A DNA stretch of 64,000 bases from an uncultured Actinomycetes bacterium (GCA_963826185.1 CAWGVY010000005.1:142391-206390); one strand, 5' to 3'; counted from the stretch's first letter, positions 1 to 64,000 are shown. Translations and numbers: made by a program. The notes: generated from the sequence alone by a model not told the origin.

Positions 1-882
1 GAGCCGCACGGCCGAACCATCCACGGCAGCTGAGGTGATCGGCACCCCGGTCGGCCACGACCCCGCCGCGCGCAGCACGGTCGTGAGGTCGGCGAACGAC
101 ATCTCGACCTGCCACCGCGACAGGGGCGACGTACCGTCGTCGCGCTCCACGACCGGCCGCAGGTAGGGGAGAGGCGAGCTACCGAACACGTCCTCGTTGC
201 CGTACGTGCGGCCGTTCGAGGTCGAGAAGTAGACCGTGTCGGCCGGTCGCTCCCCGTAGATCAGCACCTGCCCGCGTGTATGGCGCACGGCCGCGTACCA
301 GCGGCGGAGACCCGCCGGGCGCGGCATCGGGATGCCGCCGTAGACCTGGCACTCGGACGTGCCGCAGATCGGGGTATCGAGCGGATCCCCATCTGCACCG
401 CTCCATCCGGTGCGCGAGAGGACGTAGCTCCGCGCCGCGATGGCCTGCGCCTCGAGTGCCGCCGCCGGCCACGTCGGCGGCACCTCCGCGATCCCTTCCA
501 GGTACTGCTGGAAAGTGAGCGTCACGGTCGCGGTCAGGGTGCCGTCGTCGGCCGTGCGGATCGATAGCGTTCCCGGGTAGCGCCCGTCGAGCATCGGCCG
601 CTCCGGATGGACGCAGCGCGACGGCTTCCACGGGTAGAAGCCCTGCACGCGGAAGGATCCGCCGCGGGGTGGCCGGATCGACACGTGCCCCGCCGTGAGC
701 GCGAACGGGCCGGCGCTTGGTGACGTCCTCAGTGTTGGCGTGACCGATGTCGTCGCAGAGACGTCGCTCGGTGAGGGTGCGGCGGACCCGTCGGATCCGG
801 CCGGCGCAGACGTGCATGCGCCCAGCAGGATCACGACGACGACCATCGCGGCCGGGAAACGGGGGAGCGGTTGACGAAGCAT
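1..882 (-). CDS. SpoIID/LytB-domain lipoprotein (C-terminus runs off the window start)
   Basis: Own minus-strand translation from ATG at 882: MLRQPLPRFPAAMVVVVILLGAC (lipobox), then AIAARSYVL and VYFSTSNGRTYGNEDVFGSSPLPYLRPV, typical of SpoIID/LytB domains. The frame stays open to nt 1. It is absent from the supplied ORF track because it has no stop inside the window. Confidence 0.75.
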   Translation of the reverse strand, partial: MLRQPLPRFPAAMVVVVILLGACTSAPAGSDGSAAPSPSDVSATTSVTPTLRTSPSAGPFALTAGHVSIRPPRGGSFRVQGFYPWKPSRCVHPERPMLDGRYPGTLSIRTADDGTLTATVTLTFQQYLEGIAEVPPTWPAAALEAQAIAARSYVLSRTGWSGADGDPLDTPICGTSECQVYGGIPMPRPAGLRRWYAAVRHTRGQVLIYGERPADTVYFSTSNGRTYGNEDVFGSSPLPYLRPVVERDDGTSPLSRWQVEMSFADLTTVLRAAGSWPTGVPITSAAVDGSAVRL

Positions 883-970
883 CCTTGGAGCCACAGTACG
901 TGGGATCGAGCCGAACCAGCGCCGGAGCGGATGAGCCTGCGCCCTGTGAGCGGGGCGTAGACTCCGCGCC

Positions 971-2031
971 GTGACGCTCGCCCGCACGAAGACACCCCTG
1001 CTGGTTCTCCTGACGGCCGTCCTGGTGACCGCCATGCTCCAGGTCGGACCGGTGGCTGCTGATGCGCGTACCCACGGCGTGGGCGGGTGCTTCCACCCGG
1101 ACGAGCCTCGCCGTTTCCACCGTCACCTGGTGCGGGCCATCAGGATCTCCCGTGATCTCCCCACGAGCTGGGCGGACTCGCCCTTCATCGCGAAGATCGT
1201 CTGCTGGCAGGGGACGGATTTCCAGACAGACTTCATCGACCACGGTCGGGCCTACTACGACTGGCACGGGATGTTCGCGATGACCACGCAGGAGGTCCAG
1301 ACGATCTTCGGGACGTGGATGACCGCCTCGCGGGACGCGTTCGTGCTCACCCCGAAGTGTTTCGTCCATGGATGGGACGGGTGTCCCCACCGCGCGGCGA
1401 ACGCCGCCGTGATGCAGCAGATCATCGCGGGCCTCCGATGGATCTGGCTGAACTACGGCACGCCCACGGCCGCCTGGGGTCACATCAAGCGGACCGGCCG
1501 CTTCAACTCCTACCCGAGGCCCGGGACCGACGACGAGCCCACCCGTACGCCCTTCCGACGCTGTCCGGTTGGGGGTGGCGTCCACTACCGGGACGGCTTC
1601 GGCGAGACCCGAACGGTCGGCGGCTACCACCCGCATTGGGGCACCGACGTCATCGCTCCACCCGGCCGGCCGATCCGTGCGCCCTTCGATGGGTTCGCCG
1701 TCACGCACAGCGACGATTGGTTCGCGGGACACTGGGTCACGGTGGTCGGCGAGCAGGGCTACGTCCGGAACGATCATCTGGGCCGCTTCGCCAAGCGAGG
1801 CTACGTCCACGCGGGCGACGTGATCGGCTACGTGGGCGCCACGGGTGACGCCCGCGGTCCCCACGATCACTTCGAATGGCACCCATGGTCGGTCCCGACG
1901 CCGCGCCATCGCTCACCGTTCGGGTTCAGCCTCATCATGGACGCGATCGATCCTTACCCGTTCCTCAACAAGGTGTGCGGCGCGCGAAGAGCGCCGCTCC
2001 CTCGAACAGCCGAGTGGTACCCCTTGGAGGG

Positions 2032-2035
<4 letters not shown>
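971..2035 (+). CDS. secreted M23/LytM-family metallopeptidase
   Basis: Track ORF 971..2035. Signal-like N-terminus MTLARTKTPLLVLLTAVLVTAMLQVGPVAADA. C-terminal M23 zinc motifs HPHWGTDV and GATGDARGPHDHFEWH. Confidence 0.85.
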
Positions 2036-3061
<1,026 letters not shown>

Positions 3062-3065
<4 letters not shown>

Positions 3066-4073
3066 CGCGCAGCCTCCCGATCGCCCGGCCGTTCGAACGA
3101 CGCGTCGTTCAGGTGGCAGGCAGCCTGGTGTCCCGCCGACCATCCAGCAGCGCGGGCGTCTGCACCGCGCAGGGCTCGAACGCGTGGTCGCACCGCGGCT
3201 CGAACGGACACCCATCGATCGGCCGGTCCAGGCGCGGGCGGCGCGCCAGGGATCGACTGACGCCTCGCCGGCCGAGATGTCGGGCGTGGCCGCGAACAGC
3301 AGCCGCGTGTAGGGATGGCGAGGGTCGTGAAAGAGCGGGTCGACCGCGCCGGACTCCGCGACGCGCCCCGCGTACATGACGATGGCGCGCTCGCAGACCT
3401 GCGTGACGAGGGGCAGGTCGTGGGTGACCAGGACGAGCGCCAGGCCCAGGTCCTGCGTGAGCGTTCTCCAGCAGCTGGAGGATCTGCGCCTGCACCATCA
3501 CGTCGAGCGCCGTGGTGGGCTCGTCGGCCAGCAGCACCTTCGGGTTGCAGGCGAGCGCCATCGCGATGGCCGCGCGCTGACGCATGCCACCGGAGAACTC
3601 GTGCGGGTACCGCTTGGCCGCCGACGCGGGCAGACCCACCAACTCGAGCAGCTCGCCGGCCTCGCTTGTCCGCCTCGGCGCCTGAGGCAGGTGTCGTGGA
3701 ACCGCATCGGCTCCACGATCTGCGACCCCACCGTCTTCACGGGGTTCAGCGCGTTCATCGCGCCCTGGAACACCATGGCGACGTCGGTCCACCGATGGGG
3801 TCGCATCGCGTCCTCGCCGCCGGGCAGGAGCTCCTCGCCGTTCACCGTCACGCTGCCGGCCACCTCGGCGTTGGGCGGCAGCAGTCCCATCAGGGCGAGC
3901 AGCGCCGTGGTCTTGCCGCAGCCCGACTCGCCGACGAGCCCCAGTCGCTCGCCCTCGTTCGACCGCGAACGCCACGCCCTGCACGGCGTGCAGCCGTCCA
4001 CCGTGCGGCAGGTCGAACCACACGTGCAGGTCCGCGCGCCTCGAGCAGGCTCAGCGGGGCCGTCCTCGACCAC
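3062..4073 (-). pseudogene. Opp/Dpp-type ABC ATPase (OppD-like), multiply frameshifted
   Basis: Pieces lie in track ORFs 3890..4549, 3109..4023, 3498..4619 and 2655..3377: [96 protein letters not shown]. At least 7 frame switches. Proposed GTG start at 4073. The TGA at 3062..3064 overlaps the oppF-like ATG. Confidence 0.65.
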
Positions 4074-5012
4074 GTCCGCGATGCCCGGAACCGCCAGCTC
4101 TTGATCGACAGGTGCGCCACTCGCAGCCGCGGGTTCAGCGCGTCCTCGATGGCCTGGCCCATCAGGTAGCAGCCGATCACGACGAACCCGATCGCGAGAC
4201 CCGGCGGGACGAACGCCCACCACGCGCCCTGCGTCATGGCGGTGCGCTCGAAGGCGCGCTCGAGCATCGTGCCCCACGAGACGCCGGGCACGCCCACGCC
4301 CAGGAACGCCAGCGCCGACTCGTCGAAGATCGCGTACGCGATCGTGAGCACGGTGGTCGCGATCAGCAGCGGGGCGACCTGCGGCAGGATGTGCTGGACG
4401 ACGATGCGACGGTGACTCGCCCCCAGGGATCGCGCGCGCCGCACGTACACGCGCTCGCGGATGCTCTTCACCTGCGCGCGAACGATGCGCGCGGTCGCGG
4501 TCCACAGCAGGAGGCCGATCACCAGGATCACGTGCAGAGAGGCTCGCACCGAACACGGTGGCGACCACGATCATCAGCACGAGGTCGGGGATCACCAGGA
4601 AGTAGTCGGTGATGCGCATGAGCGCGACGTCGGTCGCCCCGCCCGCGTAGCCGGCCAGCGATCCCGATGCCGCCGCCCACGATCATCGCCACGAACGCCG
4701 CCGCGAACCCCACGATCAGGGAGGTCCGCCCGCCGTAGAGCATCTCGCTCAGCACGTCGACGCCGCTGTCGTCGGTGCCCAGCCAGTGCTGCGACGACGG
4801 CGGCGCGTAGACGGGACCGGACTGCTGCGTGGGCGAGTACGGGGCCAGGGCCGGCCCGAACACGGCCATGACGACGAAGAACAGCACGATGACCAGCCCG
4901 ACGAGCGCGGAGCGGCCGTTCCTTGAGGACCTGGACCACCTGGTTGCCGCCGGCGGACGGGCGTGCCTCCAGCGCGGTGCCCTCGGCGAGCGCGGGCTCG
5001 ACGCGTCTTCAT
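4074..5012 (-). pseudogene. Opp/Dpp-type ABC permease (OppC-like), multiply frameshifted
   Basis: ATG at 5012 overlaps the oppB-like stop (ATGA). Pieces: NGRSALVGLVIVLFFVVMAVFGPALAPY, WLGTDDSGVDVLSEMLYGGRTSL, MRITDYFLVIPDLVL, ARIVRAQVKSIRERVYVRRARSLGAS, EDALNPRLR. Switches lie near 5000, 4925, 4660 and 4545. The 3' boundary is uncertain because no in-frame stop follows PRLR. Confidence 0.6.
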
Positions 5013-5982
5013 TCCGCGATCCTCGGGTCCAGCTTGAAGTAGATGAGGTCGGCGATGAAGTTGAAGAACACCACCGACAGGGTGAGGACCAGGAACGCGC
5101 CCTGCAGCATGGGGTAGTCGCGGTTAGAGACCGCCGAGTACACCAGCTGGCCGATCCCCGGCCACGAGAACACGATCTCCACCAGGATGGCGCCCGCCAC
5201 GATGAACCCCAGCGACAGGGCCACGAGCGTGGCGATCGGCAGCATCGCGTTGCGCAGCGCGTGAGCCACGACGATCCGCCGCTGGGGGAGCCCCTTCGCG
5301 CGCGCGGTCAGCACGTAGTCCTCGCCGAGCGTCTCGAGCATCGACGAGCGCACGACCAACGTGTACTCACCGAAGAGCGTCAGCGCTAGGTCAGCGCCGG
5401 CAGCACCATGTGCAGTCCGATGTCCTTGATGTTGGACCAGGCGCTGCGTCGGAGAAGTAGTGTTGAGCTCGTTGCGCATGCCCGCGGTGGGCAGGTACTT
5501 CCGAACAGGAGGATCAGCATCATCCCGATGAACTGGGTCGGCAAGCGCGTAGAAGACGATGGCCGAGTTCGTGCTGACACGGTCCACGGCGCCGCTGCGG
5601 CGCCACGCCGAGAGGAAACCGGTGATGATCCCGATCGACGATGGAGCGAACGTGCCGACGAACACCATCGGGATCGTGTTCTTCAGCTTGCGGCCAGCGT
5701 GTCGATGTCACGGGCTGCGAGTCGGTGAACGACACGCCCATGTTGCGCGTGGAAGACGAGCTCCTTGAGGTAGAGCGCGTACTGCTCCACAGCGGCTTGT
5801 CCAGCCCGAACTCGTGCGTGAGCTCGGCGCGGAGCTCCGGCGAGACGTGGGGCGGCGCGGATGAAGCCCGACACCGCGTTACCGGGGAGCGCATGGAACA
5901 GGAGGAAGTTCACGGTGATGGCCACGAACACCGTCATGATCGCGAACGCGAGCCGCTTGATGACGTAGTCCGCTCGATGCAT
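5009..5982 (-). pseudogene. Opp/Dpp-type ABC permease (OppB-like), multiply frameshifted
   Basis: ATG at 5982 is preceded by GAGGAGGAG. Pieces: MHRADYVIKRLAFAIMTVFVAITVNFLLFHALPGN, ELRAELTHEFGLDKPLW, NMGVSFTDSQPV, LKNTIPMVFVGTF, YVLTARAKGLPQRRIVVAHALRNAMLP, FKLDPRIAE. The reading path alternates among all three frames at least 8 times. Confidence 0.65.
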
Positions 5983-6010
5983 GCGGCTCCTCCTCGGATC
6001 CCGCGCGGCC

Positions 6011-7670
6011 TCAGGCCTGGTGGATCGGCTGAACGGAGCCTTCGAGAGGTTGTTGAACAGGCCCAGCACGGACTCGTGGTCGTCGAACCCGACCCAGTCG
6101 TTGGACCACGCGTCGATCACCTGGTTGTAGTTCAGGATGATGTAGGGCCGTTCGTCGAACGCGATCTGTTGCATCTGGTGCACGATCTCCAGACGCTTGG
6201 CCGGCTCGATCGCGAGGCCCTGTGCCAGATAGAGCTTGTCGTACGTGGGATCGTCGAAACCCGAGTCGCTCCAGCCACCCCACTGGGCCTTCGTCAGCAC
6301 GGACAGGATGAAGTCCGGGTCGATCAGCGGGAACCAGTCCCACATCGCCAGGTCGAACTGGTTGTAGGTGTTGTCGTCGCCCAGGATCGCGGTTGCACGG
6401 CGTCGTTGTCCATCTTCCGCTGCGTGATCTGGATGCCGATCTTCTCGAACCCGTTCTGGATGATCCGGAACGCCGCGTCGCCCGCGCCCGTCTCGTCGCT
6501 CGCGAACAGGACCGTGTAGCTCATGGGATGGCCGTTCGCGACACGGATGCTGTCAGCACCCTTCGGCGTACCCGGCCTGATCCAGGAGCGCGTTGGCCTT
6601 GTCGATGTCGAACGGCAGTCCCTGGATCTGCGAGTCGTGCCAATCGCCGGTGGCGGGGGCGACGATGGTCGATCCCGGCTCGGCGTAGCCGAGCCACGCC
6701 GTCTTCACGATGGCGTCCCGATCGATCGCGTACTCCATCGCCTGCGGACCTTCGGGTCCAGGAGCTCGAGGTTCTCCGTCTTCTCCGGGCTCGAGTTGAT
6801 GATGAAGTCGCGCAGCGTGATGCCCGGGCCGTTGTACACCGTGAGCGACGCGTCGCCCTTCAACGCTCGACTGCGGTGACCGGGACGTTGATGGCCGCCT
6901 GGATCTGCCCGTTCTGCAGGGCCGCCACCATGGAGTCGTCGTTGGAGAAGTACTGGAGCCCGAACCCGTCCATCGCCGGCTTGGGTCCGTAGAAGTTCGG
7001 GTTCCGCTGGAAGATCACCACCTGGTCCTTCTCGTACTTGGCCAGCTCGAACGGACCGCCGCTCACCAGGGGTTGGTCGGTCGGCTCGTTCGGGAACTGC
7101 CGGAGCGCCTTCCCGTCGCCGACCGCGTACGGCTGCCACACATGCTGGGGGAGGATCGAGATCTGCTGCAGGTTCGACAGGACGTTGGCAACCGGCGCCG
7201 AGTAGGTGAGGACGAGGGTGTCGTCGTCTGTGGCCTTCGCATCCGTCATGTGGGTGAGGCCGCCCGACAGGTTGGCAGCCGGCCCGTCGCCGATACTTGA
7301 GGATCGTGCCGAAGGTGAAGGCGGCATCTTTGGCCGTGAGGGGTTGTCCGTCCGACCATTCCGCGCCCGGCTCGGTATGGAAGGTCCACGTGAGCTCGTC
7401 CGCGGAGGTCTCCCACTCCTGGGCGAAGTCAGGGACGAACTCGAAGGTCTTCTCGTCGTACTGGACGAGCTGCGGGTAGATGTACTCGAAGGTCGAGTAG
7501 GAGTTCTGCTGGAAGGTGACGAAGGGGTTCAACGTATCGATGTTGGACAGCGTGCCCAGGATCAGGTGTCCGCCGGTATCGGCGTTGCTCTGGTCGCCGC
7601 CGCCGGTGCATCCCGACGCCACGATGGCCGCCACTGCGATCAGAGCCGCGAACCTCTTCGACATCCGCAT
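6011..7670 (-). pseudogene. family-5 peptide/nickel solute-binding lipoprotein (OppA/DppA-like), multiply frameshifted
   Basis: ATG at 7670 follows GGGGAGGGG. Lipoprotein signal MRMSKRFAALIAVAAIVASGC. SBP-5 pieces sit in track ORFs 6705..8021, 6860..7327, 6553..6738, 6324..6524, 5683..6345 and 6011..6343. Switches lie near 7300, 6865, 6740, 6555, 6395 and 6040. Confidence 0.65.
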
Positions 7671-7776
7671 CTGCCCCTCCCCGAGCCCACCCGAGAGCCC
7701 ACCCCAACCGCAGCGAAACGGCATCGTGGCAGGACCCGCCTGAGATGTCGAGACAGGCCGCTTCAGCGGAGCGCGA

Positions 7777-8715
7777 TCAGGGGAAGTCGATCGTCCGCCC
7801 GATCCCACGCTCGCGGGCTCGGTCGAAGCAGAGACCGCCGAGCGCCACGTCGTCCATCGCGATCCCCATGTTGAGGAACATCCGTCGTCCTTTCGACGGC
7901 ACGGCCAGCCCCCCGGCAACCACCTGCGCGAGCTCGCCGTCAGGCTCCCGGAACCCCTCGAAATGCAGGTCCGCCACCGACGCGTACTGCCCGGGATCAT
8001 CCACCACGTACAGCGCGGCACCGTTCGCGGCCTGCGCCGCCATCCCGTCGTCGTAGTCCACGGGGAGCAGCACCGCGTCGGGATCGGTGTTGGCCGCGGT
8101 GAGGTGAGGATCGAGCGTGACGGTCACGGCGGTCACGACGAGGTCGGCACCTTCGACAGCCTCCTCGGCGCTGCCGGCTAGGACGCCCTTCCGATCCCCG
8201 GCCAGGGCGAGCAACGCCTCGGACGCCTCCTCGCGAGCGTCGTAGACGCGCACCTCTTCGATCCCCGGGCGCAACTCGAGCAGCAGCTCCAGGTGTCGCC
8301 TTCCCTGCACGCCGGCACCCACGATCGCGAGGCGCCGCGGCTGGTCGGGAACGTGACGGAGCACCACACCCGACGCGCCGGCCGTCCGCATCTCGGTGAT
8401 CCAGCCGCCGTCGATCAACGCCTGCGGACGCCCGGTCTCGGCGTCGGTCAGCAGGAAGACGCCGTAGATGTAGGGCAGTCCCTTCGCGCGGTTGCCTTCG
8501 AACCCGGCAACCCACTTGATCCCCACGCGATCCGAGCCACCCAGGTATGCAGGCATCGCGTTGATGAAGGCGTCGGAACGTGGATGCACCGCGGGCTTCG
8601 GCGGGTTCTGCACCAAACCTTTCGACTTCTGGAGGAACGCGTCGTCGAGCACGTCGACCACATCGGTCCACGTGATCCCCAGATCCTGCAGCTCCTCTCG
8701 TCCAAGGACGAGCAT
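7777..8715 (-). CDS. ornithine cyclodeaminase / mu-crystallin family protein
   Basis: Intact 312-aa ORF with Rossmann motif IVGAGVQGRRH and overall OCD/mu-crystallin-like sequence (GIKWVAGF...ITEMRTAGASG). Confidence 0.8.
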   Translation of the reverse strand: MLVLGREELQDLGITWTDVVDVLDDAFLQKSKGLVQNPPKPAVHPRSDAFINAMPAYLGGSDRVGIKWVAGFEGNRAKGLPYIYGVFLLTDAETGRPQALIDGGWITEMRTAGASGVVLRHVPDQPRRLAIVGAGVQGRRHLELLLELRPGIEEVRVYDAREEASEALLALAGDRKGVLAGSAEEAVEGADLVVTAVTVTLDPHLTAANTDPDAVLLPVDYDDGMAAQAANGAALYVVDDPGQYASVADLHFEGFREPDGELAQVVAGGLAVPSKGRRMFLNMGIAMDDVALGGLCFDRARERGIGRTIDFP

Positions 8716-8718
8716 CGC

Positions 8719-9099
8719 TTACTTGTGGGTCGTGACGGTCTTGCTCGTGTCTGCCTTGCAGTCCGGGGTCTTGCCGACGCGCGCGTAGAACTTGCCGGAC
8801 ACGCCGGTGTTCCCCGTGTTCCACTCCGCACGATCGCCCGACAGGGACGCCGTGTCGCTGGCGATCTTGTCATCGACCTTCGGATCCTGCTCCGCACCCA
8901 TCTGCTTGTAGACGACGACCTTGCGTCCCTCGGCACACTTCAGCGGCCTTGGACTCGACACGAACCCCGAGAAGTCGCCGGAGATCGCCTTGATCGTGAC
9001 CTTGGTCTCCGCCGGTGCTCGGGCGATCGCGGCGCCGGCGAATGCCACGGCGCCGAACACGGCGAGTACGACGACAGCGGTGAGCGTTCTAGCTCTCAT
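8719..9099 (-). CDS. small secreted hypothetical protein
   Basis: 126-aa ORF with signal peptide MRARTLTAVVVLAVFGAVAFAGAAIARA. Its stop lies 3 nt upstream of the OCD start, so the two are likely co-transcribed. No recognisable domain. Confidence 0.55.
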   Translation of the reverse strand: MRARTLTAVVVLAVFGAVAFAGAAIARAPAETKVTIKAISGDFSGFVSSPRPLKCAEGRKVVVYKQMGAEQDPKVDDKIASDTASLSGDRAEWNTGNTGVSGKFYARVGKTPDCKADTSKTVTTHK

Positions 9100-9214
9100 G
9101 GGTCCGTCCCTCCCTCAGGTGCTGGCTCGGGTGATTCCCAACGGGGGGCACCTGGAGGGGTGAGTCTGCCCTGGTTGGTGGGAGCGGTCAAACCGACTCC
9201 CGGTATCGGCCGAG

Positions 9215-9580
9215 CTAGCAGATCAGGTCCTCGATCTTGGCGGCGAGCTCGTCGGGGAAGAACGGCTTGGCGACGAACTCGTTCGCCCCCAGGGTCGCGC
9301 AACGCGCGCGCTCGGCCTGACCGGTCCTCGCCGAGAGGACCAGCACGGGGACGTCGCTCGTCCGCTCGTCCTCGCGCAGCCGCCTGAGGACCTCGAAGCC
9401 ATCCATCCCGGGCATCATCAGATCCAGGACGACGGCGTCAGGGGTGTCGGCCAACGCGGCCTCGAGCCCGGCCTGGCCGGACTCCGCCTCCTGGACCTCC
9501 ATGCCGGCCTGTCCCAGGTTCACGCGGCACAGCAGGAGGATGTCGGGCTCGTCGTCGATCACCAATACCTTGCTATCCAT
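9215..9580 (-). CDS. single-domain response regulator (CheY-like receiver)
   Basis: MDSKVLVIDDEPD, DLMMPGMDG, VLVLSA and AKPF receiver motifs. Start moved to the ATG at 9580 (M10 of track ORF 9215..9607). Confidence 0.85.
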   Translation of the reverse strand: MDSKVLVIDDEPDILLLCRVNLGQAGMEVQEAESGQAGLEAALADTPDAVVLDLMMPGMDGFEVLRRLREDERTSDVPVLVLSARTGQAERARCATLGANEFVAKPFFPDELAAKIEDLIC

Positions 9581-9706
9581 GTCCCACCATCCCCATTCCT
9601 TGCCCATGGTTTCGGCCTACAGCGAACGTGGCCGCATAGCCAGAAGGGATGGTCTTGGGCTGGTCACGACGACCCATGAACGGCCGAAGCTCCCGTGAAC
9701 CGAAGT

Positions 9707-11358
9707 ATGGTGGCGCGGGCGACGATGACCGCGAACGACGCGCTCGCACGAGGACGGGAGTCCTTCCGGCAAGAAGCGTGGAAGGGCGCCTATGAACGGC
9801 TGTCGGCCGCCCAACGGGACGGCTCGCTCACGCCCGAGGACCTCGAGCATCTCGCGGCGTCCGCGTACCTGGTGGGCGAGGATGCCGACAGCACCGATGC
9901 CTGGGCGCGGGCGCATCGGGAGCGGCTGGCGCAAGGGGAGATCCAGGGGCAGCACGCTGCGCCTTCTGGTTGGCGTTCCAGCTGTCGAACGCCGGAGAGT
10001 TCGCCACCGCAGGCGGATGGCTCGCTCGAGCGAAGCGCTTGCTCGACAAGGGACCGCGGGATTGCGTCGAGCGAGGCTATCTCCTCGTGCCCGACGCGCT
10101 ACAGCGTCTGGAGGAGGGCGACGCCGCGGCCGCGGCGACCACCTTCAGCGAGGCGGCCGACATCGGGGAACGCCTCGGCGACGTCGACCTGGTCAGTCTC
10201 GGACGTCTCGGACTCGGACAGGCGCTGATCCGACTCGGGGAGACCGTCGAGGGCGCTACCCTGCTGGACGAGGTGATGGTCGCGGTGACGAACGGCGAGC
10301 CGTCTGCGATCGTCGCCGGAGTCATCTACTGCGCGGTGATCGAGGCCTGCCAAGAGATGTTCGACATCCGCCGTGCACAGCAGTGGACCGAGGCGCTCAG
10401 CCATTGGTGCGGATCCCACCCCGACCTGGTTCCATACCGCGGCCAGTGCTTGGTCCACCGCTCCGAGATCTTCCGTTTCCACGGGGACTGGTCCGATGCC
10501 CTGGTCGAGGCACAGCACGCGTGCGAACGTCTCTCCGACCCGCCCGGCCAGCCTGCCTTCGGCGCAGCCGCGTATCAACTGGCCGAGCTCCACAGGCTGG
10601 TCGGCGACTTCCCAGATGCGGAGGACGGTTACCGGCGAGCGCACGAACTCGGGAAAGCCGTACACCCCGGCCTCGCTCTCCTTCGTCTGGCGCAGGGTCG
10701 GGTGGAGGCGGCCGACGCGGCGATCCGCGGCGCGATCGACGACGCTCGGGAGCCCCTGGCCAGAGGCTCGTTGCTCCCCGCGGCCGTCGAGATCCTGCTG
10801 GCGACCGACGATCGCGACGCGGCGCGCGCTGCCGCCATCGAGCTGGGGGAGATCGCCGTCGACCTGGGCGCGCCGCTCCTGATCGCGCTCTCCCACCACG
10901 CCTCCGGTACCGTCGCGTTCGCCGAAGGTGACACCGGGTCGGCCCTCCGTTCGGTGCGTCTCGCTGCCGTCGCCCTGCACGGGTTGGATGCGCCGTACGA
11001 GGCCGCGCGCGCGGGGGTGGCGACGGCTGTCGCCAGCCGAGCGCTGGGCGACGAAGACGGCGCGGAGATGGAGCTGGATGCCGCGCGAAGGATCTTCCAG
11101 CGACTCGGTGCGGCGCCGGATCTGGCTCGCGTGAACCAACTCTCCGGGAGGCGGACGAGGGACGCGGGAGGACTGACGGGCCGCGAGGTGGAGGTGCTGG
11201 GCCTGGTGGCCACCGGCAAGACGAACCGGGCGATCGCCGAGGAGCTCGTGATCAGCGAGAAGACCGTCGCCCGCCACCTCAGCAACATCTTCACGAAGCT
11301 GGGCCTCTCGTCTCGCTCAGAGGCCACGGCCTACGCGTTCCAACACGATCTGGTCTGA
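9707..11358 (+). pseudogene. TPR/LuxR-family transcriptional regulator with a single -1 frameshift
   Basis: The N-terminal 80 aa are in track ORF 9695..10228 (RGRESFRQEAWKGAYERL...RERLAQGEIQG) and the rest in ORF 9970..11358. The C-terminal LuxR HTH is LTGREVEVLGLVATGKTNRAIAEELVISEKTVARHLSNIFTKLG. The junction sits at the G-run 9946..9949. Confidence 0.75.
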
Positions 11359-11478
11359 GCACCTCTACGCGGTTCCACCCATCTAGGCACATCCCAGTTT
11401 GGGTATTCCTCCCGACGCCACGCCTCCGACGACCCCCTAGCGTGCGAGACAGGAGCCCGCCGGAGAACGGAGGATCTG

Positions 11479-12615
11479 ATGCAGGAGCAGCGAACCGTGC
11501 AGGACCGTGAAGCCGTGGAGCGTTTCGACACGGTGATCATCGGCGGCGGACAGGCAGGGCTCGCCGTCGGTCACTACCTCGCGGAGCAGGACCGCTCCTT
11601 CGTGATCTTGGACGCCAGCGAACGGGTCGGCGATGCTTGGCGCAAGCGATGGGACTCACTTCTGCTGTTCACGCCGGCCCGTAACGACGGCCTCCCGAGG
11701 ATGCGATTCCCAGGGCCCGGGGACGCCTTCGTCACCAAGGACCAGATGGCCGACTATCTGGAGTCGTACGCGTCGAGGTTCCGGCTTCCTGTCCGCAACG
11801 GCGTCACGGTCGACGGTCTCTCCAGGCAGGGGGGCCGCTTCGTCGTCTCGGCGGGCGAACAGCGATTCGAGTCCCGCAACGTGGTCGTGGCGATGGCGAA
11901 CTATCAGCGTCCGTGGGTCCCTCCGTTCGCCGACGAGATCCAACCCGGGATCCTGCAGCTCCACTCCTCCGAGTACAGGAACACATCGCAGCTTCGGGAA
12001 GGCGGCGTGCTGGTGGTGGGAGCGGGCAACTCAGGCGCCGACATCGCGATGGAGGTCGTGCGGAGCCATGTGACGTGGATGGCCGGGGAGGACCATGGTC
12101 ACGTCCCGTTCAGGATCGAGAGCCCGCTCGCGCGGATCCTTCTGATCCGGATGGTGCGCTTCATGGGTCACCACGTGATGACCGTTCGAACCCCGATGGG
12201 TCGGAAGATGCGCCCGGTGGCGCAGGCCGGCGGCCTGCCCCTGGTGCGGGTCAAACCGAAGGACCTGCTTGCCGCAGGGGTCCAGCGGACTCCCAGGGTC
12301 GTGGGCGTTCGGGAAGGACTGCCTGTCGTGGAAGGAGGTCAGGTCCTCGATGTAGCGAACCTCCTCTGGTGCACGGGGTTCCGCCCCGGCTTCTCGTGGA
12401 TCAGCCTGCCGGTCCTGGGAGACCGTGGCGAGCCTATCCACGATCGCGGGGTCGTCGCCGGCGAGCCGGGCCTGTACTTCGTGGGCCTGAACTTCCTGTA
12501 CGCGGCCACATCTGACATCGTCACGGGGGTCGCTCGAGACGCCGCGCATGTCGCCAAGCACATCGCCGCGTCAAGCGTCCTGGCCGAAGCGAAGGCATCC
12601 GCGCCCACGAGTTGA
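11479..12615 (+). CDS. FAD/NAD(P)-binding flavoprotein monooxygenase-like oxidoreductase
   Basis: Two dinucleotide-binding motifs: VIIGGGQAGLAVG and VVGAGNSGADIA. Intact 378-aa ORF. Confidence 0.8.
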   Translation: MQEQRTVQDREAVERFDTVIIGGGQAGLAVGHYLAEQDRSFVILDASERVGDAWRKRWDSLLLFTPARNDGLPRMRFPGPGDAFVTKDQMADYLESYASRFRLPVRNGVTVDGLSRQGGRFVVSAGEQRFESRNVVVAMANYQRPWVPPFADEIQPGILQLHSSEYRNTSQLREGGVLVVGAGNSGADIAMEVVRSHVTWMAGEDHGHVPFRIESPLARILLIRMVRFMGHHVMTVRTPMGRKMRPVAQAGGLPLVRVKPKDLLAAGVQRTPRVVGVREGLPVVEGGQVLDVANLLWCTGFRPGFSWISLPVLGDRGEPIHDRGVVAGEPGLYFVGLNFLYAATSDIVTGVARDAAHVAKHIAASSVLAEAKASAPTS

Positions 12616-12625
12616 GGAGGCACGA

Positions 12626-13495
12626 TTGCTCCGGACGCCGCTCCACGATCTGGTCGGTATCGATGTCCCGGTGATCCAGGCGGGGATGAGCATCTTCACG
12701 TCGCCGGCTCTGGCGGCCGCGGTGTCCAACGCGGGTGGGCTGGGGAGCCTAGGAGCTTGGCAACGGCCCCCCGAACAGCTTCGCCGCGACCTCGACGAGC
12801 TTCGGCGTATCACCGGCAGGCCGTTCGCCGTGAACCATGTCGTACCTGATCTCGACCCCGTCGGGTTCGAGGTCACGCTCGAGCTCGCGCCGGCGGTCGT
12901 GTCCTTCGCCCTCGACGATGCAGGTCCGCTCATGTCACGGGCGCATGACGCGGGGAGCCTGGTCATGCAGCAGGTCACCACCGTGCGGCAAGCTGAGGAC
13001 GCGGCCGAGCACGGCGCTGACATCGTCGTTGCCCAAGGTGGAGAGGCCGGAGGCTTCGGGGGGAGCGTCGCCACGCTGGCGCTCGTTCCGCAGGTCGTCG
13101 ATGCCGTCCGCCCGGTACCCGTCGTGGCCGCAGGCGGCATCGCCGATGGCCGCGGTCTCGCCGCCGCTCTCACGCTCGGGGCCGCGGGGGTGAACCTGGG
13201 CACCCGCTTCCTCGCCTCGGTGGAGGCGCCGGTGGACGACGTGTGGAAGCAGGCGATCCTCGACTCGGTTTCGGAAGCATGGATGCAGGTCGTTCCTGAC
13301 GAACGCGAGCCGGATCCGGGGTCCCGTGGGTACGGGACCCGGTTGCGAGCGTTGAACACGAGAAACGAGGAGCTCCTGGTGGGAGGACAGAGCGCCGGCC
13401 TGATCCGCGACATCCTGAGCGCGGGGGACATCGTGCGCACCATCGGATCGGACGCCGAGCAGATCCTCGCCGATACGGTCAGCCGCCTCGCGTGA
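12626..13495 (+). CDS. nitronate monooxygenase (NMO / 2-nitropropane dioxygenase-like)
   Basis: TTG start at 12626 follows GAGGAGG. IDVPVIQAGM, NAGGLGSLG and VVAQGGEAGGFGG are typical of FMN-dependent NMO. Confidence 0.8.
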   Translation: MLRTPLHDLVGIDVPVIQAGMSIFTSPALAAAVSNAGGLGSLGAWQRPPEQLRRDLDELRRITGRPFAVNHVVPDLDPVGFEVTLELAPAVVSFALDDAGPLMSRAHDAGSLVMQQVTTVRQAEDAAEHGADIVVAQGGEAGGFGGSVATLALVPQVVDAVRPVPVVAAGGIADGRGLAAALTLGAAGVNLGTRFLASVEAPVDDVWKQAILDSVSEAWMQVVPDEREPDPGSRGYGTRLRALNTRNEELLVGGQSAGLIRDILSAGDIVRTIGSDAEQILADTVSRLA

Positions 13496-13519
13496 CCGAC
13501 GTCGGGGAAACCTGACCCG

Positions 13520-13942
13520 TCAGAAGTCTCGGCGTCCGTCGAAATGGCCGGCCGCCTCCGGCCGGGTCAGCTCGTAGAGGGCCAGTCGATGCCCACCCGG
13601 CGTCCGGAACGAACAACAGGGTCCGTGGGGGATCTCGAAGCTCCGCTCCCTCACCCATCCGGCGTCCTCCTGTCGGCTCAGCGTCGCACCCAGATCGTCC
13701 ACGCGGTAGACGAGGATCGCATGGTCGCCCTCCAAGTGGTCGGTGAGCAGGATCAGGGGAGGGCCCGGCGCGAGTTCCACGGCGGCGACCCGGGCACCCA
13801 TGCCCTCGACCGCGAAGACGACCCGGCCGCCCAGGACGTCAGTGAAGAACGCCAGATCGCTCACCACGTCATGGCTCGGCGTGTACAGGAAGTCGAGCTC
13901 CTGGAACGGAGGAGACTCGCGTTCGCTCTTAAGACCGCTCAC
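13520..13942 (-). CDS. VOC (glyoxalase/bleomycin-resistance/dioxygenase fold) family protein
   Basis: 140-aa ORF with a VOC-like pattern (VFAVEG...LILLTDHLEGDH...FRTPGGHRLALYE). Confidence 0.65.
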   Translation of the reverse strand: MSGLKSERESPPFQELDFLYTPSHDVVSDLAFFTDVLGGRVVFAVEGMGARVAAVELAPGPPLILLTDHLEGDHAILVYRVDDLGATLSRQEDAGWVRERSFEIPHGPCCSFRTPGGHRLALYELTRPEAAGHFDGRRDF

Positions 13943-13978
13943 GCGATCCAGCGTGCCACGGTTCGGGCCGCGACGTCG

Positions 13979-14329
13979 TCAGTCCTGTCGGGCCAGGCCG
14001 ATGATGTGGTCTTGGGGGTCCGCGATCAAAGCGAACGTGACGCCGGGCACGCTGACGGGTTCCTGCACGACGCGGCCGCCCAGTCGTTTCGTGGTGGCCA
14101 GCACGCCCTCCATGTCCTCGACCCCGACGAAGAACGTGACGAGATCATCGTCCCCCTGTAGCGGGCTGATCGCCGTGTACAGGGCGTCGGGCACGCCGGT
14201 GTCGACGAAGGTGTAGCCGGGCAGGTCGCCCTCACGCGGGTAGGTCCACCCGAACAGCCCCCCGAAGAACGCTCGGGTGGCGTTGGGGTCCTTGGAACGG
14301 ATCTCGGCATGAACGACGGGATGCGGCAT
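13979..14329 (-). CDS. VOC family protein
   Basis: MPHPVVHAEIRSKDP...FFGGLFGW...VTFALIADPQDHIIGL. Start set at M12 of the track ORF. Confidence 0.7.
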   Translation of the reverse strand: MPHPVVHAEIRSKDPNATRAFFGGLFGWTYPREGDLPGYTFVDTGVPDALYTAISPLQGDDDLVTFFVGVEDMEGVLATTKRLGGRVVQEPVSVPGVTFALIADPQDHIIGLARQD

Positions 14330-14410
14330 GGCGGTCCTCCCTGACTCTGGCGTGCGCCCCATCGGCGCCTGCTACCCGAACGACGAACGGGCCCGGGTCA
14401 TCTCGACAGA

Positions 14411-15859
14411 TCACCCGAAGGTAGCGGCGATGAACTCGGCGGCGCCGATCACCGGCAGGTTCGTGTTCGCCCGCGGAGGGGTGGGAAGGATCGACGCGTC
14501 GGCGACGAACAACCCGGTCGTCCCATGCACGCGGCCGGTCTCCCCGACCACCGCTCCCGGATCGTCGGCGGGCCCAACGCGACACGTGCCGACGGGATGG
14601 AAGTATCCGCCCGCGTTTGCGCGGATCCAGGCCGCCAGATCGTCCGTGGGTCCAGGTGCGCGGTCCTCACCCACCCACGGGGCGAGCGCCTGCGTTCGTC
14701 CCAGGGTCCTCGCCAACTCGATCCCTTCGAGCAACACGCCAACGTCGTGCTCGCTCAGACCGGAGAAGGGTTGGGTGAGTTCGGGCAGGATCTCCGGGTC
14801 GGCCGACGGGAGCCGCAGGCTCCCCACCGACGTCGACTCCACCGCCCAGACGTTGAGCGTCACGACCGGTTGGTCGCGCGCCTCATCGAACCAACGGAAG
14901 GGCAGGATGTGGGTATCCCAATACGCATCCGAGCAGCTGCCGCTGCGGGCCTTGAGCACCAGGTGACCGTTCGTCGGTCCGGGCTTGCCCAGGGACGGAT
15001 CGGTCGCGAACTCCACGAAGGCGGACGGATGGTCCATCAGGTTCTGTCCCACGCCTGCGAGGGGGACCGTCACGGGGATGCCGAGCCTCTCGAGCTCTTC
15101 GGAGGGCCCGACGCCGCTCCGCTGGAGGATCGCTGGGGAGAGATAGGTCCCCGCGCAGAGGATCACGGTGCCCGCCCCCACGCGACGCTCGCCGCCCTCG
15201 CCGTGCATCCTCACGCCGGTGACGGTGGTGCCCTCGAACTCCACTCGCTCTACCGAGGTGTCCGCAGCGATCGACAGGTTCGTTCGGGAGCGCGCCGGAT
15301 CCAGGTAGGCGAAGGAGGTGTTCCACCGAACGCTGCCCACGATGTTCTTCGGCGAGGGGGCCACCCCGGGCCGCCAGTCCGGGACGTTCAGACCGTCCAG
15401 CACCGGATAGCCGACCTCCTCGCACGCCTGCAGGAACGGTTCCGCCATCGTCCCGTGTTCCTCCAGCGATGGGACCCGGGTCCGGAGCTGCTCCTGCGCG
15501 CGCTCCAGGTACGGTCGCTGCTCCTCGAACCCCCAGAGCCGGCCGGCGAGCTCGGCCCAGCGCGCGTGATCGGCTGGCGCGGCCCACGCCACGATGCACA
15601 GGTTGTGGCTCGAGCACCCACCCAGGATCTTCGCGCGCGCCGCGGAGTCGCCTCCGGCGAACCCCCAGTCGTGAGACTCGATCGCGATGTCGCGTCCGTC
15701 CACGATGTCGTCCGGCCAACGTCCGTCGTCGTACGCGCCGTAGTCGGGTCCCGCTTCGATCAACAGCACCCTGCGGGAGGGGTCCTCGGAGAGCCGGGAT
15801 GCCAGGACGCACCCTGCGCTGCCTCCGCCGACCACCACCACATCGAACGCATCGACCAT
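14411..15859 (-). CDS. GMC-family FAD oxidoreductase (choline/alcohol dehydrogenase-like)
   Basis: N-terminal FDVVVVGGGSAGCVLASRLSED, and C-terminal HPVGTCRVG and NTNLPVI motifs. Intact 482 aa. Confidence 0.9.
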   Translation of the reverse strand: MVDAFDVVVVGGGSAGCVLASRLSEDPSRRVLLIEAGPDYGAYDDGRWPDDIVDGRDIAIESHDWGFAGGDSAARAKILGGCSSHNLCIVAWAAPADHARWAELAGRLWGFEEQRPYLERAQEQLRTRVPSLEEHGTMAEPFLQACEEVGYPVLDGLNVPDWRPGVAPSPKNIVGSVRWNTSFAYLDPARSRTNLSIAADTSVERVEFEGTTVTGVRMHGEGGERRVGAGTVILCAGTYLSPAILQRSGVGPSEELERLGIPVTVPLAGVGQNLMDHPSAFVEFATDPSLGKPGPTNGHLVLKARSGSCSDAYWDTHILPFRWFDEARDQPVVTLNVWAVESTSVGSLRLPSADPEILPELTQPFSGLSEHDVGVLLEGIELARTLGRTQALAPWVGEDRAPGPTDDLAAWIRANAGGYFHPVGTCRVGPADDPGAVVGETGRVHGTTGLFVADASILPTPPRANTNLPVIGAAEFIAATFG

Positions 15860-15946
15860 CGTGGGAAAAGCCTAGTCCGAACAGGGTTCCCGACAGATCC
15901 GCTGTCTTCCCTTGCGAGAGCTTCTCCGTGACGTGACAATCCGCCC

Positions 15947-17488
15947 GTGACCGGCGACGCCCCCACGAGCCCTCCGCCCCCGCTTCCTCCGCCCCCCTCT
16001 GATGTGGGAGGCGTCGGCGTGGGGTTCCCGGCTCCCGAGAAGCCGGATCGTTCCTCCCACGTCGGTCGGACGCTGGCGCTGGTCGCGCTGGGGATCGCGA
16101 TCCTGATCGTGATCGCCTTCGTCGTGGCCCCCTGGGAATCGGAGCCCGAAGGTTCGAAGACCGGTGCCTCGGTGGTGCCCGGGGGCTCGGCGCACTTCGA
16201 GGGTCACGATGTGGCGTTCGACTATCCCGCCGGATGGGTCCCCGATCCGGAGGGTCAGGATCTGTTCGGGATCGAGGACCTGCGACGGTCCTCCGTGTGG
16301 CTCGAGGCATTCGGCGGCCCTGGGTCCGACCTGATCGTCGTGGCGTGGCTCGATCGCGGTCGGGCCATCTCGCCCGCGGTGATGGCGAAGAACAAGGATG
16401 CCTTCGCCCGTCAGACGAAGCAGACATCGGGCAGGCCCATCGTTGAGCCGGCCGCGGTCGCCGAGCACGCCGGGTCGATCGCGATCCGCTACGTTCTGGG
16501 GCCCGGGGGTCAGGGCGACGTCAGCACCACGACGGACGTGAACCTGCTGTCGGCCGGCGACGCGGTGATCGTCGTGCGTTGCGACTACCCGGACGGGGAT
16601 CCGAACGACGTCGCCGCCGCGTGCAACCGACTCCTGGAGACGTTCGAGCTGACGTCGACGGGTCCGGTGCCCGTGGCGGCGATGCCGCCGAACGAGGTAT
16701 CGCCATCCGCCAGCGATGACACACTTGCCTGGGTCGAGCTCGAAGGGAAGAAGGCGCAGGGATCGCTCGTGGTGCGCGACGGGGCGTCGGAGGCGGCGAC
16801 GATCGATGTGGGCGGTCCCGTCACGACGGCGCACCTGGAGGTCGACGGACGCCGGATCGCCTACACCCGATGGGTCAAGGGCGAGGCGACGTCGCCGGTG
16901 GGCGTGTACGACCCGGACGCCGAACGCTCCGTCCACCTCCCGGAGCGCATCCAGGTGGCCGGGCCGACCCCGGCCTTCATCTCCGGTGACTCCCTGCTCT
17001 ACGCCCGCCTGCTCCGGCCGCCGGATCCGAAGGACGGCATCGAGATCGTGCTGGCGGACCTGGAGACGGGTGAGGAGAGGGTGTTGGCGAAGACGAAAGA
17101 CGAGTACATGCAGCCCGGCGGTCTCGCGGGCGACTTCGCCGTGTGGTGGCGGTGTCCCGAGAGCGGGGCATGTGATGTCTTCCGCCACCAACTCTCGACC
17201 GGGGAGACCGTCAAGGTCCCCCGGCCGACCGGGGCGAACTACCATGCGGCCGTGATCCCCGACGGCACCGTCTACTACGTCAACGGCCATCCTACCAAGT
17301 GTGGGATCGGCACCCAGATGCGGCGGTTCGATCTGGACGGGACCGTGACCACCCTCGCGAACTTCCCCGACGGGTTCGAGGTGTGGGGAACCTTCGCCGA
17401 TCCCGAACCGGCGGGCACGGCCGTCTACTTCCAGCGCGTCTGGTGTGGTCTCGGGGAGATCGATGCCTACCGGCTGATCGATGGGTAG
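15947..17488 (+). CDS. membrane-anchored hypothetical protein with Pro-rich N-terminus and beta-propeller-like ectodomain
   Basis: PPPPLPPPPS, one TM (LALVALGIAILIVIAFVVA), then a TolB-like C-terminal part. It shares the motif C..(G/D)AC.....(L/I)..G....V..P.G..Y......(T/Q).Y(Y/F)V......CG with ORF 53575..54498. Confidence 0.65.
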   Translation: MTGDAPTSPPPPLPPPPSDVGGVGVGFPAPEKPDRSSHVGRTLALVALGIAILIVIAFVVAPWESEPEGSKTGASVVPGGSAHFEGHDVAFDYPAGWVPDPEGQDLFGIEDLRRSSVWLEAFGGPGSDLIVVAWLDRGRAISPAVMAKNKDAFARQTKQTSGRPIVEPAAVAEHAGSIAIRYVLGPGGQGDVSTTTDVNLLSAGDAVIVVRCDYPDGDPNDVAAACNRLLETFELTSTGPVPVAAMPPNEVSPSASDDTLAWVELEGKKAQGSLVVRDGASEAATIDVGGPVTTAHLEVDGRRIAYTRWVKGEATSPVGVYDPDAERSVHLPERIQVAGPTPAFISGDSLLYARLLRPPDPKDGIEIVLADLETGEERVLAKTKDEYMQPGGLAGDFAVWWRCPESGACDVFRHQLSTGETVKVPRPTGANYHAAVIPDGTVYYVNGHPTKCGIGTQMRRFDLDGTVTTLANFPDGFEVWGTFADPEPAGTAVYFQRVWCGLGEIDAYRLIDG

Positions 17489-18537
17489 GCGATCCCGGCC
17501 GTGGACGGCCAGCCGATCGAGATCTGCTCGCCGGGGCTGATCGGGTCCCTCACGCGGAGCCGGCAGTCCCCGACGGGCGTCGTGGTGAGGATCTCGAAGT
17601 AGGACCCGAAGAACGAGCACGTCTCCACGGTCCCTTGGAGGATGCCCTGCCCCTCGCGTGCGACCTCCAGCTCTTCAGGACGCAGGAGCACCTGCACCTC
17701 CTCCCCGTTCGACACCCCCGCGTCGGAGGCCTGGAACCGTCGTGCGGCCACCTCGACCTCCACGCTTCCCCCTTGCGTCGAGATCGCGGTTCCGGGGAAG
17801 AACGACCCCGCACCCACGAACCGGGCGGTGAACAGCGTCGCGGGAGAGCGATAGATCGTCTGCGGGTCCGCGACCTGCTCCAGCCGGCCCCGGTTCATCA
17901 CGCCCACCAGTTGCGAGATGCTGAGCGCCTCATCCTGATCGTGGGTGACGAACACGAAGGTGGTACCGAGCTCCTGATGGATCCTCAGCAGCTCCTCGCG
18001 GAGGGCGAAGCGCACGTTTCGATCCAGCGCACTGAGCGGCTCATCCAGCAGCAGGACGCGAGGACGGTTGATGAGCGCCCTGGCGACGGCCACGCGCTGT
18101 GCCTGCCCGCCGGAGATCTCCGAGGGGTACCGTGACTCCATCCCCTCGAGGCTCACCAGGCGGACCATGGCCGCGACCCGCTCGGCGCGCTCGCCCGCCG
18201 ACGGCCGGTCGCTCCTGGCCTGGGTGGTCAACCCGAACCCGATGTTCTCCGCGATCGTCATGTGGGGGAACAGGGCGTAGTTCTGGAACACCATGTTGAA
18301 CGGCCGGCGCTCGGGTGGCGACGTCGTGATGTCCTCCCCGTCACTGGACACCGTCCCCCCCCGGTCGGGCGGCTCCAGGCCCGCCACGATCCGAAGCAGG
18401 GTGGTCTTGCCGCATCCGCTGGGTCCCAGCAGGCTGAAGAACGACCCGGGGGGGATCTCGAGGTCGAGGGCATGGAGCGCCGTGACGTCGCCGAAGCGCT
18501 TGGAGACACCCGCGATCGAGACGGCACCGGCCGCCAC
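17467..18537 (-). CDS. polyamine-type ABC transporter ATPase (PotA-like)
   Basis: LLGPSGCGKTT, ISGGQAQRVAVARAL, LLLDEPLSALD, and a C-terminal TOBE-like domain. Confidence 0.9.
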   Translation of the reverse strand: MAAGAVSIAGVSKRFGDVTALHALDLEIPPGSFFSLLGPSGCGKTTLLRIVAGLEPPDRGGTVSSDGEDITTSPPERRPFNMVFQNYALFPHMTIAENIGFGLTTQARSDRPSAGERAERVAAMVRLVSLEGMESRYPSEISGGQAQRVAVARALINRPRVLLLDEPLSALDRNVRFALREELLRIHQELGTTFVFVTHDQDEALSISQLVGVMNRGRLEQVADPQTIYRSPATLFTARFVGAGSFFPGTAISTQGGSVEVEVAARRFQASDAGVSNGEEVQVLLRPEELEVAREGQGILQGTVETCSFFGSYFEILTTTPVGDCRLRVRDPISPGEQISIGWPSTAGIAYPSISR

Positions 18538-19359
18538 CTAGGCCACCGCCGCCAGCTGGTCCACCTGCAGCTGGGCGGCCTGGCGCTGCGATCGACGTCG
18601 TTGGGTGACCAGGGCGATCGTGACCGCGATCCACGGCACCAGGAGCAGCACCGTCGCCACCGCGTTGATGGACGGATCGATCGTCCGGCGCAGCCGCGAG
18701 AGCACGAACAGCGGCAGGGTCTGCCGCGTCCCCGAGGTGAAGTTCGTGATCAGCACCTCGTCGAACGAGATCGAGGCGGCGATCACCATCGCACCCAGGA
18801 TGGAGGGTCCGATCAACGGGAACGTGATCCTGCGCAGCACCATCGTCGGCTTTGCCCCCAGATCGCGGGCCGCCTGCTCCACCGCCAGATCGTAGTTCCG
18901 CAGCCGGGCGCCCACGATCAGGATCACGAACGGGGTCGTGATGATGACGTGGCCGGCGATGATCGTGTACATCGACGGATCGATCGCGAACGTCTTCATG
19001 GCCGCCACCAGGGCGATCCCGATGAACAACGGCGGCATGAGCACCGGGAGCCGCGAACCGCTCTCGAGCCACCGGATCAGCCGGTTCGGTCGGCGCGTGA
19101 TCGCGAAGGCAGCCATCGTGCCGATCACCCCCGAGATCACGGCCGTCCACAGCGCAGCCCAGGCGCTCGTGGCCAGACCCGAGCGGAAGGCAGGCTCGCT
19201 GAAGATCAGTTGGAACCATCGGAAGGACAGTCCCTGCGGTGGCCAGCTCAGGTTGCTCCCGCCATTGAGGCTGTACAGAACCACCACGGCCAGAGGCAGG
19301 TAGATGAACACGAACAGCACCGTGGCGACGATCGTGAACCACGGCGAGCGGCGTCTCAT
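18538..19359 (-). CDS. ABC transporter permease (PotC-like)
   Basis: Start set at MRRRSPWFTIVATVLFVFIYLP (M97 of the track ORF). ATGA overlap with the upstream permease. EAA-like loop EQAARDLGAKPTMVLRRITFPL. Confidence 0.85.
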   Translation of the reverse strand: MRRRSPWFTIVATVLFVFIYLPLAVVVLYSLNGGSNLSWPPQGLSFRWFQLIFSEPAFRSGLATSAWAALWTAVISGVIGTMAAFAITRRPNRLIRWLESGSRLPVLMPPLFIGIALVAAMKTFAIDPSMYTIIAGHVIITTPFVILIVGARLRNYDLAVEQAARDLGAKPTMVLRRITFPLIGPSILGAMVIAASISFDEVLITNFTSGTRQTLPLFVLSRLRRTIDPSINAVATVLLLVPWIAVTIALVTQRRRSQRQAAQLQVDQLAAVA

Positions 19360-20276
19360 CCCGTGTGCCTCGGCAGCAGACCGGCTGCGCGCATGCCCAG
19401 CCGCAGGCACACGACGAGCACCAAGAACAGGGCGATCATCACGAACGCGATCGCCGCGCCGAGCGGGTAGTTGAGTGCGGTCGTGAGCTGGTCCGCGATC
19501 AGCGTCCCGAAGGTGGCGCTCGATCCGATCCCGCCCAGGAACACGGGCGTGATGTAGTCGCCGGCCGACAGGAAGAACACGAACAGGGCGGCGCCAAACA
19601 GGGCGTTGCCCGAGAGGGGGAGCATGATCCGGCGAAGGGACATCCACCTTGAGGCGCCCAGATCGCGGGCGGCAGATTCGAGACCGGGTGATATCGAGGT
19701 GAGGCTCGAGTACAAGACCAGCGTCGTGAACGGCAGGAAGAAGTTGACCTCTGCCGTCACCACCGCCACCCGCGAGAACAGCAGGATGCCGAGCGGCTGG
19801 TCGGTGACGTGGGCCGCCTGCAGCAGCGAGTTGAATATCCCGTGCTCGCCCGACAGGGTCCGCCAGGAGTAGATCAGGGCGAGGTAGCTCCCCATCAACG
19901 CGATCACGACCGCGACCAACAGGATCCCGCGATGGCGGGCGCGGAAGACCAGGTAGTAGGCCAACACGTAGCCGCCGACGACCGCGAGCAGAGCGGTGGG
20001 GGCCGCGATCAACAACGTGTTCACCGCGTACTTCCGGTACAGGGCGGTCGTGAGCGTGCGGTGATAGTTGTCGAGCGTGGCGCCGGGAACCACTTCCAGC
20101 AGGTGCAGGTGGAAGAAGGAGAACGCGAACAGCAACGCCACCGGGACCGCGACGCCGAACAGCAGGAGCGCCCCGGCCGGGCTGATCAAGAACGCGGCCA
20201 GGCGTCGGGAGAGGGTCAAGCTCGCAACCGGACTCGGTCTACGAGCCCTTGACCTCCTCCCACGTCGTGATGACAT
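19356..20276 (-). CDS. ABC transporter permease (PotB-like)
   Basis: Multi-TM ORF with ESAARDLGASRWMSLRRIMLPL. The true start may be a few codons downstream of 20276. Confidence 0.85.
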   Translation of the reverse strand: MSSRRGRRSRARRPSPVASLTLSRRLAAFLISPAGALLLFGVAVPVALLFAFSFFHLHLLEVVPGATLDNYHRTLTTALYRKYAVNTLLIAAPTALLAVVGGYVLAYYLVFRARHRGILLVAVVIALMGSYLALIYSWRTLSGEHGIFNSLLQAAHVTDQPLGILLFSRVAVVTAEVNFFLPFTTLVLYSSLTSISPGLESAARDLGASRWMSLRRIMLPLSGNALFGAALFVFFLSAGDYITPVFLGGIGSSATFGTLIADQLTTALNYPLGAAIAFVMIALFLVLVVCLRLGMRAAGLLPRHTG

Positions 20277-21414
20277 CGTCGTAGGTGGCCAGGTCGCCGT
20301 CGGGCTCCTGCGGGAACCCGCGGTTGAACGTCAACGTGTTCTCCAGGTAGTTGTCGATGTCGTCGTAGGGGTACATCGACTTCGCCTTCGGCGTCAGGAG
20401 GGGAACCGCTGCGGCCACGCCGGGACCCTGCAGCAATTCACTGTTGGCCGCCGCGTTGACCTCCGGATCCAGCAGGTGGTTCACCATCGCGAAGGCGTTC
20501 TGCGGGTTCGGCGAGGTCGACGTGATGAAGGCCGTGTCCGCCCAGCCGATGGCGCCCTCCGACGGGATCACCGTCTTCGTCTTGACCCCCTTGTCGGCGG
20601 TGATCGAGTCCATGAACAGCAGGCCGACCACCATGTAGTCCACGTCCTCGGAGACCAGGAGCGAGATCGAGTCCCCGATGCTGGGGGCGAGCGCCTTCAT
20701 CTGTCCCCGGAGCTTGACCAGGTAGTCCTTGACCGGGCCGTTGAGCTGATCGATCGTCAGACCGTCCGGATCGATGCCGACCGCGATGGCCCCGAGCGCG
20801 ACGTTGTTCAGCGCGCTGTCGATGGTGGAGACGCGGCCCTTGTACTGCGGATCCAGCAGGTCCTGCCAGCTCTTGGGCTCGGGGACGTTCGAGGTGTTGT
20901 ACGTCACGCCGGAGTATCCCCAGGTCCACGGGGCCCCGTTGTAGGTGCCGTCGTCGTTCTTCCACGGGTCGACCTTGAACGCGGGCATCAGCCCGTCGAG
21001 TCCCGGGACCTCGTCCACCGTCATCGGGGCGATCAGGCCCAGATTGTTGTAGTCGGTGAGCACGACGTTGTCCCCGTAGGACACATCCCACTTGTCGCCG
21101 CCCGGACCCTTGAGGACCGTCGGCACTTCCTCCGGACCGGTGATGTATTTGACGTTCACCTTGATCTCGTTGGCCTTGAACCAGTCGGTGAGGTCGCCGG
21201 CCGTGTCGTACCCCTCCCAGGAGTAGAGGTTGAGATCGCCACCGACCGGGGGAAGCGCGCTCGGGGTTGCGGCCGCCGAAGTGGGCGATGAGCCGGAATC
21301 GCTGGACAGACCGCAAGCGGCGAGCAGCGTGGCAGCGGCCGCCCCGCCGGTCATGGCCAGGAACCGCCTCCGGTCCATCAGGAACTGCAACTCGCGATCA
21401 CGTGCGTCGCCCAT
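20239..21414 (-). CDS. polyamine-type ABC substrate-binding lipoprotein (PotD/PotF-like) with Tat-like signal
   Basis: DRRRFLAMTGGAAAATLLAAC (twin-arginine plus lipobox). Periplasmic binding protein family 1 features. Start chosen at 21414 after GAGGGGGG. Confidence 0.8.
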   Translation of the reverse strand: MGDARDRELQFLMDRRRFLAMTGGAAAATLLAACGLSSDSGSSPTSAAATPSALPPVGGDLNLYSWEGYDTAGDLTDWFKANEIKVNVKYITGPEEVPTVLKGPGGDKWDVSYGDNVVLTDYNNLGLIAPMTVDEVPGLDGLMPAFKVDPWKNDDGTYNGAPWTWGYSGVTYNTSNVPEPKSWQDLLDPQYKGRVSTIDSALNNVALGAIAVGIDPDGLTIDQLNGPVKDYLVKLRGQMKALAPSIGDSISLLVSEDVDYMVVGLLFMDSITADKGVKTKTVIPSEGAIGWADTAFITSTSPNPQNAFAMVNHLLDPEVNAAANSELLQGPGVAAAVPLLTPKAKSMYPYDDIDNYLENTLTFNRGFPQEPDGDLATYDDVITTWEEVKGS

Positions 21415-21446
21415 GGTCCCCCCTCTGCGCATACGCCCCGGAGCTG

Positions 21447-21477
21447 GTCTGGTGGCATGATAACCTGCCGACCAGAC
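21447..21477. promoter_or_regulatory. imperfect inverted repeat GTCTGGTGGCA-N8-TGCCGACCAGAC upstream of the potD-like operon
   Basis: Read directly: arms at 21447..21457 and 21466..21477 match 11/12 with one bulge. On the minus strand a TTGACT lies 18-19 nt upstream of TTATCAT. The spacer and right arm contain the GATAACCTGC box. Confidence 0.4.
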
Positions 21478-21531
21478 GCGGAGTCAATGCAACTCCCACC
21501 TGCTCCTACGTGGCGCGTCGCGCCTCCGGCC

Positions 21532-22830
21532 TCAGACCTGGTCCAGGTAGCGCGCCCTCTCCCAGTCCGTGACGGTGTTGCGGAAGGCGGCTTCCTCCCG
21601 GCGCCCGTTCACGGCGTAGGTCTCCACGAAGACCTGGCCCACCAGATCCTTGCCGAAGGCGCTCCCCTCCAAGCGGGTGATCGCCTCCGTGAGCGTGGTC
21701 GGGAACCGTTCGAGCGTGGGGTCCTGGTAGGCGTCGCCCTCGATCGGCTCGGGTGCGGACAGCGATCGGGCGATGCCATCGCTGCCTGCCGCGATCGCAC
21801 CGGCCGAGATCAGGTACGGGTTGGCGTCCGACGATGCCATGCGGATCTCGAGTCGCCGGGAGTCCGCTTCGCCGGCCGGGATCCGTATCGCCGCCGTGCG
21901 GTTGTCGAGCGCCCACGACAAGCGGTTGGGGGCGAACGTGTAGTCCTTCAGACGCTTGTAGGCGTTCACCGTCGGCAGGTTGATCGCCGTGAGATCCATG
22001 GCGTGTTCGAGCACCCCCGCGACGAACGATCCGAACAGGTCGTCTCGTGTCGCGAACAGGTTCTGATCGCCGCCCACCGCCCGCAGGCTCAGGTGCAGGT
22101 GATGACCGCTGCCGTCCGCACCGTCGAAAGGCACCGGCATGAACGTCGCCTTCAATCCGTGCCGCTGCGCCACCAGCTTCGTCACGTATCTCAGGATGGT
22201 TGCGTTGTCGGCATTCTCGATGGGCGATGACGGTGAGATATTGATCTCCATCTGGCCGAACCCGCCCTCGGTCTGACTCGATTCCACCGGCACGCCCGCG
22301 CCCAACAACGAGGAACGGATCTCCCCGATCACAGGCTCGTATTCGGCGCCGCGCGTCATCGACCAGCAGCGGTGATCCCGGTCGATAGGCTCCCCGTCCT
22401 CCGTCAACAGGTAGAACTCGAGCTCGGAGGCGATCCACGCCGCGTAGCCGAGTTCCTCGAGCCTGTCCGCGTGCCGTCGAAGGATCCCGCGCGTGGCGAG
22501 CGGGTGCGGTGCGCCGCCGGGCTCCTCGAACGCATCCATCATGCAGAACGCCGCTGCCGGCGCCCAAGGGGCGGGCCGCAACGTGTGGAGATCGGGTGCC
22601 ACATGCATGTTGGGGAAGCCCGTGTCGGCGCTCGCGTACGGGGTCGCCTCGATCTGGCCGATCGGGTTCCACGTGAACGCGGCGTTGGGCATACTGAGCC
22701 CCCGCTCCGCGGCGCGCAGGAACACGTCTTTCGGCATCCGCCGGCCCACCAAGGTCCCCCAGGTGTCCGGGAAGCAGCATTCGACCGTTTCGATCGAGCT
22801 CAGCGTTCGCTCGATGTCGTCTCTGCCCAC
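21532..22830 (-). CDS. glutamine synthetase family protein (gamma-glutamyl-polyamine/amine synthetase-like, GlnA3/PuuA type)
   Basis: GS catalytic-domain pattern (NISPSSP..., GSGHHLHLSL, RIPAGEADSRRLEIRMASSDANPYL). Start moved to the GTG at 22830, 6 nt after AAGGAG. Confidence 0.8.
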   Translation of the reverse strand: MGRDDIERTLSSIETVECCFPDTWGTLVGRRMPKDVFLRAAERGLSMPNAAFTWNPIGQIEATPYASADTGFPNMHVAPDLHTLRPAPWAPAAAFCMMDAFEEPGGAPHPLATRGILRRHADRLEELGYAAWIASELEFYLLTEDGEPIDRDHRCWSMTRGAEYEPVIGEIRSSLLGAGVPVESSQTEGGFGQMEINISPSSPIENADNATILRYVTKLVAQRHGLKATFMPVPFDGADGSGHHLHLSLRAVGGDQNLFATRDDLFGSFVAGVLEHAMDLTAINLPTVNAYKRLKDYTFAPNRLSWALDNRTAAIRIPAGEADSRRLEIRMASSDANPYLISAGAIAAGSDGIARSLSAPEPIEGDAYQDPTLERFPTTLTEAITRLEGSAFGKDLVGQVFVETYAVNGRREEAAFRNTVTDWERARYLDQV

Positions 22831-22899
22831 GCGAAGCTCCTTTCCCGCGGCGGTCGGAGGATATACCCGTGGGCAGGCCCGCCACGAAGCGCTGATATC

Positions 22900-22919
22900 A
22901 TCTGGTCTGCTCACCATAT
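22900..22919. promoter_or_regulatory. AT-rich dyad ATCTGGT-N6-ACCATAT in the divergent GS-like / SDR promoter region
   Basis: Read directly: 6/7 complementary arms. It shares the octamer CTGGTCTG with the 21444..21451 site. The TGGT...ACCA core resembles FadR-subfamily GntR operators. Confidence 0.35.
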
Positions 22920-22943
22920 ATCTACGACCCAGGGGCGGGGACC

Positions 22944-23687
22944 ATGCGGAACGAAGCGGTCGAAGGGGTTGTGGGCAAGGCGGGCATCGTGACGGGAGCC
23001 GGCCGCGGGATCGGCCAGGGGTGTGCTGCCGAGCTGGCCTCCCACGGCGCCAGTGTGATGCTGGCCGATCTGAACGAGGATCGACTCGCCGAGACCGCGG
23101 CCAGCATCGAGAGTGCTGGCGGAACCGCCGCCACCCAGGTGTGCGACGTCCGGGAGTGGGCGAGCGTGGAGCACCTCGCCCGCGCCTGCATCGACACCTT
23201 CGGACAGATCGACTTCGTGGTAGCCAACGCGGGCATAGGCAGCTACAGCGCCATCGACACGGGCGACCCGGAGTCCTGGAAGAGGGTCGTGGAGACCAAC
23301 TTCCTGGGCGTGTTGCACACGGTCCGAGCCACCTACCCCCGTATGAAGGAACGGGGCGCCGGGCACATCGTGCTCATGGCATCGATCGCGGGCCGCCAGA
23401 CGTGGGTGGGGGAGCCGGTCTACATCGCCACCAAGTGGGGTGTGGTGGGGTTCGGTTGGGCGCTGCGGAAGGAGGCGATGCCCCACAACGTGCGCGTGAC
23501 GATGATCGAGCCCGGCATGGTGGACACGCCGCTCCTCCTGGAGACCCCGGAGGGCCGCAGCGAACTCGAACGGTTCGCCGCGTTGTCGATCGACGACGTG
23601 GCGCGCGCTGTTTCCTACGCGCTCTCCCAGCCCGAAGGGGTCGCCGTCACCGAACTGATGATCACGCCGGTCGGTCCCGAACTGTAG
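22944..23687 (+). CDS. short-chain dehydrogenase/reductase (SDR)
   Basis: VTGAGRGIGQG cofactor motif and YIATKWG (YxxxK) catalytic motif. Confidence 0.9.
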   Translation: MRNEAVEGVVGKAGIVTGAGRGIGQGCAAELASHGASVMLADLNEDRLAETAASIESAGGTAATQVCDVREWASVEHLARACIDTFGQIDFVVANAGIGSYSAIDTGDPESWKRVVETNFLGVLHTVRATYPRMKERGAGHIVLMASIAGRQTWVGEPVYIATKWGVVGFGWALRKEAMPHNVRVTMIEPGMVDTPLLLETPEGRSELERFAALSIDDVARAVSYALSQPEGVAVTELMITPVGPEL

Positions 23688-23699
23688 GCGGGGTCGTCG

Positions 23700-24830
23700 A
23701 TGACCTCGACCCAGCCGTGCCGCCAGCATCGCGGCTCACCGGAGGGCGATCAGGACGTGGTCGGCAGGTCGCTCGACGAGGTGACGACCCCGGCCTTGGT
23801 GCTCGATCTCGAGATGGCTCGCCGGAACGTCGACGCGATGGCGACGCGGATCGCCGGACTGCCGGCCGGGCTACGTCCTCACATCAAGGCCCACAAGAGC
23901 GCGGAGATCGCACGGATGCAGATCGAGGCGGGTGCGCTCGGTGTGACGACGGCAACCGCGGCCGAGGCGGTCGCGATGGCCGAGGCGGGCGTGGCCGATG
24001 TCTTGGTGGCGAACCAGGTCGTCTCTATCCCCGCGATGACCCGGCTCGCGAGCGCTGCGGGCATGGCGCGGATCCATGTCGCGGTCGACGACGCGGGCAA
24101 CCTCGCGGAGCTGGGCCGGGCGGCCTCGGCGGCCGGGGTCGAACTGGGGGTCCTGGTCGAGCTGGACGTGGGGCTGGGGCGCGGCGGGGTGCGGACCGTG
24201 GATGAGGTCGCCCCCTTGGCGGATCGCGTGTCGGGGACGCCCGGTGTGAGTTTCGACGGGGTCTACGGCTACGAGGGCCATTGCGCGAGCGAGCCCGATC
24301 CCGTGCTACGAGCGACCGAGGTGGCGCGGAGCATGGAGCTCCTCGCGGCAGCCGCGCGCAGCTGTCGAGACGCGGGCTTCGACGTGAGGGTCGTGTCGGC
24401 CGGCGCGACGGGCACGTTCGAGCTGACCGGTGCTGCTCCGGAGGTGACCGAGGTCCAGGCGGGGTCCTACGTGTTGATGGATCGATTCCACGCGGGGTTG
24501 GTCGAGGGGTTCGGATCCGCGCTCACGGTGATGGCCACGGTGATCGGTCGCCACGACGATCTGGTCGTGCTGGACGCGGGGCGCAAATCGGTCGATGTGG
24601 GACTTCGACCGCTCGAGTCGCCCGATCCGCGGGCTGTGGTCGAGTTCGTCCATGAGGAGCACGTCGGCTTGCGGTTCGACGGGGAGCCCCCGTACGCCTT
24701 CGGCGAGCGGGTCCGGATCGTCCCCGGCTATGCACCGACCACCGTCAACCTGTTCGGGACCTACGTCGTGGTCGAGGGGGACCGGGTGGTCGACGTGTGG
24801 AAGGTGCTCGCCCGGCATGGGACCCCGTGA
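23700..24830 (+). CDS. PLP enzyme of the D-threonine aldolase / D-serine dehydratase (DSD1, alanine-racemase-N fold) family
   Basis: PALVLDL...RPHIKAHKS (PLP-lysine context), then C-terminal VRIVPGYAPTTVNL. Confidence 0.75.
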   Translation: MTSTQPCRQHRGSPEGDQDVVGRSLDEVTTPALVLDLEMARRNVDAMATRIAGLPAGLRPHIKAHKSAEIARMQIEAGALGVTTATAAEAVAMAEAGVADVLVANQVVSIPAMTRLASAAGMARIHVAVDDAGNLAELGRAASAAGVELGVLVELDVGLGRGGVRTVDEVAPLADRVSGTPGVSFDGVYGYEGHCASEPDPVLRATEVARSMELLAAAARSCRDAGFDVRVVSAGATGTFELTGAAPEVTEVQAGSYVLMDRFHAGLVEGFGSALTVMATVIGRHDDLVVLDAGRKSVDVGLRPLESPDPRAVVEFVHEEHVGLRFDGEPPYAFGERVRIVPGYAPTTVNLFGTYVVVEGDRVVDVWKVLARHGTP

Positions 24831-26479
24831 GGGCCGGCCCGCTCACCGCCGAACATCGCCGTGCGGCACTCTCCGATGTCCGGTGGGGGGACCTGGAGCT
24901 CGCCTCGTCCATCTTCGTCACCGTCCGCGATGAGGGGTGGGGCAGCTTGCGTCCGAGCGTCCGCAGGGTCGCTCTCCACGACCGATCCGATCGATTCGAG
25001 CTCCGGCTCGAGGCCACCCACGGGGACGACGCGTTCGCTTGGCGCGCGATCGTCAGCGGCGGGCGCGACGGGACCCTGGTGTTCGACATGGAAGGCGAGG
25101 CGCTCCGTGAGTTCGTGTACCGACGGATCGGGATCTGCGTGCTGCACCCGTGGGCGACATACGTGGGTGCGTCGTACGAGGCCGATGGGTTGGGCGACCG
25201 TGTGAGCGGAACGTTGCCCCGGGACATCGCGCCACAGCCGCTCGTGGGCGGCCACTACCAGCCGTTGATCCCGGCGTTCAGGCAGCTCCGGATCGCCTTC
25301 CCGGGATCAGCACGCGCGTCGTTCTCCTTCGAGGGCGAGGACCACGGGTACGAGCTGGAGGACCAGCGGAACTGGACCGACGCCTCGTTCAAGACCTATC
25401 CCACCCCGCTGGCCGACTCATCGGCCCGGACGATGCGCGAAGGTGAGCGCCGATGGCAGCGGCTCACGGTTCGGGTCGAGGGGCCGACGGACCAGACACA
25501 GCGTTCGGAAGGCCCGACCGTGCTGACGGTGGGTGCGGGAAGCGAGCGGGAGTTGCCCTCGATCGGGCTGACCGTCCCTTCCGTGCCCGTCGAGCCCGAA
25601 TGGATCCGCTCGTTGGCGCCGGCCCATCTCCGGGTGACCGTTCGCCCCTCGGTGGACGAGGAGGTCCTCCACCCCGCCGCATCGCTGGCGCGGTTGGCCG
25701 AGGTGCCGCTCGAGGTCTGCTTGTTGGTCGAGGACCCCCACCCTGCGCTCGCGACGATCGCCTCCGTGCTCGCCGATGCTCCGGTTGTGCGCGTGTTGGT
25801 CCTGTCCCGTAGCGGGGAGAGCACCGGCGGCCCGTTCGTGTCCAGGTTCAGGGGCGCGCTGCATGGGGGATCTGCCGTGCTCGTCGGCGGCACCTGCTCC
25901 CACTTCTCAGAGCTGAACCGCGCCGTGCCGGACTTGGCGGGCCTGGACGGGATCGCCCTGGCGATGAGCCCGGCGGTGCACGACGACGACGAGCGCGCGA
26001 TGGTGGAGACGCTCGAGGTCCAGACGCAGGTCGTGCGGCGGGTGCGCGCGCTCTGCGGGGGCCTTCCCGTGACGGTGTCCCCGGTCACCCTGGCGGTCCA
26101 CGGTTCAACGGGCGACGAGCAGGTGGACCCTCGGGTCAAGTCGCCGTTCGGGAACGCGTGGACCGTCGGTTCGGTCTCGGCGCTCGCCGACGGCGGGGCC
26201 CGGTCGGTCACGTTGCACGAGGCGCTGGATTGGACGATCCTGGGCGCGGATCCGCTCATCCGCGCTGTCCGGCTCCTGACCGCGCGTGGGGGGCGTCGCC
26301 TCCTAGACGTGGGCTCGAGCGAACCTCGGCGGGTGCGCGCTATCGCGACCGAGGGAGCCCCACCCGTCCTGGTCAATCTCACCCCGGATGAACAGCGTGT
26401 CGTGGTGCAGGCGCAGGATCGTACGGAGGCGGCGCTGGCGCCCTACGAGGTCGCGCTGCTCGACGGTAGATCGCGGTAG
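24797..26479 (+). CDS. conserved hypothetical protein (560 aa), function unknown
   Basis: Long intact ORF with coding-like third-position GC. An alternative GTG start at 24827 overlaps the upstream stop (GTGA). Striking segment YELEDQRNWTDASFKTYPTP. I cannot name the family. Confidence 0.65.
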   Translation: MEGARPAWDPVRAGPLTAEHRRAALSDVRWGDLELASSIFVTVRDEGWGSLRPSVRRVALHDRSDRFELRLEATHGDDAFAWRAIVSGGRDGTLVFDMEGEALREFVYRRIGICVLHPWATYVGASYEADGLGDRVSGTLPRDIAPQPLVGGHYQPLIPAFRQLRIAFPGSARASFSFEGEDHGYELEDQRNWTDASFKTYPTPLADSSARTMREGERRWQRLTVRVEGPTDQTQRSEGPTVLTVGAGSERELPSIGLTVPSVPVEPEWIRSLAPAHLRVTVRPSVDEEVLHPAASLARLAEVPLEVCLLVEDPHPALATIASVLADAPVVRVLVLSRSGESTGGPFVSRFRGALHGGSAVLVGGTCSHFSELNRAVPDLAGLDGIALAMSPAVHDDDERAMVETLEVQTQVVRRVRALCGGLPVTVSPVTLAVHGSTGDEQVDPRVKSPFGNAWTVGSVSALADGGARSVTLHEALDWTILGADPLIRAVRLLTARGGRRLLDVGSSEPRRVRAIATEGAPPVLVNLTPDEQRVVVQAQDRTEAALAPYEVALLDGRSR

Positions 26480-27150
26480 TGGGGTTCCACGGACGTGACA
26501 TGCTCGAGCATGCGGAGCCGAGCGAGCTCCCCGTCACCCGAAGCGATCGCGTCGCGGATCTTCGAGTGCTGTTCCAGTTCCCACGCCGCGAAGCCTTCCG
26601 TGGTCTGGTAGAGCTGCGGTCCGAGCTCGAAGGCGAGCCGGAAGAACGGTCGAACCACGTTGGCCAGGACGCGATTGTGGGCGGCGTCCGCGACCACCAG
26701 ATGGAACTTGGACGCCTCCACGACGGGTCGCTCGAACTCGTCGAGACGGGCACGGTGTTGGTCCAGGACCTCCTTCATCGCGGCGAGGTCCTCCTTCGTG
26801 CGGCGCTCCGCTGCGAGCCGAGCCAGTTCGACCTCGATGAAGCGGCGGGCCTCCAAGAGCTCCGGCGTGATGACCTTGGACTCCTCCGCGGGATCGTGCG
26901 GGATCGGCGGAGGCTCGGCGACGAACACGCCCTGTCCGTGGCGGATCTCGATCACGCCGATCATCGCGAGTCCGTTCAGCGCCTCGCGGACGGTCGACCT
27001 CCCGCATCCCAACTGCTGGGTCAGCTCTCGCTCGGACGGGAGCCGCGTCCCCGGCGGCAGGTCCTGCACGGCCGCCAGGATCTGTTGGGCAACGGTCTCG
27101 GCCAGCTTCTGACGTGGCGCCTGGCCGATCTTCAGGGCTCGTTCGTCCAC
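26443..27150 (-). CDS. GntR-family (FadR/FCD subfamily) transcriptional regulator
   Basis: Winged HTH LPSERELTQQLGCGRSTVREALNGL followed by an all-helical FCD-like domain. Confidence 0.9.
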   Translation of the reverse strand: MDERALKIGQAPRQKLAETVAQQILAAVQDLPPGTRLPSERELTQQLGCGRSTVREALNGLAMIGVIEIRHGQGVFVAEPPPIPHDPAEESKVITPELLEARRFIEVELARLAAERRTKEDLAAMKEVLDQHRARLDEFERPVVEASKFHLVVADAAHNRVLANVVRPFFRLAFELGPQLYQTTEGFAAWELEQHSKIRDAIASGDGELARLRMLEHVTSVEPHYRDLPSSSATS

Positions 27151-27167
27151 GTGGCGAGTCTAGCCTC

Positions 27168-27635
27168 TCACTCCGTCGACCCCGGTCCGGCCCGCTCGAT
27201 CAGCTCGATCTGGACCCCGTCGGGATCGAAGATGTACGCGCCCTTACCTCCCGCGTACGCCCCCTTCTCCATGGCGACCGGCTCGTCCGTCCGCGAGCGC
27301 ACGCCGGCGTCTCGCAGCTCGGCGAGGGTGGCGTCCAGATCGTCGACGAGCAACGAGAGGTGGGATCGCCCCGGCTCGTTCTCCGCTCCCGGCGGCACGG
27401 GCATGCCCGTCGGGCGGTGGTACTGCATGATCTCGACGGTTCCCCCGCCGGGGATCTTGAGCTCGGCCCATTCGATCTTCGTGTCGTCCAGGGCCACGAG
27501 TCGATCGATGTGCTCCCACTCGATCACGCCGCGCCCCACCTCTTCCAGGCCCAGCAGGTCCCGCCAGAACCCCAGAGAGCGCTCGATGTCGCTGACCGTC
27601 GCTCCGAAGTGATCGATCCCGGTGACGCTCGCCAT
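27168..27635 (-). CDS. VOC/glyoxalase family protein
   Basis: MASVTGIDHFGATVSDIERSLGFWRDLLGL...GRSHLSLLVDD...YIFDPDGVQIELIE. ATG at 27635 follows GGAGGG. Sits 17 nt upstream of the GntR gene. Confidence 0.8.
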   Translation of the reverse strand: MASVTGIDHFGATVSDIERSLGFWRDLLGLEEVGRGVIEWEHIDRLVALDDTKIEWAELKIPGGGTVEIMQYHRPTGMPVPPGAENEPGRSHLSLLVDDLDATLAELRDAGVRSRTDEPVAMEKGAYAGGKGAYIFDPDGVQIELIERAGPGSTE

Positions 27636-27658
27636 GATCCCTCCGTTGGGCAACTGTT

Positions 27659-27675
27659 CAGATAACCTGCTGACC
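27659..27675. promoter_or_regulatory. CAGATAACCTGCTGACC box in the divergent VOC-GntR / E1-alpha promoter region
   Basis: Read directly. The 13-mer CAGATAACCTGCT is identical to 31491..31503. GATAACCTGC[C/T]GACC matches 21459..21473 at 14/15 positions. Confidence 0.4.
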
Positions 27676-27700
27676 TGCGAACGATGCTACCATCCGCGCC

Positions 27701-28648
27701 ATGCGGACCGACACCTCGTCGCGCACGGCGACGTTCCAGCGGCTGGTCACGATCCGGCGGTTCGAAGAAGAGGTGCGTCGGCTGCAACTGTCGGCCACGA
27801 TCGAGGGCGCGGTGCACCTGGCGACCGGGCATGAAGCGGTGAGCGTCGGCGTGGGGTCGGCCGTGGGGCCGGGCGATTGGGTCACCTGCACGTATCGAGG
27901 CCACGGCCACGCGCTCACCCGGGGTGTCCCGCCGCGCGCGCTGATCGCGGAGATGCTGGGCAGGAGCACGGGGATCTGCGGCGGTCGCTCCGGATCCATG
28001 AACATCGTGGCCCGCGAGTATCGGCTGCTGGGGTCGTTCGGCATCATCGGCGGCAGCATCGCTGCGGCTACCGGTGCAGCGCTTTCGCTACGAGGGAAGG
28101 ACGCAGCCGCGGTGGCGTTCTTCGGGGACGGTGCGGCGAACCAGGGGTACTTCCTGGAGTGCCTGAACCTCGCCTCCGTGCTCAACCTGCCCGTGCTGTA
28201 CGTCTGCGAGAACAACCTGTACAGCGAGTACACGCGCACCGACCAGGTGACGGCGACCCCGATCGCCGAGCGGGCGCGTGCGATGGGCATACGGGCCTCC
28301 TTGGTCGACGGGATGGACGTGCGAGCGGTGGGAGAACTGGCGGAGACTTCGCTCCGAGCCGTTCGCGCCGGTGAGGGACCGATGTTCATCGAGGCGGAGA
28401 CCTACCGCTTCGTGCCCCACAGCCGCGCCGACCCGATCACCTACCAACCCGATGACGAGGTCGCAGCATGGACGGCCCGCGACCCGATCACGCAGGAGCG
28501 TGCACGGCTGATCGAGCAAGGCCTCCCGCCGGCAGACCTGGACGAAGTGGAGCGCCGGGTCGAGGAGGAGATCGAACGGGCGATCCGGGACGCCTTCGAC
28601 GATCCGTTCCCCGAGGCGGACTCGATCCTGGACGCGGAGTTCGCATGA
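27701..28648 (+). CDS. TPP-dependent 2-oxoacid (pyruvate/acetoin-type) dehydrogenase E1 alpha subunit
   Basis: TPP-binding motif GDGAANQGYFLECLNLASVLNLPVLYVCENN. Confidence 0.9.
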   Translation: MRTDTSSRTATFQRLVTIRRFEEEVRRLQLSATIEGAVHLATGHEAVSVGVGSAVGPGDWVTCTYRGHGHALTRGVPPRALIAEMLGRSTGICGGRSGSMNIVAREYRLLGSFGIIGGSIAAATGAALSLRGKDAAAVAFFGDGAANQGYFLECLNLASVLNLPVLYVCENNLYSEYTRTDQVTATPIAERARAMGIRASLVDGMDVRAVGELAETSLRAVRAGEGPMFIEAETYRFVPHSRADPITYQPDDEVAAWTARDPITQERARLIEQGLPPADLDEVERRVEEEIERAIRDAFDDPFPEADSILDAEFA

Positions 28649-29634
28649 GCGTCGCGGAGGCACACGAGGAGCAGGTGTCGATCCGGGACGCGTTGCACGC
28701 AGCCTTGATCGACGAGCTCTCCTCCGATCCTTCGGTGATCGTGCTGGGTGAAGACGTCGCGGCGCCGGGTGGCGTCTTCCAGGTGACGCGCGGACTCCTG
28801 GAGCGCTTCGGTCCCGAACGGGTGATCGACACGCCCATCTCGGAGATGGCGCTCGCGGGCGCCGGCTTCGGTGCGGCGATCACGGGTTCGCGCCCGGTGG
28901 TCGAGATCATGTTCGCGGATTTCGTGCCGTTGGCGATGGACTCGGTGATCAACCAGGCGGCGAAGTACGCGTTCGTATCGGGCGGGCAGGGGAGCGTGCC
29001 CATGGTGATGCGCTGCGCCGTGGGTGGCGGCGCCAGGATGGGCGCGATGCACTCGCAGATGCCCGTCTCGTGGTTGCTCGGCGTCCCGGGCCTCAAGATC
29101 GTGGCTCCCAGCGATCCCGCATCCGCCTACGGGCTGCTGCGCGGGGCGATCCGCGACGACAACCCCGTCGTCTTCCTCGAGCACAAGATGCTCTATTCCG
29201 AGAAGGGTTCCTCCTGGGAGCCCGAACCGATGTCCCTGGGCCGGGCGTCCGTCGTGCGTCGGGGGGGCGACCTCACGATCGCCTCGGCGATGCGGACCGT
29301 GCGGGATGCTCTCGATGCCGCGGGAAGGTTGTCGGCCGATCATGGGATCGAGGCCGAGGTCGTCGATCTGCGGTCCCTGCGACCGCTCGATGTCGAGACG
29401 CTGAGCGCATCCGTCGCCACCACGAGCCGCGCCCTGGTCGTCGAGGAGGGGCCGCGGACCGGTGGCTGGGCGGGCGAGGTGATCGCGGCTCTGACCGAGG
29501 CATGCTGGGGCGAGCTGGACGAGCTGTGGAGGCTCACCTCGCCAGACGTGCCGACCCCGTTCAGCGCACCGCTCGAGGACGCCTATCTGCCGCGGAGCCA
29601 GGCCATCGTCGATTCCGTCCTGCAGCACACCTGA
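28645..29634 (+). CDS. 2-oxoacid dehydrogenase E1 beta subunit
   Basis: ATGA overlap with E1 alpha. VIVLGEDV...GGVFQVTRGL...RVIDTPISEMALAGAG...FLEHK. Confidence 0.9.
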   Translation: MSVAEAHEEQVSIRDALHAALIDELSSDPSVIVLGEDVAAPGGVFQVTRGLLERFGPERVIDTPISEMALAGAGFGAAITGSRPVVEIMFADFVPLAMDSVINQAAKYAFVSGGQGSVPMVMRCAVGGGARMGAMHSQMPVSWLLGVPGLKIVAPSDPASAYGLLRGAIRDDNPVVFLEHKMLYSEKGSSWEPEPMSLGRASVVRRGGDLTIASAMRTVRDALDAAGRLSADHGIEAEVVDLRSLRPLDVETLSASVATTSRALVVEEGPRTGGWAGEVIAALTEACWGELDELWRLTSPDVPTPFSAPLEDAYLPRSQAIVDSVLQHT

Positions 29635-29643
29635 TGAGCCAGG

Positions 29644-30624
29644 TCAGCGGCGAGCAGCGACCGCGACCAGCGCGGCCTCGACCACGGCATCGGCCGTGAG
29701 GCCGTGGGTACGCGCCACGTAGGGGTTGGATCCGAACGAGCAGAACTCATCGCGGACCCCCACGGGCTGCACCGGGACCGACATGCCATCGGCGACCAGC
29801 GACTCCGCGACGGCGGAGAACAACCCCCCCATGATCGTGTGGTTCTCCGCCGTGACGAGCGTGCCGGTCTCTCGGGCGAACGACCGGATCCCTTCGGCGT
29901 CGAACGGCTTGACGGTGGAGATCTTCAACACGGCGGCCGATACCCCGCGCTCGGCCAAGGTCGCGGCCGCGTCGAGCGACTGACGCACCATGATGCTGCT
30001 CGCCACGATGCCCACGTCGGTGCCCTCCCGCAGGAGCTGGGCCGGGCCGATCTCGAAGCGATGCCCCGCCCGGTCGACGTCCCCGGTTTCCCGTCCCAGC
30101 AGTTGGCGCAGGTACACCGGCCCTTCGTAGTCGACCGCCGCTTCGGTCGCCTCCCGCATCTCATGGTTGTCGCACGGATCCAGCACGGTCATGTTCGGCA
30201 GTGCCCGCATGTGGGCGAGGTCGTCGATCCCCTGATGGGTGGGACCGAAGGTCGAGTAGATCCCGGGCAAGGCCGCGACGATCTTGACGTTCGCGCGGTT
30301 CAGCGCGCACTGGATCGCGATGAAGTCGAGGGCCCGCCGCGTGGCGAACACCGCGAACGTCGTCGCGACGGGAACGAAGCCGGCCTTCCACAGTCCGGTC
30401 GCCACCGAGATCAGCGTCTCCTCCGCCATCCCCACGTTGACGAACCGATCCGGGAAGCGCTGGGCGAAAGGGGTGAGACCGGTGATGCCGGCCACGTCAG
30501 CGGACAGGGTCACCACGTCCGATCGTCGTTCGCCGATGGCCAGCATCGCCTGTCCGAAGGCCCCGGACTTCTCGAGGGTGATCGGGTCCACGCTCGGGTG
30601 GACGGCTGGTGCGCCGGCGCTCAT
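29644..30624 (-). CDS. transketolase, C-terminal (pyrimidine-binding) subunit
   Basis: FPDRFVNVGMAEETLISVATGL, GPTHQGIDDLAHMRALPNMTV. Start at M40 of the track ORF. ATGA overlap with the N-terminal subunit gene. Confidence 0.9.
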   Translation of the reverse strand: MSAGAPAVHPSVDPITLEKSGAFGQAMLAIGERRSDVVTLSADVAGITGLTPFAQRFPDRFVNVGMAEETLISVATGLWKAGFVPVATTFAVFATRRALDFIAIQCALNRANVKIVAALPGIYSTFGPTHQGIDDLAHMRALPNMTVLDPCDNHEMREATEAAVDYEGPVYLRQLLGRETGDVDRAGHRFEIGPAQLLREGTDVGIVASSIMVRQSLDAAATLAERGVSAAVLKISTVKPFDAEGIRSFARETGTLVTAENHTIMGGLFSAVAESLVADGMSVPVQPVGVRDEFCSFGSNPYVARTHGLTADAVVEAALVAVAARR

Positions 30625-31460
30625 CCGAACTCCTCCAACTGCACGGCCACCGCGTTCCATTCGTCGTCGTCCACGCGAACGAAGTGATTGCGGTCGCGTT
30701 CCATGATCAAGGGGACGCCTTTCCCCAAGGTGGTGTGACAAACGATCGCCTTGGGCCGGCCGCTCACGTCCTGAGCTCGTTCGAAGGCTCCGAGGAGTTG
30801 CGCGATGTCATTGCCGTTGACCTCATCTGCCCACCAGCCGAACGCGCGCCACTTGTCGGCCAGGGGCTCGACCTCCAGCACCAGATCCCCGTCGGCTTGC
30901 GTCCGGTTCACGTCGATCACGCAGGTGAGGTTGTCCAGGCCCTGGTGTCCGGCGAACATGGCCGCCGCCCAGGTCGATCCCTCCTGCGTTTCTCCGTCGC
31001 TCATGATGTCGAAGATGCGTCCGGGATGGCCGCGGATCCGATAGCCGACCGCCAGGCCCGACGCCACGCCCAAGCCATGGGCGAGCGACCCGCCCGTCAG
31101 CTCGATGAAGGAGGGATGGCCATCGTGCGTCGAGGGGATCAGCTCGGACCCGTCGAGGGCGTAGGTGTCGAGATCGAAGCCGTCCAGATGCCCCGCCTCC
31201 GCAAGCGCGGCCCACAACCCGATCGAATAGTGGCCGGCCGAGAGGATGAACCGGTCCATCTCCGGAGATCGATCGACCGGGTCGTACCGCAGCTCGGACA
31301 GGAACAGGACCGCCAGGATGTCGGCGATGTCCAATCCCTGACCCACGTAGCCTTCGCCCTTGCCGGACGCCATCCTGACGACGTTGCGACGGATCTGCTT
31401 GGCTCGCGATCGGAGCTGCTCCGTCCGTTCGTCGGTGGCGGGCTCGGGACCGGCGGACAC
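30621..31460 (-). CDS. transketolase, N-terminal (TPP-binding) subunit
   Basis: GHYSIGLWAAL..., MSDGETQEGSTWAAAMFAGH, LTCVIDVNRTQADG. GTG start at 31460 follows GGAGGT. Confidence 0.9.
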   Translation of the reverse strand: MSAGPEPATDERTEQLRSRAKQIRRNVVRMASGKGEGYVGQGLDIADILAVLFLSELRYDPVDRSPEMDRFILSAGHYSIGLWAALAEAGHLDGFDLDTYALDGSELIPSTHDGHPSFIELTGGSLAHGLGVASGLAVGYRIRGHPGRIFDIMSDGETQEGSTWAAAMFAGHQGLDNLTCVIDVNRTQADGDLVLEVEPLADKWRAFGWWADEVNGNDIAQLLGAFERAQDVSGRPKAIVCHTTLGKGVPLIMERDRNHFVRVDDDEWNAVAVQLEEFG

Positions 31461-31487
31461 GCTACCTCCAGACGTCCGTGAGAAGGT

Positions 31488-31504
31488 GAGCAGATAACCT
31501 GCTC
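31488..31504. promoter_or_regulatory. perfect dyad GAGCAG-ATAAC-CTGCTC containing the CAGATAACCTGCT box, upstream of the transketolase operon
   Basis: Read directly. The 6-bp arms are perfectly complementary. Located 28-44 nt upstream of the GTG at 31460 (minus strand). Confidence 0.4.
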
Positions 31505-31615
31505 TCTGCGGAGTATGGTCGTCGAGTCGAAGACGCGTCAACCTGCGTGCAGTGCCGTACGTCGCTACCATCGGTGGCGACCGTTCCACCTATGACACAT
31601 TCGAGGAGGAGACAG

Positions 31616-31870
31616 ATGGCCGAGACCACCGGCACCGAGCTGCGCGACGAGGACATGGTGACCGAGAGGAGCGGCGCCACCGCGTCGAGCGAGGTTGGCC
31701 CCCGCGACACGGACGGCACCGACGGCGATTCCGATGGGACCGACGGCGACTCCGACGGCACCGACGGCGACTCCGACGGCACCGACGCCGACGGTACCGA
31801 CGGCGACGGCACCGACAGCACGGACGGCGACGGCACCGACGCGGACGGGACCGACGCGGCCATCGCGTGA
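31616..31870 (+). CDS. small acidic DGTD-repeat protein (84 aa)
   Basis: ATG at 31616 follows GAGGAGGAG. High third-position GC. MAETTGTELRDEDMVTERSGATASSEVGPRDTDGTDGDSDGTDGDSDGTDGDSDGTDADGTDGDGTDSTDGDGTDADGTDAAIA. Its stop overlaps the GTG of the next gene (GTGA). Confidence 0.6.
   Translation: MAETTGTELRDEDMVTERSGATASSEVGPRDTDGTDGDSDGTDGDSDGTDGDSDGTDADGTDGDGTDSTDGDGTDADGTDAAIA
31706..31855 (+). repeat. in-frame tandem repeat (15-21 nt units GGCACCGACGGCGAC[TCCGAC]) encoding DGTD(G/A)D(S) units
   Basis: Read directly: three near-identical 21-nt units followed by degenerate 15-24-nt units. Confidence 0.85.
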
Positions 31871-33066
31871 CGGTCGTCGCGACGGAGCGGGGAAGGACCA
31901 CCGACGGCGCCCTCGCCCGATGTACCGATGACCCCGATCGGTTCCGGGTTGAGGACTGGGGGCGTCGTGCCCGGAACTTCCCGTCGTCGGACCCGGCGGG
32001 CTTCGGCGATCTCCTCACCCTGGACGACGTCGACCGGTTCCTGACGACCACGGCGCTGCGAACGCCGTTCTTCCGGCTGGTGCGTGCCGGGGAGCGCATC
32101 CCGGAGGGGACCTACACCCGTTCGGGTCGCGCGGGCTCCCGCGACGTCTCGGGCATCGCTGATCCGGCGGCGGTCGCTCAGCTGTTCGAGGAGGGGGCCA
32201 CGATCGTGCTCCAGGCGATGCATCGATGGTCGGAGCCGGTCACCCGCTTCTGCCGCGATCTGGAGATGGAGCTCGGACACGCATGTCAGGTGAACGCCTA
32301 CATCACCCCCGCCGGTGCTCAGGGACTCGACCTGCACGAGGACGCGCACGACGTCTTCGTCCTGCAGGCGTTCGGCCGGAAGCGCTGGGAGGTGCACGGC
32401 GCACCGGCGGAGCCGGAACGTGGACCGTTCGACGAGGAGCTGGGGCCCGGCGACACGATCTACATGCCCACCGGCACGCCCCACGCCGCGTCGGCACAGC
32501 AGACGGTCTCGGGCCACCTCACGGTCGGCGTGCACGTCGCCACGTGGCGCGATGCTGTGGGTGGAGCCTGGACCGCCTTGCAGGCTGATCGGTCGTTGGA
32601 CGATCGGTTGCCCGTGGGCTGGCTTGACGACCCCCAGGAGCACGCAGCCGAGCTGGCCGCCCGGCTCCGATCGGCGGCCGACCGCCTCGCCGGGATGGAC
32701 GCCGGCGACATCCTCCGGCGTCGGGCCGATCGGTTCCTGTCCGCCCGTGCCCAGCTGGGGCGCGGTTCGCTCATCGAGCGTGCCTCGCCGATCGAGCTGG
32801 ACGATCGGACCGAGGTGCGTCGGCGTCCGGGTTCGGTGTGCGAGGTGCGGCTGCGAGGCGACGAGGTTTGGGTCCTGCTGGGCGATCGACGCATGCAGGT
32901 ACCGGCCTGGATCGAGCCCGCGATGCGCCTCATCGCCGGCCGCGACGTGCTCCAAGTAGGTGAGCTCGGTGAGGTCGTACCCGATGCGGCCAGCCGTGTG
33001 GTGCTGATCCGCCGGCTGATCCGGGAAGGGCTGCTCACGGCCGCCGCGGTATCAGGTCGCCGGTGA
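31867..33066 (+). CDS. JmjC/cupin Fe(II)/2-oxoglutarate oxygenase (bacterial ribosomal-oxygenase/YcfD-like)
   Basis: GTG at 31867. Facial-triad-like LHEDAHDVFVLQAFGRKRWEV (HxD) and MPTGTPHAA (distal His). C-terminal winged-helix-like tail. Confidence 0.75.
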   Translation: MTVVATERGRTTDGALARCTDDPDRFRVEDWGRRARNFPSSDPAGFGDLLTLDDVDRFLTTTALRTPFFRLVRAGERIPEGTYTRSGRAGSRDVSGIADPAAVAQLFEEGATIVLQAMHRWSEPVTRFCRDLEMELGHACQVNAYITPAGAQGLDLHEDAHDVFVLQAFGRKRWEVHGAPAEPERGPFDEELGPGDTIYMPTGTPHAASAQQTVSGHLTVGVHVATWRDAVGGAWTALQADRSLDDRLPVGWLDDPQEHAAELAARLRSAADRLAGMDAGDILRRRADRFLSARAQLGRGSLIERASPIELDDRTEVRRRPGSVCEVRLRGDEVWVLLGDRRMQVPAWIEPAMRLIAGRDVLQVGELGEVVPDAASRVVLIRRLIREGLLTAAAVSGRR

Positions 33067-33953
33067 CCGACCGAGACGACCGCTGTTCCCTGCGCAGCGA
33101 GGCGCTGGACGAACCGCTCGCCGGCACCGCTTCGACGATCCGGCGATGGCTGCTTATCGAGCATGCCGGTCCGTGGGGCCGTGACGGCCTGCTCGATGCC
33201 CGTTTGCCCGAGGGGCTCGGCGTCGAACTCCGCGCGTTGGAACGGCGGGCGGGGTGCCGAGTGTTGCTGATCCGACGTCCCGAGCGAGCGCCCGGCAGCG
33301 TCACCTGCTTCGCGGTCGACACCTCCCAGGCGTGGATCGGCTCGACCACGCTCGAGGGGATCGCCACGTCCCCTCAGCTCGACCCGGCCGATCGCGACGT
33401 GTTCCCCGGAACCGACGCGGGTCCCCTGGCCGTGGTGTGCACCCACGGACGTCGCGACATCTGCTGCGCCGAGCGGGGCCGTCCGCTGGCCGCGACCACC
33501 GCTTCGGTGTTTCCGGGCGCCGTGTGGGAGAGCACGCACGTCGGTGGCGATCGGTTCGCCGGCAACATGGTCCTGTTCCCGCACGGACTCGTGTACGGAC
33601 ACCTCGAGGCGGAGCGCGGAGCTGAGGTGCTTGCCGCCTACGCCGACGGACGCATCGTGCTCGACCGGTTCCGCGGGCGAACGAGCCATCCGATGCCGGC
33701 GCAAGCGGCCGACCACGCGGTGCGGAGCCGCTACGGGCTCGACGGCGTAGACGACGTGCAGCTGCTGATGACGGAGCGTGAGCGAGGACGAGCTCGGGTC
33801 CGACTGCAGCTGCCCGAACGAGAGGCCGAGGTCCACCTGCTGCGGCGAACCCTCCCCCGGATACGCCTCACGTGCTCCGCAACCGCCGCGGAGCCTCCCG
33901 TGACATGGGACGTGGCGTCGATCGCCGTCTCGAGCGAACGATCGTCCGACTGA
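33063..33953 (+). CDS. sucrase/ferredoxin-like (thioredoxin-like 2Fe-2S) family protein
   Basis: GTGA overlap with the JmjC gene. Hallmark VCTHGRRDICCAERGRP. Confidence 0.75.
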   Translation: MTDRDDRCSLRSEALDEPLAGTASTIRRWLLIEHAGPWGRDGLLDARLPEGLGVELRALERRAGCRVLLIRRPERAPGSVTCFAVDTSQAWIGSTTLEGIATSPQLDPADRDVFPGTDAGPLAVVCTHGRRDICCAERGRPLAATTASVFPGAVWESTHVGGDRFAGNMVLFPHGLVYGHLEAERGAEVLAAYADGRIVLDRFRGRTSHPMPAQAADHAVRSRYGLDGVDDVQLLMTERERGRARVRLQLPEREAEVHLLRRTLPRIRLTCSATAAEPPVTWDVASIAVSSERSSD

Positions 33954-33978
33954 CCGCCTGCGGGGGAAGGGCTAGGCT

Positions 33979-34650
33979 GTGGCCGTGTCGCCCGAACGGA
34001 CCCAGGAGACCCCTCATCCACCCGCCACGCCGGAGTTCGGCCTCGTCCAGGTCGGCGGGCCGCCCCACGACTACCCGGAAGAGGGTTCCCTGCGCGTCCG
34101 GAAACTCGCCGTGGGTCCGTACGAGAACAACGTCTACGCGCTCGTCTCGGGCGATGAGGCCCTGATCGTGGACGGTGCCGACGAGGCCGATCGGATCCTG
34201 AGCCTCGTCGAGGGGCTGAAGGTAACCGGGATCGTGGAGACCCACAACCACGCCGACCACGTCCAGGCATTGTCGGCGTTGGTGGAGTCATTGGGGGTCC
34301 CCGTGTACGCGCATCCGGAGGATCCGCCGCCCGTGCCGTTCATCTCGCTCGCCGACGGTGAGCATCTGACGGTGGGCGGTGACACGGTCGCCGTGCTCCA
34401 CACGCCCGGTCACACCCCAGGCAGCGTGTGCTTCGCGACCGGGAGCTTCCTGTTCTCCGGAGACACGTTGTTCCCGGCGGGCCCGGGCAAGACCGGCGAT
34501 CCGGAACGGTTCGCGCGCATCATGGCGAGCCTCGACGGCCTGTTCGGAGCGCTCCCGGACACCACCAGGGTCTGTCCGGGACACGGGTTGGACACCACGA
34601 TCGGGCGTGAACGTCCGTACGTGGAGACCTGGCGCGCCCGCGGCTGGTAG
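33979..34650 (+). CDS. MBL-fold metallo-hydrolase (glyoxalase II-like)
   Basis: ETHNHADHVQAL (HxHxDH), HTPGHTPGS, CPGHG. Confidence 0.85.
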   Translation: MAVSPERTQETPHPPATPEFGLVQVGGPPHDYPEEGSLRVRKLAVGPYENNVYALVSGDEALIVDGADEADRILSLVEGLKVTGIVETHNHADHVQALSALVESLGVPVYAHPEDPPPVPFISLADGEHLTVGGDTVAVLHTPGHTPGSVCFATGSFLFSGDTLFPAGPGKTGDPERFARIMASLDGLFGALPDTTRVCPGHGLDTTIGRERPYVETWRARGW

Positions 34651-34668
34651 CGCCGGGGGCTCGCTCTC

Positions 34669-35172
34669 TCAGAGGACCTTCGTGCCGTACATCTCCCCGA
34701 GCGGATCGGCGATCAGCTCGAGCCTCGCGCCGTCGGGGTCGGAGAAGTAGATCGAGGTCCCGCTCTCGTGCAGGTAGGCGACTCCGTTGTCGTCGAGCTT
34801 GCCCTTGAGGCGCTCCCACGTCTCGGGCTCGACCGAGATCGAGAGGTGATGCAGCCCGCCGAGCACCTCGGCGTACGGCCCGAGGTCCAGGCCGGGGAAG
34901 TCGAAGAACGCCAGGAGGTTGCCGTTCCCGACGTCGAAGAAGAAGTGGTTCGAGCCCTTGTAGTCGCGGTTCTCGAAGATGTCTGTCAGCGGGAACTCGA
35001 GCACGTCCTGGTAGAAGCGGACGGTCCGCTCGACGTCCGAGCACAGCAGCGCGACGTGGTGGATCCCTCGCGCCGACGACCTGGTCGTGCGTCCCTCCGG
35101 CTTCAGGTGGGTGTCACGGATCCGCTCGCGTTCGGTCTCGATCGCGGCCAGGTCGATGTCGGTGTCGCTCAT
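34669..35172 (-). CDS. VOC/glyoxalase family protein
   Basis: GIHHVALLCSDVERTVRFYQDVLEF...LHHLSISV...IYFSDPDGARLELI. Confidence 0.85.
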   Translation of the reverse strand: MSDTDIDLAAIETERERIRDTHLKPEGRTTRSSARGIHHVALLCSDVERTVRFYQDVLEFPLTDIFENRDYKGSNHFFFDVGNGNLLAFFDFPGLDLGPYAEVLGGLHHLSISVEPETWERLKGKLDDNGVAYLHESGTSIYFSDPDGARLELIADPLGEMYGTKVL

Positions 35173-35210
35173 GGTCGGCCTCCTTCGTTCGTCGCGCGCG
35201 GCTGGTCGGT

Positions 35211-36043
35211 TCAGATCCGGAAGAACAGGTTGAGGAACCGATCGGCCAGCGCGGGGTCACCACGGTACGGTTCCGGCGTTGACACGACCGAACACGGTGA
35301 GCACGAAGCTCGACGGATCGAACTCGAACGCCACCGGCAGATCGTCGACGCTCGCCCGCCTCGTACGTGACAGCCCTCGGGCGCCACCGTGCAGCCTGGT
35401 GTCGCCGGCGTTGGCTCCCGATAGTGATCCGGATGCCGACCTCGAACGGCTCGGACGTCTCCTGGGTCGCGGCGGTCGCCTGCCAGAGGACGAACATGAA
35501 CGGGATCAGCAGATCTGCGGACGTCGCCGGCCAGGCCGTGCGCGCGAACCAGTGCCCTGGCGGATGTCCCAGGAGTGCACCCCGTAGTCCATCAGCTGGA
35601 AGGCGGGGTAGAAGAACGCCGGCAGCGGCCCCATGTAGAAGTGGGGCACGATCAGGTCGGTCCAGTCGTCCTCGCTGAGTCCTTCGAGGATCCCCATCAT
35701 CCTGTCGAAGTCAGAGCGCAGGCGCGACAGGAGCTCCTGCTGTGGGACCGTTCCGGAAGCTCTGCGCCTGTTCGTTCGCTCGCTCCGCCATGCCGAGAAC
35801 GCCGTACGCGTCGCCCGCCTCGCCGCTGGCTCGCGCGATGTCGAACGCCTCGAAGTACGCTTCGGTCACGTCCACGATGTGCCCGATGACGTCGCGCACC
35901 TGCCATTCGGCCGACGCCGTCTGCGTCTCCCAGACGTCCGGGGGCTCGGCCAGCGCGAACATCCCCTCGGCCTGCTCACGGACGACCCGGAGCATGGTGT
36001 CCTTCGCCTCGAACGTCATACCGTTCCACTCGCTCATGCCCAT
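35211..36043 (-). pseudogene. TIGR03083/DinB-like mycothiol-dependent maleylpyruvate-isomerase-family enzyme, multiply frameshifted
   Basis: The N-terminus is intact in ORF 35711..36043 (WQVRDVIGHIVDVTEAYF). It continues in ORF 35506..35700 (LSEDDWTDLIVPHFYMGPLP...MDYGVHSWDIRQG), then ORF 35114..35497, then two more hops to the tail GDPALADRFLNLFFRI with its stop at 35211. At least 5 frame switches. Confidence 0.6.
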
Positions 36044-36058
36044 CCCTCCCTCGTCCCC

Positions 36059-37060
36059 TCAAGGCATCCTAGGCTCGAACGCGGCCTCGAGCAGAGCCCG
36101 AATGGCGCCTGGGTCGTACGTGCCCGCGAGCTCTTGGACCGTCTCATCGATCGCGGTGCGGGGCAGGCCGATCTCCGCGAGCGAGAGAGGAGCGCCGGTG
36201 TCGACCGCCAGGCGACGGAGGGCGTCGGCCGCAGTTTCACCTGCGTCGACCCCCAGCGCTTCGGCGAAGGCGCCCATCGGGACCGGTGCCTCCGGTTGAT
36301 GGGCCTCGGCAACGTAGGGGAGCAGCACCGCGTGGACGTCTGCGTGCACCAGCCCGAAGCGACCGCCCAGAACGTGGGCGATCTTGTGCTGCAACCCGGT
36401 GCCCGCGAGCGCCAGGGCTCGCCCCGCCAGGAATCCCCCGTACTGGGCGCGGGTTCGGGCCTCGAGGGCTTTCGCATCCCGCACGCAGCCCCGGAGGGCG
36501 TCGGGCAAGGTCCGCGAGGCCTCCGACGCGACGACCCCTGCTGGGGGGTTCGCACCGGGTCCGGCGAACGCCTCCATGCAGTGGGCCAGGGCGTTCAGAC
36601 CGCTTGCGGCCGTGACCCGAGCGGGCAGCGCCAGCGTCAGCTCCGGGTCGTAGATCACCGTCCTCGGCAGTGCCCGCAGGTCGCGGCGGGTGATCTTGCG
36701 CTCGGCGGTCACGCCGAAGATCGGCGTCATCTCCGAGCCCGAGTACGTGGTGGGGACGGCGATCAGCGGAAGGTCGGCGGTTGCGGCGACGACCTTCCCC
36801 AGACCGATCGTCGATCCGCCGCCCGCCGTCACAACGCCGTCGGCATCCGCACTCCTCGCCTGGACGACGACCTGGTCGGCCAGGTCCTCGGGCACGTGCT
36901 GGCGGATCGTCGTGTGGGTTTGCACGACCAGCTCGCCCAGGAGCGTCGTGGCGACCTCCCCCGCGTGCGTCGCCGATCCCCCGGCGATCACCATCACCCG
37001 GGAGCACCCCAGGGCGTCGGCCTCCTCGCGAAGCCGGTGGAAAGTTCCCACGCCGAACAC
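36059..37060 (-). CDS. maleylacetate reductase (iron-containing alcohol dehydrogenase family); N-terminus probably disrupted
   Basis: GGGSTIGLGK, AVPTTYSGSEMT and GLNALAHCMEA motifs. In-frame upstream codons still read IDPFICDLLPGRI, the expected N-terminus, but the only RBS-backed start (GTG 37109) is in another frame. Confidence 0.8.
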   Translation of the reverse strand: MFGVGTFHRLREEADALGCSRVMVIAGGSATHAGEVATTLLGELVVQTHTTIRQHVPEDLADQVVVQARSADADGVVTAGGGSTIGLGKVVAATADLPLIAVPTTYSGSEMTPIFGVTAERKITRRDLRALPRTVIYDPELTLALPARVTAASGLNALAHCMEAFAGPGANPPAGVVASEASRTLPDALRGCVRDAKALEARTRAQYGGFLAGRALALAGTGLQHKIAHVLGGRFGLVHADVHAVLLPYVAEAHQPEAPVPMGAFAEALGVDAGETAADALRRLAVDTGAPLSLAEIGLPRTAIDETVQELAGTYDPGAIRALLEAAFEPRMP

Positions 37061-37268
37061 GATCCTGCCCGGGAGGAGATCGCATATGAACGGGTCGATC
37101 GCGGCTCACCTCGCAACCCTCACTCAACGGAGGGATCGCTCGACGACGTCGCAGAATCCGTCCCGCTCGCACAGGGTGTCAAGCCACCGTCGAAGCATCA
37201 GGTCGATACCGCATCGGCTCCTCGCTCGGCCACCTAGACTCGGAGGCCGATCCGAGGAGGGCTTGCGC

Positions 37269-38270
37269 ATGGCGAAAGGGATCTTGGAACGACTGGCTGA
37301 GGGGCCCGTCCTCGGGGACGGCGGGTACCTTCTGGAGCTCGAGAAGCGTGGGTACGTTCAGGCAGGCCCGTTCACGCCGGAGGTGGTGATCGAACACCCG
37401 GACGCCCTCGCGCAACTGCACCGGGAGTTCCTCCGCGCGGGAGCGGAGGTGCTGCAGACGATGACCTTCTACGCGAGCGACGACAAGCTGGCGACCGTGG
37501 GACTGGAGGGCGCCGTCGACGAGATCAACCGCAACGCGGTGCGTATCGCACGCGAAGTGGCGGACGAGGCCGATGCGCTCGTCGCCGGCAATCTGTCGCT
37601 CACCTGGGCATACGATCCAGCGGACCCGTCAACCGCCGATCACGTCCGAGGCCTCTTCGACAAGCAGCTCCAAGATCAGCTGGATGCCGGGCCGCCCGAC
37701 TTCTGGATCGGCGAGACGTTCTCCTACCTGGGAGAGGCGCTCCTGTTCGTCGAGCGAGCGAAGTCCACCGGACTGCCGGTGATGGCGACGATGTGTTTCG
37801 AGACGATCCCGGCGGCCTCCTACGAGGGCGACGCGCCGGGCGAGTCCGCCAAGCGGCTCGCCGATGCCGGCGCAGACATCGTGGGCGTCAACTGTCTCAA
37901 CGGCCCGGCACAGCAGCTGCCGATGGCCGCTCAGATGGTGGAAGCCGTTGACGGCGCTGTGCCGGTCGCCGCTCAGCCCGTGGCCTACGCCACATCCCAG
38001 GAGAAGCCGGACTTCACGGGATGGCCGGCCTTCCCGTATGGACTCTCCGCGATGACCTTGCCGCGCGGCGATCTGGCTCGGTTCGCCGCGGAGGCCCGAG
38101 ACGCCGGTGTGCGATACATCGGCTCGTGTTGCGGGTCGGTCGCCGAGCACGTCCGCGCGATGGCCAAGGTTCTGGGCAAGCTCCCCCAACAGGAGCGGGA
38201 GTGGCGCTCGGCCGACGGCCAGGCCATGTCCGCCTACGAGTACCACCACCACACCGAAACGGAGGTCTAG
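37269..38270 (+). CDS. homocysteine S-methyltransferase domain protein (BHMT-like)
   Basis: ATG at 37269. LGDGGYLLELEKRGY, VLQTMTFYAS, IGETF and the C-terminal zinc-ligand pair IGSCCGS. Confidence 0.8.
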   Translation: MAKGILERLAEGPVLGDGGYLLELEKRGYVQAGPFTPEVVIEHPDALAQLHREFLRAGAEVLQTMTFYASDDKLATVGLEGAVDEINRNAVRIAREVADEADALVAGNLSLTWAYDPADPSTADHVRGLFDKQLQDQLDAGPPDFWIGETFSYLGEALLFVERAKSTGLPVMATMCFETIPAASYEGDAPGESAKRLADAGADIVGVNCLNGPAQQLPMAAQMVEAVDGAVPVAAQPVAYATSQEKPDFTGWPAFPYGLSAMTLPRGDLARFAAEARDAGVRYIGSCCGSVAEHVRAMAKVLGKLPQQEREWRSADGQAMSAYEYHHHTETEV

Positions 38271-38273
38271 GTC

Positions 38274-38310
38274 GCGCGGGCCCGCTGGTAGCTGCCGGGA
38301 TGGCCCGCGC
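38274..38310. terminator. GC-rich hairpin between convergent genes (9-bp perfect stem GCGCGGGCC / GGCCCGCGC, 19-nt loop)
   Basis: Read directly. No U-tract, as is common in high-GC bacteria. Overlaps the cyclase stop codon. Confidence 0.4.
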
Positions 38311-39973
38311 TAGCCGGCCGGGGAGGTCCTCACGCCGAGGAGCTCGAAGAGCCTCGATGGGATCGGTCTTGCCCTTGACGGACGTGGCGCCGCGCGACGT
38401 GACATCGAGCCAACCCTCCGCTGCCGAGAGGGTGCGGGAGCCGATCACCACGTGACCGGGCTCAGCCATCGATTGGAGGCGCGCGGCCACGTTCGTGGTG
38501 TCCCCGATGACCGAGAACGCTCGCTGGGTTCCCGCGCCGACGTTGCCGATGACAGCTGGACCGGTGTTCACGCCTACGCGGAAGCGGGGCCAGTCATCAT
38601 GGCCGTCGCGGAGCTGCTCCGAAGCGTCACGGATCGCGACGGCGGCCCGAGCTGCCTGCAGCGCGTGATCGGGCTCGTCGCCCAGAGGATTGAAGGCCGC
38701 CAGGATCGCGTCACCCGCGAAATGCTCGATGAGACCGTGCTCCCGGTCGACGACTTCGGGCACGACGGCGGCCCAGTACCGGTTGAGCATGTCGACGACC
38801 TCGGTCGCCGGTCTCCCCTCAGAGAAGGACGTGAAGCCAACGAGGTCGGCGAACAGGACCGACACCTCCCGCTCCACGCCTCCGAGTTCCGCCAACGCCG
38901 GGTCCTGACCCATCCGCTCGGCCAGGTGCGGACCCACGTAGCGTCGGAGTAGGCCGTCGACCCGCGCGAGCTCACGAGCCGATCGCGTGAGCACCGCGAC
39001 CTCATCGGCGGAGAAGCCCTGCTCTCGAGCGCGCGAGGCGGCAGCGTCGAGGGAGCCTTCCCGCTCGGCCTCGGTGAGCTCCGACAGCACCGATGACTGC
39101 CGGGCGTCGAGCTGTTCGAGCGTGCGTTCCAGGTAGAGACCTCCGAAGGTCTCGGTGCAGGGAGCCCTCCCGGCGGTACTCGTTCCGCGCCGCGATCAGG
39201 ATCGATGCGAACGCTGCCGCCATCAACAGGTGCCATTCCCACCACGAGGCATGCCACGCGCGGCCGAACGCGACCGCTACGAGCGCCTCGGCCAGCAGGA
39301 CGAAGGCGGCGGCGACCGCGAGGGCCAGGCTGCGCCGACGCTGGCGGAAGATGCGGGCGTAGCGCCAGGACGCGAAGGCGTAGGCGACGATCCCGAACGG
39401 CAGGAGTATCAGGACCCACGGGGCGCGTTCGGATTCGAGCACCCGGTCCAGCGGGGCGATCCCTCGGACGGACGCAGCGGCCCACACCAACAGCAGGGTG
39501 CCGAGCCCGAGCCGCATCGGTCTTTGGAGGCGACGGAATGTCGCGGCGCGGCGATCGTCGAGCTCGATCGCCGATAGCGCCGCGAACCCCGAGGCCACCA
39601 GAAGACCCACCGGTGTCGCGATCACGAATCCGGCGTTGGGGCCGGAGAGCACGACACCCGGTGTGGCGAGAGCGTGGAGGGCCAAGAAGCCGGCGCTGGC
39701 GAGCAGGGCCATCGAGACGAGGAACAGCCGCGCATCGGCACGCTGACGGGCCACCTCGCTGACGACCAACCCCAGCACGACGTTCAGCCCGGCGACCCCG
39801 AGCACGAGCCAGAAATGCGAGGGTTGATGCTCCCAATGGAGGTCGAGGCTCGGGACCGCGAGGAGCAGGATGAGTCCCACCATGGGGAGGGCCAGGACCA
39901 TGCCCAGGAAGATCCGGGCCGCGTTGGAGGAGGAGCGGTCCGGCAGCATCTCCTCCCGATGATGGCCCTCCAT
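38310..39973 (-). pseudogene. membrane-anchored class III adenylate/guanylate cyclase with two frameshifts
   Basis: The 6-TM N-terminal half is in ORF 39002..40189, starting at M73 = 39973. The cyclase domain (VSVLFADLVGFT, GDAILAAF, IGDTTNVAARLQS) is in ORF 38014..39090. Switches lie near 39155 and near 38340. The second restores the canonical tail PIEA-FELLGVRTSPAG with its stop at 38310. Confidence 0.7.
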
Positions 39974-40075
39974 GGATGAACGCTCAAGAGGAGTCCGGAT
40001 CCGAGCGATGTCAGACCCCTTCGCTATGGTGCCCTGATCGGCGCCTCCCCCCGATCGCGCCGGTCGAGGAGTCAG

Positions 40076-41206
40076 ATGCCCCCCTTCCCTCATCTGGACC
40101 CCGGCGGCGACCTGCCGTTGTCCATCGAGCCCATCGTGGGCTGGCGCGTCTGGACCCTGCAGCGAGAAGCGGGTTCGTTGGTACTCCATTCCGTGTCACA
40201 AGACACCACCTGGCTAACCCGGGATGCGTTCCGAGCTCGATGCCTTCGAGGTCGGCACGCCGATCCCGGTGTTCCCGATCCCGCCTGCTCATGCGGGATC
40301 TACGCAGCCTCGTCGCCTGAGCATCTGCGAGACGCCGGAGTCTTCACCCGCCTCACCTGCGTGGTGGGCGCCGTCGCGATGTGGGGGAGGGTGGTGGAGC
40401 ACCATCGGGGCGCGCGGTCCCAGCTCGCCTACCCGGCGCGTCTACGGCTGGTGTGCGGTCCATGTCTGGCGGGAGGCCGTGGAGCGGTTGACCCCAGCTT
40501 CGTCGTCGACTCGTCACACGAGTTGATCGCGGTCTGTTTGCGCCATCAGGATCGGAGCCGCGGATCTGACCTCGACGCCGAGGCGATCCAACAGGAGCTG
40601 TTGGACACCTATGGCGTGGAGCTGATGCCTCTTGCACGGGTCGATCGCTCGCTCAAGAGGAACGTCCGAAGCTCGGACCATCCGAAGGACCTTCTGGTGG
40701 GTGTCGTGACCCTCATGCTGAAGCTCCTGCAGTTCGCGTTCGGGGCCGTGATGTTCCTGGCGATCGGAACCGCGGCCATGTCGATCGTCGGCGGGGCGGT
40801 GAGCGTCCTGACGGGAGGGACGTCGGAGGAGGTCACCCGTGCCGCCCCGAGCGTCGCCGTCCCAGCAGTCCCGAGCTTGGATCTCGAAGGTCCGGCGACG
40901 CCCGGCCACGTACCTTCCTCGCCGATCCGGCGAAGTCCGCCTGCGTTCTCGCTCGTCTGCGGAGTGGGTCACGGGAAGATCGTGGAACTCGTGGATTGCT
41001 CGCATGAGGCCGACCTCCTCGGGATATCGGAGCGCTCGATCCCTGAGGGTGCGCGCAAAGATTGCGTGGGGGGCTGGACCGCCTACTCACGCGGTCCCGA
41101 CTACTGGGTCTGCTGGACCGACGTGTTCGACCGGGCGAACGTTCGGCCGTGGGCGCGTACCACCGATCCCTTCAACAAGGAGGTAGTCAAACATGAACAT
41201 CGGTGA
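40076..41206 (+). CDS. Cys-rich membrane-spanning hypothetical protein (376 aa)
   Basis: RBS GAGGAG. N-terminal domain GWRVWTL...CSCGIYAA...VCGPC, central TM LLVGVVTLMLKLLQFAFGAVMFLAIGTAAMSIVGGAV, and a Cys-containing C-terminal domain. No family recognised. Confidence 0.6.
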   Translation: MPPFPHLDPGGDLPLSIEPIVGWRVWTLQREAGSLVLHSVSQDTTWLTRDAFRARCLRGRHADPGVPDPACSCGIYAASSPEHLRDAGVFTRLTCVVGAVAMWGRVVEHHRGARSQLAYPARLRLVCGPCLAGGRGAVDPSFVVDSSHELIAVCLRHQDRSRGSDLDAEAIQQELLDTYGVELMPLARVDRSLKRNVRSSDHPKDLLVGVVTLMLKLLQFAFGAVMFLAIGTAAMSIVGGAVSVLTGGTSEEVTRAAPSVAVPAVPSLDLEGPATPGHVPSSPIRRSPPAFSLVCGVGHGKIVELVDCSHEADLLGISERSIPEGARKDCVGGWTAYSRGPDYWVCWTDVFDRANVRPWARTTDPFNKEVVKHEHR

Positions 41207-41345
41207 GCCGAAGGAGGAGCGAGAGATCCGTCCGGTCTCGGAGCCCGTTCCCGAAGACATGCCTGTTCCTGAGCCCGATCACCCACCGACCCCAGCATCA
41301 CTGCCCGCGCCGATCGCTGCACCCGAAGGAGGTGGCTCTTCGTGA
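41193..41345 (+). CDS. possible 50-aa Pro/Glu-rich micro-protein
   Basis: Own translation: MNIGEPKEEREIRPVSEPVPEDMPVPEPDHPPTPASLPAPIAAPEGGGSS. AAGGAGG lies 8 nt upstream. It overlaps the upstream gene by 14 nt, and its TGA overlaps the GTG of the phosphatase gene. Too short for the ORF track. Confidence 0.35.
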   Translation: MNIGEPKEEREIRPVSEPVPEDMPVPEPDHPPTPASLPAPIAAPEGGGSS

Positions 41346-41860
41346 AGGATCCGCTCGATCCGACGATGATCGCCGACGGCACATCTGAGCATTTCGACGA
41401 GGAGCGCTACCCCCTCGACGCGTATGCCGAGGTCGTGCCCGGCTTGTACCAGGCTGACACCACGTGGTCGCCCATCCAGCTCTTCGACCAGGGTTTCGAT
41501 GCGGTGTTCGATCTGTGCGGGATCGACCGAGGAGATGGGCTCGCCGGCCAACGCTACGTGGTGCATCCCATGGACGATGTCCCCTGGATCCCCGACCAGG
41601 ATGCGATCCACGAGCTGGCCGGCGAGGTCGCCCACCTGGTGCGACGGGATAGGCGGGTGGTCGTGAACTGCATGTCGGGTCTCAATCGCTCGGGTCTGTT
41701 GGTGGGCCGCACACTGATCGCGCTCGGTCACACACCAGAGGAGGCGGTGGCGATGATCCGCGAGGCGCGGGGCCCCCGCGCGCTCTCCAACCGGGCGTTC
41801 GCGAAGTTCCTCCTGTTGGATTGCACGCCGCGGGCGCTCGCCTGCCGTCGTCGCTCGTAA
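41342..41860 (+). CDS. dual-specificity / protein-tyrosine phosphatase-like protein (CX5R)
   Basis: GTG after GAAGGAGGTG. P-loop VVVNCMSGLNRSG (C-x5-R), and an upstream Asp-containing loop HPMDDVPW. Confidence 0.7.
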   Translation: MKDPLDPTMIADGTSEHFDEERYPLDAYAEVVPGLYQADTTWSPIQLFDQGFDAVFDLCGIDRGDGLAGQRYVVHPMDDVPWIPDQDAIHELAGEVAHLVRRDRRVVVNCMSGLNRSGLLVGRTLIALGHTPEEAVAMIREARGPRALSNRAFAKFLLLDCTPRALACRRRS

Positions 41861-41902
41861 CGGCGCGAAAGCGTATCCGCGCCGCTAGCATGGGCCGGGA
41901 CC

Positions 41903-43948
41903 ATGGCGACGATCCCCACGTCCAGTCCGCCGGCCCCGTCCACGGAGGCGCCCTCGTCCTCAGACGTCCCCCTTCCCGTGCCGGGATCGAACGCCTCACG
42001 GGTCGTCGCATGGGTCCTGGTCGTGGGAGCCGTGGCCCTGGTGCCGCTCGCCTACATGCGGACGTTCGAACCAGGCGCGGTCCATCCCTTGGGCTGGGAC
42101 AGCTACGCCTACGTGTGGGAGGCAGGGGCCGTCGGTCCCGTCGGTCTCGCGGTGCTGGGGTCCCGGCCCGGTCCCGCGGTGCTCGGATCGTTCCTCGTGG
42201 GGGCGCTGCCGGTGCCCGCCTTCATACAACCCCTCGTCACAAGCATGGCCATGGTCGTCGCCTTGGGGTTGGCGACCGCGGTCACCGTCCGCCGGGCCAC
42301 GCGTCTGCCGATCTGGACGTTGGGGCTGATCGCCGCGGCCGTGGGGTTGTGGGGAGGTGTCGGGCGCCTGGCGGCTGGCTACGAGGCCAACCTCATGGGC
42401 CTCACGATCTTCGTGACGGGCGTCTCGCTCCTGGCGCTGGCGGGTGGCGCAGCCTGGTCGTACGCGGCCGCGTTCGGGATGTTCCTCGCCGCGGACCTGG
42501 TGCACCCGGGGCTCGCCCCGGTGTTCACGGGGATCCTGCTCGGAGTGGCGATCGTTTCTGCACCGTGGATCCTCGGGCGAGCGCGAGCCGGTGACCGATG
42601 GTGGCGATCGGAACCCGTCGTGGGTGCTGCGCTCGGTGTCGGGGCCCTGGCCTGCGCCGCCGCGATCCTGCTGGGCCCGCTGGGGTTGCGGCCGTCCGAG
42701 ATCGCCGATTTCTCTGCGGTCAGCACGTTCTTCGACGAGCGACTGGCGAAGCTCCCCGAGCAGATCGGCCTGTGGGTGACCCTGTCGTTCGCAGCGATCG
42801 GCCTCATCGTGGCGTGGCGGCTGCGTGCCCGAACCCGGGCGTCGGCGATGGTCAGCCGACTGGGCATCGCCTGGCTCGTGGGATCGATCGCAGCCCTGGT
42901 GGCGGTCGCTCTCGGTGCGAGGATCCCGGGGCATCGCGTCGCGTACATGGCCCTGCCGGTCACCGCCCTGTGTGGCGTGGCCATCGCGGGGCTGACCTCC
43001 TGGATCACAGGTCCTCCAGGCGGGGGGCGTCGGCTCGCGACCGGACCGGCGCGATGGGGGGCGGGCATCCTCGCGGGGATCGCCTGCGTCGGCGTCCTCG
43101 GGTGGGCCGGGCTCGTGGCTTTCTCGGGCTACGCCGGGGCTCCGCGTTCGTGGTGGGAAGACTCCGGCCGGCAGATCGCGGCGTACGTCGACGCGGTCCA
43201 ACCAGACGTCCCGATCGTGATGGTCGTGGATCGGGAAGGTCTGTGGGGCGCCCTATCGTCCAAGGTGTACCTGAACGCGGCGAAGGCCCAGCTCGATCCG
43301 ATCTACCTCGACGACTTCACGATCTACGTGGGCCAGCCCGACAACGCCGTAGCGGGCCTGCCGACCCTTTTCGGGAGCGCCGAGAGGGACTGGTACCCCA
43401 CGTTCGACCAGATCTCCGAGCAGATGTGGGTCTCCGCAGGCCCGGCGATCGCGGCGGGGGCGACGATCTTGATGCCGAGGGAGGCCGTCCGTCAGACGAT
43501 CTTCGAACAGGCCGCCGCGGAGCACCCGGAGCGGCTCGTCACGCCGGACCTGTACGTGGCTCGGGGCCCCGTCGCCCCGATCCAACCTCCGACACCGCCG
43601 TCGCCGATCTCGAGCCTGCACGGCCTCGCCTTGATCTCGGCGACGTGGATCGTGTTCGCGCTCGCCGGAGGCGGATTCGGCCTGGCGGTGGCCCGGCAAC
43701 TTCAGATGAGCTCGATCGAGGCGCTCGGGTGGTCAGCGGCCCTGGGCGTGGGCGTGTGCGTGATCGCCTGCTTCATCCTGGCGATGGTCGGCGGCGACCC
43801 TTCGTCGTACCAGGGGGTCGTGGCCGTGGGCGCTGTGACCTTGGTCGGGTACTGGCTGGGTCTCCGTCGGCGACCGCATCGGGTCCCTGGGCGTACGCTC
43901 GTGGCGGGGGTGGACGATGACGGATCACGATGCCGCGGGGATCGCTGA
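41903..43948 (+). CDS. large polytopic membrane protein (681 aa) with soluble C-proximal domain
   Basis: More than 10 hydrophobic segments throughout, then a hydrophilic domain of about 150 aa, then 2 more TM segments. The architecture is reminiscent of GT-C glycosyltransferases, but no motif was recognised. Confidence 0.7.
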   Translation: MATIPTSSPPAPSTEAPSSSDVPLPVPGSNASRVVAWVLVVGAVALVPLAYMRTFEPGAVHPLGWDSYAYVWEAGAVGPVGLAVLGSRPGPAVLGSFLVGALPVPAFIQPLVTSMAMVVALGLATAVTVRRATRLPIWTLGLIAAAVGLWGGVGRLAAGYEANLMGLTIFVTGVSLLALAGGAAWSYAAAFGMFLAADLVHPGLAPVFTGILLGVAIVSAPWILGRARAGDRWWRSEPVVGAALGVGALACAAAILLGPLGLRPSEIADFSAVSTFFDERLAKLPEQIGLWVTLSFAAIGLIVAWRLRARTRASAMVSRLGIAWLVGSIAALVAVALGARIPGHRVAYMALPVTALCGVAIAGLTSWITGPPGGGRRLATGPARWGAGILAGIACVGVLGWAGLVAFSGYAGAPRSWWEDSGRQIAAYVDAVQPDVPIVMVVDREGLWGALSSKVYLNAAKAQLDPIYLDDFTIYVGQPDNAVAGLPTLFGSAERDWYPTFDQISEQMWVSAGPAIAAGATILMPREAVRQTIFEQAAAEHPERLVTPDLYVARGPVAPIQPPTPPSPISSLHGLALISATWIVFALAGGGFGLAVARQLQMSSIEALGWSAALGVGVCVIACFILAMVGGDPSSYQGVVAVGAVTLVGYWLGLRRRPHRVPGRTLVAGVDDDGSRCRGDR

Positions 43949-44300
43949 GCGCATCTGGGCGCGTCTCACGGCGAAGGACTGGCAGGGCGCTCGGGCGCTG
44001 ATGCACGAGCGGTACGTCCAGGAGTGGCCACAGTCGGGCGAGCGCATCGTCGGACCCGATGACATGCTGGCCATCAACCAGAACTTCCCAGGTGGGATGC
44101 CGCGCATGACGGTGCGACGAGCCGTGGGGTCGGGGGATCTGGCCGTCCTCGAAGTCCGACTCGAGTACGCGGACGGCAGCGTGTACCAGGGCGTCAGCAT
44201 CGTTGAGCTCCTCGACGGGAAGATCGTGAAGGAGACCGACTACTTCGCGCAGCCGTTCGAGCCTCCTCAATGGCGCGCGCAGTGGGTGGAGCGGATGTAG
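43917..44300 (+). CDS. NTF2/SnoaL-like fold protein
   Basis: 127-aa ORF: IWARLTAKDWQGARALMHERYVQEWPQSGERI...VELLDGKIVKETDYF. Confidence 0.7.
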   Translation: MTDHDAAGIAERIWARLTAKDWQGARALMHERYVQEWPQSGERIVGPDDMLAINQNFPGGMPRMTVRRAVGSGDLAVLEVRLEYADGSVYQGVSIVELLDGKIVKETDYFAQPFEPPQWRAQWVERM

Positions 44301-44338
44301 GGGTGGGCCCAGGCGAGGAAGCTGATGTCGCGGAGGCG

Positions 44339-46037
44339 ATGACGCCTTCCACGAAGCGCGGGACGATGGTCGCCGTCGTCCTGGGCTCGGCTCGGTCGTG
44401 TTCCTCGACACGTCGGTCGTCAACCTGGCGCTGCCGCGGATCGGCCAGGACCTGCCTTCGACCCTATTCGGCACGCTCGAGGCGCAGTCCTACGTGGCCT
44501 ACGGCTACTTCGTCACCCTGAGCTCGCTGCTGATCCTGGCGGGTGGTCTCACCGACTACCACGGCCGACGCAAGATGTTCTCGCTGGGCCTGATCGGGTT
44601 CGGCGCGACCTCGCTGCTGTGCGGGCTCGCGCCGTCGATCGAGTTCCTGATCGTGGCTCGCGTCCTGCAGGGAGCGGCGGGCGCGTTCGTCGTGCCGGGG
44701 TCGCTTGTCGATCATCACGGCGAGCTTCCACGGCGAGGAGCGCGGGCGGGCGTTCGGCATCTGGGCAGGCGCATCGGCGGCCACCACGATCCTCGGGCCG
44801 TTCGTGGGCGGCGTGCTGGTCAACTCGATCTCGTGGCGGCGGCGTTCCTGGTGAACCTGCCGCTCCTGGTCGTCGCGTACATCGCGACCGTCAAGTACGT
44901 GCCCGAGTCGCGCGACCCCGACGCGACGGGCCACTTCGACTGGCTCGGGTCGATCGTGATCGTGCTGGCGGTCGGCGGGCTCGCGTTCGGCACGATCCGG
45001 GGTCAGCAGCGTGGGCTGGACCGAACCGTCGGCGATCGTGAGCCTGGTCGGTCGGGGCCGATCGCCGCGATCGCGTTCCCGTTCATGATGCTGCATCGGC
45101 GCGATCCCCTGGTGCCGCCGCGGCTGTTCCGTTCGCGCAACTTCACCGTGACGAACCTGTCGACCCTGGTGATCTACGGCGCGCTGTACGTCTCGTTCAC
45201 GTTCGAGGGGATCTTCCTGATCGGGGTGCTGGGCTACAACGAGCAGGCGGCGGGGATCGCGGGAATCCCGTCGTCGATCCTGCTGGTGCTGTTCTCCACG
45301 CGGTTCGGGCAGGCTGGCGGCACGCCACGGACCGCGGCTCTTCATGACGGCGGGCCCGGCGATCATGGCGTCGGGTCTGCTGTGGTTCGTGCGGATCCCC
45401 GCCGACCAGCGAGGCGTGGGTCTTGGGCAGGTCGGGTCGGCGTCGATCCTGCCGCCCGGCGACTACTTCGTCGATCATCCTGCCGGCGCTGCTGGTGTTC
45501 GGTGCGGGGCTCACGATCATGGTGGCGCCGCTCACGACGGCGCTGATGACGTCGGTGCCCGAGAGCAACGCGGGCGTGGCCTCGGCGATCAACAACGCGA
45601 TCTCGCGGGTCGGGCTCGCCGCTGGTGACAGCGGTGATCTTCGTCGCGGTGGCGTCGAGCTTCTACGCGTCGATCGGCCGGCAGGTGCCCGGAACGCGAT
45701 ACGCGACTCGGCGGAGTTCCGCGCCAACGGTGGCACCGCTGAACCAGCCGTCGTCGGACGAGGTCTCCCGCAGATCCGCTGAGGCATCTCGGAACGGCGT
45801 CGACCGACGCGTTCCACCTGGCCGTGATCGTGTCGGCCGGGCTGCTGCTGATGCGGCGCCGCGATCAACGGGATCGGGATCCGGAACCCCTCACCGGAGG
45901 GCCGGCATCTGGGGCCCGCCGCCGAGATCCCGCCCGGAGAGGGAGCCGGCGCCGCGGGTCCGGTGTCGGCCTCGCCCGACGGGTTCGCCGCCGACGCCGA
46001 CCGGCGGGAGCGGACGGGCCCGGCTCGCGACGCGTAG
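44339..46037 (+). pseudogene. DHA2 (EmrB/QacA-type) MFS transporter, multiply frameshifted
   Basis: Pieces: [142 protein letters not shown]. At least 9 frame switches, near 44392, 44705, 44845, 45012, 45052, 45320, 45473, 45620, 45790 and 45852. Confidence 0.65.
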
Positions 46038-46042
46038 CTGCC

Positions 46043-48094
46043 CTACGGCGCCACGAACAGGCCGCGCGAATCCCAGCCGGTGCCCGGAGCGCTCAATTGA
46101 ACGACGGGGAGGGTCGGCTGGCCGTTTGACCATCCGACCCGGTTGAGGCTGCCGTCCGCCAGCGCGAAGAACATGCTGTTCGACGCGATCGTCATGCCAC
46201 GCACGTTCCCCCAATTGATGTCGACGGTCCCGTCGTCGTTCAGATCGCCGTCGGGGGTCGGCACGAACAGCTCGGCTCCCACGATCTGGCTCTGCGGCGT
46301 GAAGTACCGGTAGTACAGGCGCGGGTCACCGTTCACCGTGTAGTAGATCCGGCCGCTCGAGAACGCCATCCCGGTCATCTGGGACAGGTGGTCGTCCAGC
46401 GCGGGGATCGGCAGGTCCGCACCTCGCATCCGGAAGATGGGGTCGGGAGCCGTGTCGAGCCCGTATAGGTTGATCGTGCTGGCTTGCCCTACCGCCGAGC
46501 CGTTGAACGACCGCACCTGCAGGGTGCCATCGCTCCAGCCGGTATAGAGCTGGCCGTTCAGCGCGAACGCACCCCGAGCGTCGGTCCAGTTCACTCCAGT
46601 GTTGACGGTGACGGGGGGAACCAGAGAGGCACTCGAGCCGTTGAAGTTCGAACGTCGGAGGAGGTTCCCCGTACCGGTCTCCATCTGGTACAGGTTGCCG
46701 GGGAGGGTGTAGGGGTTGTTCGGCGGGACCGTGAACCCTCCGCTGAGCGGCATGAAGGCCAGCTTGCGGTGGGTCTCCCCGGCGATCTGATCGGTGTCGC
46801 TCCCGAAGAAGATGCCCGCCGTGGTGGCCAGCTGCGCCAGTACACCCTTGCCTCTCGAACGGCCCGGGTTCCACGTGAACGGGAGACCGTTGACGGGGTC
46901 GTGGGCCGACACGCCGAGTCGGGCCACCCCTCCGGGGAACGGACCGGTGCAACGACCGCACGGCGTGGGGTTGAAGGGGTTGTTCATCCATTGCTGGTGG
47001 CCGCCGTCGTAGATCGCGCTCCCGGTGACGGCGACGCTGTGCGTTGAGTCACCACCCGTCTTGATCTCCCATGTGGGGAGCTGTCCGGGTCCGGTGGGAC
47101 CGATCTCCCATCTGGTGAGCGAGTCGCAGAGGCGGTTCGGGCGGTTGGCTCCCGTGGTCACCAGGGCGAAATAGGAGCCGTCGGGCGAAATGTCCAGATC
47201 GCGAAGGTACATGGGGAAGGTGGAGCTGCACCACGACGTCAGGGCGTCCTGGCGGAACGGGAGCGCATCGGTCTGCCAGGAACTCACGGTGGCCGCTCCC
47301 GCACCACCGACGTTGAGCATCGCGATCTGCTGGCGTGGCACGCCTCCCACGGTCCCGAAGTTGCCGATCGCCACCAGCGTCGAACCGTTGGGTGTGACGT
47401 CGATCTTCCATACCTGCAGACGTCCGTCCTTGGCGGGGTCGCGCTCCGGCACGTCGTTCGGGTTCGCGAAGGGGAGGTCCAGGTTGGGGTCGACGACGCC
47501 GGTGGTCGTGTTGAACCGAGCGAGTCCGGATCGGTCGGGGCCGTCGAGCGTCGTGAACTCGCCGGAGGCGTACAGCCAGCCGCCCCGGAGCACCAGGTCG
47601 GTGACGACGCGGTTGGGACGCGGCGCGAAGCCGGTGACGATCTGACCGTTGGTGACGTTGAGACGGACCAGTCGGCGGTAGCTGGTCCCCGTGCCGTTGA
47701 CCGTGGTGAAGTTTCCGCCCACGTACACCGAGTTGAGATCAGGGCCGGGGGCCAGGGCTTCGACGGCCCCGTTGATGGTCGGGTGGAACCCCGTGTCCAC
47801 GGTGCCGGTCGTGGCGTTGAAGGCGAAGATCTGGTTCCGGGTGATGTTCGTGCCGGAGCCCGCGTTCTGCACGGTGGAGAACGTGCCGCCCACGAAGATG
47901 CGGTTGCCGACCTGGGTGATCGCGTTCACCCGGCCGTTCATGATGTTCGGCGTCCAGTTCGCGGGATCGGCGCTCACCACGGCGGTGTGGAGAGGGTTCA
48001 CGGCCATCGCCGCGGGGGCCCACAGCGACCCGGCGACCACCATCACGGCGGTCACCAGCAGTGCGGCGCTTCGCTTCTTCGATCCGAACCTCAT
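46043..48094 (-). CDS. large secreted repeat protein (683 aa), beta-propeller-like
   Basis: Signal peptide MRFGSKKRSAALLVTAVMVVAGSLWAPAAMA. Repeated units of the type V.A....GN.I.VGG.F..V.G......R..... Intact. Confidence 0.75.
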   Translation of the reverse strand: MRFGSKKRSAALLVTAVMVVAGSLWAPAAMAVNPLHTAVVSADPANWTPNIMNGRVNAITQVGNRIFVGGTFSTVQNAGSGTNITRNQIFAFNATTGTVDTGFHPTINGAVEALAPGPDLNSVYVGGNFTTVNGTGTSYRRLVRLNVTNGQIVTGFAPRPNRVVTDLVLRGGWLYASGEFTTLDGPDRSGLARFNTTTGVVDPNLDLPFANPNDVPERDPAKDGRLQVWKIDVTPNGSTLVAIGNFGTVGGVPRQQIAMLNVGGAGAATVSSWQTDALPFRQDALTSWCSSTFPMYLRDLDISPDGSYFALVTTGANRPNRLCDSLTRWEIGPTGPGQLPTWEIKTGGDSTHSVAVTGSAIYDGGHQQWMNNPFNPTPCGRCTGPFPGGVARLGVSAHDPVNGLPFTWNPGRSRGKGVLAQLATTAGIFFGSDTDQIAGETHRKLAFMPLSGGFTVPPNNPYTLPGNLYQMETGTGNLLRRSNFNGSSASLVPPVTVNTGVNWTDARGAFALNGQLYTGWSDGTLQVRSFNGSAVGQASTINLYGLDTAPDPIFRMRGADLPIPALDDHLSQMTGMAFSSGRIYYTVNGDPRLYYRYFTPQSQIVGAELFVPTPDGDLNDDGTVDINWGNVRGMTIASNSMFFALADGSLNRVGWSNGQPTLPVVQLSAPGTGWDSRGLFVAP

Positions 48095-48124
48095 ACCCAG
48101 CCTCCAACGACGTCGCTCACCAGC

Positions 48125-48140
48125 GGTAGGTCACCTTACC
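48125..48140. promoter_or_regulatory. imperfect dyad GGTAGGT-C-ACCTTACC upstream of the 683-aa secreted protein gene
   Basis: Read directly. Sits in a locally AT-richer stretch 31-46 nt upstream of the ATG at 48094. Confidence 0.25.
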
Positions 48141-48209
48141 TATGGAAGGCGTGCGATGTCCTGGGTCTTAGGACCGATATCGCTCCGCCATCCGGCCAGG
48201 GTCCGATGC

Positions 48210-48605
48210 TCAGATCGGCATCGTCGTCTGATCGTCGGGAACCACGGTGCGCCCGAACGGCCACAACGCCAGCCCGCTCAGCTTGAACGCCTGCACCCCG
48301 AAGGGGATCCCGATGATGGTGACGCACAGGATGAGGCCCGAGACCAGGCTGAGGAGGAAGAGTTCCCAACCGGCGAGCACCAACCAGATCACGTTGAAGA
48401 TCACCTCGAGGACGCCACCGGCTTCTGGGATACGAACCACGGTGCGCCCGAACGGCCACAGGACGAAACCAGCCAGCTTGAACGCCTGCACGCCGAACGG
48501 GATCCCGATGATCGTGATGCACATCAAGAGTCCGGCGATCGCATACCCGATGGCGAGCCACAGGCCCGCCAGGATGAACCACAGGACGTTGCCGATCGTC
48601 TCCAT
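48210..48605 (-). CDS. YccF-family inner membrane protein (two DUF307 repeats)
   Basis: METIGNVLWFILAGLWLAIGYAIAG...ITIIGIPFGVQAFKLAGFVLWPFGRTVV, then repeated as ...VTIIGIPFGVQAFKLSGLALWPFGRTVV. Confidence 0.85.
   Translation of the reverse strand: METIGNVLWFILAGLWLAIGYAIAGLLMCITIIGIPFGVQAFKLAGFVLWPFGRTVVRIPEAGGVLEVIFNVIWLVLAGWELFLLSLVSGLILCVTIIGIPFGVQAFKLSGLALWPFGRTVVPDDQTTMPI
48241..48460 (-). repeat. intragenic direct repeat: exact 25-mer ACCACGGTGCGCCCGAACGGCCACA at 48241..48265 and 48436..48460 (195-nt period)
   Basis: Read directly. Further near-identical stretches follow (GCTTGAACGCCTGCAC...GATCCCGATGAT). Corresponds to the two DUF307 halves of YccF. Confidence 0.85.
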
Positions 48606-48623
48606 CGTCCCGCGCGAACAGGC

Positions 48624-48815
48624 CTAGCCGGGGGAACGCCGTGCTTCGAACTCGTCGCAGGTGTCGGAACCCTTGATGAGGCCCCGCACGTACTTGCAGC
48701 TCCCGACGTCGAGCCGTGGGAACATCCACTTGCACACCCGGCAGGACACCTCAGGCTTCGGTGCCGGGCGGTAACGCGCGGCCTCCTTCGTGAGGCTCCA
48801 CGTCTTCGGCGCCAT
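48624..48815 (-). CDS. small Cys-containing hypothetical protein (63 aa)
   Basis: GAGGGGA RBS. CRVC...C...C pattern. Lies 18 nt upstream of the YccF gene. Confidence 0.5.
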   Translation of the reverse strand: MAPKTWSLTKEAARYRPAPKPEVSCRVCKWMFPRLDVGSCKYVRGLIKGSDTCDEFEARRSPG

Positions 48816-48836
48816 GACGACGATCCCCTCGGGCCG

Positions 48837-48929
48837 CTACAGGGGCTCGGCCGAACGGCGCCGCATCACGAGTGCGAGCGCGACGCCGATGCCCGCGATC
48901 ACCAGTAGGACCATGAACGCCTTCTTCAT
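48837..48929 (-). CDS. possible 30-aa single-TM micro-protein
   Basis: MKKAFMVLLVIAGIGVALALVMRRRSAEPL, starting at M34 of track ORF 48837..49028 right after GGGAGG. Confidence 0.4.
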   Translation of the reverse strand: MKKAFMVLLVIAGIGVALALVMRRRSAEPL

Positions 48930-49050
48930 CACGACCTCCCCATCGTCGGATGGCTCCAGCCTATCCCTATCCCATGGCCGACGCCGGTACCGCACTAGAT
49001 CCTTCGCGCCCGGTTCAAGGGCCCGCAAGCTCCAGGCGAGCGACCGGCGG

Positions 49051-50220
49051 TCAGCCCATCAACCCTTTCTCGAGGGGCGTTCGGAATCTCGGCGTGATCC
49101 GGACATCGCCGAACCAGTCCTCCAGAGCTCGCGCCTCCGTCGCGATCATCGCCTCGGTCTCCGCGTCCAGCTTCGCAAGGAGCTTCACCGCGATCGTGCC
49201 GTCTCGGGCCTGGCCCCAGGCACCGACCACCTCGCCGTTCGCCCAGACTGTGGGACCGGCGTTGCCGTTGCGATCGAAGAGCTGGGGCGCATGCGAGCCC
49301 AGGTACCAGTCCCGCTCCTTCCATCCCATCGTCGTGGGGTCCAGGCCGGGTAGCAGGCCCACCCAGGGCTCCACCTGCGGTGTGTCGAGATCATCGGGCA
49401 GCACGTAGCCGACACCGCCGTCATCGAGCGACACCTCACACACGTCCATCGCGCTCAGCGTCGCTTTGGTCAGCCGAGCGGTCCACCCCGTCCACCACCG
49501 GATATCGGTGAGCGTGGCAGGCCCGAACGCTCCGAGCCACCGGCCGAGCAGGTCCATGCAGGCCTGGTCGTGATCGACCTCCGGCAGGGGACCGCCGAGC
49601 CAGGCATCCATCAACGTCCATCGGTATCGGCCGGAGGCCCAGCTCCCGTGCGGCCGCCCGCGAACGATCCGACCCTCTGTGGCCAGCAGGAACAGGACGC
49701 GCGTGGACACGCCCACCTCGCCGCCCCACGTCTTCCCCTCGCCGAACGTGAGCTTGGCGGTGAGCTCCGGCACGATCTTCGTCAGCTCGGTGGCGGGCGC
49801 CTCGCCGAGTTCGGCCAGAGCCCGGACGGTCCCTTCCTCGACGCGGTCGAGCCAAGCGGCGCCGTCCGCGGCGATCCCCTGCTCCTCCAACATCCGGATC
49901 AACCGGGCGCGCTGGGCCGGAACGAGCGCTTTGGTGCAGGCTTCATCCATCACCGCTGCCAGGTCCCGGGGCACCACGAAAAGGGTGCGGCGCATCCCGA
50001 GCATCCGAACAAGCGAACGCCTCTCGTAGAGGGCGTCCTCCAGGTCGGACGGCGCCAGATCCGCCACGCGAGCCCGGGCCGAGAGGTACACGGTGGTCGG
50101 ATCGCTCGAGTGGAGACCGACCAGGGCGCCCGCGACCTCGTCCACCGTCGCGGCGGGACGAGCCAGGTGATGGCGTCGACCGAGGCGCGCCCGACGTTCG
50201 TCGACCCCGATCGTCGTCAA
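49051..50220 (-). CDS. winged-helix DNA-binding domain protein of the YcaQ/DUF1006 type
   Basis: RRLGRRHHL...GLHSSDPTTVYLSARAR...YERRSLVRMLGMRRTLFVVPRD...RWWTGW...DRNGNAGPTVWANGEVVGAW. Proposed TTG start at 50220 overlaps the upstream stop (TTGA). Confidence 0.7.
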   Translation of the reverse strand: MTTIGVDERRARLGRRHHLARPAATVDEVAGALVGLHSSDPTTVYLSARARVADLAPSDLEDALYERRSLVRMLGMRRTLFVVPRDLAAVMDEACTKALVPAQRARLIRMLEEQGIAADGAAWLDRVEEGTVRALAELGEAPATELTKIVPELTAKLTFGEGKTWGGEVGVSTRVLFLLATEGRIVRGRPHGSWASGRYRWTLMDAWLGGPLPEVDHDQACMDLLGRWLGAFGPATLTDIRWWTGWTARLTKATLSAMDVCEVSLDDGGVGYVLPDDLDTPQVEPWVGLLPGLDPTTMGWKERDWYLGSHAPQLFDRNGNAGPTVWANGEVVGAWGQARDGTIAVKLLAKLDAETEAMIATEARALEDWFGDVRITPRFRTPLEKGLMG

Positions 50221-51170
50221 TGGGCCGATCGCAGCGACACGAAGCCGTCGAGCTCCAACGTCGTCACATCGTCTGATGGAAGCTTCACCAGCTCCAGGAC
50301 ATGTGGGCCCGGGCCGGTCACGTGGAAGCTGGCCAACACCGCGCGGTGAGTGGTGGTGGGGGCCCAGGCGTTGACGGTGCCTGCCGGTTGTCCATCGATC
50401 GCTACTGAGGCCTCTCCACCGAGCGGGCCCGCCGTCCCGACCACGGCCACCCGGTTCCCGCCGAGGGTGAGGCGGATCGTGGCGCCTTCCTCGGTCGTCG
50501 TCTTGGCGTCGCCTCCCCAATAGTCCGGACCCTGCAGGAACGTCCACGCACCTTCGGAATCCGCCTGATACTGCTGATAACCCTTGACCAGCAAGGGTTT
50601 GCTCGTCGTCGGCTCTGCGAGGCACGATCCCGACGCTCCCACCCTCACCTGGTAGATCGAATAGATCGCGGCGTCCTGTTGGGTGGTGGGCTCGATCGTG
50701 TCCGTGGCCGGCGCCCACGGCGAGTCACCCTCTTTGAGGTGAACGTCGTAGGTGACCTCCGGGGTGCTGCTCGCCGACCACGCTAACCGCAAGGGAACGG
50801 TGGGATGCTCGTCGTCAGACAGCGCAGAGGGGACGACGAACCCGACCCTGGGCCTGCCGGCCGGGGCGACCCGGCAGCCCTGCGACTCGGCCGGGTTGTC
50901 GATCATGATGATCACGCCGATCGCGATCGCCGCCACGGCCATCACGGACGCGGCGATGATCCCCACGATGCCGCTGGTCCTGGGTCTGCTGGGGTCGGCC
51001 TCATCGGTCGCTTCAGGCTCTGCCTCTGGCGATGGGGCCGCACGGACGTCCGTCCCCGCGGCGGGCTCGGTCAGGCCGGGGTCACCCTTAGGGGCCATGG
51101 GCCGCCCGCACTCGGCGCAGTACGCGGAAACCATCCGGCTCCCGCAGTAGTCGCAACGCGCCTCGCCCAT
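50217..51170 (-). CDS. zinc-ribbon / single-TM / lectin-like ectodomain protein (paralogue A)
   Basis: CDYCGSRMVSAYCAECG, TM IVGIIAASVMAVAAIAIGVIIMI, and a C-terminal jelly-roll-like region WGGDAKTTTEEGATIRLTLGGNRVAVVGTAGPLGGEASVAIDGQPAG...HVLELVKL. Paralogous to 54533..55504. Confidence 0.7.
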   Translation of the reverse strand: MGEARCDYCGSRMVSAYCAECGRPMAPKGDPGLTEPAAGTDVRAAPSPEAEPEATDEADPSRPRTSGIVGIIAASVMAVAAIAIGVIIMIDNPAESQGCRVAPAGRPRVGFVVPSALSDDEHPTVPLRLAWSASSTPEVTYDVHLKEGDSPWAPATDTIEPTTQQDAAIYSIYQVRVGASGSCLAEPTTSKPLLVKGYQQYQADSEGAWTFLQGPDYWGGDAKTTTEEGATIRLTLGGNRVAVVGTAGPLGGEASVAIDGQPAGTVNAWAPTTTHRAVLASFHVTGPGPHVLELVKLPSDDVTTLELDGFVSLRSAH

Positions 51171-51244
51171 GTCCGCCCTAGTGTGCCAAATGGGATCGGA
51201 TCGGTTTCAGACGTTCTGCCCCGCCGACCGATACTGTTGCGGTC

Positions 51245-51862
51245 ATGACGAGACGCTCGCTCTACCTCTTGCTCGTTCCGGCCATCTGCGCTTCGCTGTT
51301 CGCCGTGCCCGGGTCAGCCGCTGCCCGGAACGACGGCTTGACCCTGAAGGGCGTGAGCCGGCGAGGGGCCGACGACTACCGCCCCGACGAGTGGATCAAG
51401 CTATGCGGTCTGAGCACCGGCTGCGTCGTCGGTCCTCCGCCCCCACACCCCTGGCACGGGAACGACATCTACAACACCACGGGACGCAAACAGAAGGTCG
51501 CAGTGCGTATGGAGGACGGCGAGGGCGCCCGGTTCTGGATCCTCATGCAGAACGACGGTGTGAAAGCTGACACCTTCGTGTTGAACGGGTGTCCGGGCAA
51601 CAAGCGATTCGTGATCCTCGCGGTGCTTGTGGGTCGACACAAGAGACCCGACTGGCGCGCCGTCAACATCACGAAGGAGTTCCGCAAGGGCACCGCCGAG
51701 TTCACATTCCCGGCGGGCTCGAAGAAGAAGCGCGTGATCACGGTGAACATCCTGGCCCCCACACCTGCGGAAGGCGTGATGTGGCGTTGCCCGATCACGA
51801 TCAGCTCCACGGCCGATCCCTCGCTCAAGGACAAGGTGATCGCTCAGATCACGACGTACTGA
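51245..51862 (+). CDS. secreted hypothetical protein (205 aa)
   Basis: Signal peptide MTRRSLYLLLVPAICASLFAVPGSAAA. Lys-rich, with visibly lower GC than its neighbours. No family recognised. Confidence 0.65.
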   Translation: MTRRSLYLLLVPAICASLFAVPGSAAARNDGLTLKGVSRRGADDYRPDEWIKLCGLSTGCVVGPPPPHPWHGNDIYNTTGRKQKVAVRMEDGEGARFWILMQNDGVKADTFVLNGCPGNKRFVILAVLVGRHKRPDWRAVNITKEFRKGTAEFTFPAGSKKKRVITVNILAPTPAEGVMWRCPITISSTADPSLKDKVIAQITTY

Positions 51863-51869
51863 GGGGCCG

Positions 51870-52922
51870 CTAGTTGCTCTGCTCGAGGGCACCCGTGATC
51901 GTTGCGATATCGCTGCGGTAGGCGCGGCCTCCCGGGATCTTCGAAACGGTCCAGCTTCCCCCATCGATCAACCGCATCGTGAAGTTCACGAGACGCGCCA
52001 CGACCTGGTGCCGGCCCCGGGACACGTCGTAGTCGTACATGGCACCCCGGAGGATCCGGCTCACGACGCCGGTCCGCGCGTCGACACGCACCAGACCGGT
52101 CGGCCCATGGCGGTTCCACGACCACGCCACCAGCGTGCGCGAGTCGATCCAGATCGGCCGCAAGAGCCGCCGGGAGCACGAGCTGGTGGCGAGCACGCGC
52201 CTGCCGGAGCCGTCCGGATGGATCAGGCGGATCTGGCTGCCGCAGCTATCGGCGTCGTCCTGCCAGGTGTAGGCGATCGTGCGCCCACTCGGGCTGAACG
52301 ACGGATACAACGAGTTCCCGTCATCGGTGAGGCGGCGATGCAACAGGCGGTCCGTGCGCAGGACCCAGAGGTCGAACCCAAGCAGATCGGCGTCGTTCCC
52401 CTCGGTCACGGCGACCAGCGGGCGCTTCGGGGCCGCCGCCAGTTGGATCGGGCTGCGCTCGGGCTGGTGGAACTGCACCAGCCGGCGTTCGGCTGAGGTC
52501 GTGAGATCCCGGTACCACACCGAGTTGATCGTCGGGTCCCGCTCGCTGGGGCCGCCGGCACCTTCCCGATCCGGCGTGAAGACCAGGCCCGCCGCTCCCG
52601 GCGTCAGCAGCGAAAGGTGCGCGTCCTTCACGGTGAAGAGTCTCACTCCGGAGGTGGCGTCGACCCCCAGGACGTTCTCGCGGAACGCGTCGACGTTGCG
52701 CGTGCTTGTGAACACGCCCGCGTTGAGCGAGAAGTAGGGCCAGTCGACGCCATGCACCGTGGCGAGCACGGTGCCGTCGGAAGCCGCGATCCTGGCTCCC
52801 GGCCTGCCTGAACCTCCCCAGTACGCGATGGTCGGACCGCTCCCCGCGTCCGCGCTCGCAGGCCACAAGATCGGAGCTGCGATGATCAACGCGGCGATGG
52901 CGTACAGCGGGCGTGGGCGCAT
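51870..52922 (-). CDS. secreted TolB-like beta-propeller protein
   Basis: Start at M73 (MRPRPLYAIAALIIAAPILWPASADA). WD40-like/TolB repeats, e.g. DGNSLYPSFSPSGRTIAYTW and IRLIHPDGSGRRVL. Confidence 0.7.
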   Translation of the reverse strand: MRPRPLYAIAALIIAAPILWPASADAGSGPTIAYWGGSGRPGARIAASDGTVLATVHGVDWPYFSLNAGVFTSTRNVDAFRENVLGVDATSGVRLFTVKDAHLSLLTPGAAGLVFTPDREGAGGPSERDPTINSVWYRDLTTSAERRLVQFHQPERSPIQLAAAPKRPLVAVTEGNDADLLGFDLWVLRTDRLLHRRLTDDGNSLYPSFSPSGRTIAYTWQDDADSCGSQIRLIHPDGSGRRVLATSSCSRRLLRPIWIDSRTLVAWSWNRHGPTGLVRVDARTGVVSRILRGAMYDYDVSRGRHQVVARLVNFTMRLIDGGSWTVSKIPGGRAYRSDIATITGALEQSN

Positions 52923-53131
52923 GTCACAAGTGTTCCATACCAACACGCACGATGAGGGTGCTATGGTTACGACCTCGCCGCAGGGGCGGCCAGATGGAAA
53001 GGGGGTGGGCAACGATGACTGTCGCAACCGTCGTCGTTGCTTCGCGCCCCATCCCGATCGGCTGAGCTCCAGGCACCAGCGATCTCCCGGGGCACGAGGC
53101 GTATCCACCGTGTCTCGATGGAGGTCCTCCG

Positions 53132-53506
53132 ATGTCACGCGAACAACGCCGCGGTGCGCGGCGTAGGGATGATGGCTCGTTCCGCTGCGGCCAGTGCAGG
53201 CTGGACGTTTCGACGCGAGCCCCCGGCACCGCGCACCGCAACCACTGCCCCAACTGCCTCTGGAGCCGTCATCTCGATGACGACCATCCGGGTGACCGCG
53301 ACGCCGATTGCGGCTCCCTCATGGAGCCCATCGCCATCACCGTGCGCGGCGACGGCGAATGGGTGCTGGTCCACCGTTGCGGCGGATGTGACGAGATCCA
53401 TCTCAATCGCACTGCCGCCGACGACAACCCGCTGATCCTGCTCCGGTTGGCGGTCAAACCGCTGGCCCAGCCTCCCTTCCCGATCGAACGGATCGCTCAG
53501 ATGTGA
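53132..53506 (+). CDS. RNHCP-domain zinc-binding protein
   Basis: FRCGQC...HRNHCPNCLWSRHLD...CGSLMEP...HRCGGCDE. GGAGG RBS. Confidence 0.8.
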   Translation: MSREQRRGARRRDDGSFRCGQCRLDVSTRAPGTAHRNHCPNCLWSRHLDDDHPGDRDADCGSLMEPIAITVRGDGEWVLVHRCGGCDEIHLNRTAADDNPLILLRLAVKPLAQPPFPIERIAQM

Positions 53507-53574
53507 ACGCAGATTCCGGCATTGTGCGTCTTGATTCCTTTGACGCAGGATGGGTGTTGGACAAGGAGGGAACG

Positions 53575-54498
53575 ATGCGTCGAGCGGCGGTGACGGTGGC
53601 GACGGCGGTGATGGTGTTGATGGTCTCGGTCGCCCACGCCGGGATGGCTTTGCACAAGGTGGCGGGGGGACCCGGGATCCAATACTGGGCCAGCTCGAAC
53701 GGGGAGTTCGTGGCCTACACCGACTATCGGAAGCGGCGTGGGACCGCCCTGATCCAGAACCTCACGACCGGCCGCAAGACCCGGGTCGCCCCGGGCCAGA
53801 ACTTCATGGGTTCGTTCATCCCCGGCACGGACCGGCTGGTCTACGACCACTGGGACGGCAGGCAGGACGATCTGTACTTCTACGACGTGAGCAGCAAGCA
53901 TCGCACCAAGGCGCCCGCGAAGGTGAACAGCGGCGGCGACGAGTTCCTGCCACTCGGCTCCGCGGATCACCTGCTCTTCCTGCGGAACACCTACACCAAG
54001 GATGGGTCCTTCAAGAACCGGAGCCTGGTGCTGTTCGACCGTGGCGCCGGGAGGCAGCGGCTGCTGCTCCGCAGGATCCGGCAGAAGCAGCTGGTCCTGC
54101 CGACGTTCGTGGGCTCCTCCTATGCGGCGTGGACCGAGTGCAACCGCGATGCATGTCGCATGCGGTACCTGGACATCGCCAGCGGCGATCTGCACACGGT
54201 CAGCAACCCCCACGGGAGGAGCCAGTACGGGCTCGCCTTCGACGAGACCGCGCACCAGATGTACTTCGTGCGAAGCGCGAACGGGAAGTGCGGGGTCAAC
54301 GTCACGATCCGGCGGTCCTCGATCGGGGGAGTATCGACCTCCGAGCGGATCGCGGCGCTGCCGAAGGGAGTGGACACCGGCTGGACGCTGTCGCTGGCCC
54401 CGAACCCCACCTCGATGATGCAGGATCTCTACTTCGAGCGGTACGACTGCAAGCACCAGACCGGCGATGTCTACCGGGTCGACTCGGTGGCCCCCTGA
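53575..54498 (+). CDS. secreted TolB-like beta-propeller protein
   Basis: ATG at 53575 follows AAGGAGGG. Signal MRRAAVTVATAVMVLMVSVAHA. Shares its C-terminal Cys motif with 15947..17488. Confidence 0.7.
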   Translation: MRRAAVTVATAVMVLMVSVAHAGMALHKVAGGPGIQYWASSNGEFVAYTDYRKRRGTALIQNLTTGRKTRVAPGQNFMGSFIPGTDRLVYDHWDGRQDDLYFYDVSSKHRTKAPAKVNSGGDEFLPLGSADHLLFLRNTYTKDGSFKNRSLVLFDRGAGRQRLLLRRIRQKQLVLPTFVGSSYAAWTECNRDACRMRYLDIASGDLHTVSNPHGRSQYGLAFDETAHQMYFVRSANGKCGVNVTIRRSSIGGVSTSERIAALPKGVDTGWTLSLAPNPTSMMQDLYFERYDCKHQTGDVYRVDSVAP

Positions 54499-54532
54499 GC
54501 GAGGCCACATGTCGAGGCGGACGGAGCGGTCC

Positions 54533-55504
54533 TCAGCCCGCTGAGGGTTCCAGCACCACGAAGCCGTCGACCACGAGGCTCGACCCGGTCGATGAGGGGA
54601 GCTTGACCAGCTCCAGGGTGTGTTCTCCGACATGTGGCCAGTCCCATGCAGCCAGCACCGATCGCAAGGTGGTCGCCGCGGCGTCGGCGTCGACGATGCC
54701 GGCCGGCTCTCCGTCGATGGACGCCTCGAACTGCCCCATCGACGGGCCGGCGGTGCCGATCAGCGCCACGGCCCGCCCGACGAAACTCAAGGAGATGCTC
54801 GCCCCGTCCTCCGTCGTCGACTTCGCGTTCCCACCCCAATAGGTGGAGCTCTCCAGGAAGTCCCAGGTCCCCTGATCGTCCGCCTGGTACTGCGGGTAGC
54901 CCTTGACCAGGAACGGCGGGACCCTCGTCCACGGGCTCGTGCAGGAGTCCACGGCCTGCACCCGGAACCCGTAGGTGGAGTACGGAGCGACGTCGCTCGT
55001 CGTCGTTAGGTCCCCATCCGCGTCCAGCGGGCCCCATGCGTCGTCGTTCCGTTGCTGCTGCGCCATGTATGACACACCCGCCGTCGCGCTCGGGTCCCAC
55101 GTGTACGACACCGGGAGCGTGGGCGCCTCATCCATCGTCATCGCGGTCCCCGCGACGAAGGCCGCGTGCGCTGGACCCGGACGTATCACCTCGCAGCCGT
55201 CCCCCCGATCGATCAGCGCCGGTCCGAACACGACGGCCGCGGCGAGCAGTCCCACCACGGCGATGCCGGCAACCACGAGCTTGCCTCGACGGCGTGGCCC
55301 TGTGGGCGCAGGCGGCGGCACCGGGGGAGCCGATCGGCCAGGGTCTGGCCGACGCCCGAACGAGCGCACGAGATCCTTCAGCTCGCCCGTGTGGACCCCG
55401 GGTGCGCCGGGAGGTGCGTCGTCGTCCACCGCGGGCGCCCCACAGTCGGCGCAGTACGCGGACACGAATTCGCTCCCGCATGATCGACAGACCCGGGTCT
55501 CCAC
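54533..55504 (-). CDS. zinc-ribbon / single-TM / lectin-like ectodomain protein (paralogue B)
   Basis: CRSCGSEFVSAYCADCG, TM LVVAGIAVVGLLAAAVVFGPALI, then LVKGYPQYQADDQGTWDFLESSTYWGGNAKSTTEDGASISLSFVGRAVALIGTAGPSMGQFEASIDGEPAG...HTLELVKL. Confidence 0.7.
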   Translation of the reverse strand: METRVCRSCGSEFVSAYCADCGAPAVDDDAPPGAPGVHTGELKDLVRSFGRRPDPGRSAPPVPPPAPTGPRRRGKLVVAGIAVVGLLAAAVVFGPALIDRGDGCEVIRPGPAHAAFVAGTAMTMDEAPTLPVSYTWDPSATAGVSYMAQQQRNDDAWGPLDADGDLTTTSDVAPYSTYGFRVQAVDSCTSPWTRVPPFLVKGYPQYQADDQGTWDFLESSTYWGGNAKSTTEDGASISLSFVGRAVALIGTAGPSMGQFEASIDGEPAGIVDADAAATTLRSVLAAWDWPHVGEHTLELVKLPSSTGSSLVVDGFVVLEPSAG

Positions 55505-55593
55505 GCCGACCGTTCTACCACCTGGAGGCCCGATCCCGACCGGGCCCCCACTCGCCTTGTGCCTCGGCGAGGGCGCGGTATAGCGTTCGCGGC

Positions 55594-57159
55594 ATGCGGA
55601 AGCGCGCCGTCATCTCAGGGGTGCTGATCGTGACCACCTGCGCCGCCTTCGGTGCGATCCCGTCCTCCGCGTCCCGCCCGTCCGATCGAGGCGTCAACCC
55701 GATCGTGCGCGAGAACCGGCACCGCGGAACCACCCGCTGGGACATCCCGTGGCCCGGCTACCACATCACCGACGATCGCGACCTGAACATCAAGGGCTAC
55801 GCGACGAAGACCAGCGTCCGCCAAGGCGGTTCGATCGGGCTCCGCGTCACCACGGCGCACCGGGAGCCGTACGCGGTCGACATCTACCGCCTGGGCTACT
55901 ACGGCGGCAAGGGCGGACGTCACCTGATGCGCCTGGGCAGGTTCCAGGGGAGACGGCAACCGGACTGCTACACGTTGAAGGCTTCCGGCATGGTCACGTG
56001 CCCGTGGCGAACCTCCATCCATCTGCAGGTTTCGAAGGGATGGACCTCGGGTATCTACTTCGCGGTCCTCACGACGCTGCGTTCGCATTTCCAGTCCGAG
56101 ATCCCGTTCACCGTCCGGGACCGGCGCGACGCCGACATCCTTTACGTCACGCCGGTCAACACGTACCAGGCCTACAACAACTTCCCCTACGACCCGCCGC
56201 CTGGAGCCAGCTGGGACGACGGGGCGCATCCGCGGACGGGTCGCAGCCTGTATGACTACAACAGCCCAACGAGCCGGAAGTACCCGGATGGCAGGCCCGC
56301 GGTCAAGGTGACGTTCGACCGGCCATACAGCTCCGAGTACGGCAACCCGGGCAACGGCGGCCTCACGGACTTCGAGCCATTCACCATCGCGTTCCTGGAG
56401 AAGCGCGGCTTCGACGTGACCTATGCGACCGACGTCGACATGGATGCCCATCCGCATGCGTTGCAGCGACACTCGCTGGTCCTGGTCTCCGGGCACTCCG
56501 AGTACTGGTCGAAGGGGATGTACGACGCCGCCTACGCGGCCCGCGACGCCGGCGTGAGCCTGTTCTTCATCGCGTCGAACGAGATCTACTGGCAGGTGCG
56601 GTACCAGAAGGACGTGCTGGGGCACTCCCACCGGGTGGTCGTCGGGTACAAGGATTTCAAGCCAGACCCGATCGCTGATCCGGCGCGACGCACGATCAAG
56701 TGGCGGGACCTTGGCCGCCCCGAACAGGAGCTATCCGGGGTGCAGTTCCCGACCGACGGGAACATGGATTGGGGTGGCCAAGCGCTCGTCCCCATCCATA
56801 CCGACACGTGGCCCTTCGCCGGGACCGGGCTGAAGGACGGCAAGCCGGTCAACGGTGAACTGGTGGGCTATGAGATCGACGCATTCGATCCCGCGTACCC
56901 GGCGCCCGACGCCACGTGGCGGGTCTTGCTCGCGAGCTCCCCGTTCGTCAACTTCGAGGGGAAGGACTACACGCATAACGCGTCGATCTACCGGGCGCGT
57001 TCGGGAGCGCTGGTGTTCGCGACCGGATCGATGGACTGGGCGTGGGCGTTGGCCCCGGGCGGGAGCAGCGACGGTGCGCACCACAACGTGCGGCCTTCGC
57101 TTCAGCGCGTCACGGAGAACGTGTTGCGCCGGATGCTGTACGCCTCCGCCCGGGCCTGA
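55594..57159 (+). CDS. secreted protein resembling the N,N-dimethylformamidase large-subunit family
   Basis: ATG at 55594. Signal MRKRAVISGVLIVTTCAAFGAIPSSAS. LVSGHSEYWS, FFIASNEIYWQVRY and GYEIDAF segments. Confidence 0.65.
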   Translation: MRKRAVISGVLIVTTCAAFGAIPSSASRPSDRGVNPIVRENRHRGTTRWDIPWPGYHITDDRDLNIKGYATKTSVRQGGSIGLRVTTAHREPYAVDIYRLGYYGGKGGRHLMRLGRFQGRRQPDCYTLKASGMVTCPWRTSIHLQVSKGWTSGIYFAVLTTLRSHFQSEIPFTVRDRRDADILYVTPVNTYQAYNNFPYDPPPGASWDDGAHPRTGRSLYDYNSPTSRKYPDGRPAVKVTFDRPYSSEYGNPGNGGLTDFEPFTIAFLEKRGFDVTYATDVDMDAHPHALQRHSLVLVSGHSEYWSKGMYDAAYAARDAGVSLFFIASNEIYWQVRYQKDVLGHSHRVVVGYKDFKPDPIADPARRTIKWRDLGRPEQELSGVQFPTDGNMDWGGQALVPIHTDTWPFAGTGLKDGKPVNGELVGYEIDAFDPAYPAPDATWRVLLASSPFVNFEGKDYTHNASIYRARSGALVFATGSMDWAWALAPGGSSDGAHHNVRPSLQRVTENVLRRMLYASARA

Positions 57160-57192
57160 TCCCGGGGTCAAGGAACGGCCCGAACCCTGCCG

Positions 57193-57219
57193 ATAGCTCT
57201 TCAGGAGGGGCAGAGCTAT
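57193..57219 (+). promoter_or_regulatory. perfect 8-bp stem ATAGCTCT / AGAGCTAT enclosing the RBS (loop TCAGGAGGGGC) and pairing into the ATG of the next gene
   Basis: Read directly. The right arm 57212..57219 includes the AT of the ATG at 57218. Confidence 0.35.
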
Positions 57220-57835
57220 GGCAGAGACGACCTTCGATCCGCTCCGCGTGGTCGCGGGACTCCGCGCGCGCGGCGTCAACTACGTGCTGGTGGGCGACCT
57301 GGCCGCGATGGCGCACGGCTCCGCCGCGGTGGCGAACCGCATCGAGATCTGCGTCGCCGACGACGGTCCGGACATCGACCGGCTGGGGATGGTGCTGGAC
57401 TCGATCGGAGCCGAGGCAACCGACGACACGGGAGATCCCCACCGCGTGGCTTTCGACAGCAGCGCGGGTCGGGTGGAGTGCATCGAGATGTCCCGGGACG
57501 GCGGGTATGCGGAGCTGGAGGCCCGATCGATCGAGGTGGATCTGGGCAACGGGGTCCTGGCCCGCATCGCCGCGCCCGCCGATGTCACGGGCCAGCATCT
57601 GGCGTCGGAGGACATCGTGGGAGCCGTGCGCGCGGCGGTCCTGGCGGCTGACAGCGGTGAGACGCTTGAGTCGAAGCAGGACGGCGACGAGTTCGGACCC
57701 GACCGTCCCGTGACACCGGAGGGCGTCCGGATGACCCCGTGGCGTCGGGTGTGGAAGGCCTTCGAGGACGTGGACACCTTCCTCACGGATCTGAACGAGG
57801 GCGGACTGTCCCACGCCCGGGAGCGGCGGAGGTAG
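57218..57835 (+). CDS. hypothetical protein (possible minimal nucleotidyltransferase fold)
   Basis: The N-terminal GVNYVLVGDLAAMAHGS...RIEICV pattern resembles small NTase-fold proteins. Weak call. Confidence 0.5.
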   Translation: MAETTFDPLRVVAGLRARGVNYVLVGDLAAMAHGSAAVANRIEICVADDGPDIDRLGMVLDSIGAEATDDTGDPHRVAFDSSAGRVECIEMSRDGGYAELEARSIEVDLGNGVLARIAAPADVTGQHLASEDIVGAVRAAVLAADSGETLESKQDGDEFGPDRPVTPEGVRMTPWRRVWKAFEDVDTFLTDLNEGGLSHARERRR

Positions 57836-57845
57836 TCGGGAACCC

Positions 57846-58172
57846 TCAGGCGGTGGGCCAGGCGGCCACCGTGGGATGGTCGACGGCGACGGGCCCCACC
57901 TGGGCGGCGCCGCCCGGCGATCCGAGGCCGCTGATCTCGGGGTTGAAGAACTCCGCGTTGATCGGCGTGAACTGCCGCCATTCGGCGGGCACGTCGTCTT
58001 CGTAGAAGATCGCGGTGACGGGGCACACGGGCTCACAGGCCGCGCAGTCCACGCACTCATCGGGCTGGATGTACAGCATCCGCGTGCCCTCGTAGATGCA
58101 GTCCACGGGACATTCGTCGACACATGCCAGGTCTTTCACGTCGATGCACGGCTCCGCGATCGTGTACGTCAC
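57846..58172 (-). CDS. fdxA: 7Fe ferredoxin (3Fe-4S plus 4Fe-4S)
   Basis: MTYTIAEPCIDVKDLACVDECPVDCIYEG...DECVDCAACEPVCPV. Classic FdxA layout. Confidence 0.9.
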   Translation of the reverse strand: MTYTIAEPCIDVKDLACVDECPVDCIYEGTRMLYIQPDECVDCAACEPVCPVTAIFYEDDVPAEWRQFTPINAEFFNPEISGLGSPGGAAQVGPVAVDHPTVAAWPTA

Positions 58173-58279
58173 CTCAGGTCCTCCTCGCGTCTGACGCTTC
58201 CACGCTACCCCACGGGGGCGGCCACCACACCCGAGATCCCCCGCAAGCAGGACCGGACGGTGCCGCGGGCAGGGAGTCC

Positions 58280-59581
58280 CTAGCGCTCGCCGACCAGGTA
58301 GTACGTCTGCATCTCACCCTTGCCCTTGACGTTCACGAGCACGGGACCCTCGAACGCGAAACGATCCTTCAGCCGCTCGTGGGAGGCGTCGCTGACATGG
58401 ATCCTGCCAGGCTCACCGTGGGATTCCATGCGACTCGCGGTGTTGACCGTATCGCCCCACAGGTCGTAGCTGAACTTCCGCAGGCCGATCACGCCGGCAA
58501 CCACAGGGCCGGTATGCATGCCGATCCTCAGACGTACGGGCACGCCCTGACGGGCGCCCACCTCGTCGATCGCCTTCTGCATATCCATGGCGAACCGCGC
58601 GACACGTTCCGCGTGATCGGACCGGGGGACCGGCATCCCGCCCACGGCCAGGTACGCGTCGCCGATCGTCTTGATCTTCTCCAGCGTGTGATCCTCGGCC
58701 AGTCTGTCGAACCGGGAGAAGATCTGGTTCAGGAACGTCACCAGGGCCTGCGGGCTCATCTCGGCCGACATGGGGGTGAACCCCACCAGATCGGCGAAAA
58801 GGACGGTGACTTCGTCGTAGCCATCCACGACGCTCTCCCCGCGCTTCAGGCGCTCCGCCACCGGGGCCGGGAGGATGTTCAGCAGCAGCGCGTCGGATCG
58901 CTGACGCTCCTGTTCCAGGATCAGCTGCTGCATGTAGTTGCTGCGCAGGCCCGATTCGATGAAGTAGCCAGCCAGCATGCCGATCAGGTTCGTGGCCAGC
59001 AGGATCCCCTCTGTCACCAGGAACCGAACCGGTGCGTCGTTCCCGCGGAGCGCGCCGTCGGCGACCGCGACCACGATCGACACAGCGGCCAGGACGGTTC
59101 CTGCGGTCAACGCGTACGGGAACCGGAGCCTGGGCGCCGTGTAGGCGAACACGATCACGATCGGTACCCCGAAGATGTATAGACCGAACCCCGGTTCGCC
59201 CTGTGCGATCACGGCATCCATCATGACCAGCGCACAGCCCACGACGATGACCACGGTCGTGCCAAGCGGTTGCATCAGCCGGAGGTAGGTGGGCGAGAAG
59301 GAGAAGAGCAACAGCCCGACCGTGATCGTGCAGCAGACCGCGTAGCGGAGGAACAGGATCGTGGCCAGGTGGTGCGGGGCGGCCCACACGTCCACGACAC
59401 CGAAGACGGCGATCAGCAGGATGCCGCCGGCGAAGGCCGCGCGATTCGTGGTGAGCCATCGCCGGTTGTAGTCCTCGCGGAAGGCGGTCTCCATCGGCTC
59501 CGGAAACCGCAGCCTGATCCCCTTCAGCAGGGCGTCGAGTTCGGCTTGGGAGGGCGTGGGGGTGGCGGCGCGCTGCATCAT
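58280..59581 (-). CDS. membrane-anchored class III adenylate/guanylate cyclase (intact)
   Basis: About 6 TM segments, then VTVLFADLVGFT, IGDAYLAVGG and DLWGDTVNTASRMES. Confidence 0.9.
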   Translation of the reverse strand: MMQRAATPTPSQAELDALLKGIRLRFPEPMETAFREDYNRRWLTTNRAAFAGGILLIAVFGVVDVWAAPHHLATILFLRYAVCCTITVGLLLFSFSPTYLRLMQPLGTTVVIVVGCALVMMDAVIAQGEPGFGLYIFGVPIVIVFAYTAPRLRFPYALTAGTVLAAVSIVVAVADGALRGNDAPVRFLVTEGILLATNLIGMLAGYFIESGLRSNYMQQLILEQERQRSDALLLNILPAPVAERLKRGESVVDGYDEVTVLFADLVGFTPMSAEMSPQALVTFLNQIFSRFDRLAEDHTLEKIKTIGDAYLAVGGMPVPRSDHAERVARFAMDMQKAIDEVGARQGVPVRLRIGMHTGPVVAGVIGLRKFSYDLWGDTVNTASRMESHGEPGRIHVSDASHERLKDRFAFEGPVLVNVKGKGEMQTYYLVGER

Positions 59582-59613
59582 GCGGGAGACAGGATAGGCC
59601 GAGCGGTCGGTCG

Positions 59614-60456
59614 CTAGATCGCGAGCGTGGTGCCCTCGGCGGCGGCGCTCAGCCGCACGTCGGATCCGTCGACGAGCTCCAGCGCGTGAGCCACCATGGC
59701 GTCCATCTGCGCATCGTCGTGCGAGGGGTCGTGATGGAACAGCAGCACCCGGTCGGCCTTGGCCTTGGTCGAGAAGGTGACGACGTGATCCACGCTCGAG
59801 TGACCCCAGCCGACCTTTCCGATGTACTCATCGGCCGTGTACTGCGCGTCATGGATCAGCACGTCCGCGCCGAAGGCTAGGGCGGATCCCGATATCCACT
59901 CGATCGGGGCGGTGACCAGATCTGCCGCCAGCGCGGGTTCATGATCGGTGACGTACGCCAGCACGCGCCCTCCTTCCTCGATGCGATACCCGACCGTGGC
60001 GCCGGGGTGCAGGATGGGCTCCGACGTCACCCGGAGCCCATCGATCATCCACTCCCCTTCGGGGGCGTCGTGGAACGTGATCTGCGCAGTCCCTTCGTCC
60101 AGATCGACCGGGAACAACGGCGGCGAGAAGTAGTGGGCGATCCGCTCGGACAACGGGCGAACCGGGGAGCGGGGTCCCCAGATGTGGATCTCAGCTTCGC
60201 TGTTCCAGATCGGCGCGAAGAACCCCAACCCCTCGAGGTGGTCAACATGCAGATGCGTCAGCAGCAGATCGATCCGAAGTGGTGGATCGCGCATCAGATC
60301 GTCCCCGAGCGGACGCAATCCCGTGCCGGCGTCGAGGATCACCACCCCTCCCGCGTCCGATCGAACCTCGACGCACGAGGTGTTGCCGCCGTAGCGCACC
60401 GTCGCCGGCCCGGGAGTGGCAACGGATCCCCGGCAGCCCCAGATCTTCGCCCGCAT
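59614..60456 (-). CDS. MBL-fold metallo-hydrolase
   Basis: MRAKIWGCRGSVATPG...RYGGNTSCVEV, LTHLHVDHLEG. TGATG junction with the upstream PAS gene. Confidence 0.85.
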   Translation of the reverse strand: MRAKIWGCRGSVATPGPATVRYGGNTSCVEVRSDAGGVVILDAGTGLRPLGDDLMRDPPLRIDLLLTHLHVDHLEGLGFFAPIWNSEAEIHIWGPRSPVRPLSERIAHYFSPPLFPVDLDEGTAQITFHDAPEGEWMIDGLRVTSEPILHPGATVGYRIEEGGRVLAYVTDHEPALAADLVTAPIEWISGSALAFGADVLIHDAQYTADEYIGKVGWGHSSVDHVVTFSTKAKADRVLLFHHDPSHDDAQMDAMVAHALELVDGSDVRLSAAAEGTTLAI

Positions 60457-60848
60457 CAGCGTTCCCAGAAGATCGCGACCGCCCCGACGAACTCATCCGC
60501 ATGCGCGAAGAGGGGGAACGCCGTCACTTCGATGCCGCGCGCCACGCCATCGTGAGCCGCGATCTGGAACGTCGCGTGAGCCGGAACCCGATCCGTCAGC
60601 GCGATGCCGAGCGGCAAGCCCTGCAGCGGCAGCAGGGCGCCGTCCTCATCGGTGGGGGAGAACGCGGTCGCCCATTCCCCCACCGGCATGCCGCGTCCCT
60701 CGGTGAACGGTTCTCCAAGGATCTGCTCTGCGGCCTCGTTGTAGTAGATCAGGGTGCCCTCGGGGTCGACCAGGAACACCGCGGTCGCCAGGCGCGAGGC
60801 GAAGTCCCTGGCGAGGATCAGGACCAGGTTGTGCTGGGGCACGTCCAC
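60456..60848 (-). CDS. stand-alone PAS-domain protein
   Basis: 130 aa with a PAS-like core: AVFLVDPEGTLIYYNEAAEQILGEPF...G..VTAFPL. Confidence 0.7.
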   Translation of the reverse strand: MDVPQHNLVLILARDFASRLATAVFLVDPEGTLIYYNEAAEQILGEPFTEGRGMPVGEWATAFSPTDEDGALLPLQGLPLGIALTDRVPAHATFQIAAHDGVARGIEVTAFPLFAHADEFVGAVAIFWER

Positions 60849-60916
60849 AACCGGAGCCTAGTCGCCCGTCGGGTGACCGGTCTACGCGCGCCGATCCCAC
60901 GGACCCGATGTCCGTG

Positions 60917-61696
60917 TCACCGGTCCTTCGATCTCTGGAGAGCCCGTTCGGCGCGCTTGGCCTCGAGCTCGGCGGCTTCCGCCCGCGACTCGGCCTGGGT
61001 GTGTTTCGAGCGAAGGGTGTCCATCCGTGCCTGCATGGCCTCGAGCTCCTGGGCGAAGGCGTCCGCGGCCTGCCGTTCCTTCCGCGCCCGCCCAACGGCA
61101 GCGTCCCGATCCCGTCGCAGCGAGTCACGATCCAGCCGTTCGGCGGCCGCCGCCTCGGTCGCCTGCGGATCGCCGCCGCCGCTCAGAACGGTCATCGCCG
61201 CGACGTCTCCGAACCCAGCCATGCGTGGCGGCGGGCGTTCGAAGGTCCCTTCCGACAGACGCGCCCCCGCCTCAGGATCGACCGATGCCGTCTCCAGGGC
61301 CGCAGCGATCACGTCGAGGTGCGACATGGGCGGGCGGTCATGCTCCGCCAGGAACGCTGTGGCGGCACGACTGAGGCGAGCGATGGCCTCCTGTCGTTCG
61401 GCTGTTGCGATCCGCAGGCGGTCGAGGTCCCCAGGCGAAGACATCGCCGCCAGCTGCGCCGCGCGGAGCTCGGCTCCGGTCTCCAGGAGGGCGGTCACCT
61501 CGTCGGGGTTGTCGGCCGACAGCTGGTTCAGCGCCCACGCGGGTACCGTCGGTTTGCGGAGGGCCTTGACGGTCGCGGCGTCTCCAGTGCGTCCCTCCTC
61601 GCGCAGTCGGCCAGCGAGGGCATCGCGAGCCTCGACGAAGCTTCCTGGCTCCTCGCGGAACAGCGCTCTCGCCTCGGGGGGTACCTGGACTTCCAT
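60917..61696 (-). CDS. hypothetical protein with Arg/Glu/Ala-rich coiled-coil-like C-terminus
   Basis: Intact 259-aa ORF ending ...QAADAFAQELEAMQARMDTLRSKHTQAESRAEAAELEAKRAERALQRSKDR. No family recognised. Confidence 0.55.
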   Translation of the reverse strand: MEVQVPPEARALFREEPGSFVEARDALAGRLREEGRTGDAATVKALRKPTVPAWALNQLSADNPDEVTALLETGAELRAAQLAAMSSPGDLDRLRIATAERQEAIARLSRAATAFLAEHDRPPMSHLDVIAAALETASVDPEAGARLSEGTFERPPPRMAGFGDVAAMTVLSGGGDPQATEAAAAERLDRDSLRRDRDAAVGRARKERQAADAFAQELEAMQARMDTLRSKHTQAESRAEAAELEAKRAERALQRSKDR

Positions 61697-61737
61697 CGGC
61701 TGATTATGCTCGGGGCGACCGAGTGAGGGGAGGGGCG

Positions 61738-63114
61738 ATGGGAGACCCGGGACAGCGTCCGACCGCTGGACAGCGGCTGGCGGCGATCGCCGCGATCGTG
61801 CTCTTCGTCATCGTCGTCGTGGACACCGTCATCACCATCACGACCAACCCGCTACGGGTCCTGCTCCAGTTCGTTCTCCTCGGGATAGCTGCGTTCGCGC
61901 TCTGGCACGTCGTGTCCAGGGAGGGGTTGCACCGTCTGGTTGCTCTGGTGATCGCAGTGGTCGCGCTCGTCGGGACCGTCCTCGCGGGCCGCCTGGATGA
62001 GGACGCGAGCCTGTGGTCGCTCGTCGTCCGTGCCGTGCTCCTGGTGTTGGCGGTCGGGTGCGTGCGGTTCGCGATCTCCACCACGGTGAAACAGCTGAAG
62101 CAGCAGTCCACACCGGGGACCGAGGTGCCGCCGGCCTCCCGTGGCGTGCTGATCATGAATCTGAAGTCCGGCGGCGGGAAGGCGGAGCGGTTCCACCTGG
62201 AGGATGAATGCCATGCTCGTGGGATCGAGCCGGTGGTCCTGGGACCCGATGACGACCTGTTGCAGTTGGCGCACGATGCGGCCGACCGGGGGGCAGACGT
62301 TCTGGGCATGGCCGGTGGCGACGGCTCACAAGCGCTGGTGGCGAGCGTGGCGGCGGAGCGTGGGCTGCCGATGGTCGTGATCCCCGCGGGCACCCGTAAC
62401 CATCTCGCGTTGGATCTCGGACTCGATCGCGAGGACGTGGTGGGCGCCTTGGATGCGTTCGGTGCCGCCCGGGAGCAGCGCATGGATCTGGCGGACGTGA
62501 ACGGGCACGTCTTCGTCAATAACGTCTCGCTCGGCCTCTACGCGACGATCGTGCGCTCCCCGGAGTACCGCGACGCGAAGATGGAGACGACGATGTCGAC
62601 CCTGCCGACGGTGCTGGCGCCCGGTACCGCGCCGTTCGACCTGCGGTTCACGGGCCCCGATGGCGAGCCGCGCACCGGAGCCCACGTGATCCAGGTCTCG
62701 AACAACCCGTACGGTTCGACGGTGGTGGGGATGGGGAGCCGCCCCCGGCTGGATACCCATCGCCTGGGCATCCTGATGTTGGAAATCCGCGACGATGCGG
62801 CGGTCGCGTCCCTGCTGGGTGCCGTGGCCACGGGACATCCAGAACGCTTCGATGGTCTGCGTTCCTGGTCGGCGCCGAGGTTCGAGGTGTCATCGGGATC
62901 CCCGATCGCTGTCGGCCTCGACGGTGAGACGATGCAGATGGACCCTCCACTCGTCTTCTCGATCCGACCGGATCCACTGAGGGTCAGGCTCCCTGAGCAC
63001 GCGATCGGCTACTCGCCTGCCGCGCTCTCGACCGGGTGGCGCTCCAAGTTGCTGGGTGTGTGGCGGGTGGCGCTCGGCCATCCGGCGCAGATCGGGGTGG
63101 GGCAGCGCCCCTAA
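61738..63114 (+). CDS. diacylglycerol/lipid kinase family protein (YegS/DagK-like) with N-terminal TM segments
   Basis: ATG at 61738 follows GAGGGGAGGGG. About 4 TM helices, then the kinase catalytic domain with VLIMNLKSGGG, GMAGGDGSQALVA and IPAGTRNHLALDLG. Confidence 0.8.
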   Translation: MGDPGQRPTAGQRLAAIAAIVLFVIVVVDTVITITTNPLRVLLQFVLLGIAAFALWHVVSREGLHRLVALVIAVVALVGTVLAGRLDEDASLWSLVVRAVLLVLAVGCVRFAISTTVKQLKQQSTPGTEVPPASRGVLIMNLKSGGGKAERFHLEDECHARGIEPVVLGPDDDLLQLAHDAADRGADVLGMAGGDGSQALVASVAAERGLPMVVIPAGTRNHLALDLGLDREDVVGALDAFGAAREQRMDLADVNGHVFVNNVSLGLYATIVRSPEYRDAKMETTMSTLPTVLAPGTAPFDLRFTGPDGEPRTGAHVIQVSNNPYGSTVVGMGSRPRLDTHRLGILMLEIRDDAAVASLLGAVATGHPERFDGLRSWSAPRFEVSSGSPIAVGLDGETMQMDPPLVFSIRPDPLRVRLPEHAIGYSPAALSTGWRSKLLGVWRVALGHPAQIGVGQRP

Positions 63115-64000
63115 GACTCGTCGGAGCTCTGGGCGTCGGCCCGGATGGCGCGGATGGCCTCGTCCACGGAGACGTAGAAGCGGTCACGGTCGAGGGTCTC
63201 GTGGAGTCCGTACCGCACGATCAGGTCCTGGAGCCGGTCGCGCAGCTCCACGAACGCTAGATGGACATCCTTGGCGTTGAGCTCCAGATCCAGCCGTTCC
63301 AGCATGTCGGCCGCGGTGACGTCGATGTCGGTGATGGCCTCGCATTGGAGGACGATCCAGCGGGGACGCTCGCGACGCTCGAGTTGGCGGACGGTCTGAC
63401 GGAACGCGCCGCTGTTGGCGAAGAACAACGGGGCCTCCCATCGGAAGACCACGATGTCCGGCACCTGCTCCGCCTCGGGGAACCGTTCGCTGCTGTGCCA
63501 GCCCTCCCCGTCGGACACCCGCCCCAGCACTTCCCCGTGCGGCCACCAGCTGCGCCGGAAGAACAACAGGATCGACAGGATGATCGCGAGCACGATGCCC
63601 TGGAGGACGCCGAACAGGATCACCCCGAGTGTGGCCGTGAGCGAGAGCATCAGCGCGGTGCGACGCACATGGAAGTAGACGCGCAGCGGCTTGATGCTGA
63701 CCAGGGAGAAGGCGGCTGCCATCACCACGGCGGCCAAGGCGCTCTGGGGCAGGTTCCGCACCAGGGAGGGGAGGGCCACCAACAGGATCGTCACGATCCC
63801 GGCGCCCACGAGGCCCGTGACCTGGGTCTGCGAGCCGGACTGCTCCGCAACGGCGGTCCTCGAGGCGCTGGCCGAAACGGCGAATCCCTGGAAGACGCCG
63901 GCGGTCAGGTTGGCCGAGCCCATGCCGATCATCTCCTGGTTCGGGTCGACGTCGTCGCCGCGCCGAGCAGCGAAGCTGGTTGAGGTGGCGATCGTGTCGG
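63111..64000 (-). CDS. SulP-family anion transporter, C-terminal part with STAS domain (N-terminus beyond window end)
   Basis: The frame stays open to nt 64000 (…IATSTSFAARRGDDVDPNQEMIGMGSANL). STAS: VVFRWEAPLFFANSGAFRQTV...ITDIDVTAADML. Confidence 0.85.
   Translation of the reverse strand, partial: DTIATSTSFAARRGDDVDPNQEMIGMGSANLTAGVFQGFAVSASASRTAVAEQSGSQTQVTGLVGAGIVTILLVALPSLVRNLPQSALAAVVMAAAFSLVSIKPLRVYFHVRRTALMLSLTATLGVILFGVLQGIVLAIILSILLFFRRSWWPHGEVLGRVSDGEGWHSSERFPEAEQVPDIVVFRWEAPLFFANSGAFRQTVRQLERRERPRWIVLQCEAITDIDVTAADMLERLDLELNAKDVHLAFVELRDRLQDLIVRYGLHETLDRDRFYVSVDEAIRAIRADAQSSDES

Follow-up and report, generated by a model that had tools for sequence, protein, structure and literature searches.

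A small open reading frame (sORF) for an Asp-rich acidic peptide, a gene for a JmjC-type oxygenase and a gene for a sucrase/ferredoxin-like (Suc_Fer-like) Fe-S protein form a self-contained, co-conserved three-gene cassette in the window, the 64,000-nt stretch of DNA from an uncultured Actinomycetes bacterium analyzed here. We put at somewhat better than even (a probability of roughly 0.55) the reading that the peptide is a dedicated leader-plus-core substrate, hydroxylated by the oxygenase at several sites, most likely on Asp. The cassette looks like an undescribed combination of an enzyme with its own peptide substrate: no description of an acidic peptide/JmjC/Fe-S cassette was found in the literature searched, and a term search of a survey of bacterial JmjC neighborhoods (Iyer et al., 2010; PMC2938197) found no mention of it.

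All three genes lie on the plus strand, with the sORF at 31616-31870, the JmjC gene at 31867-33066 (GTG start, 399 aa) and the Suc_Fer-like gene at 33063-33953 (GTG start, 296 aa). The first-pass annotation had described three frames chained by GTGA overlaps, a strong ribosome-binding site and an acidic core written by DNA repeats, and each of these features holds. Both overlaps, at the sORF stop/JmjC start (31867-31870) and at the JmjC stop/Suc_Fer-like start (33063-33066), can be read directly in the sequence, indicating that the sORF is, by prediction, translationally coupled with the JmjC and Suc_Fer-like genes; GTGA recurs at the sORF/JmjC junction in 22 of 71 orthologous loci, and in 20 of these 22 it is in frame with the JmjC gene. 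The Shine-Dalgarno sequence GAGGAGGAG (31603-31611, plus strand) ends 4 nt upstream of the sORF ATG, and most orthologous loci have AGGAGG or GAGGAG no more than 20 nt from the sORF start. The product, an acidic, disordered-type peptide of 84 aa that reads MAETTGTELRDEDMVTERSGATASSEVGPRDTDGTDGDSDGTDGDS...DGTDAAIA, has a recognition-like motif in its N-terminal part and, after it, a repeat core rich in Asp. Tandem Repeats Finder placed the repeats encoding the D-G-T-D-(G/A)-D-(S) core, with periods of 15, 21 and 39 nt, at 31704-31856 (plus strand); the 21-nt period covers 31704-31792 with 4.2 copies and 86% matches, and those of 15 and 39 nt extend up to 31856. Upstream of the sORFs, no IdeR or Zur box was detected, the best matches being no better than those within the JmjC gene, and no shared motif was found except the Shine-Dalgarno sequence and -10-like TAnnnT elements. 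The GATAACCTGC box 5' of the sORF in the window is missing from all 102 other loci.

The synteny check suggested with the original proposal came out in its favor, as orthologous JmjC genes across Actinomycetota are preceded, in frame, by the acidic repeat sORF. In every readable locus from related genomes (n = about 19) the sORF stop lies at or close to the JmjC start, and a scan of public genomes found an acidic, Asp-rich sORF immediately before the JmjC gene in 77 of the 78 loci that could be evaluated, with one further locus, N-masked, standing outside that number; in these loci the pairing extends down to a JmjC identity of 38%. Of the 77, 71 are intact by strict criteria; in the remainder the sORF runs into a contig end, carries a frameshift (in nanopore MAGs) or is less acidic. 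The pairing is also present in loci L105-L112, and cassettes at 34-40% JmjC identity retain it with different cores. About 100 loci agree in sORF frame, start context, motif and acidic core. The three-gene arrangement occurs in hundreds of other actinobacterial species. Its distribution is patchy: 12 of 24 congeneric species carry it, as do 67 of 396 good genomes from the phylum (about one in six sampled Actinomycetota). When all neighboring ORFs at 80 loci were clustered, only the sORF, JmjC and Suc_Fer genes proved to be conserved; no leader peptidase, protease or exporter, and no further tailoring gene, was conserved beside the cassette at these loci. The presence and absence of the JmjC and Suc_Fer genes are identical across 41 related genomes, save for one weak paralogue, and the Suc_Fer gene is missing beside several more distant cassettes. 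The Fe-S protein, presented in the first-pass annotation as the partner of the other two, is hence a usual partner but not a universal one. The source genome contains no second JmjC_2 gene and no second peptide of the sORF kind.

The second gene (31867-33066, plus strand) encodes a JmjC_2/ROX-type Fe(II)/2-oxoglutarate (2OG) oxygenase made up of a JmjC barrel, a helical domain and a C-terminal winged-helix domain, as judged from Pfam, AlphaFold2 and Foldseek. Its early assignment to the JmjC enzymes agrees with a match to PF08007 (JmjC_2; E = 1.4e-19, 70.3 bits against a cut-off of 22). The AlphaFold2 model (mean pLDDT 84.6) has the three-domain ROX fold, and its best Foldseek matches over the full length were NO66, MINA53 and then YcfD, with more than 430 columns aligned with NO66 and MINA53 (E = 6e-24 to 1e-18) and an E-value of about 1e-16 for YcfD. 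A profile search of PDB sequences likewise returned NO66 (2e-29), MINA53 (4e-26) and YcfD (2e-13). Clustering with the uL16-specific RoxA/YcfD enzymes, which had been raised as a finding that would count against the proposal, is not seen, NO66 and MINA53 being nearer by both profile and Foldseek. Judged by sequence, the catalytic residues are intact, with H157, D159, K172, H217 and T219 invariant in 13 orthologues. The HxD metal-binding motif His157-Glu-Asp159 (codons 32335-32343, plus strand) aligns with the HxD of NO66, and Lys172 (32380-32382), the predicted binder of the 2OG C5 carboxylate, aligns with the Lys of NO66 'EGRKLW', which we take from NO66 structures to bind 2OG. His217-Leu-Thr219 (32515-32523), which supplies the predicted distal metal-binding His and an HxT motif, aligns with NO66 'HLT'; HxT is described as typical of bacterial proteins near eukaryotic MINA/NO66 (PMC2938197).

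The C-terminal winged-helix domain (residues 311-392, codons 32797-33042, plus strand), delimited by the secondary structure of the model, is the only basic part of the enzyme, with a median pI of 9.9 compared with 5.7 for the whole protein, whose net charge is about -10. This domain is possibly a docking site for the acidic peptide. As regards a peptide-recognition (RRE) domain, the C-terminal part has a basic winged-helix-like fold in the predicted structure, and RRE-like domains fused to PF08007 are on record (PMC12710340). Global charge complementarity between enzyme and peptide was ruled out, the enzyme being acidic and basic in its winged-helix domain only.

The peptide has the build expected of a leader followed by a core. 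Its leader-like motif, L9-R-D-E-D-M-V-T16 (codons 31640-31663, plus strand), follows the family consensus L-x-D-[ED]-D-[IM]-x-T, and conservation across 72 sORFs is high (L 94%, D 97%, D 83%, I 82% plus M 15%, T 94%). The motif is absent in a few distant cassettes (loci L121, L123 and L128). A parallel loss of the winged helix from motif-less cassettes was ruled out, as their enzymes are equally long and similar at the C-terminus. The sORF products range from 53 to 126 aa, and their cores are hypervariable and differ between clades, with a family composition of 34% D, 17% T, 14% G, 10% A and 9% S and with no C, W or Y. Because the cores of distant cassettes are very unlike each other, for example EGPADGGSNPGGHDGGADGTA and PTEDDENLDAPGEHSQDTGDE, a single fixed modification site is not obvious. 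Asp alone is abundant in all of the cores (minimum fraction 0.27), with Thr falling to 0.02 and Gly to 0, and the x of the core DGxD may be T, V, S, G, A, K or R. As in RiPP-type systems, a small gene adjoins the gene for a modifying enzyme and is co-conserved with it, and a conserved leader precedes a variable core; a peptidase and/or exporter in the cluster, another mark of such systems, was not found at the 80 loci. No signal peptide is linked to the cassette.

The third gene (33063-33953, plus strand) encodes a sucrase/ferredoxin-like protein of 296 aa, as first proposed, with a match to PF06999 (Suc_Fer-like; E = 6.3e-17, 62.7 bits against a cut-off of 34.9). In its AlphaFold2 model (pLDDT 94.2), a thioredoxin-like [2Fe-2S] ferredoxin core carries extra N- and C-terminal parts; the core superposes on A. 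vinelandii FeSI and the Aquifex thioredoxin-like ferredoxin (5abr, 1m2a, 1m2b) with target-normalized TM-scores of 0.67-0.72, and the additional domains have no solved relative. Both PF06999 and the thioredoxin-like ferredoxin fold are held in common with the yeast Suc_Fer-like proteins Apd1 and Aim32, and the cassette protein has a Cys-x8-Cys pair and an H-x-G-G motif that correspond to the Cys2His2 ligands of Apd1, which we take from the Apd1/Aim32 literature to be its cluster ligands. Residues C8, C126, C134, C135, H159 and C271 are invariant. Among these, C126, C135 and H159 are candidate cluster ligands; the fourth position, unlike the second His of HxGGH in Apd1/Aim32, is an Asp (D163, 97% conserved). 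The extra invariant cysteines C8, C134 and C271, which also distinguish the cassette protein from Apd1/Aim32, could act as substitute ligands. No link of the Suc_Fer-like family to a JmjC enzyme was described in the literature searched.

That the repeat protein is the dedicated substrate of the oxygenase, as the first-pass annotation had supposed, is the best-supported reading, given the synteny and the affinity of the enzyme to relatives other than RoxA. The companion idea that Thr is a target does not stand: Thr is not conserved in the core, and Asp, not Thr, is therefore the candidate if a core residue is hydroxylated. On the dedicated-substrate reading, the oxygenase would bind the conserved peptide motif, possibly via the basic winged-helix domain, and would hydroxylate the repeat core at many sites. 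The most likely chemistry would be C-3 (beta) hydroxylation of Asp, which is favored because every characterized ROX enzyme, and FIH, to the best of our knowledge hydroxylates side-chain C-3. Precedents for 2OG-dependent C-3 hydroxylation of Asp or Asn are FIH (a JmjC enzyme acting on ankyrin Asn/Asp/His), AspH (EGF domains) and CinX (Asp15 of cinnamycin). FIH is a distant structural match to the cassette enzyme (Foldseek E about 1e-6, query-normalized TM-score 0.35), AspH and CinX belong to other 2OG-oxygenase families, and none of the three is known to have a dedicated multi-repeat substrate. The product would be a polyanionic, hydroxy-Asp-rich peptide retained in the cell, an intracellular location being suggested by the lack of any signal peptide, protease or exporter associated with the cassette. 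The Fe-S protein may serve as an optional redox helper, for example by re-reducing the oxygenase iron; we know of no role for Suc_Fer-like proteins in 2OG-oxygenase chemistry.

Known ROX substrates are Arg or His residues in ribosomal proteins, and two observations run against a substrate role for the peptide: the known targets are basic proteins and not Asp in an acidic peptide, and the enzyme is itself acidic overall, with only the winged-helix domain basic. The peptide might instead be a partner that is not modified: it could inhibit the enzyme or act as a pseudosubstrate, help it as a chaperone to assemble or stay soluble, or supply or buffer Fe(II) or Ca(II). The real substrate would then be something else, for example a ribosomal protein, as for NO66, MINA53 and YcfD. 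The ROX architecture and catalytic residues of the enzyme are complete, all characterized members of the family act on ribosomal proteins, and the overall acidity of the enzyme fits a basic protein substrate more readily than it fits an acidic one. Moreover, a conserved docking motif would be equally expected of a regulator, and Asp-rich D-x-D-G-type repeats resemble cation-binding loops. We nevertheless regard such a partner as unlikely. The patchy occurrence of the cassette, in half of the sampled species of the genus and 67 of 396 genomes of the phylum, speaks against it, and a strict 1:1 pairing between the enzyme gene and a rapidly evolving repeat peptide is what a precursor and its maturase typically show; furthermore, no described ROX enzyme known to us requires such a peptide partner.

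The peptide could also be the substrate of a chemistry other than Asp side-chain hydroxylation, namely hydroxylation at the C-alpha of Gly, Ala or Ser with ensuing cleavage of the backbone to small fragments, modification of another residue, or cross-linking/macrocyclization. This is a doubtful alternative, since the characterized ROX enzymes and FIH all hydroxylate side-chain C-3 and neither a peptidase nor a further tailoring gene is conserved nearby. In its favor, the residue after a core Asp is nearly always small (G 452, A 282, S 251, T 217), and 2OG-dependent macrocyclization is reported in RiPPs (a work cited in PMC12710340, its reference 45). The oxidation of Phe to Tyr by CzlI likewise indicates that JmjC enzymes are capable of unusual peptide oxidations.

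Within the dedicated-substrate reading, a speculative and rather improbable extension is that the product is a ribosomally encoded poly-(3-hydroxy-Asp) peptide that stays in the cell and, by chelating Fe(III) or Ca(II), acts as a siderophore-like metal buffer. The NO66-like oxygenase would install alpha-hydroxy-carboxylate ligands in an O2-, iron- and 2OG-dependent manner, and the [2Fe-2S] protein would reduce bound iron for its release. A comparable idea is embodied by the bufferins, ribosomal peptide metallophores matured by MNIO enzymes (cited in PMC12710340, its reference 73). In both cases an iron enzyme would modify a ribosomal peptide that serves the metal handling of its producer and is not an antibiotic, the metal role being a guess for the cassette, as is the metal- or mineral-binding product supposed in the first-pass annotation; the bufferins differ in enzyme family, in their Cys-derived ligands and in their periplasmic export.

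The case for the sORF as a gene rests on conservation and not on the open frame. An 84-codon open frame in this high-GC DNA carries little weight by itself; none of the three frames is interrupted within the repeat, and that of the JmjC gene stays open upstream as far as 31552. The coding-type GC3 reported for the sORF was reproduced across 72 orthologous sORFs, at 0.88 in frame versus 0.67 and 0.56 in the other two frames. Synonymous codons vary at conserved motif residues (Leu: CTG 35, CTC 27, TTG 5; Thr: ACC 42, ACG 26), and repeat number differs between close relatives with the frame kept, as in loci L024 and L025 (82 aa versus 59 aa). The pN/pS ratio around the motif, over all sORF pairs, was 0.84 in frame versus 1.11 and 1.24 out of frame, values that are saturated (pS 0.50) and weakly informative; coding evidence was, pS being saturated, taken from per-position codon tables in place of pN/pS. 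The sORF is accordingly read here, on its sequence features, as a predicted real small protein with a precursor-peptide build. NCBIfam has no model for the sORF, JmjC or Suc_Fer-like proteins and Pfam has none for the peptide, and the database homologues of the sORF product are all named 'hypothetical protein' and have no Pfam domain. The exact 84-aa product is absent from a collection of 15 billion proteins, and exact look-up of seven sORF products there returned one, which has no name. In the source genome, as in most others, gene callers miss the peptide gene; when they do report it, its label is 'hypothetical protein'.

It is very unlikely that the sORF is only a translated regulatory leader that senses the supply of Asp/Thr/Gly codons and sets oxygenase translation through the stop/start overlap, its product having no function. 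That overlap (GTGA here and in 22 of 71 loci) and the extreme bias toward a single amino acid, a trait of classical attenuator leader peptides, would fit such a role. A codon sensor, however, needs no motif kept as amino acids across classes of Actinomycetota, and a peptide of 53-126 aa is far longer than attenuator leaders; in addition, there is no terminator-like hairpin between the genes of the cassette, and the downstream genes encode an oxygenase and an Fe-S protein and not amino-acid biosynthesis. A chance open frame in GC-rich repeat DNA, to which the three open frames, the JmjC frame open back to 31552 and the missing database entry might point, is effectively refuted: about 100 loci, with JmjC identities as low as 34%, share the frame, the start context, the motif and the acidic core, and GC3 reaches 0.88 in the sORF frame only.

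If the peptide is taken as the dedicated substrate, the closest relatives of the system are the ROX enzymes (NO66/RIOX1, MINA53/RIOX2, and YcfD/RoxA of E. coli and Rhodothermus), with which the cassette enzyme has in common PF08007, the three-domain fold, the HxD...H triad, a basic 2OG-binding residue 15 positions past the first His and the HxT motif. It is, however, only 19-23% identical to NO66, MINA53 and YcfD. Whereas the ROX substrates are Arg/His in ribosomal proteins encoded elsewhere in the genome, the cassette enzyme is encoded behind its own acidic repeat peptide, usually upstream of an Fe-S protein gene, and is patchily distributed. The statement in the first-pass annotation that no system of this kind had been described remains valid for the cassette in the literature searched, but the general idea has precedent. 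CzlI is a JmjC-type hydroxylase of the curacozole RiPP pathway that converts Phe to Tyr on the precursor peptide (PMC11575548), and BipG is a JmjC-type ornithine hydroxylase of the biphenomycin pathway that acts on a ribosomal precursor peptide (PMC12707348). The likeness consists of a JmjC-type Fe(II)/2OG enzyme and a precursor peptide encoded in the same cluster, here predicted from the genes. In contrast to the cassette, CzlI and BipG perform tailoring steps in large clusters with cyclases, proteases and transporters, whose products are small exported antibiotics; the cassette has only two or three genes and a polyanionic repeat of 53-126 aa, with no sign of cleavage or export. CzlI moreover resembles YxbC and not NO66, whereas the cassette enzyme is NO66-like.

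For annotation, the finding brings to light a peptide gene that gene callers commonly overlook. If the substrate reading is true, the cassette would constitute a minimal peptide pathway, with a long polyanionic repeat, probably intracellular, in place of a small exported antibiotic; its two or three genes make it a simple enough system for studying ROX substrate recognition. ROX enzymes are known only as modifiers of ribosomal proteins, and the family would gain a second kind of substrate, the cassette oxygenase being the first ROX-family enzyme with a dedicated non-ribosomal substrate. The cassette enzymes are the bacterial clade nearest to human NO66 and MINA53, and they would then provide a bacterial relative that informs the origin of these eukaryotic enzymes.

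The small open reading frame (sORF) at 31616-31870 (+) encodes an 84-aa acidic peptide in which about 30 ordinary residues are followed by some 50 residues of D-G-T-D-(G/A)-D-(S) units, written by DNA tandem repeats with units of 21, 15, and 39 nt (31704-31856, +; Tandem Repeats Finder). A Shine-Dalgarno sequence, GAGGAGGAG, lies 4 nt 5' of its ATG. The sORF stop overlaps the GTG start (31867) of a 399-aa ORF (31867-33066, +) within a GTGA, and a second GTGA (33063-33066) joins the stop of that gene to the start of a 296-aa ORF (33063-33953, +). Sequence inspection and Tandem Repeats Finder thus recovered the acidic repeat ORF, both overlaps, the DNA repeats, and the ribosome-binding site as described in the first-pass annotation, whose JmjC and sucrase/ferredoxin-like assignments for the second and third genes also hold (PF08007 JmjC_2, E 1.4e-19; PF06999 Suc_Fer-like, E 6.3e-17). 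The peptide itself has no match in Pfam or NCBIfam, and every one of its database homologues is a domainless "hypothetical protein". The protein collection contains the oxygenase, called at 399 aa, and lacks the window's sORF product. The JmjC frame is open for 315 nt 5' of its GTG (31552-31866), overlapping the sORF in another frame and reading as Arg-rich nonsense of the RRHRRR type; gene callers could lengthen the oxygenase over this stretch, masking the sORF.

None of the three frames has a stop codon across the repeat in the window, and with DNA so GC-rich, open reading over such a length is in itself no evidence for a gene. The JmjC gene was found in 19 of 41 same-order genomes, including 12 of the 24 other species of the genus. 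At every related-genome locus among those listed, an acidic D/T/G-rich ORF runs up to the JmjC start, also where JmjC identity is only 42-49%, and in related genomes a Suc_Fer-like gene lies 3' of the JmjC gene. Scanning public species genomes with the JmjC alignment yielded at least 597 related loci. The best 80, which were examined, come from unclassified Actinomycetota metagenome-assembled genomes (MAGs), Acidimicrobiia, Nitriliruptoraceae, Egibacteraceae, Nocardioides, Halosaccharopolyspora, Streptosporangiaceae, and a few MAGs labelled Acidobacteriota. Enough upstream DNA for evaluation was present at 78, and the sORF was intact under strict criteria at 71 of these; one further sORF is slightly less acidic, another is truncated at a contig end, one is N-masked, and four, all in long-read MAGs, have the repeats with the N-terminus in another frame. 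Such shifted N-termini (seen in the long-read loci L046, L052, L059, L067, and L110) seem to reflect indel errors within the repeat DNA and not true loss. The synteny proposed earlier as a check is therefore found, in related genomes and public loci alike.

Across orthologous loci, the sORF product measures 53-126 aa (median 78) and carries, near its N-terminus, the motif L-x-D-[ED]-D-[IM]-x-T, in which L is conserved at 94%, D at 97%, D at 83%, I at 82%, and T at 94%. Codons at conserved motif residues vary synonymously (Leu: CTG 35, CTC 27, TTG 5; Thr: ACC 42, ACG 26), GC3 is 0.88 in the sORF frame only, and repeat number varies among close relatives with the frame kept (for example, 82 vs 59 aa). 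Together, these features are evidence for protein-level selection; crude pN/pS across all sORF pairs was saturated and weakly informative. On comparative sequence grounds, the small ORF is judged real. In its Asp-rich tail, or core, Asp makes up 34%, ahead of Thr (17%), Gly (14%), Ala (10%), and Ser (9%); Cys, Trp, and Tyr do not occur.

To find how far the association reaches, 20 further distant JmjC homologues were retrieved and inspected. At 34-40% JmjC identity, most of these loci have a repeat sORF with a different core: PTEDDENLDAPGEHSQDTGDE at loci with no nearby Suc_Fer gene (L113, L114, L118), EGPADGGSNPGGHDGGADGTA in genomes of 6-7 Mb (L116, L117, L119, L120, L129), and DADAADADASD (L132). 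Asp is the sole residue common to all cores, and the position directly after it almost always holds a small residue. The motif, as [LI]-x-D-[DE]-D-[IM]-x-[TS], is kept in most distant loci; it is missing from L121, L123, and L128, where the enzyme's C-terminal domain is nevertheless present and unchanged in length. No clear repeat was seen at L122 (34% identity), and four homologues at 27-33% identity, with neither sORF nor Suc_Fer gene, mark the boundary of the association. Since distant loci keep the sORF while some lack Suc_Fer, the stable pair is peptide and oxygenase, the Fe-S protein (the Suc_Fer-like product) being usual, not obligatory.

Clustering all GC3-filtered ORFs of the 80 loci returned just three conserved families, those of JmjC, Suc_Fer-like, and the sORF; proteases, transporters, regulators, and further tailoring enzymes did not recur among the clustered ORFs. 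Presence or absence of JmjC coincides with that of Suc_Fer in the 41 related genomes, save for one weak paralogue. In an even sample of the phylum, homologues occur in 67/396 high-quality genomes and 48/253 genera; the cassette is thus widespread yet patchy, a distribution that marks an accessory function. The JmjC_2 gene and this type of peptide each occur once in this genome. Two related genomes depart from the intact arrangement: G013 has two cassette copies (L009, L020, L023), one with JmjC and Suc_Fer broken by frame changes, and G018 (L013, L021) has an in-frame TGA within the JmjC gene; either decay of the copies or faulty assembly could account for this. In the window, the cassette is flanked by a divergent split transketolase upstream (N and pyrimidine/C subunits; 29644-31589, −) and an MBL-fold hydrolase gene (33979-34650, +), neither kept elsewhere. 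The latter, on the strand of the cassette, begins 26 nt beyond the Suc_Fer stop, and here it may share a transcript with the cassette.

A search of the upstream DNA found no IdeR box, Zur box, or other shared operator that would tie the cassette to metal regulation. The 10-mer GATAACCTGC has three exact copies in the window (within 31488-31504, at 21459-21468, and at 27661-27670), one of them in the dyad GAGCAGATAACCTGCTC, which precedes the sORF start by 113 nt. All 102 other loci compared lack this element, which places it outside the conserved cassette; it may represent a local operator that the cassette here shares with the amine-utilisation and E1 operons. The sORF stop reads CTGA at 33 of 71 loci, among them L053, L055, L060, L066, L070, and others of the Acidimicrobiia type. 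At 16 the CTG is in the JmjC frame and the JmjC gene has no nearby ATG, GTG, or TTG, which is compatible with translational restart at CTG, but these 16 make up only about half of the CTGA loci.

The AlphaFold2 model of the oxygenase (pLDDT 84.6) comprises a JmjC barrel, a helical domain, and a C-terminal winged helix, the domain order of the ribosomal oxygenases (ROX) NO66, MINA53, and YcfD/RoxA, although identity to NO66 is only 21-23%. Foldseek ranked NO66 first (E 6e-24), followed by MINA53, YcfD (~1e-16), and YxbC, with FIH and JMJD5 far behind; a sequence-profile search gave the same order (NO66 2e-29, MINA53 4e-26, YcfD 2e-13). With NO66 and MINA53 above YcfD in both searches, a RoxA orthologue is ruled out, and the enzyme does not cluster with the uL16-specific RoxA group; tight clustering there, with modification of the ribosome alone, is what the first-pass annotation had named as fatal to its proposal. 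Invariant residues H157, D159, K172, H217, and T219 line up with the metal and 2-oxoglutarate ligands of NO66, for which reason the enzyme should be active. Iyer et al. (PMC2938197) give the HxT motif as typical of bacterial proteins nearest eukaryotic MINA/NO66. The oxygenase is acidic overall (median pI 5.7), and its winged-helix domain alone is basic (pI 9.9).

The Fe-S protein was modeled with high confidence (pLDDT 94.2), and its core matches thioredoxin-like [2Fe-2S] ferredoxins (target-normalised TM-score 0.67-0.72); the structure search returned no solved relative for its N- and C-terminal parts. C126, C135, and H159 are invariant at predicted cluster-ligand positions, and C8, C134, and C271 are invariant too. 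The fourth ligand position is Asp163, in place of the His of yeast Apd1. As a guess, the protein keeps the enzyme iron reduced or handles product-bound metal.

The cassette thus encodes a peptide that, by its pattern of conservation, is translated and co-conserved, with a leader-like motif, a variable Asp-rich core, and tight translational linkage to an oxygenase with intact catalytic residues and an Fe-S-type protein. In the proposed mechanism, the oxygenase would dock on the peptide motif, perhaps via its winged helix, which is basic; PMC12710340 reports RRE-like domains in fusion with PF08007. The enzyme would then hydroxylate the core many times, most likely at Asp C-3: no residue other than Asp is constant in the core, and, to our knowledge, all characterised ROX enzymes, and also FIH, act on side-chain C-3. 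Thr, the other target suggested at first, is not conserved in the core. Neither signal peptide, protease, nor exporter accompanies the cassette, suggesting that the product would stay intracellular.

Alternatively, the peptide could regulate the enzyme, act as its pseudosubstrate, or supply it with metal, while the true target of the enzyme would be a ribosomal protein, as for the ROX proteins that it resembles; we consider this unlikely. Slightly less likely still, the peptide would be a substrate for different chemistry, Asp C-3 being the site favoured here. A pure regulatory leader ORF is very improbable and a chance ORF extremely so, both being contradicted by the protein-level conservation. 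The reading of the peptide as dedicated substrate of the oxygenase is partly supported: its genomic predictions are borne out, and the chemistry is a proposal.

JmjC hydroxylation of ribosomal precursor peptides has been described for CzlI in curacozole (PMC11575548) and BipG in biphenomycin (PMC12707348), which, in contrast to this cassette, are tailoring steps within large antibiotic clusters. The open-access literature searched describes neither an acidic repeat peptide coupled to a ROX-type enzyme nor the JmjC/Suc_Fer pair. The pairing of an acidic repeat with a ROX-type oxygenase would add a further form to a known kind of system, in which a ribosomal peptide is the dedicated substrate of one enzyme.
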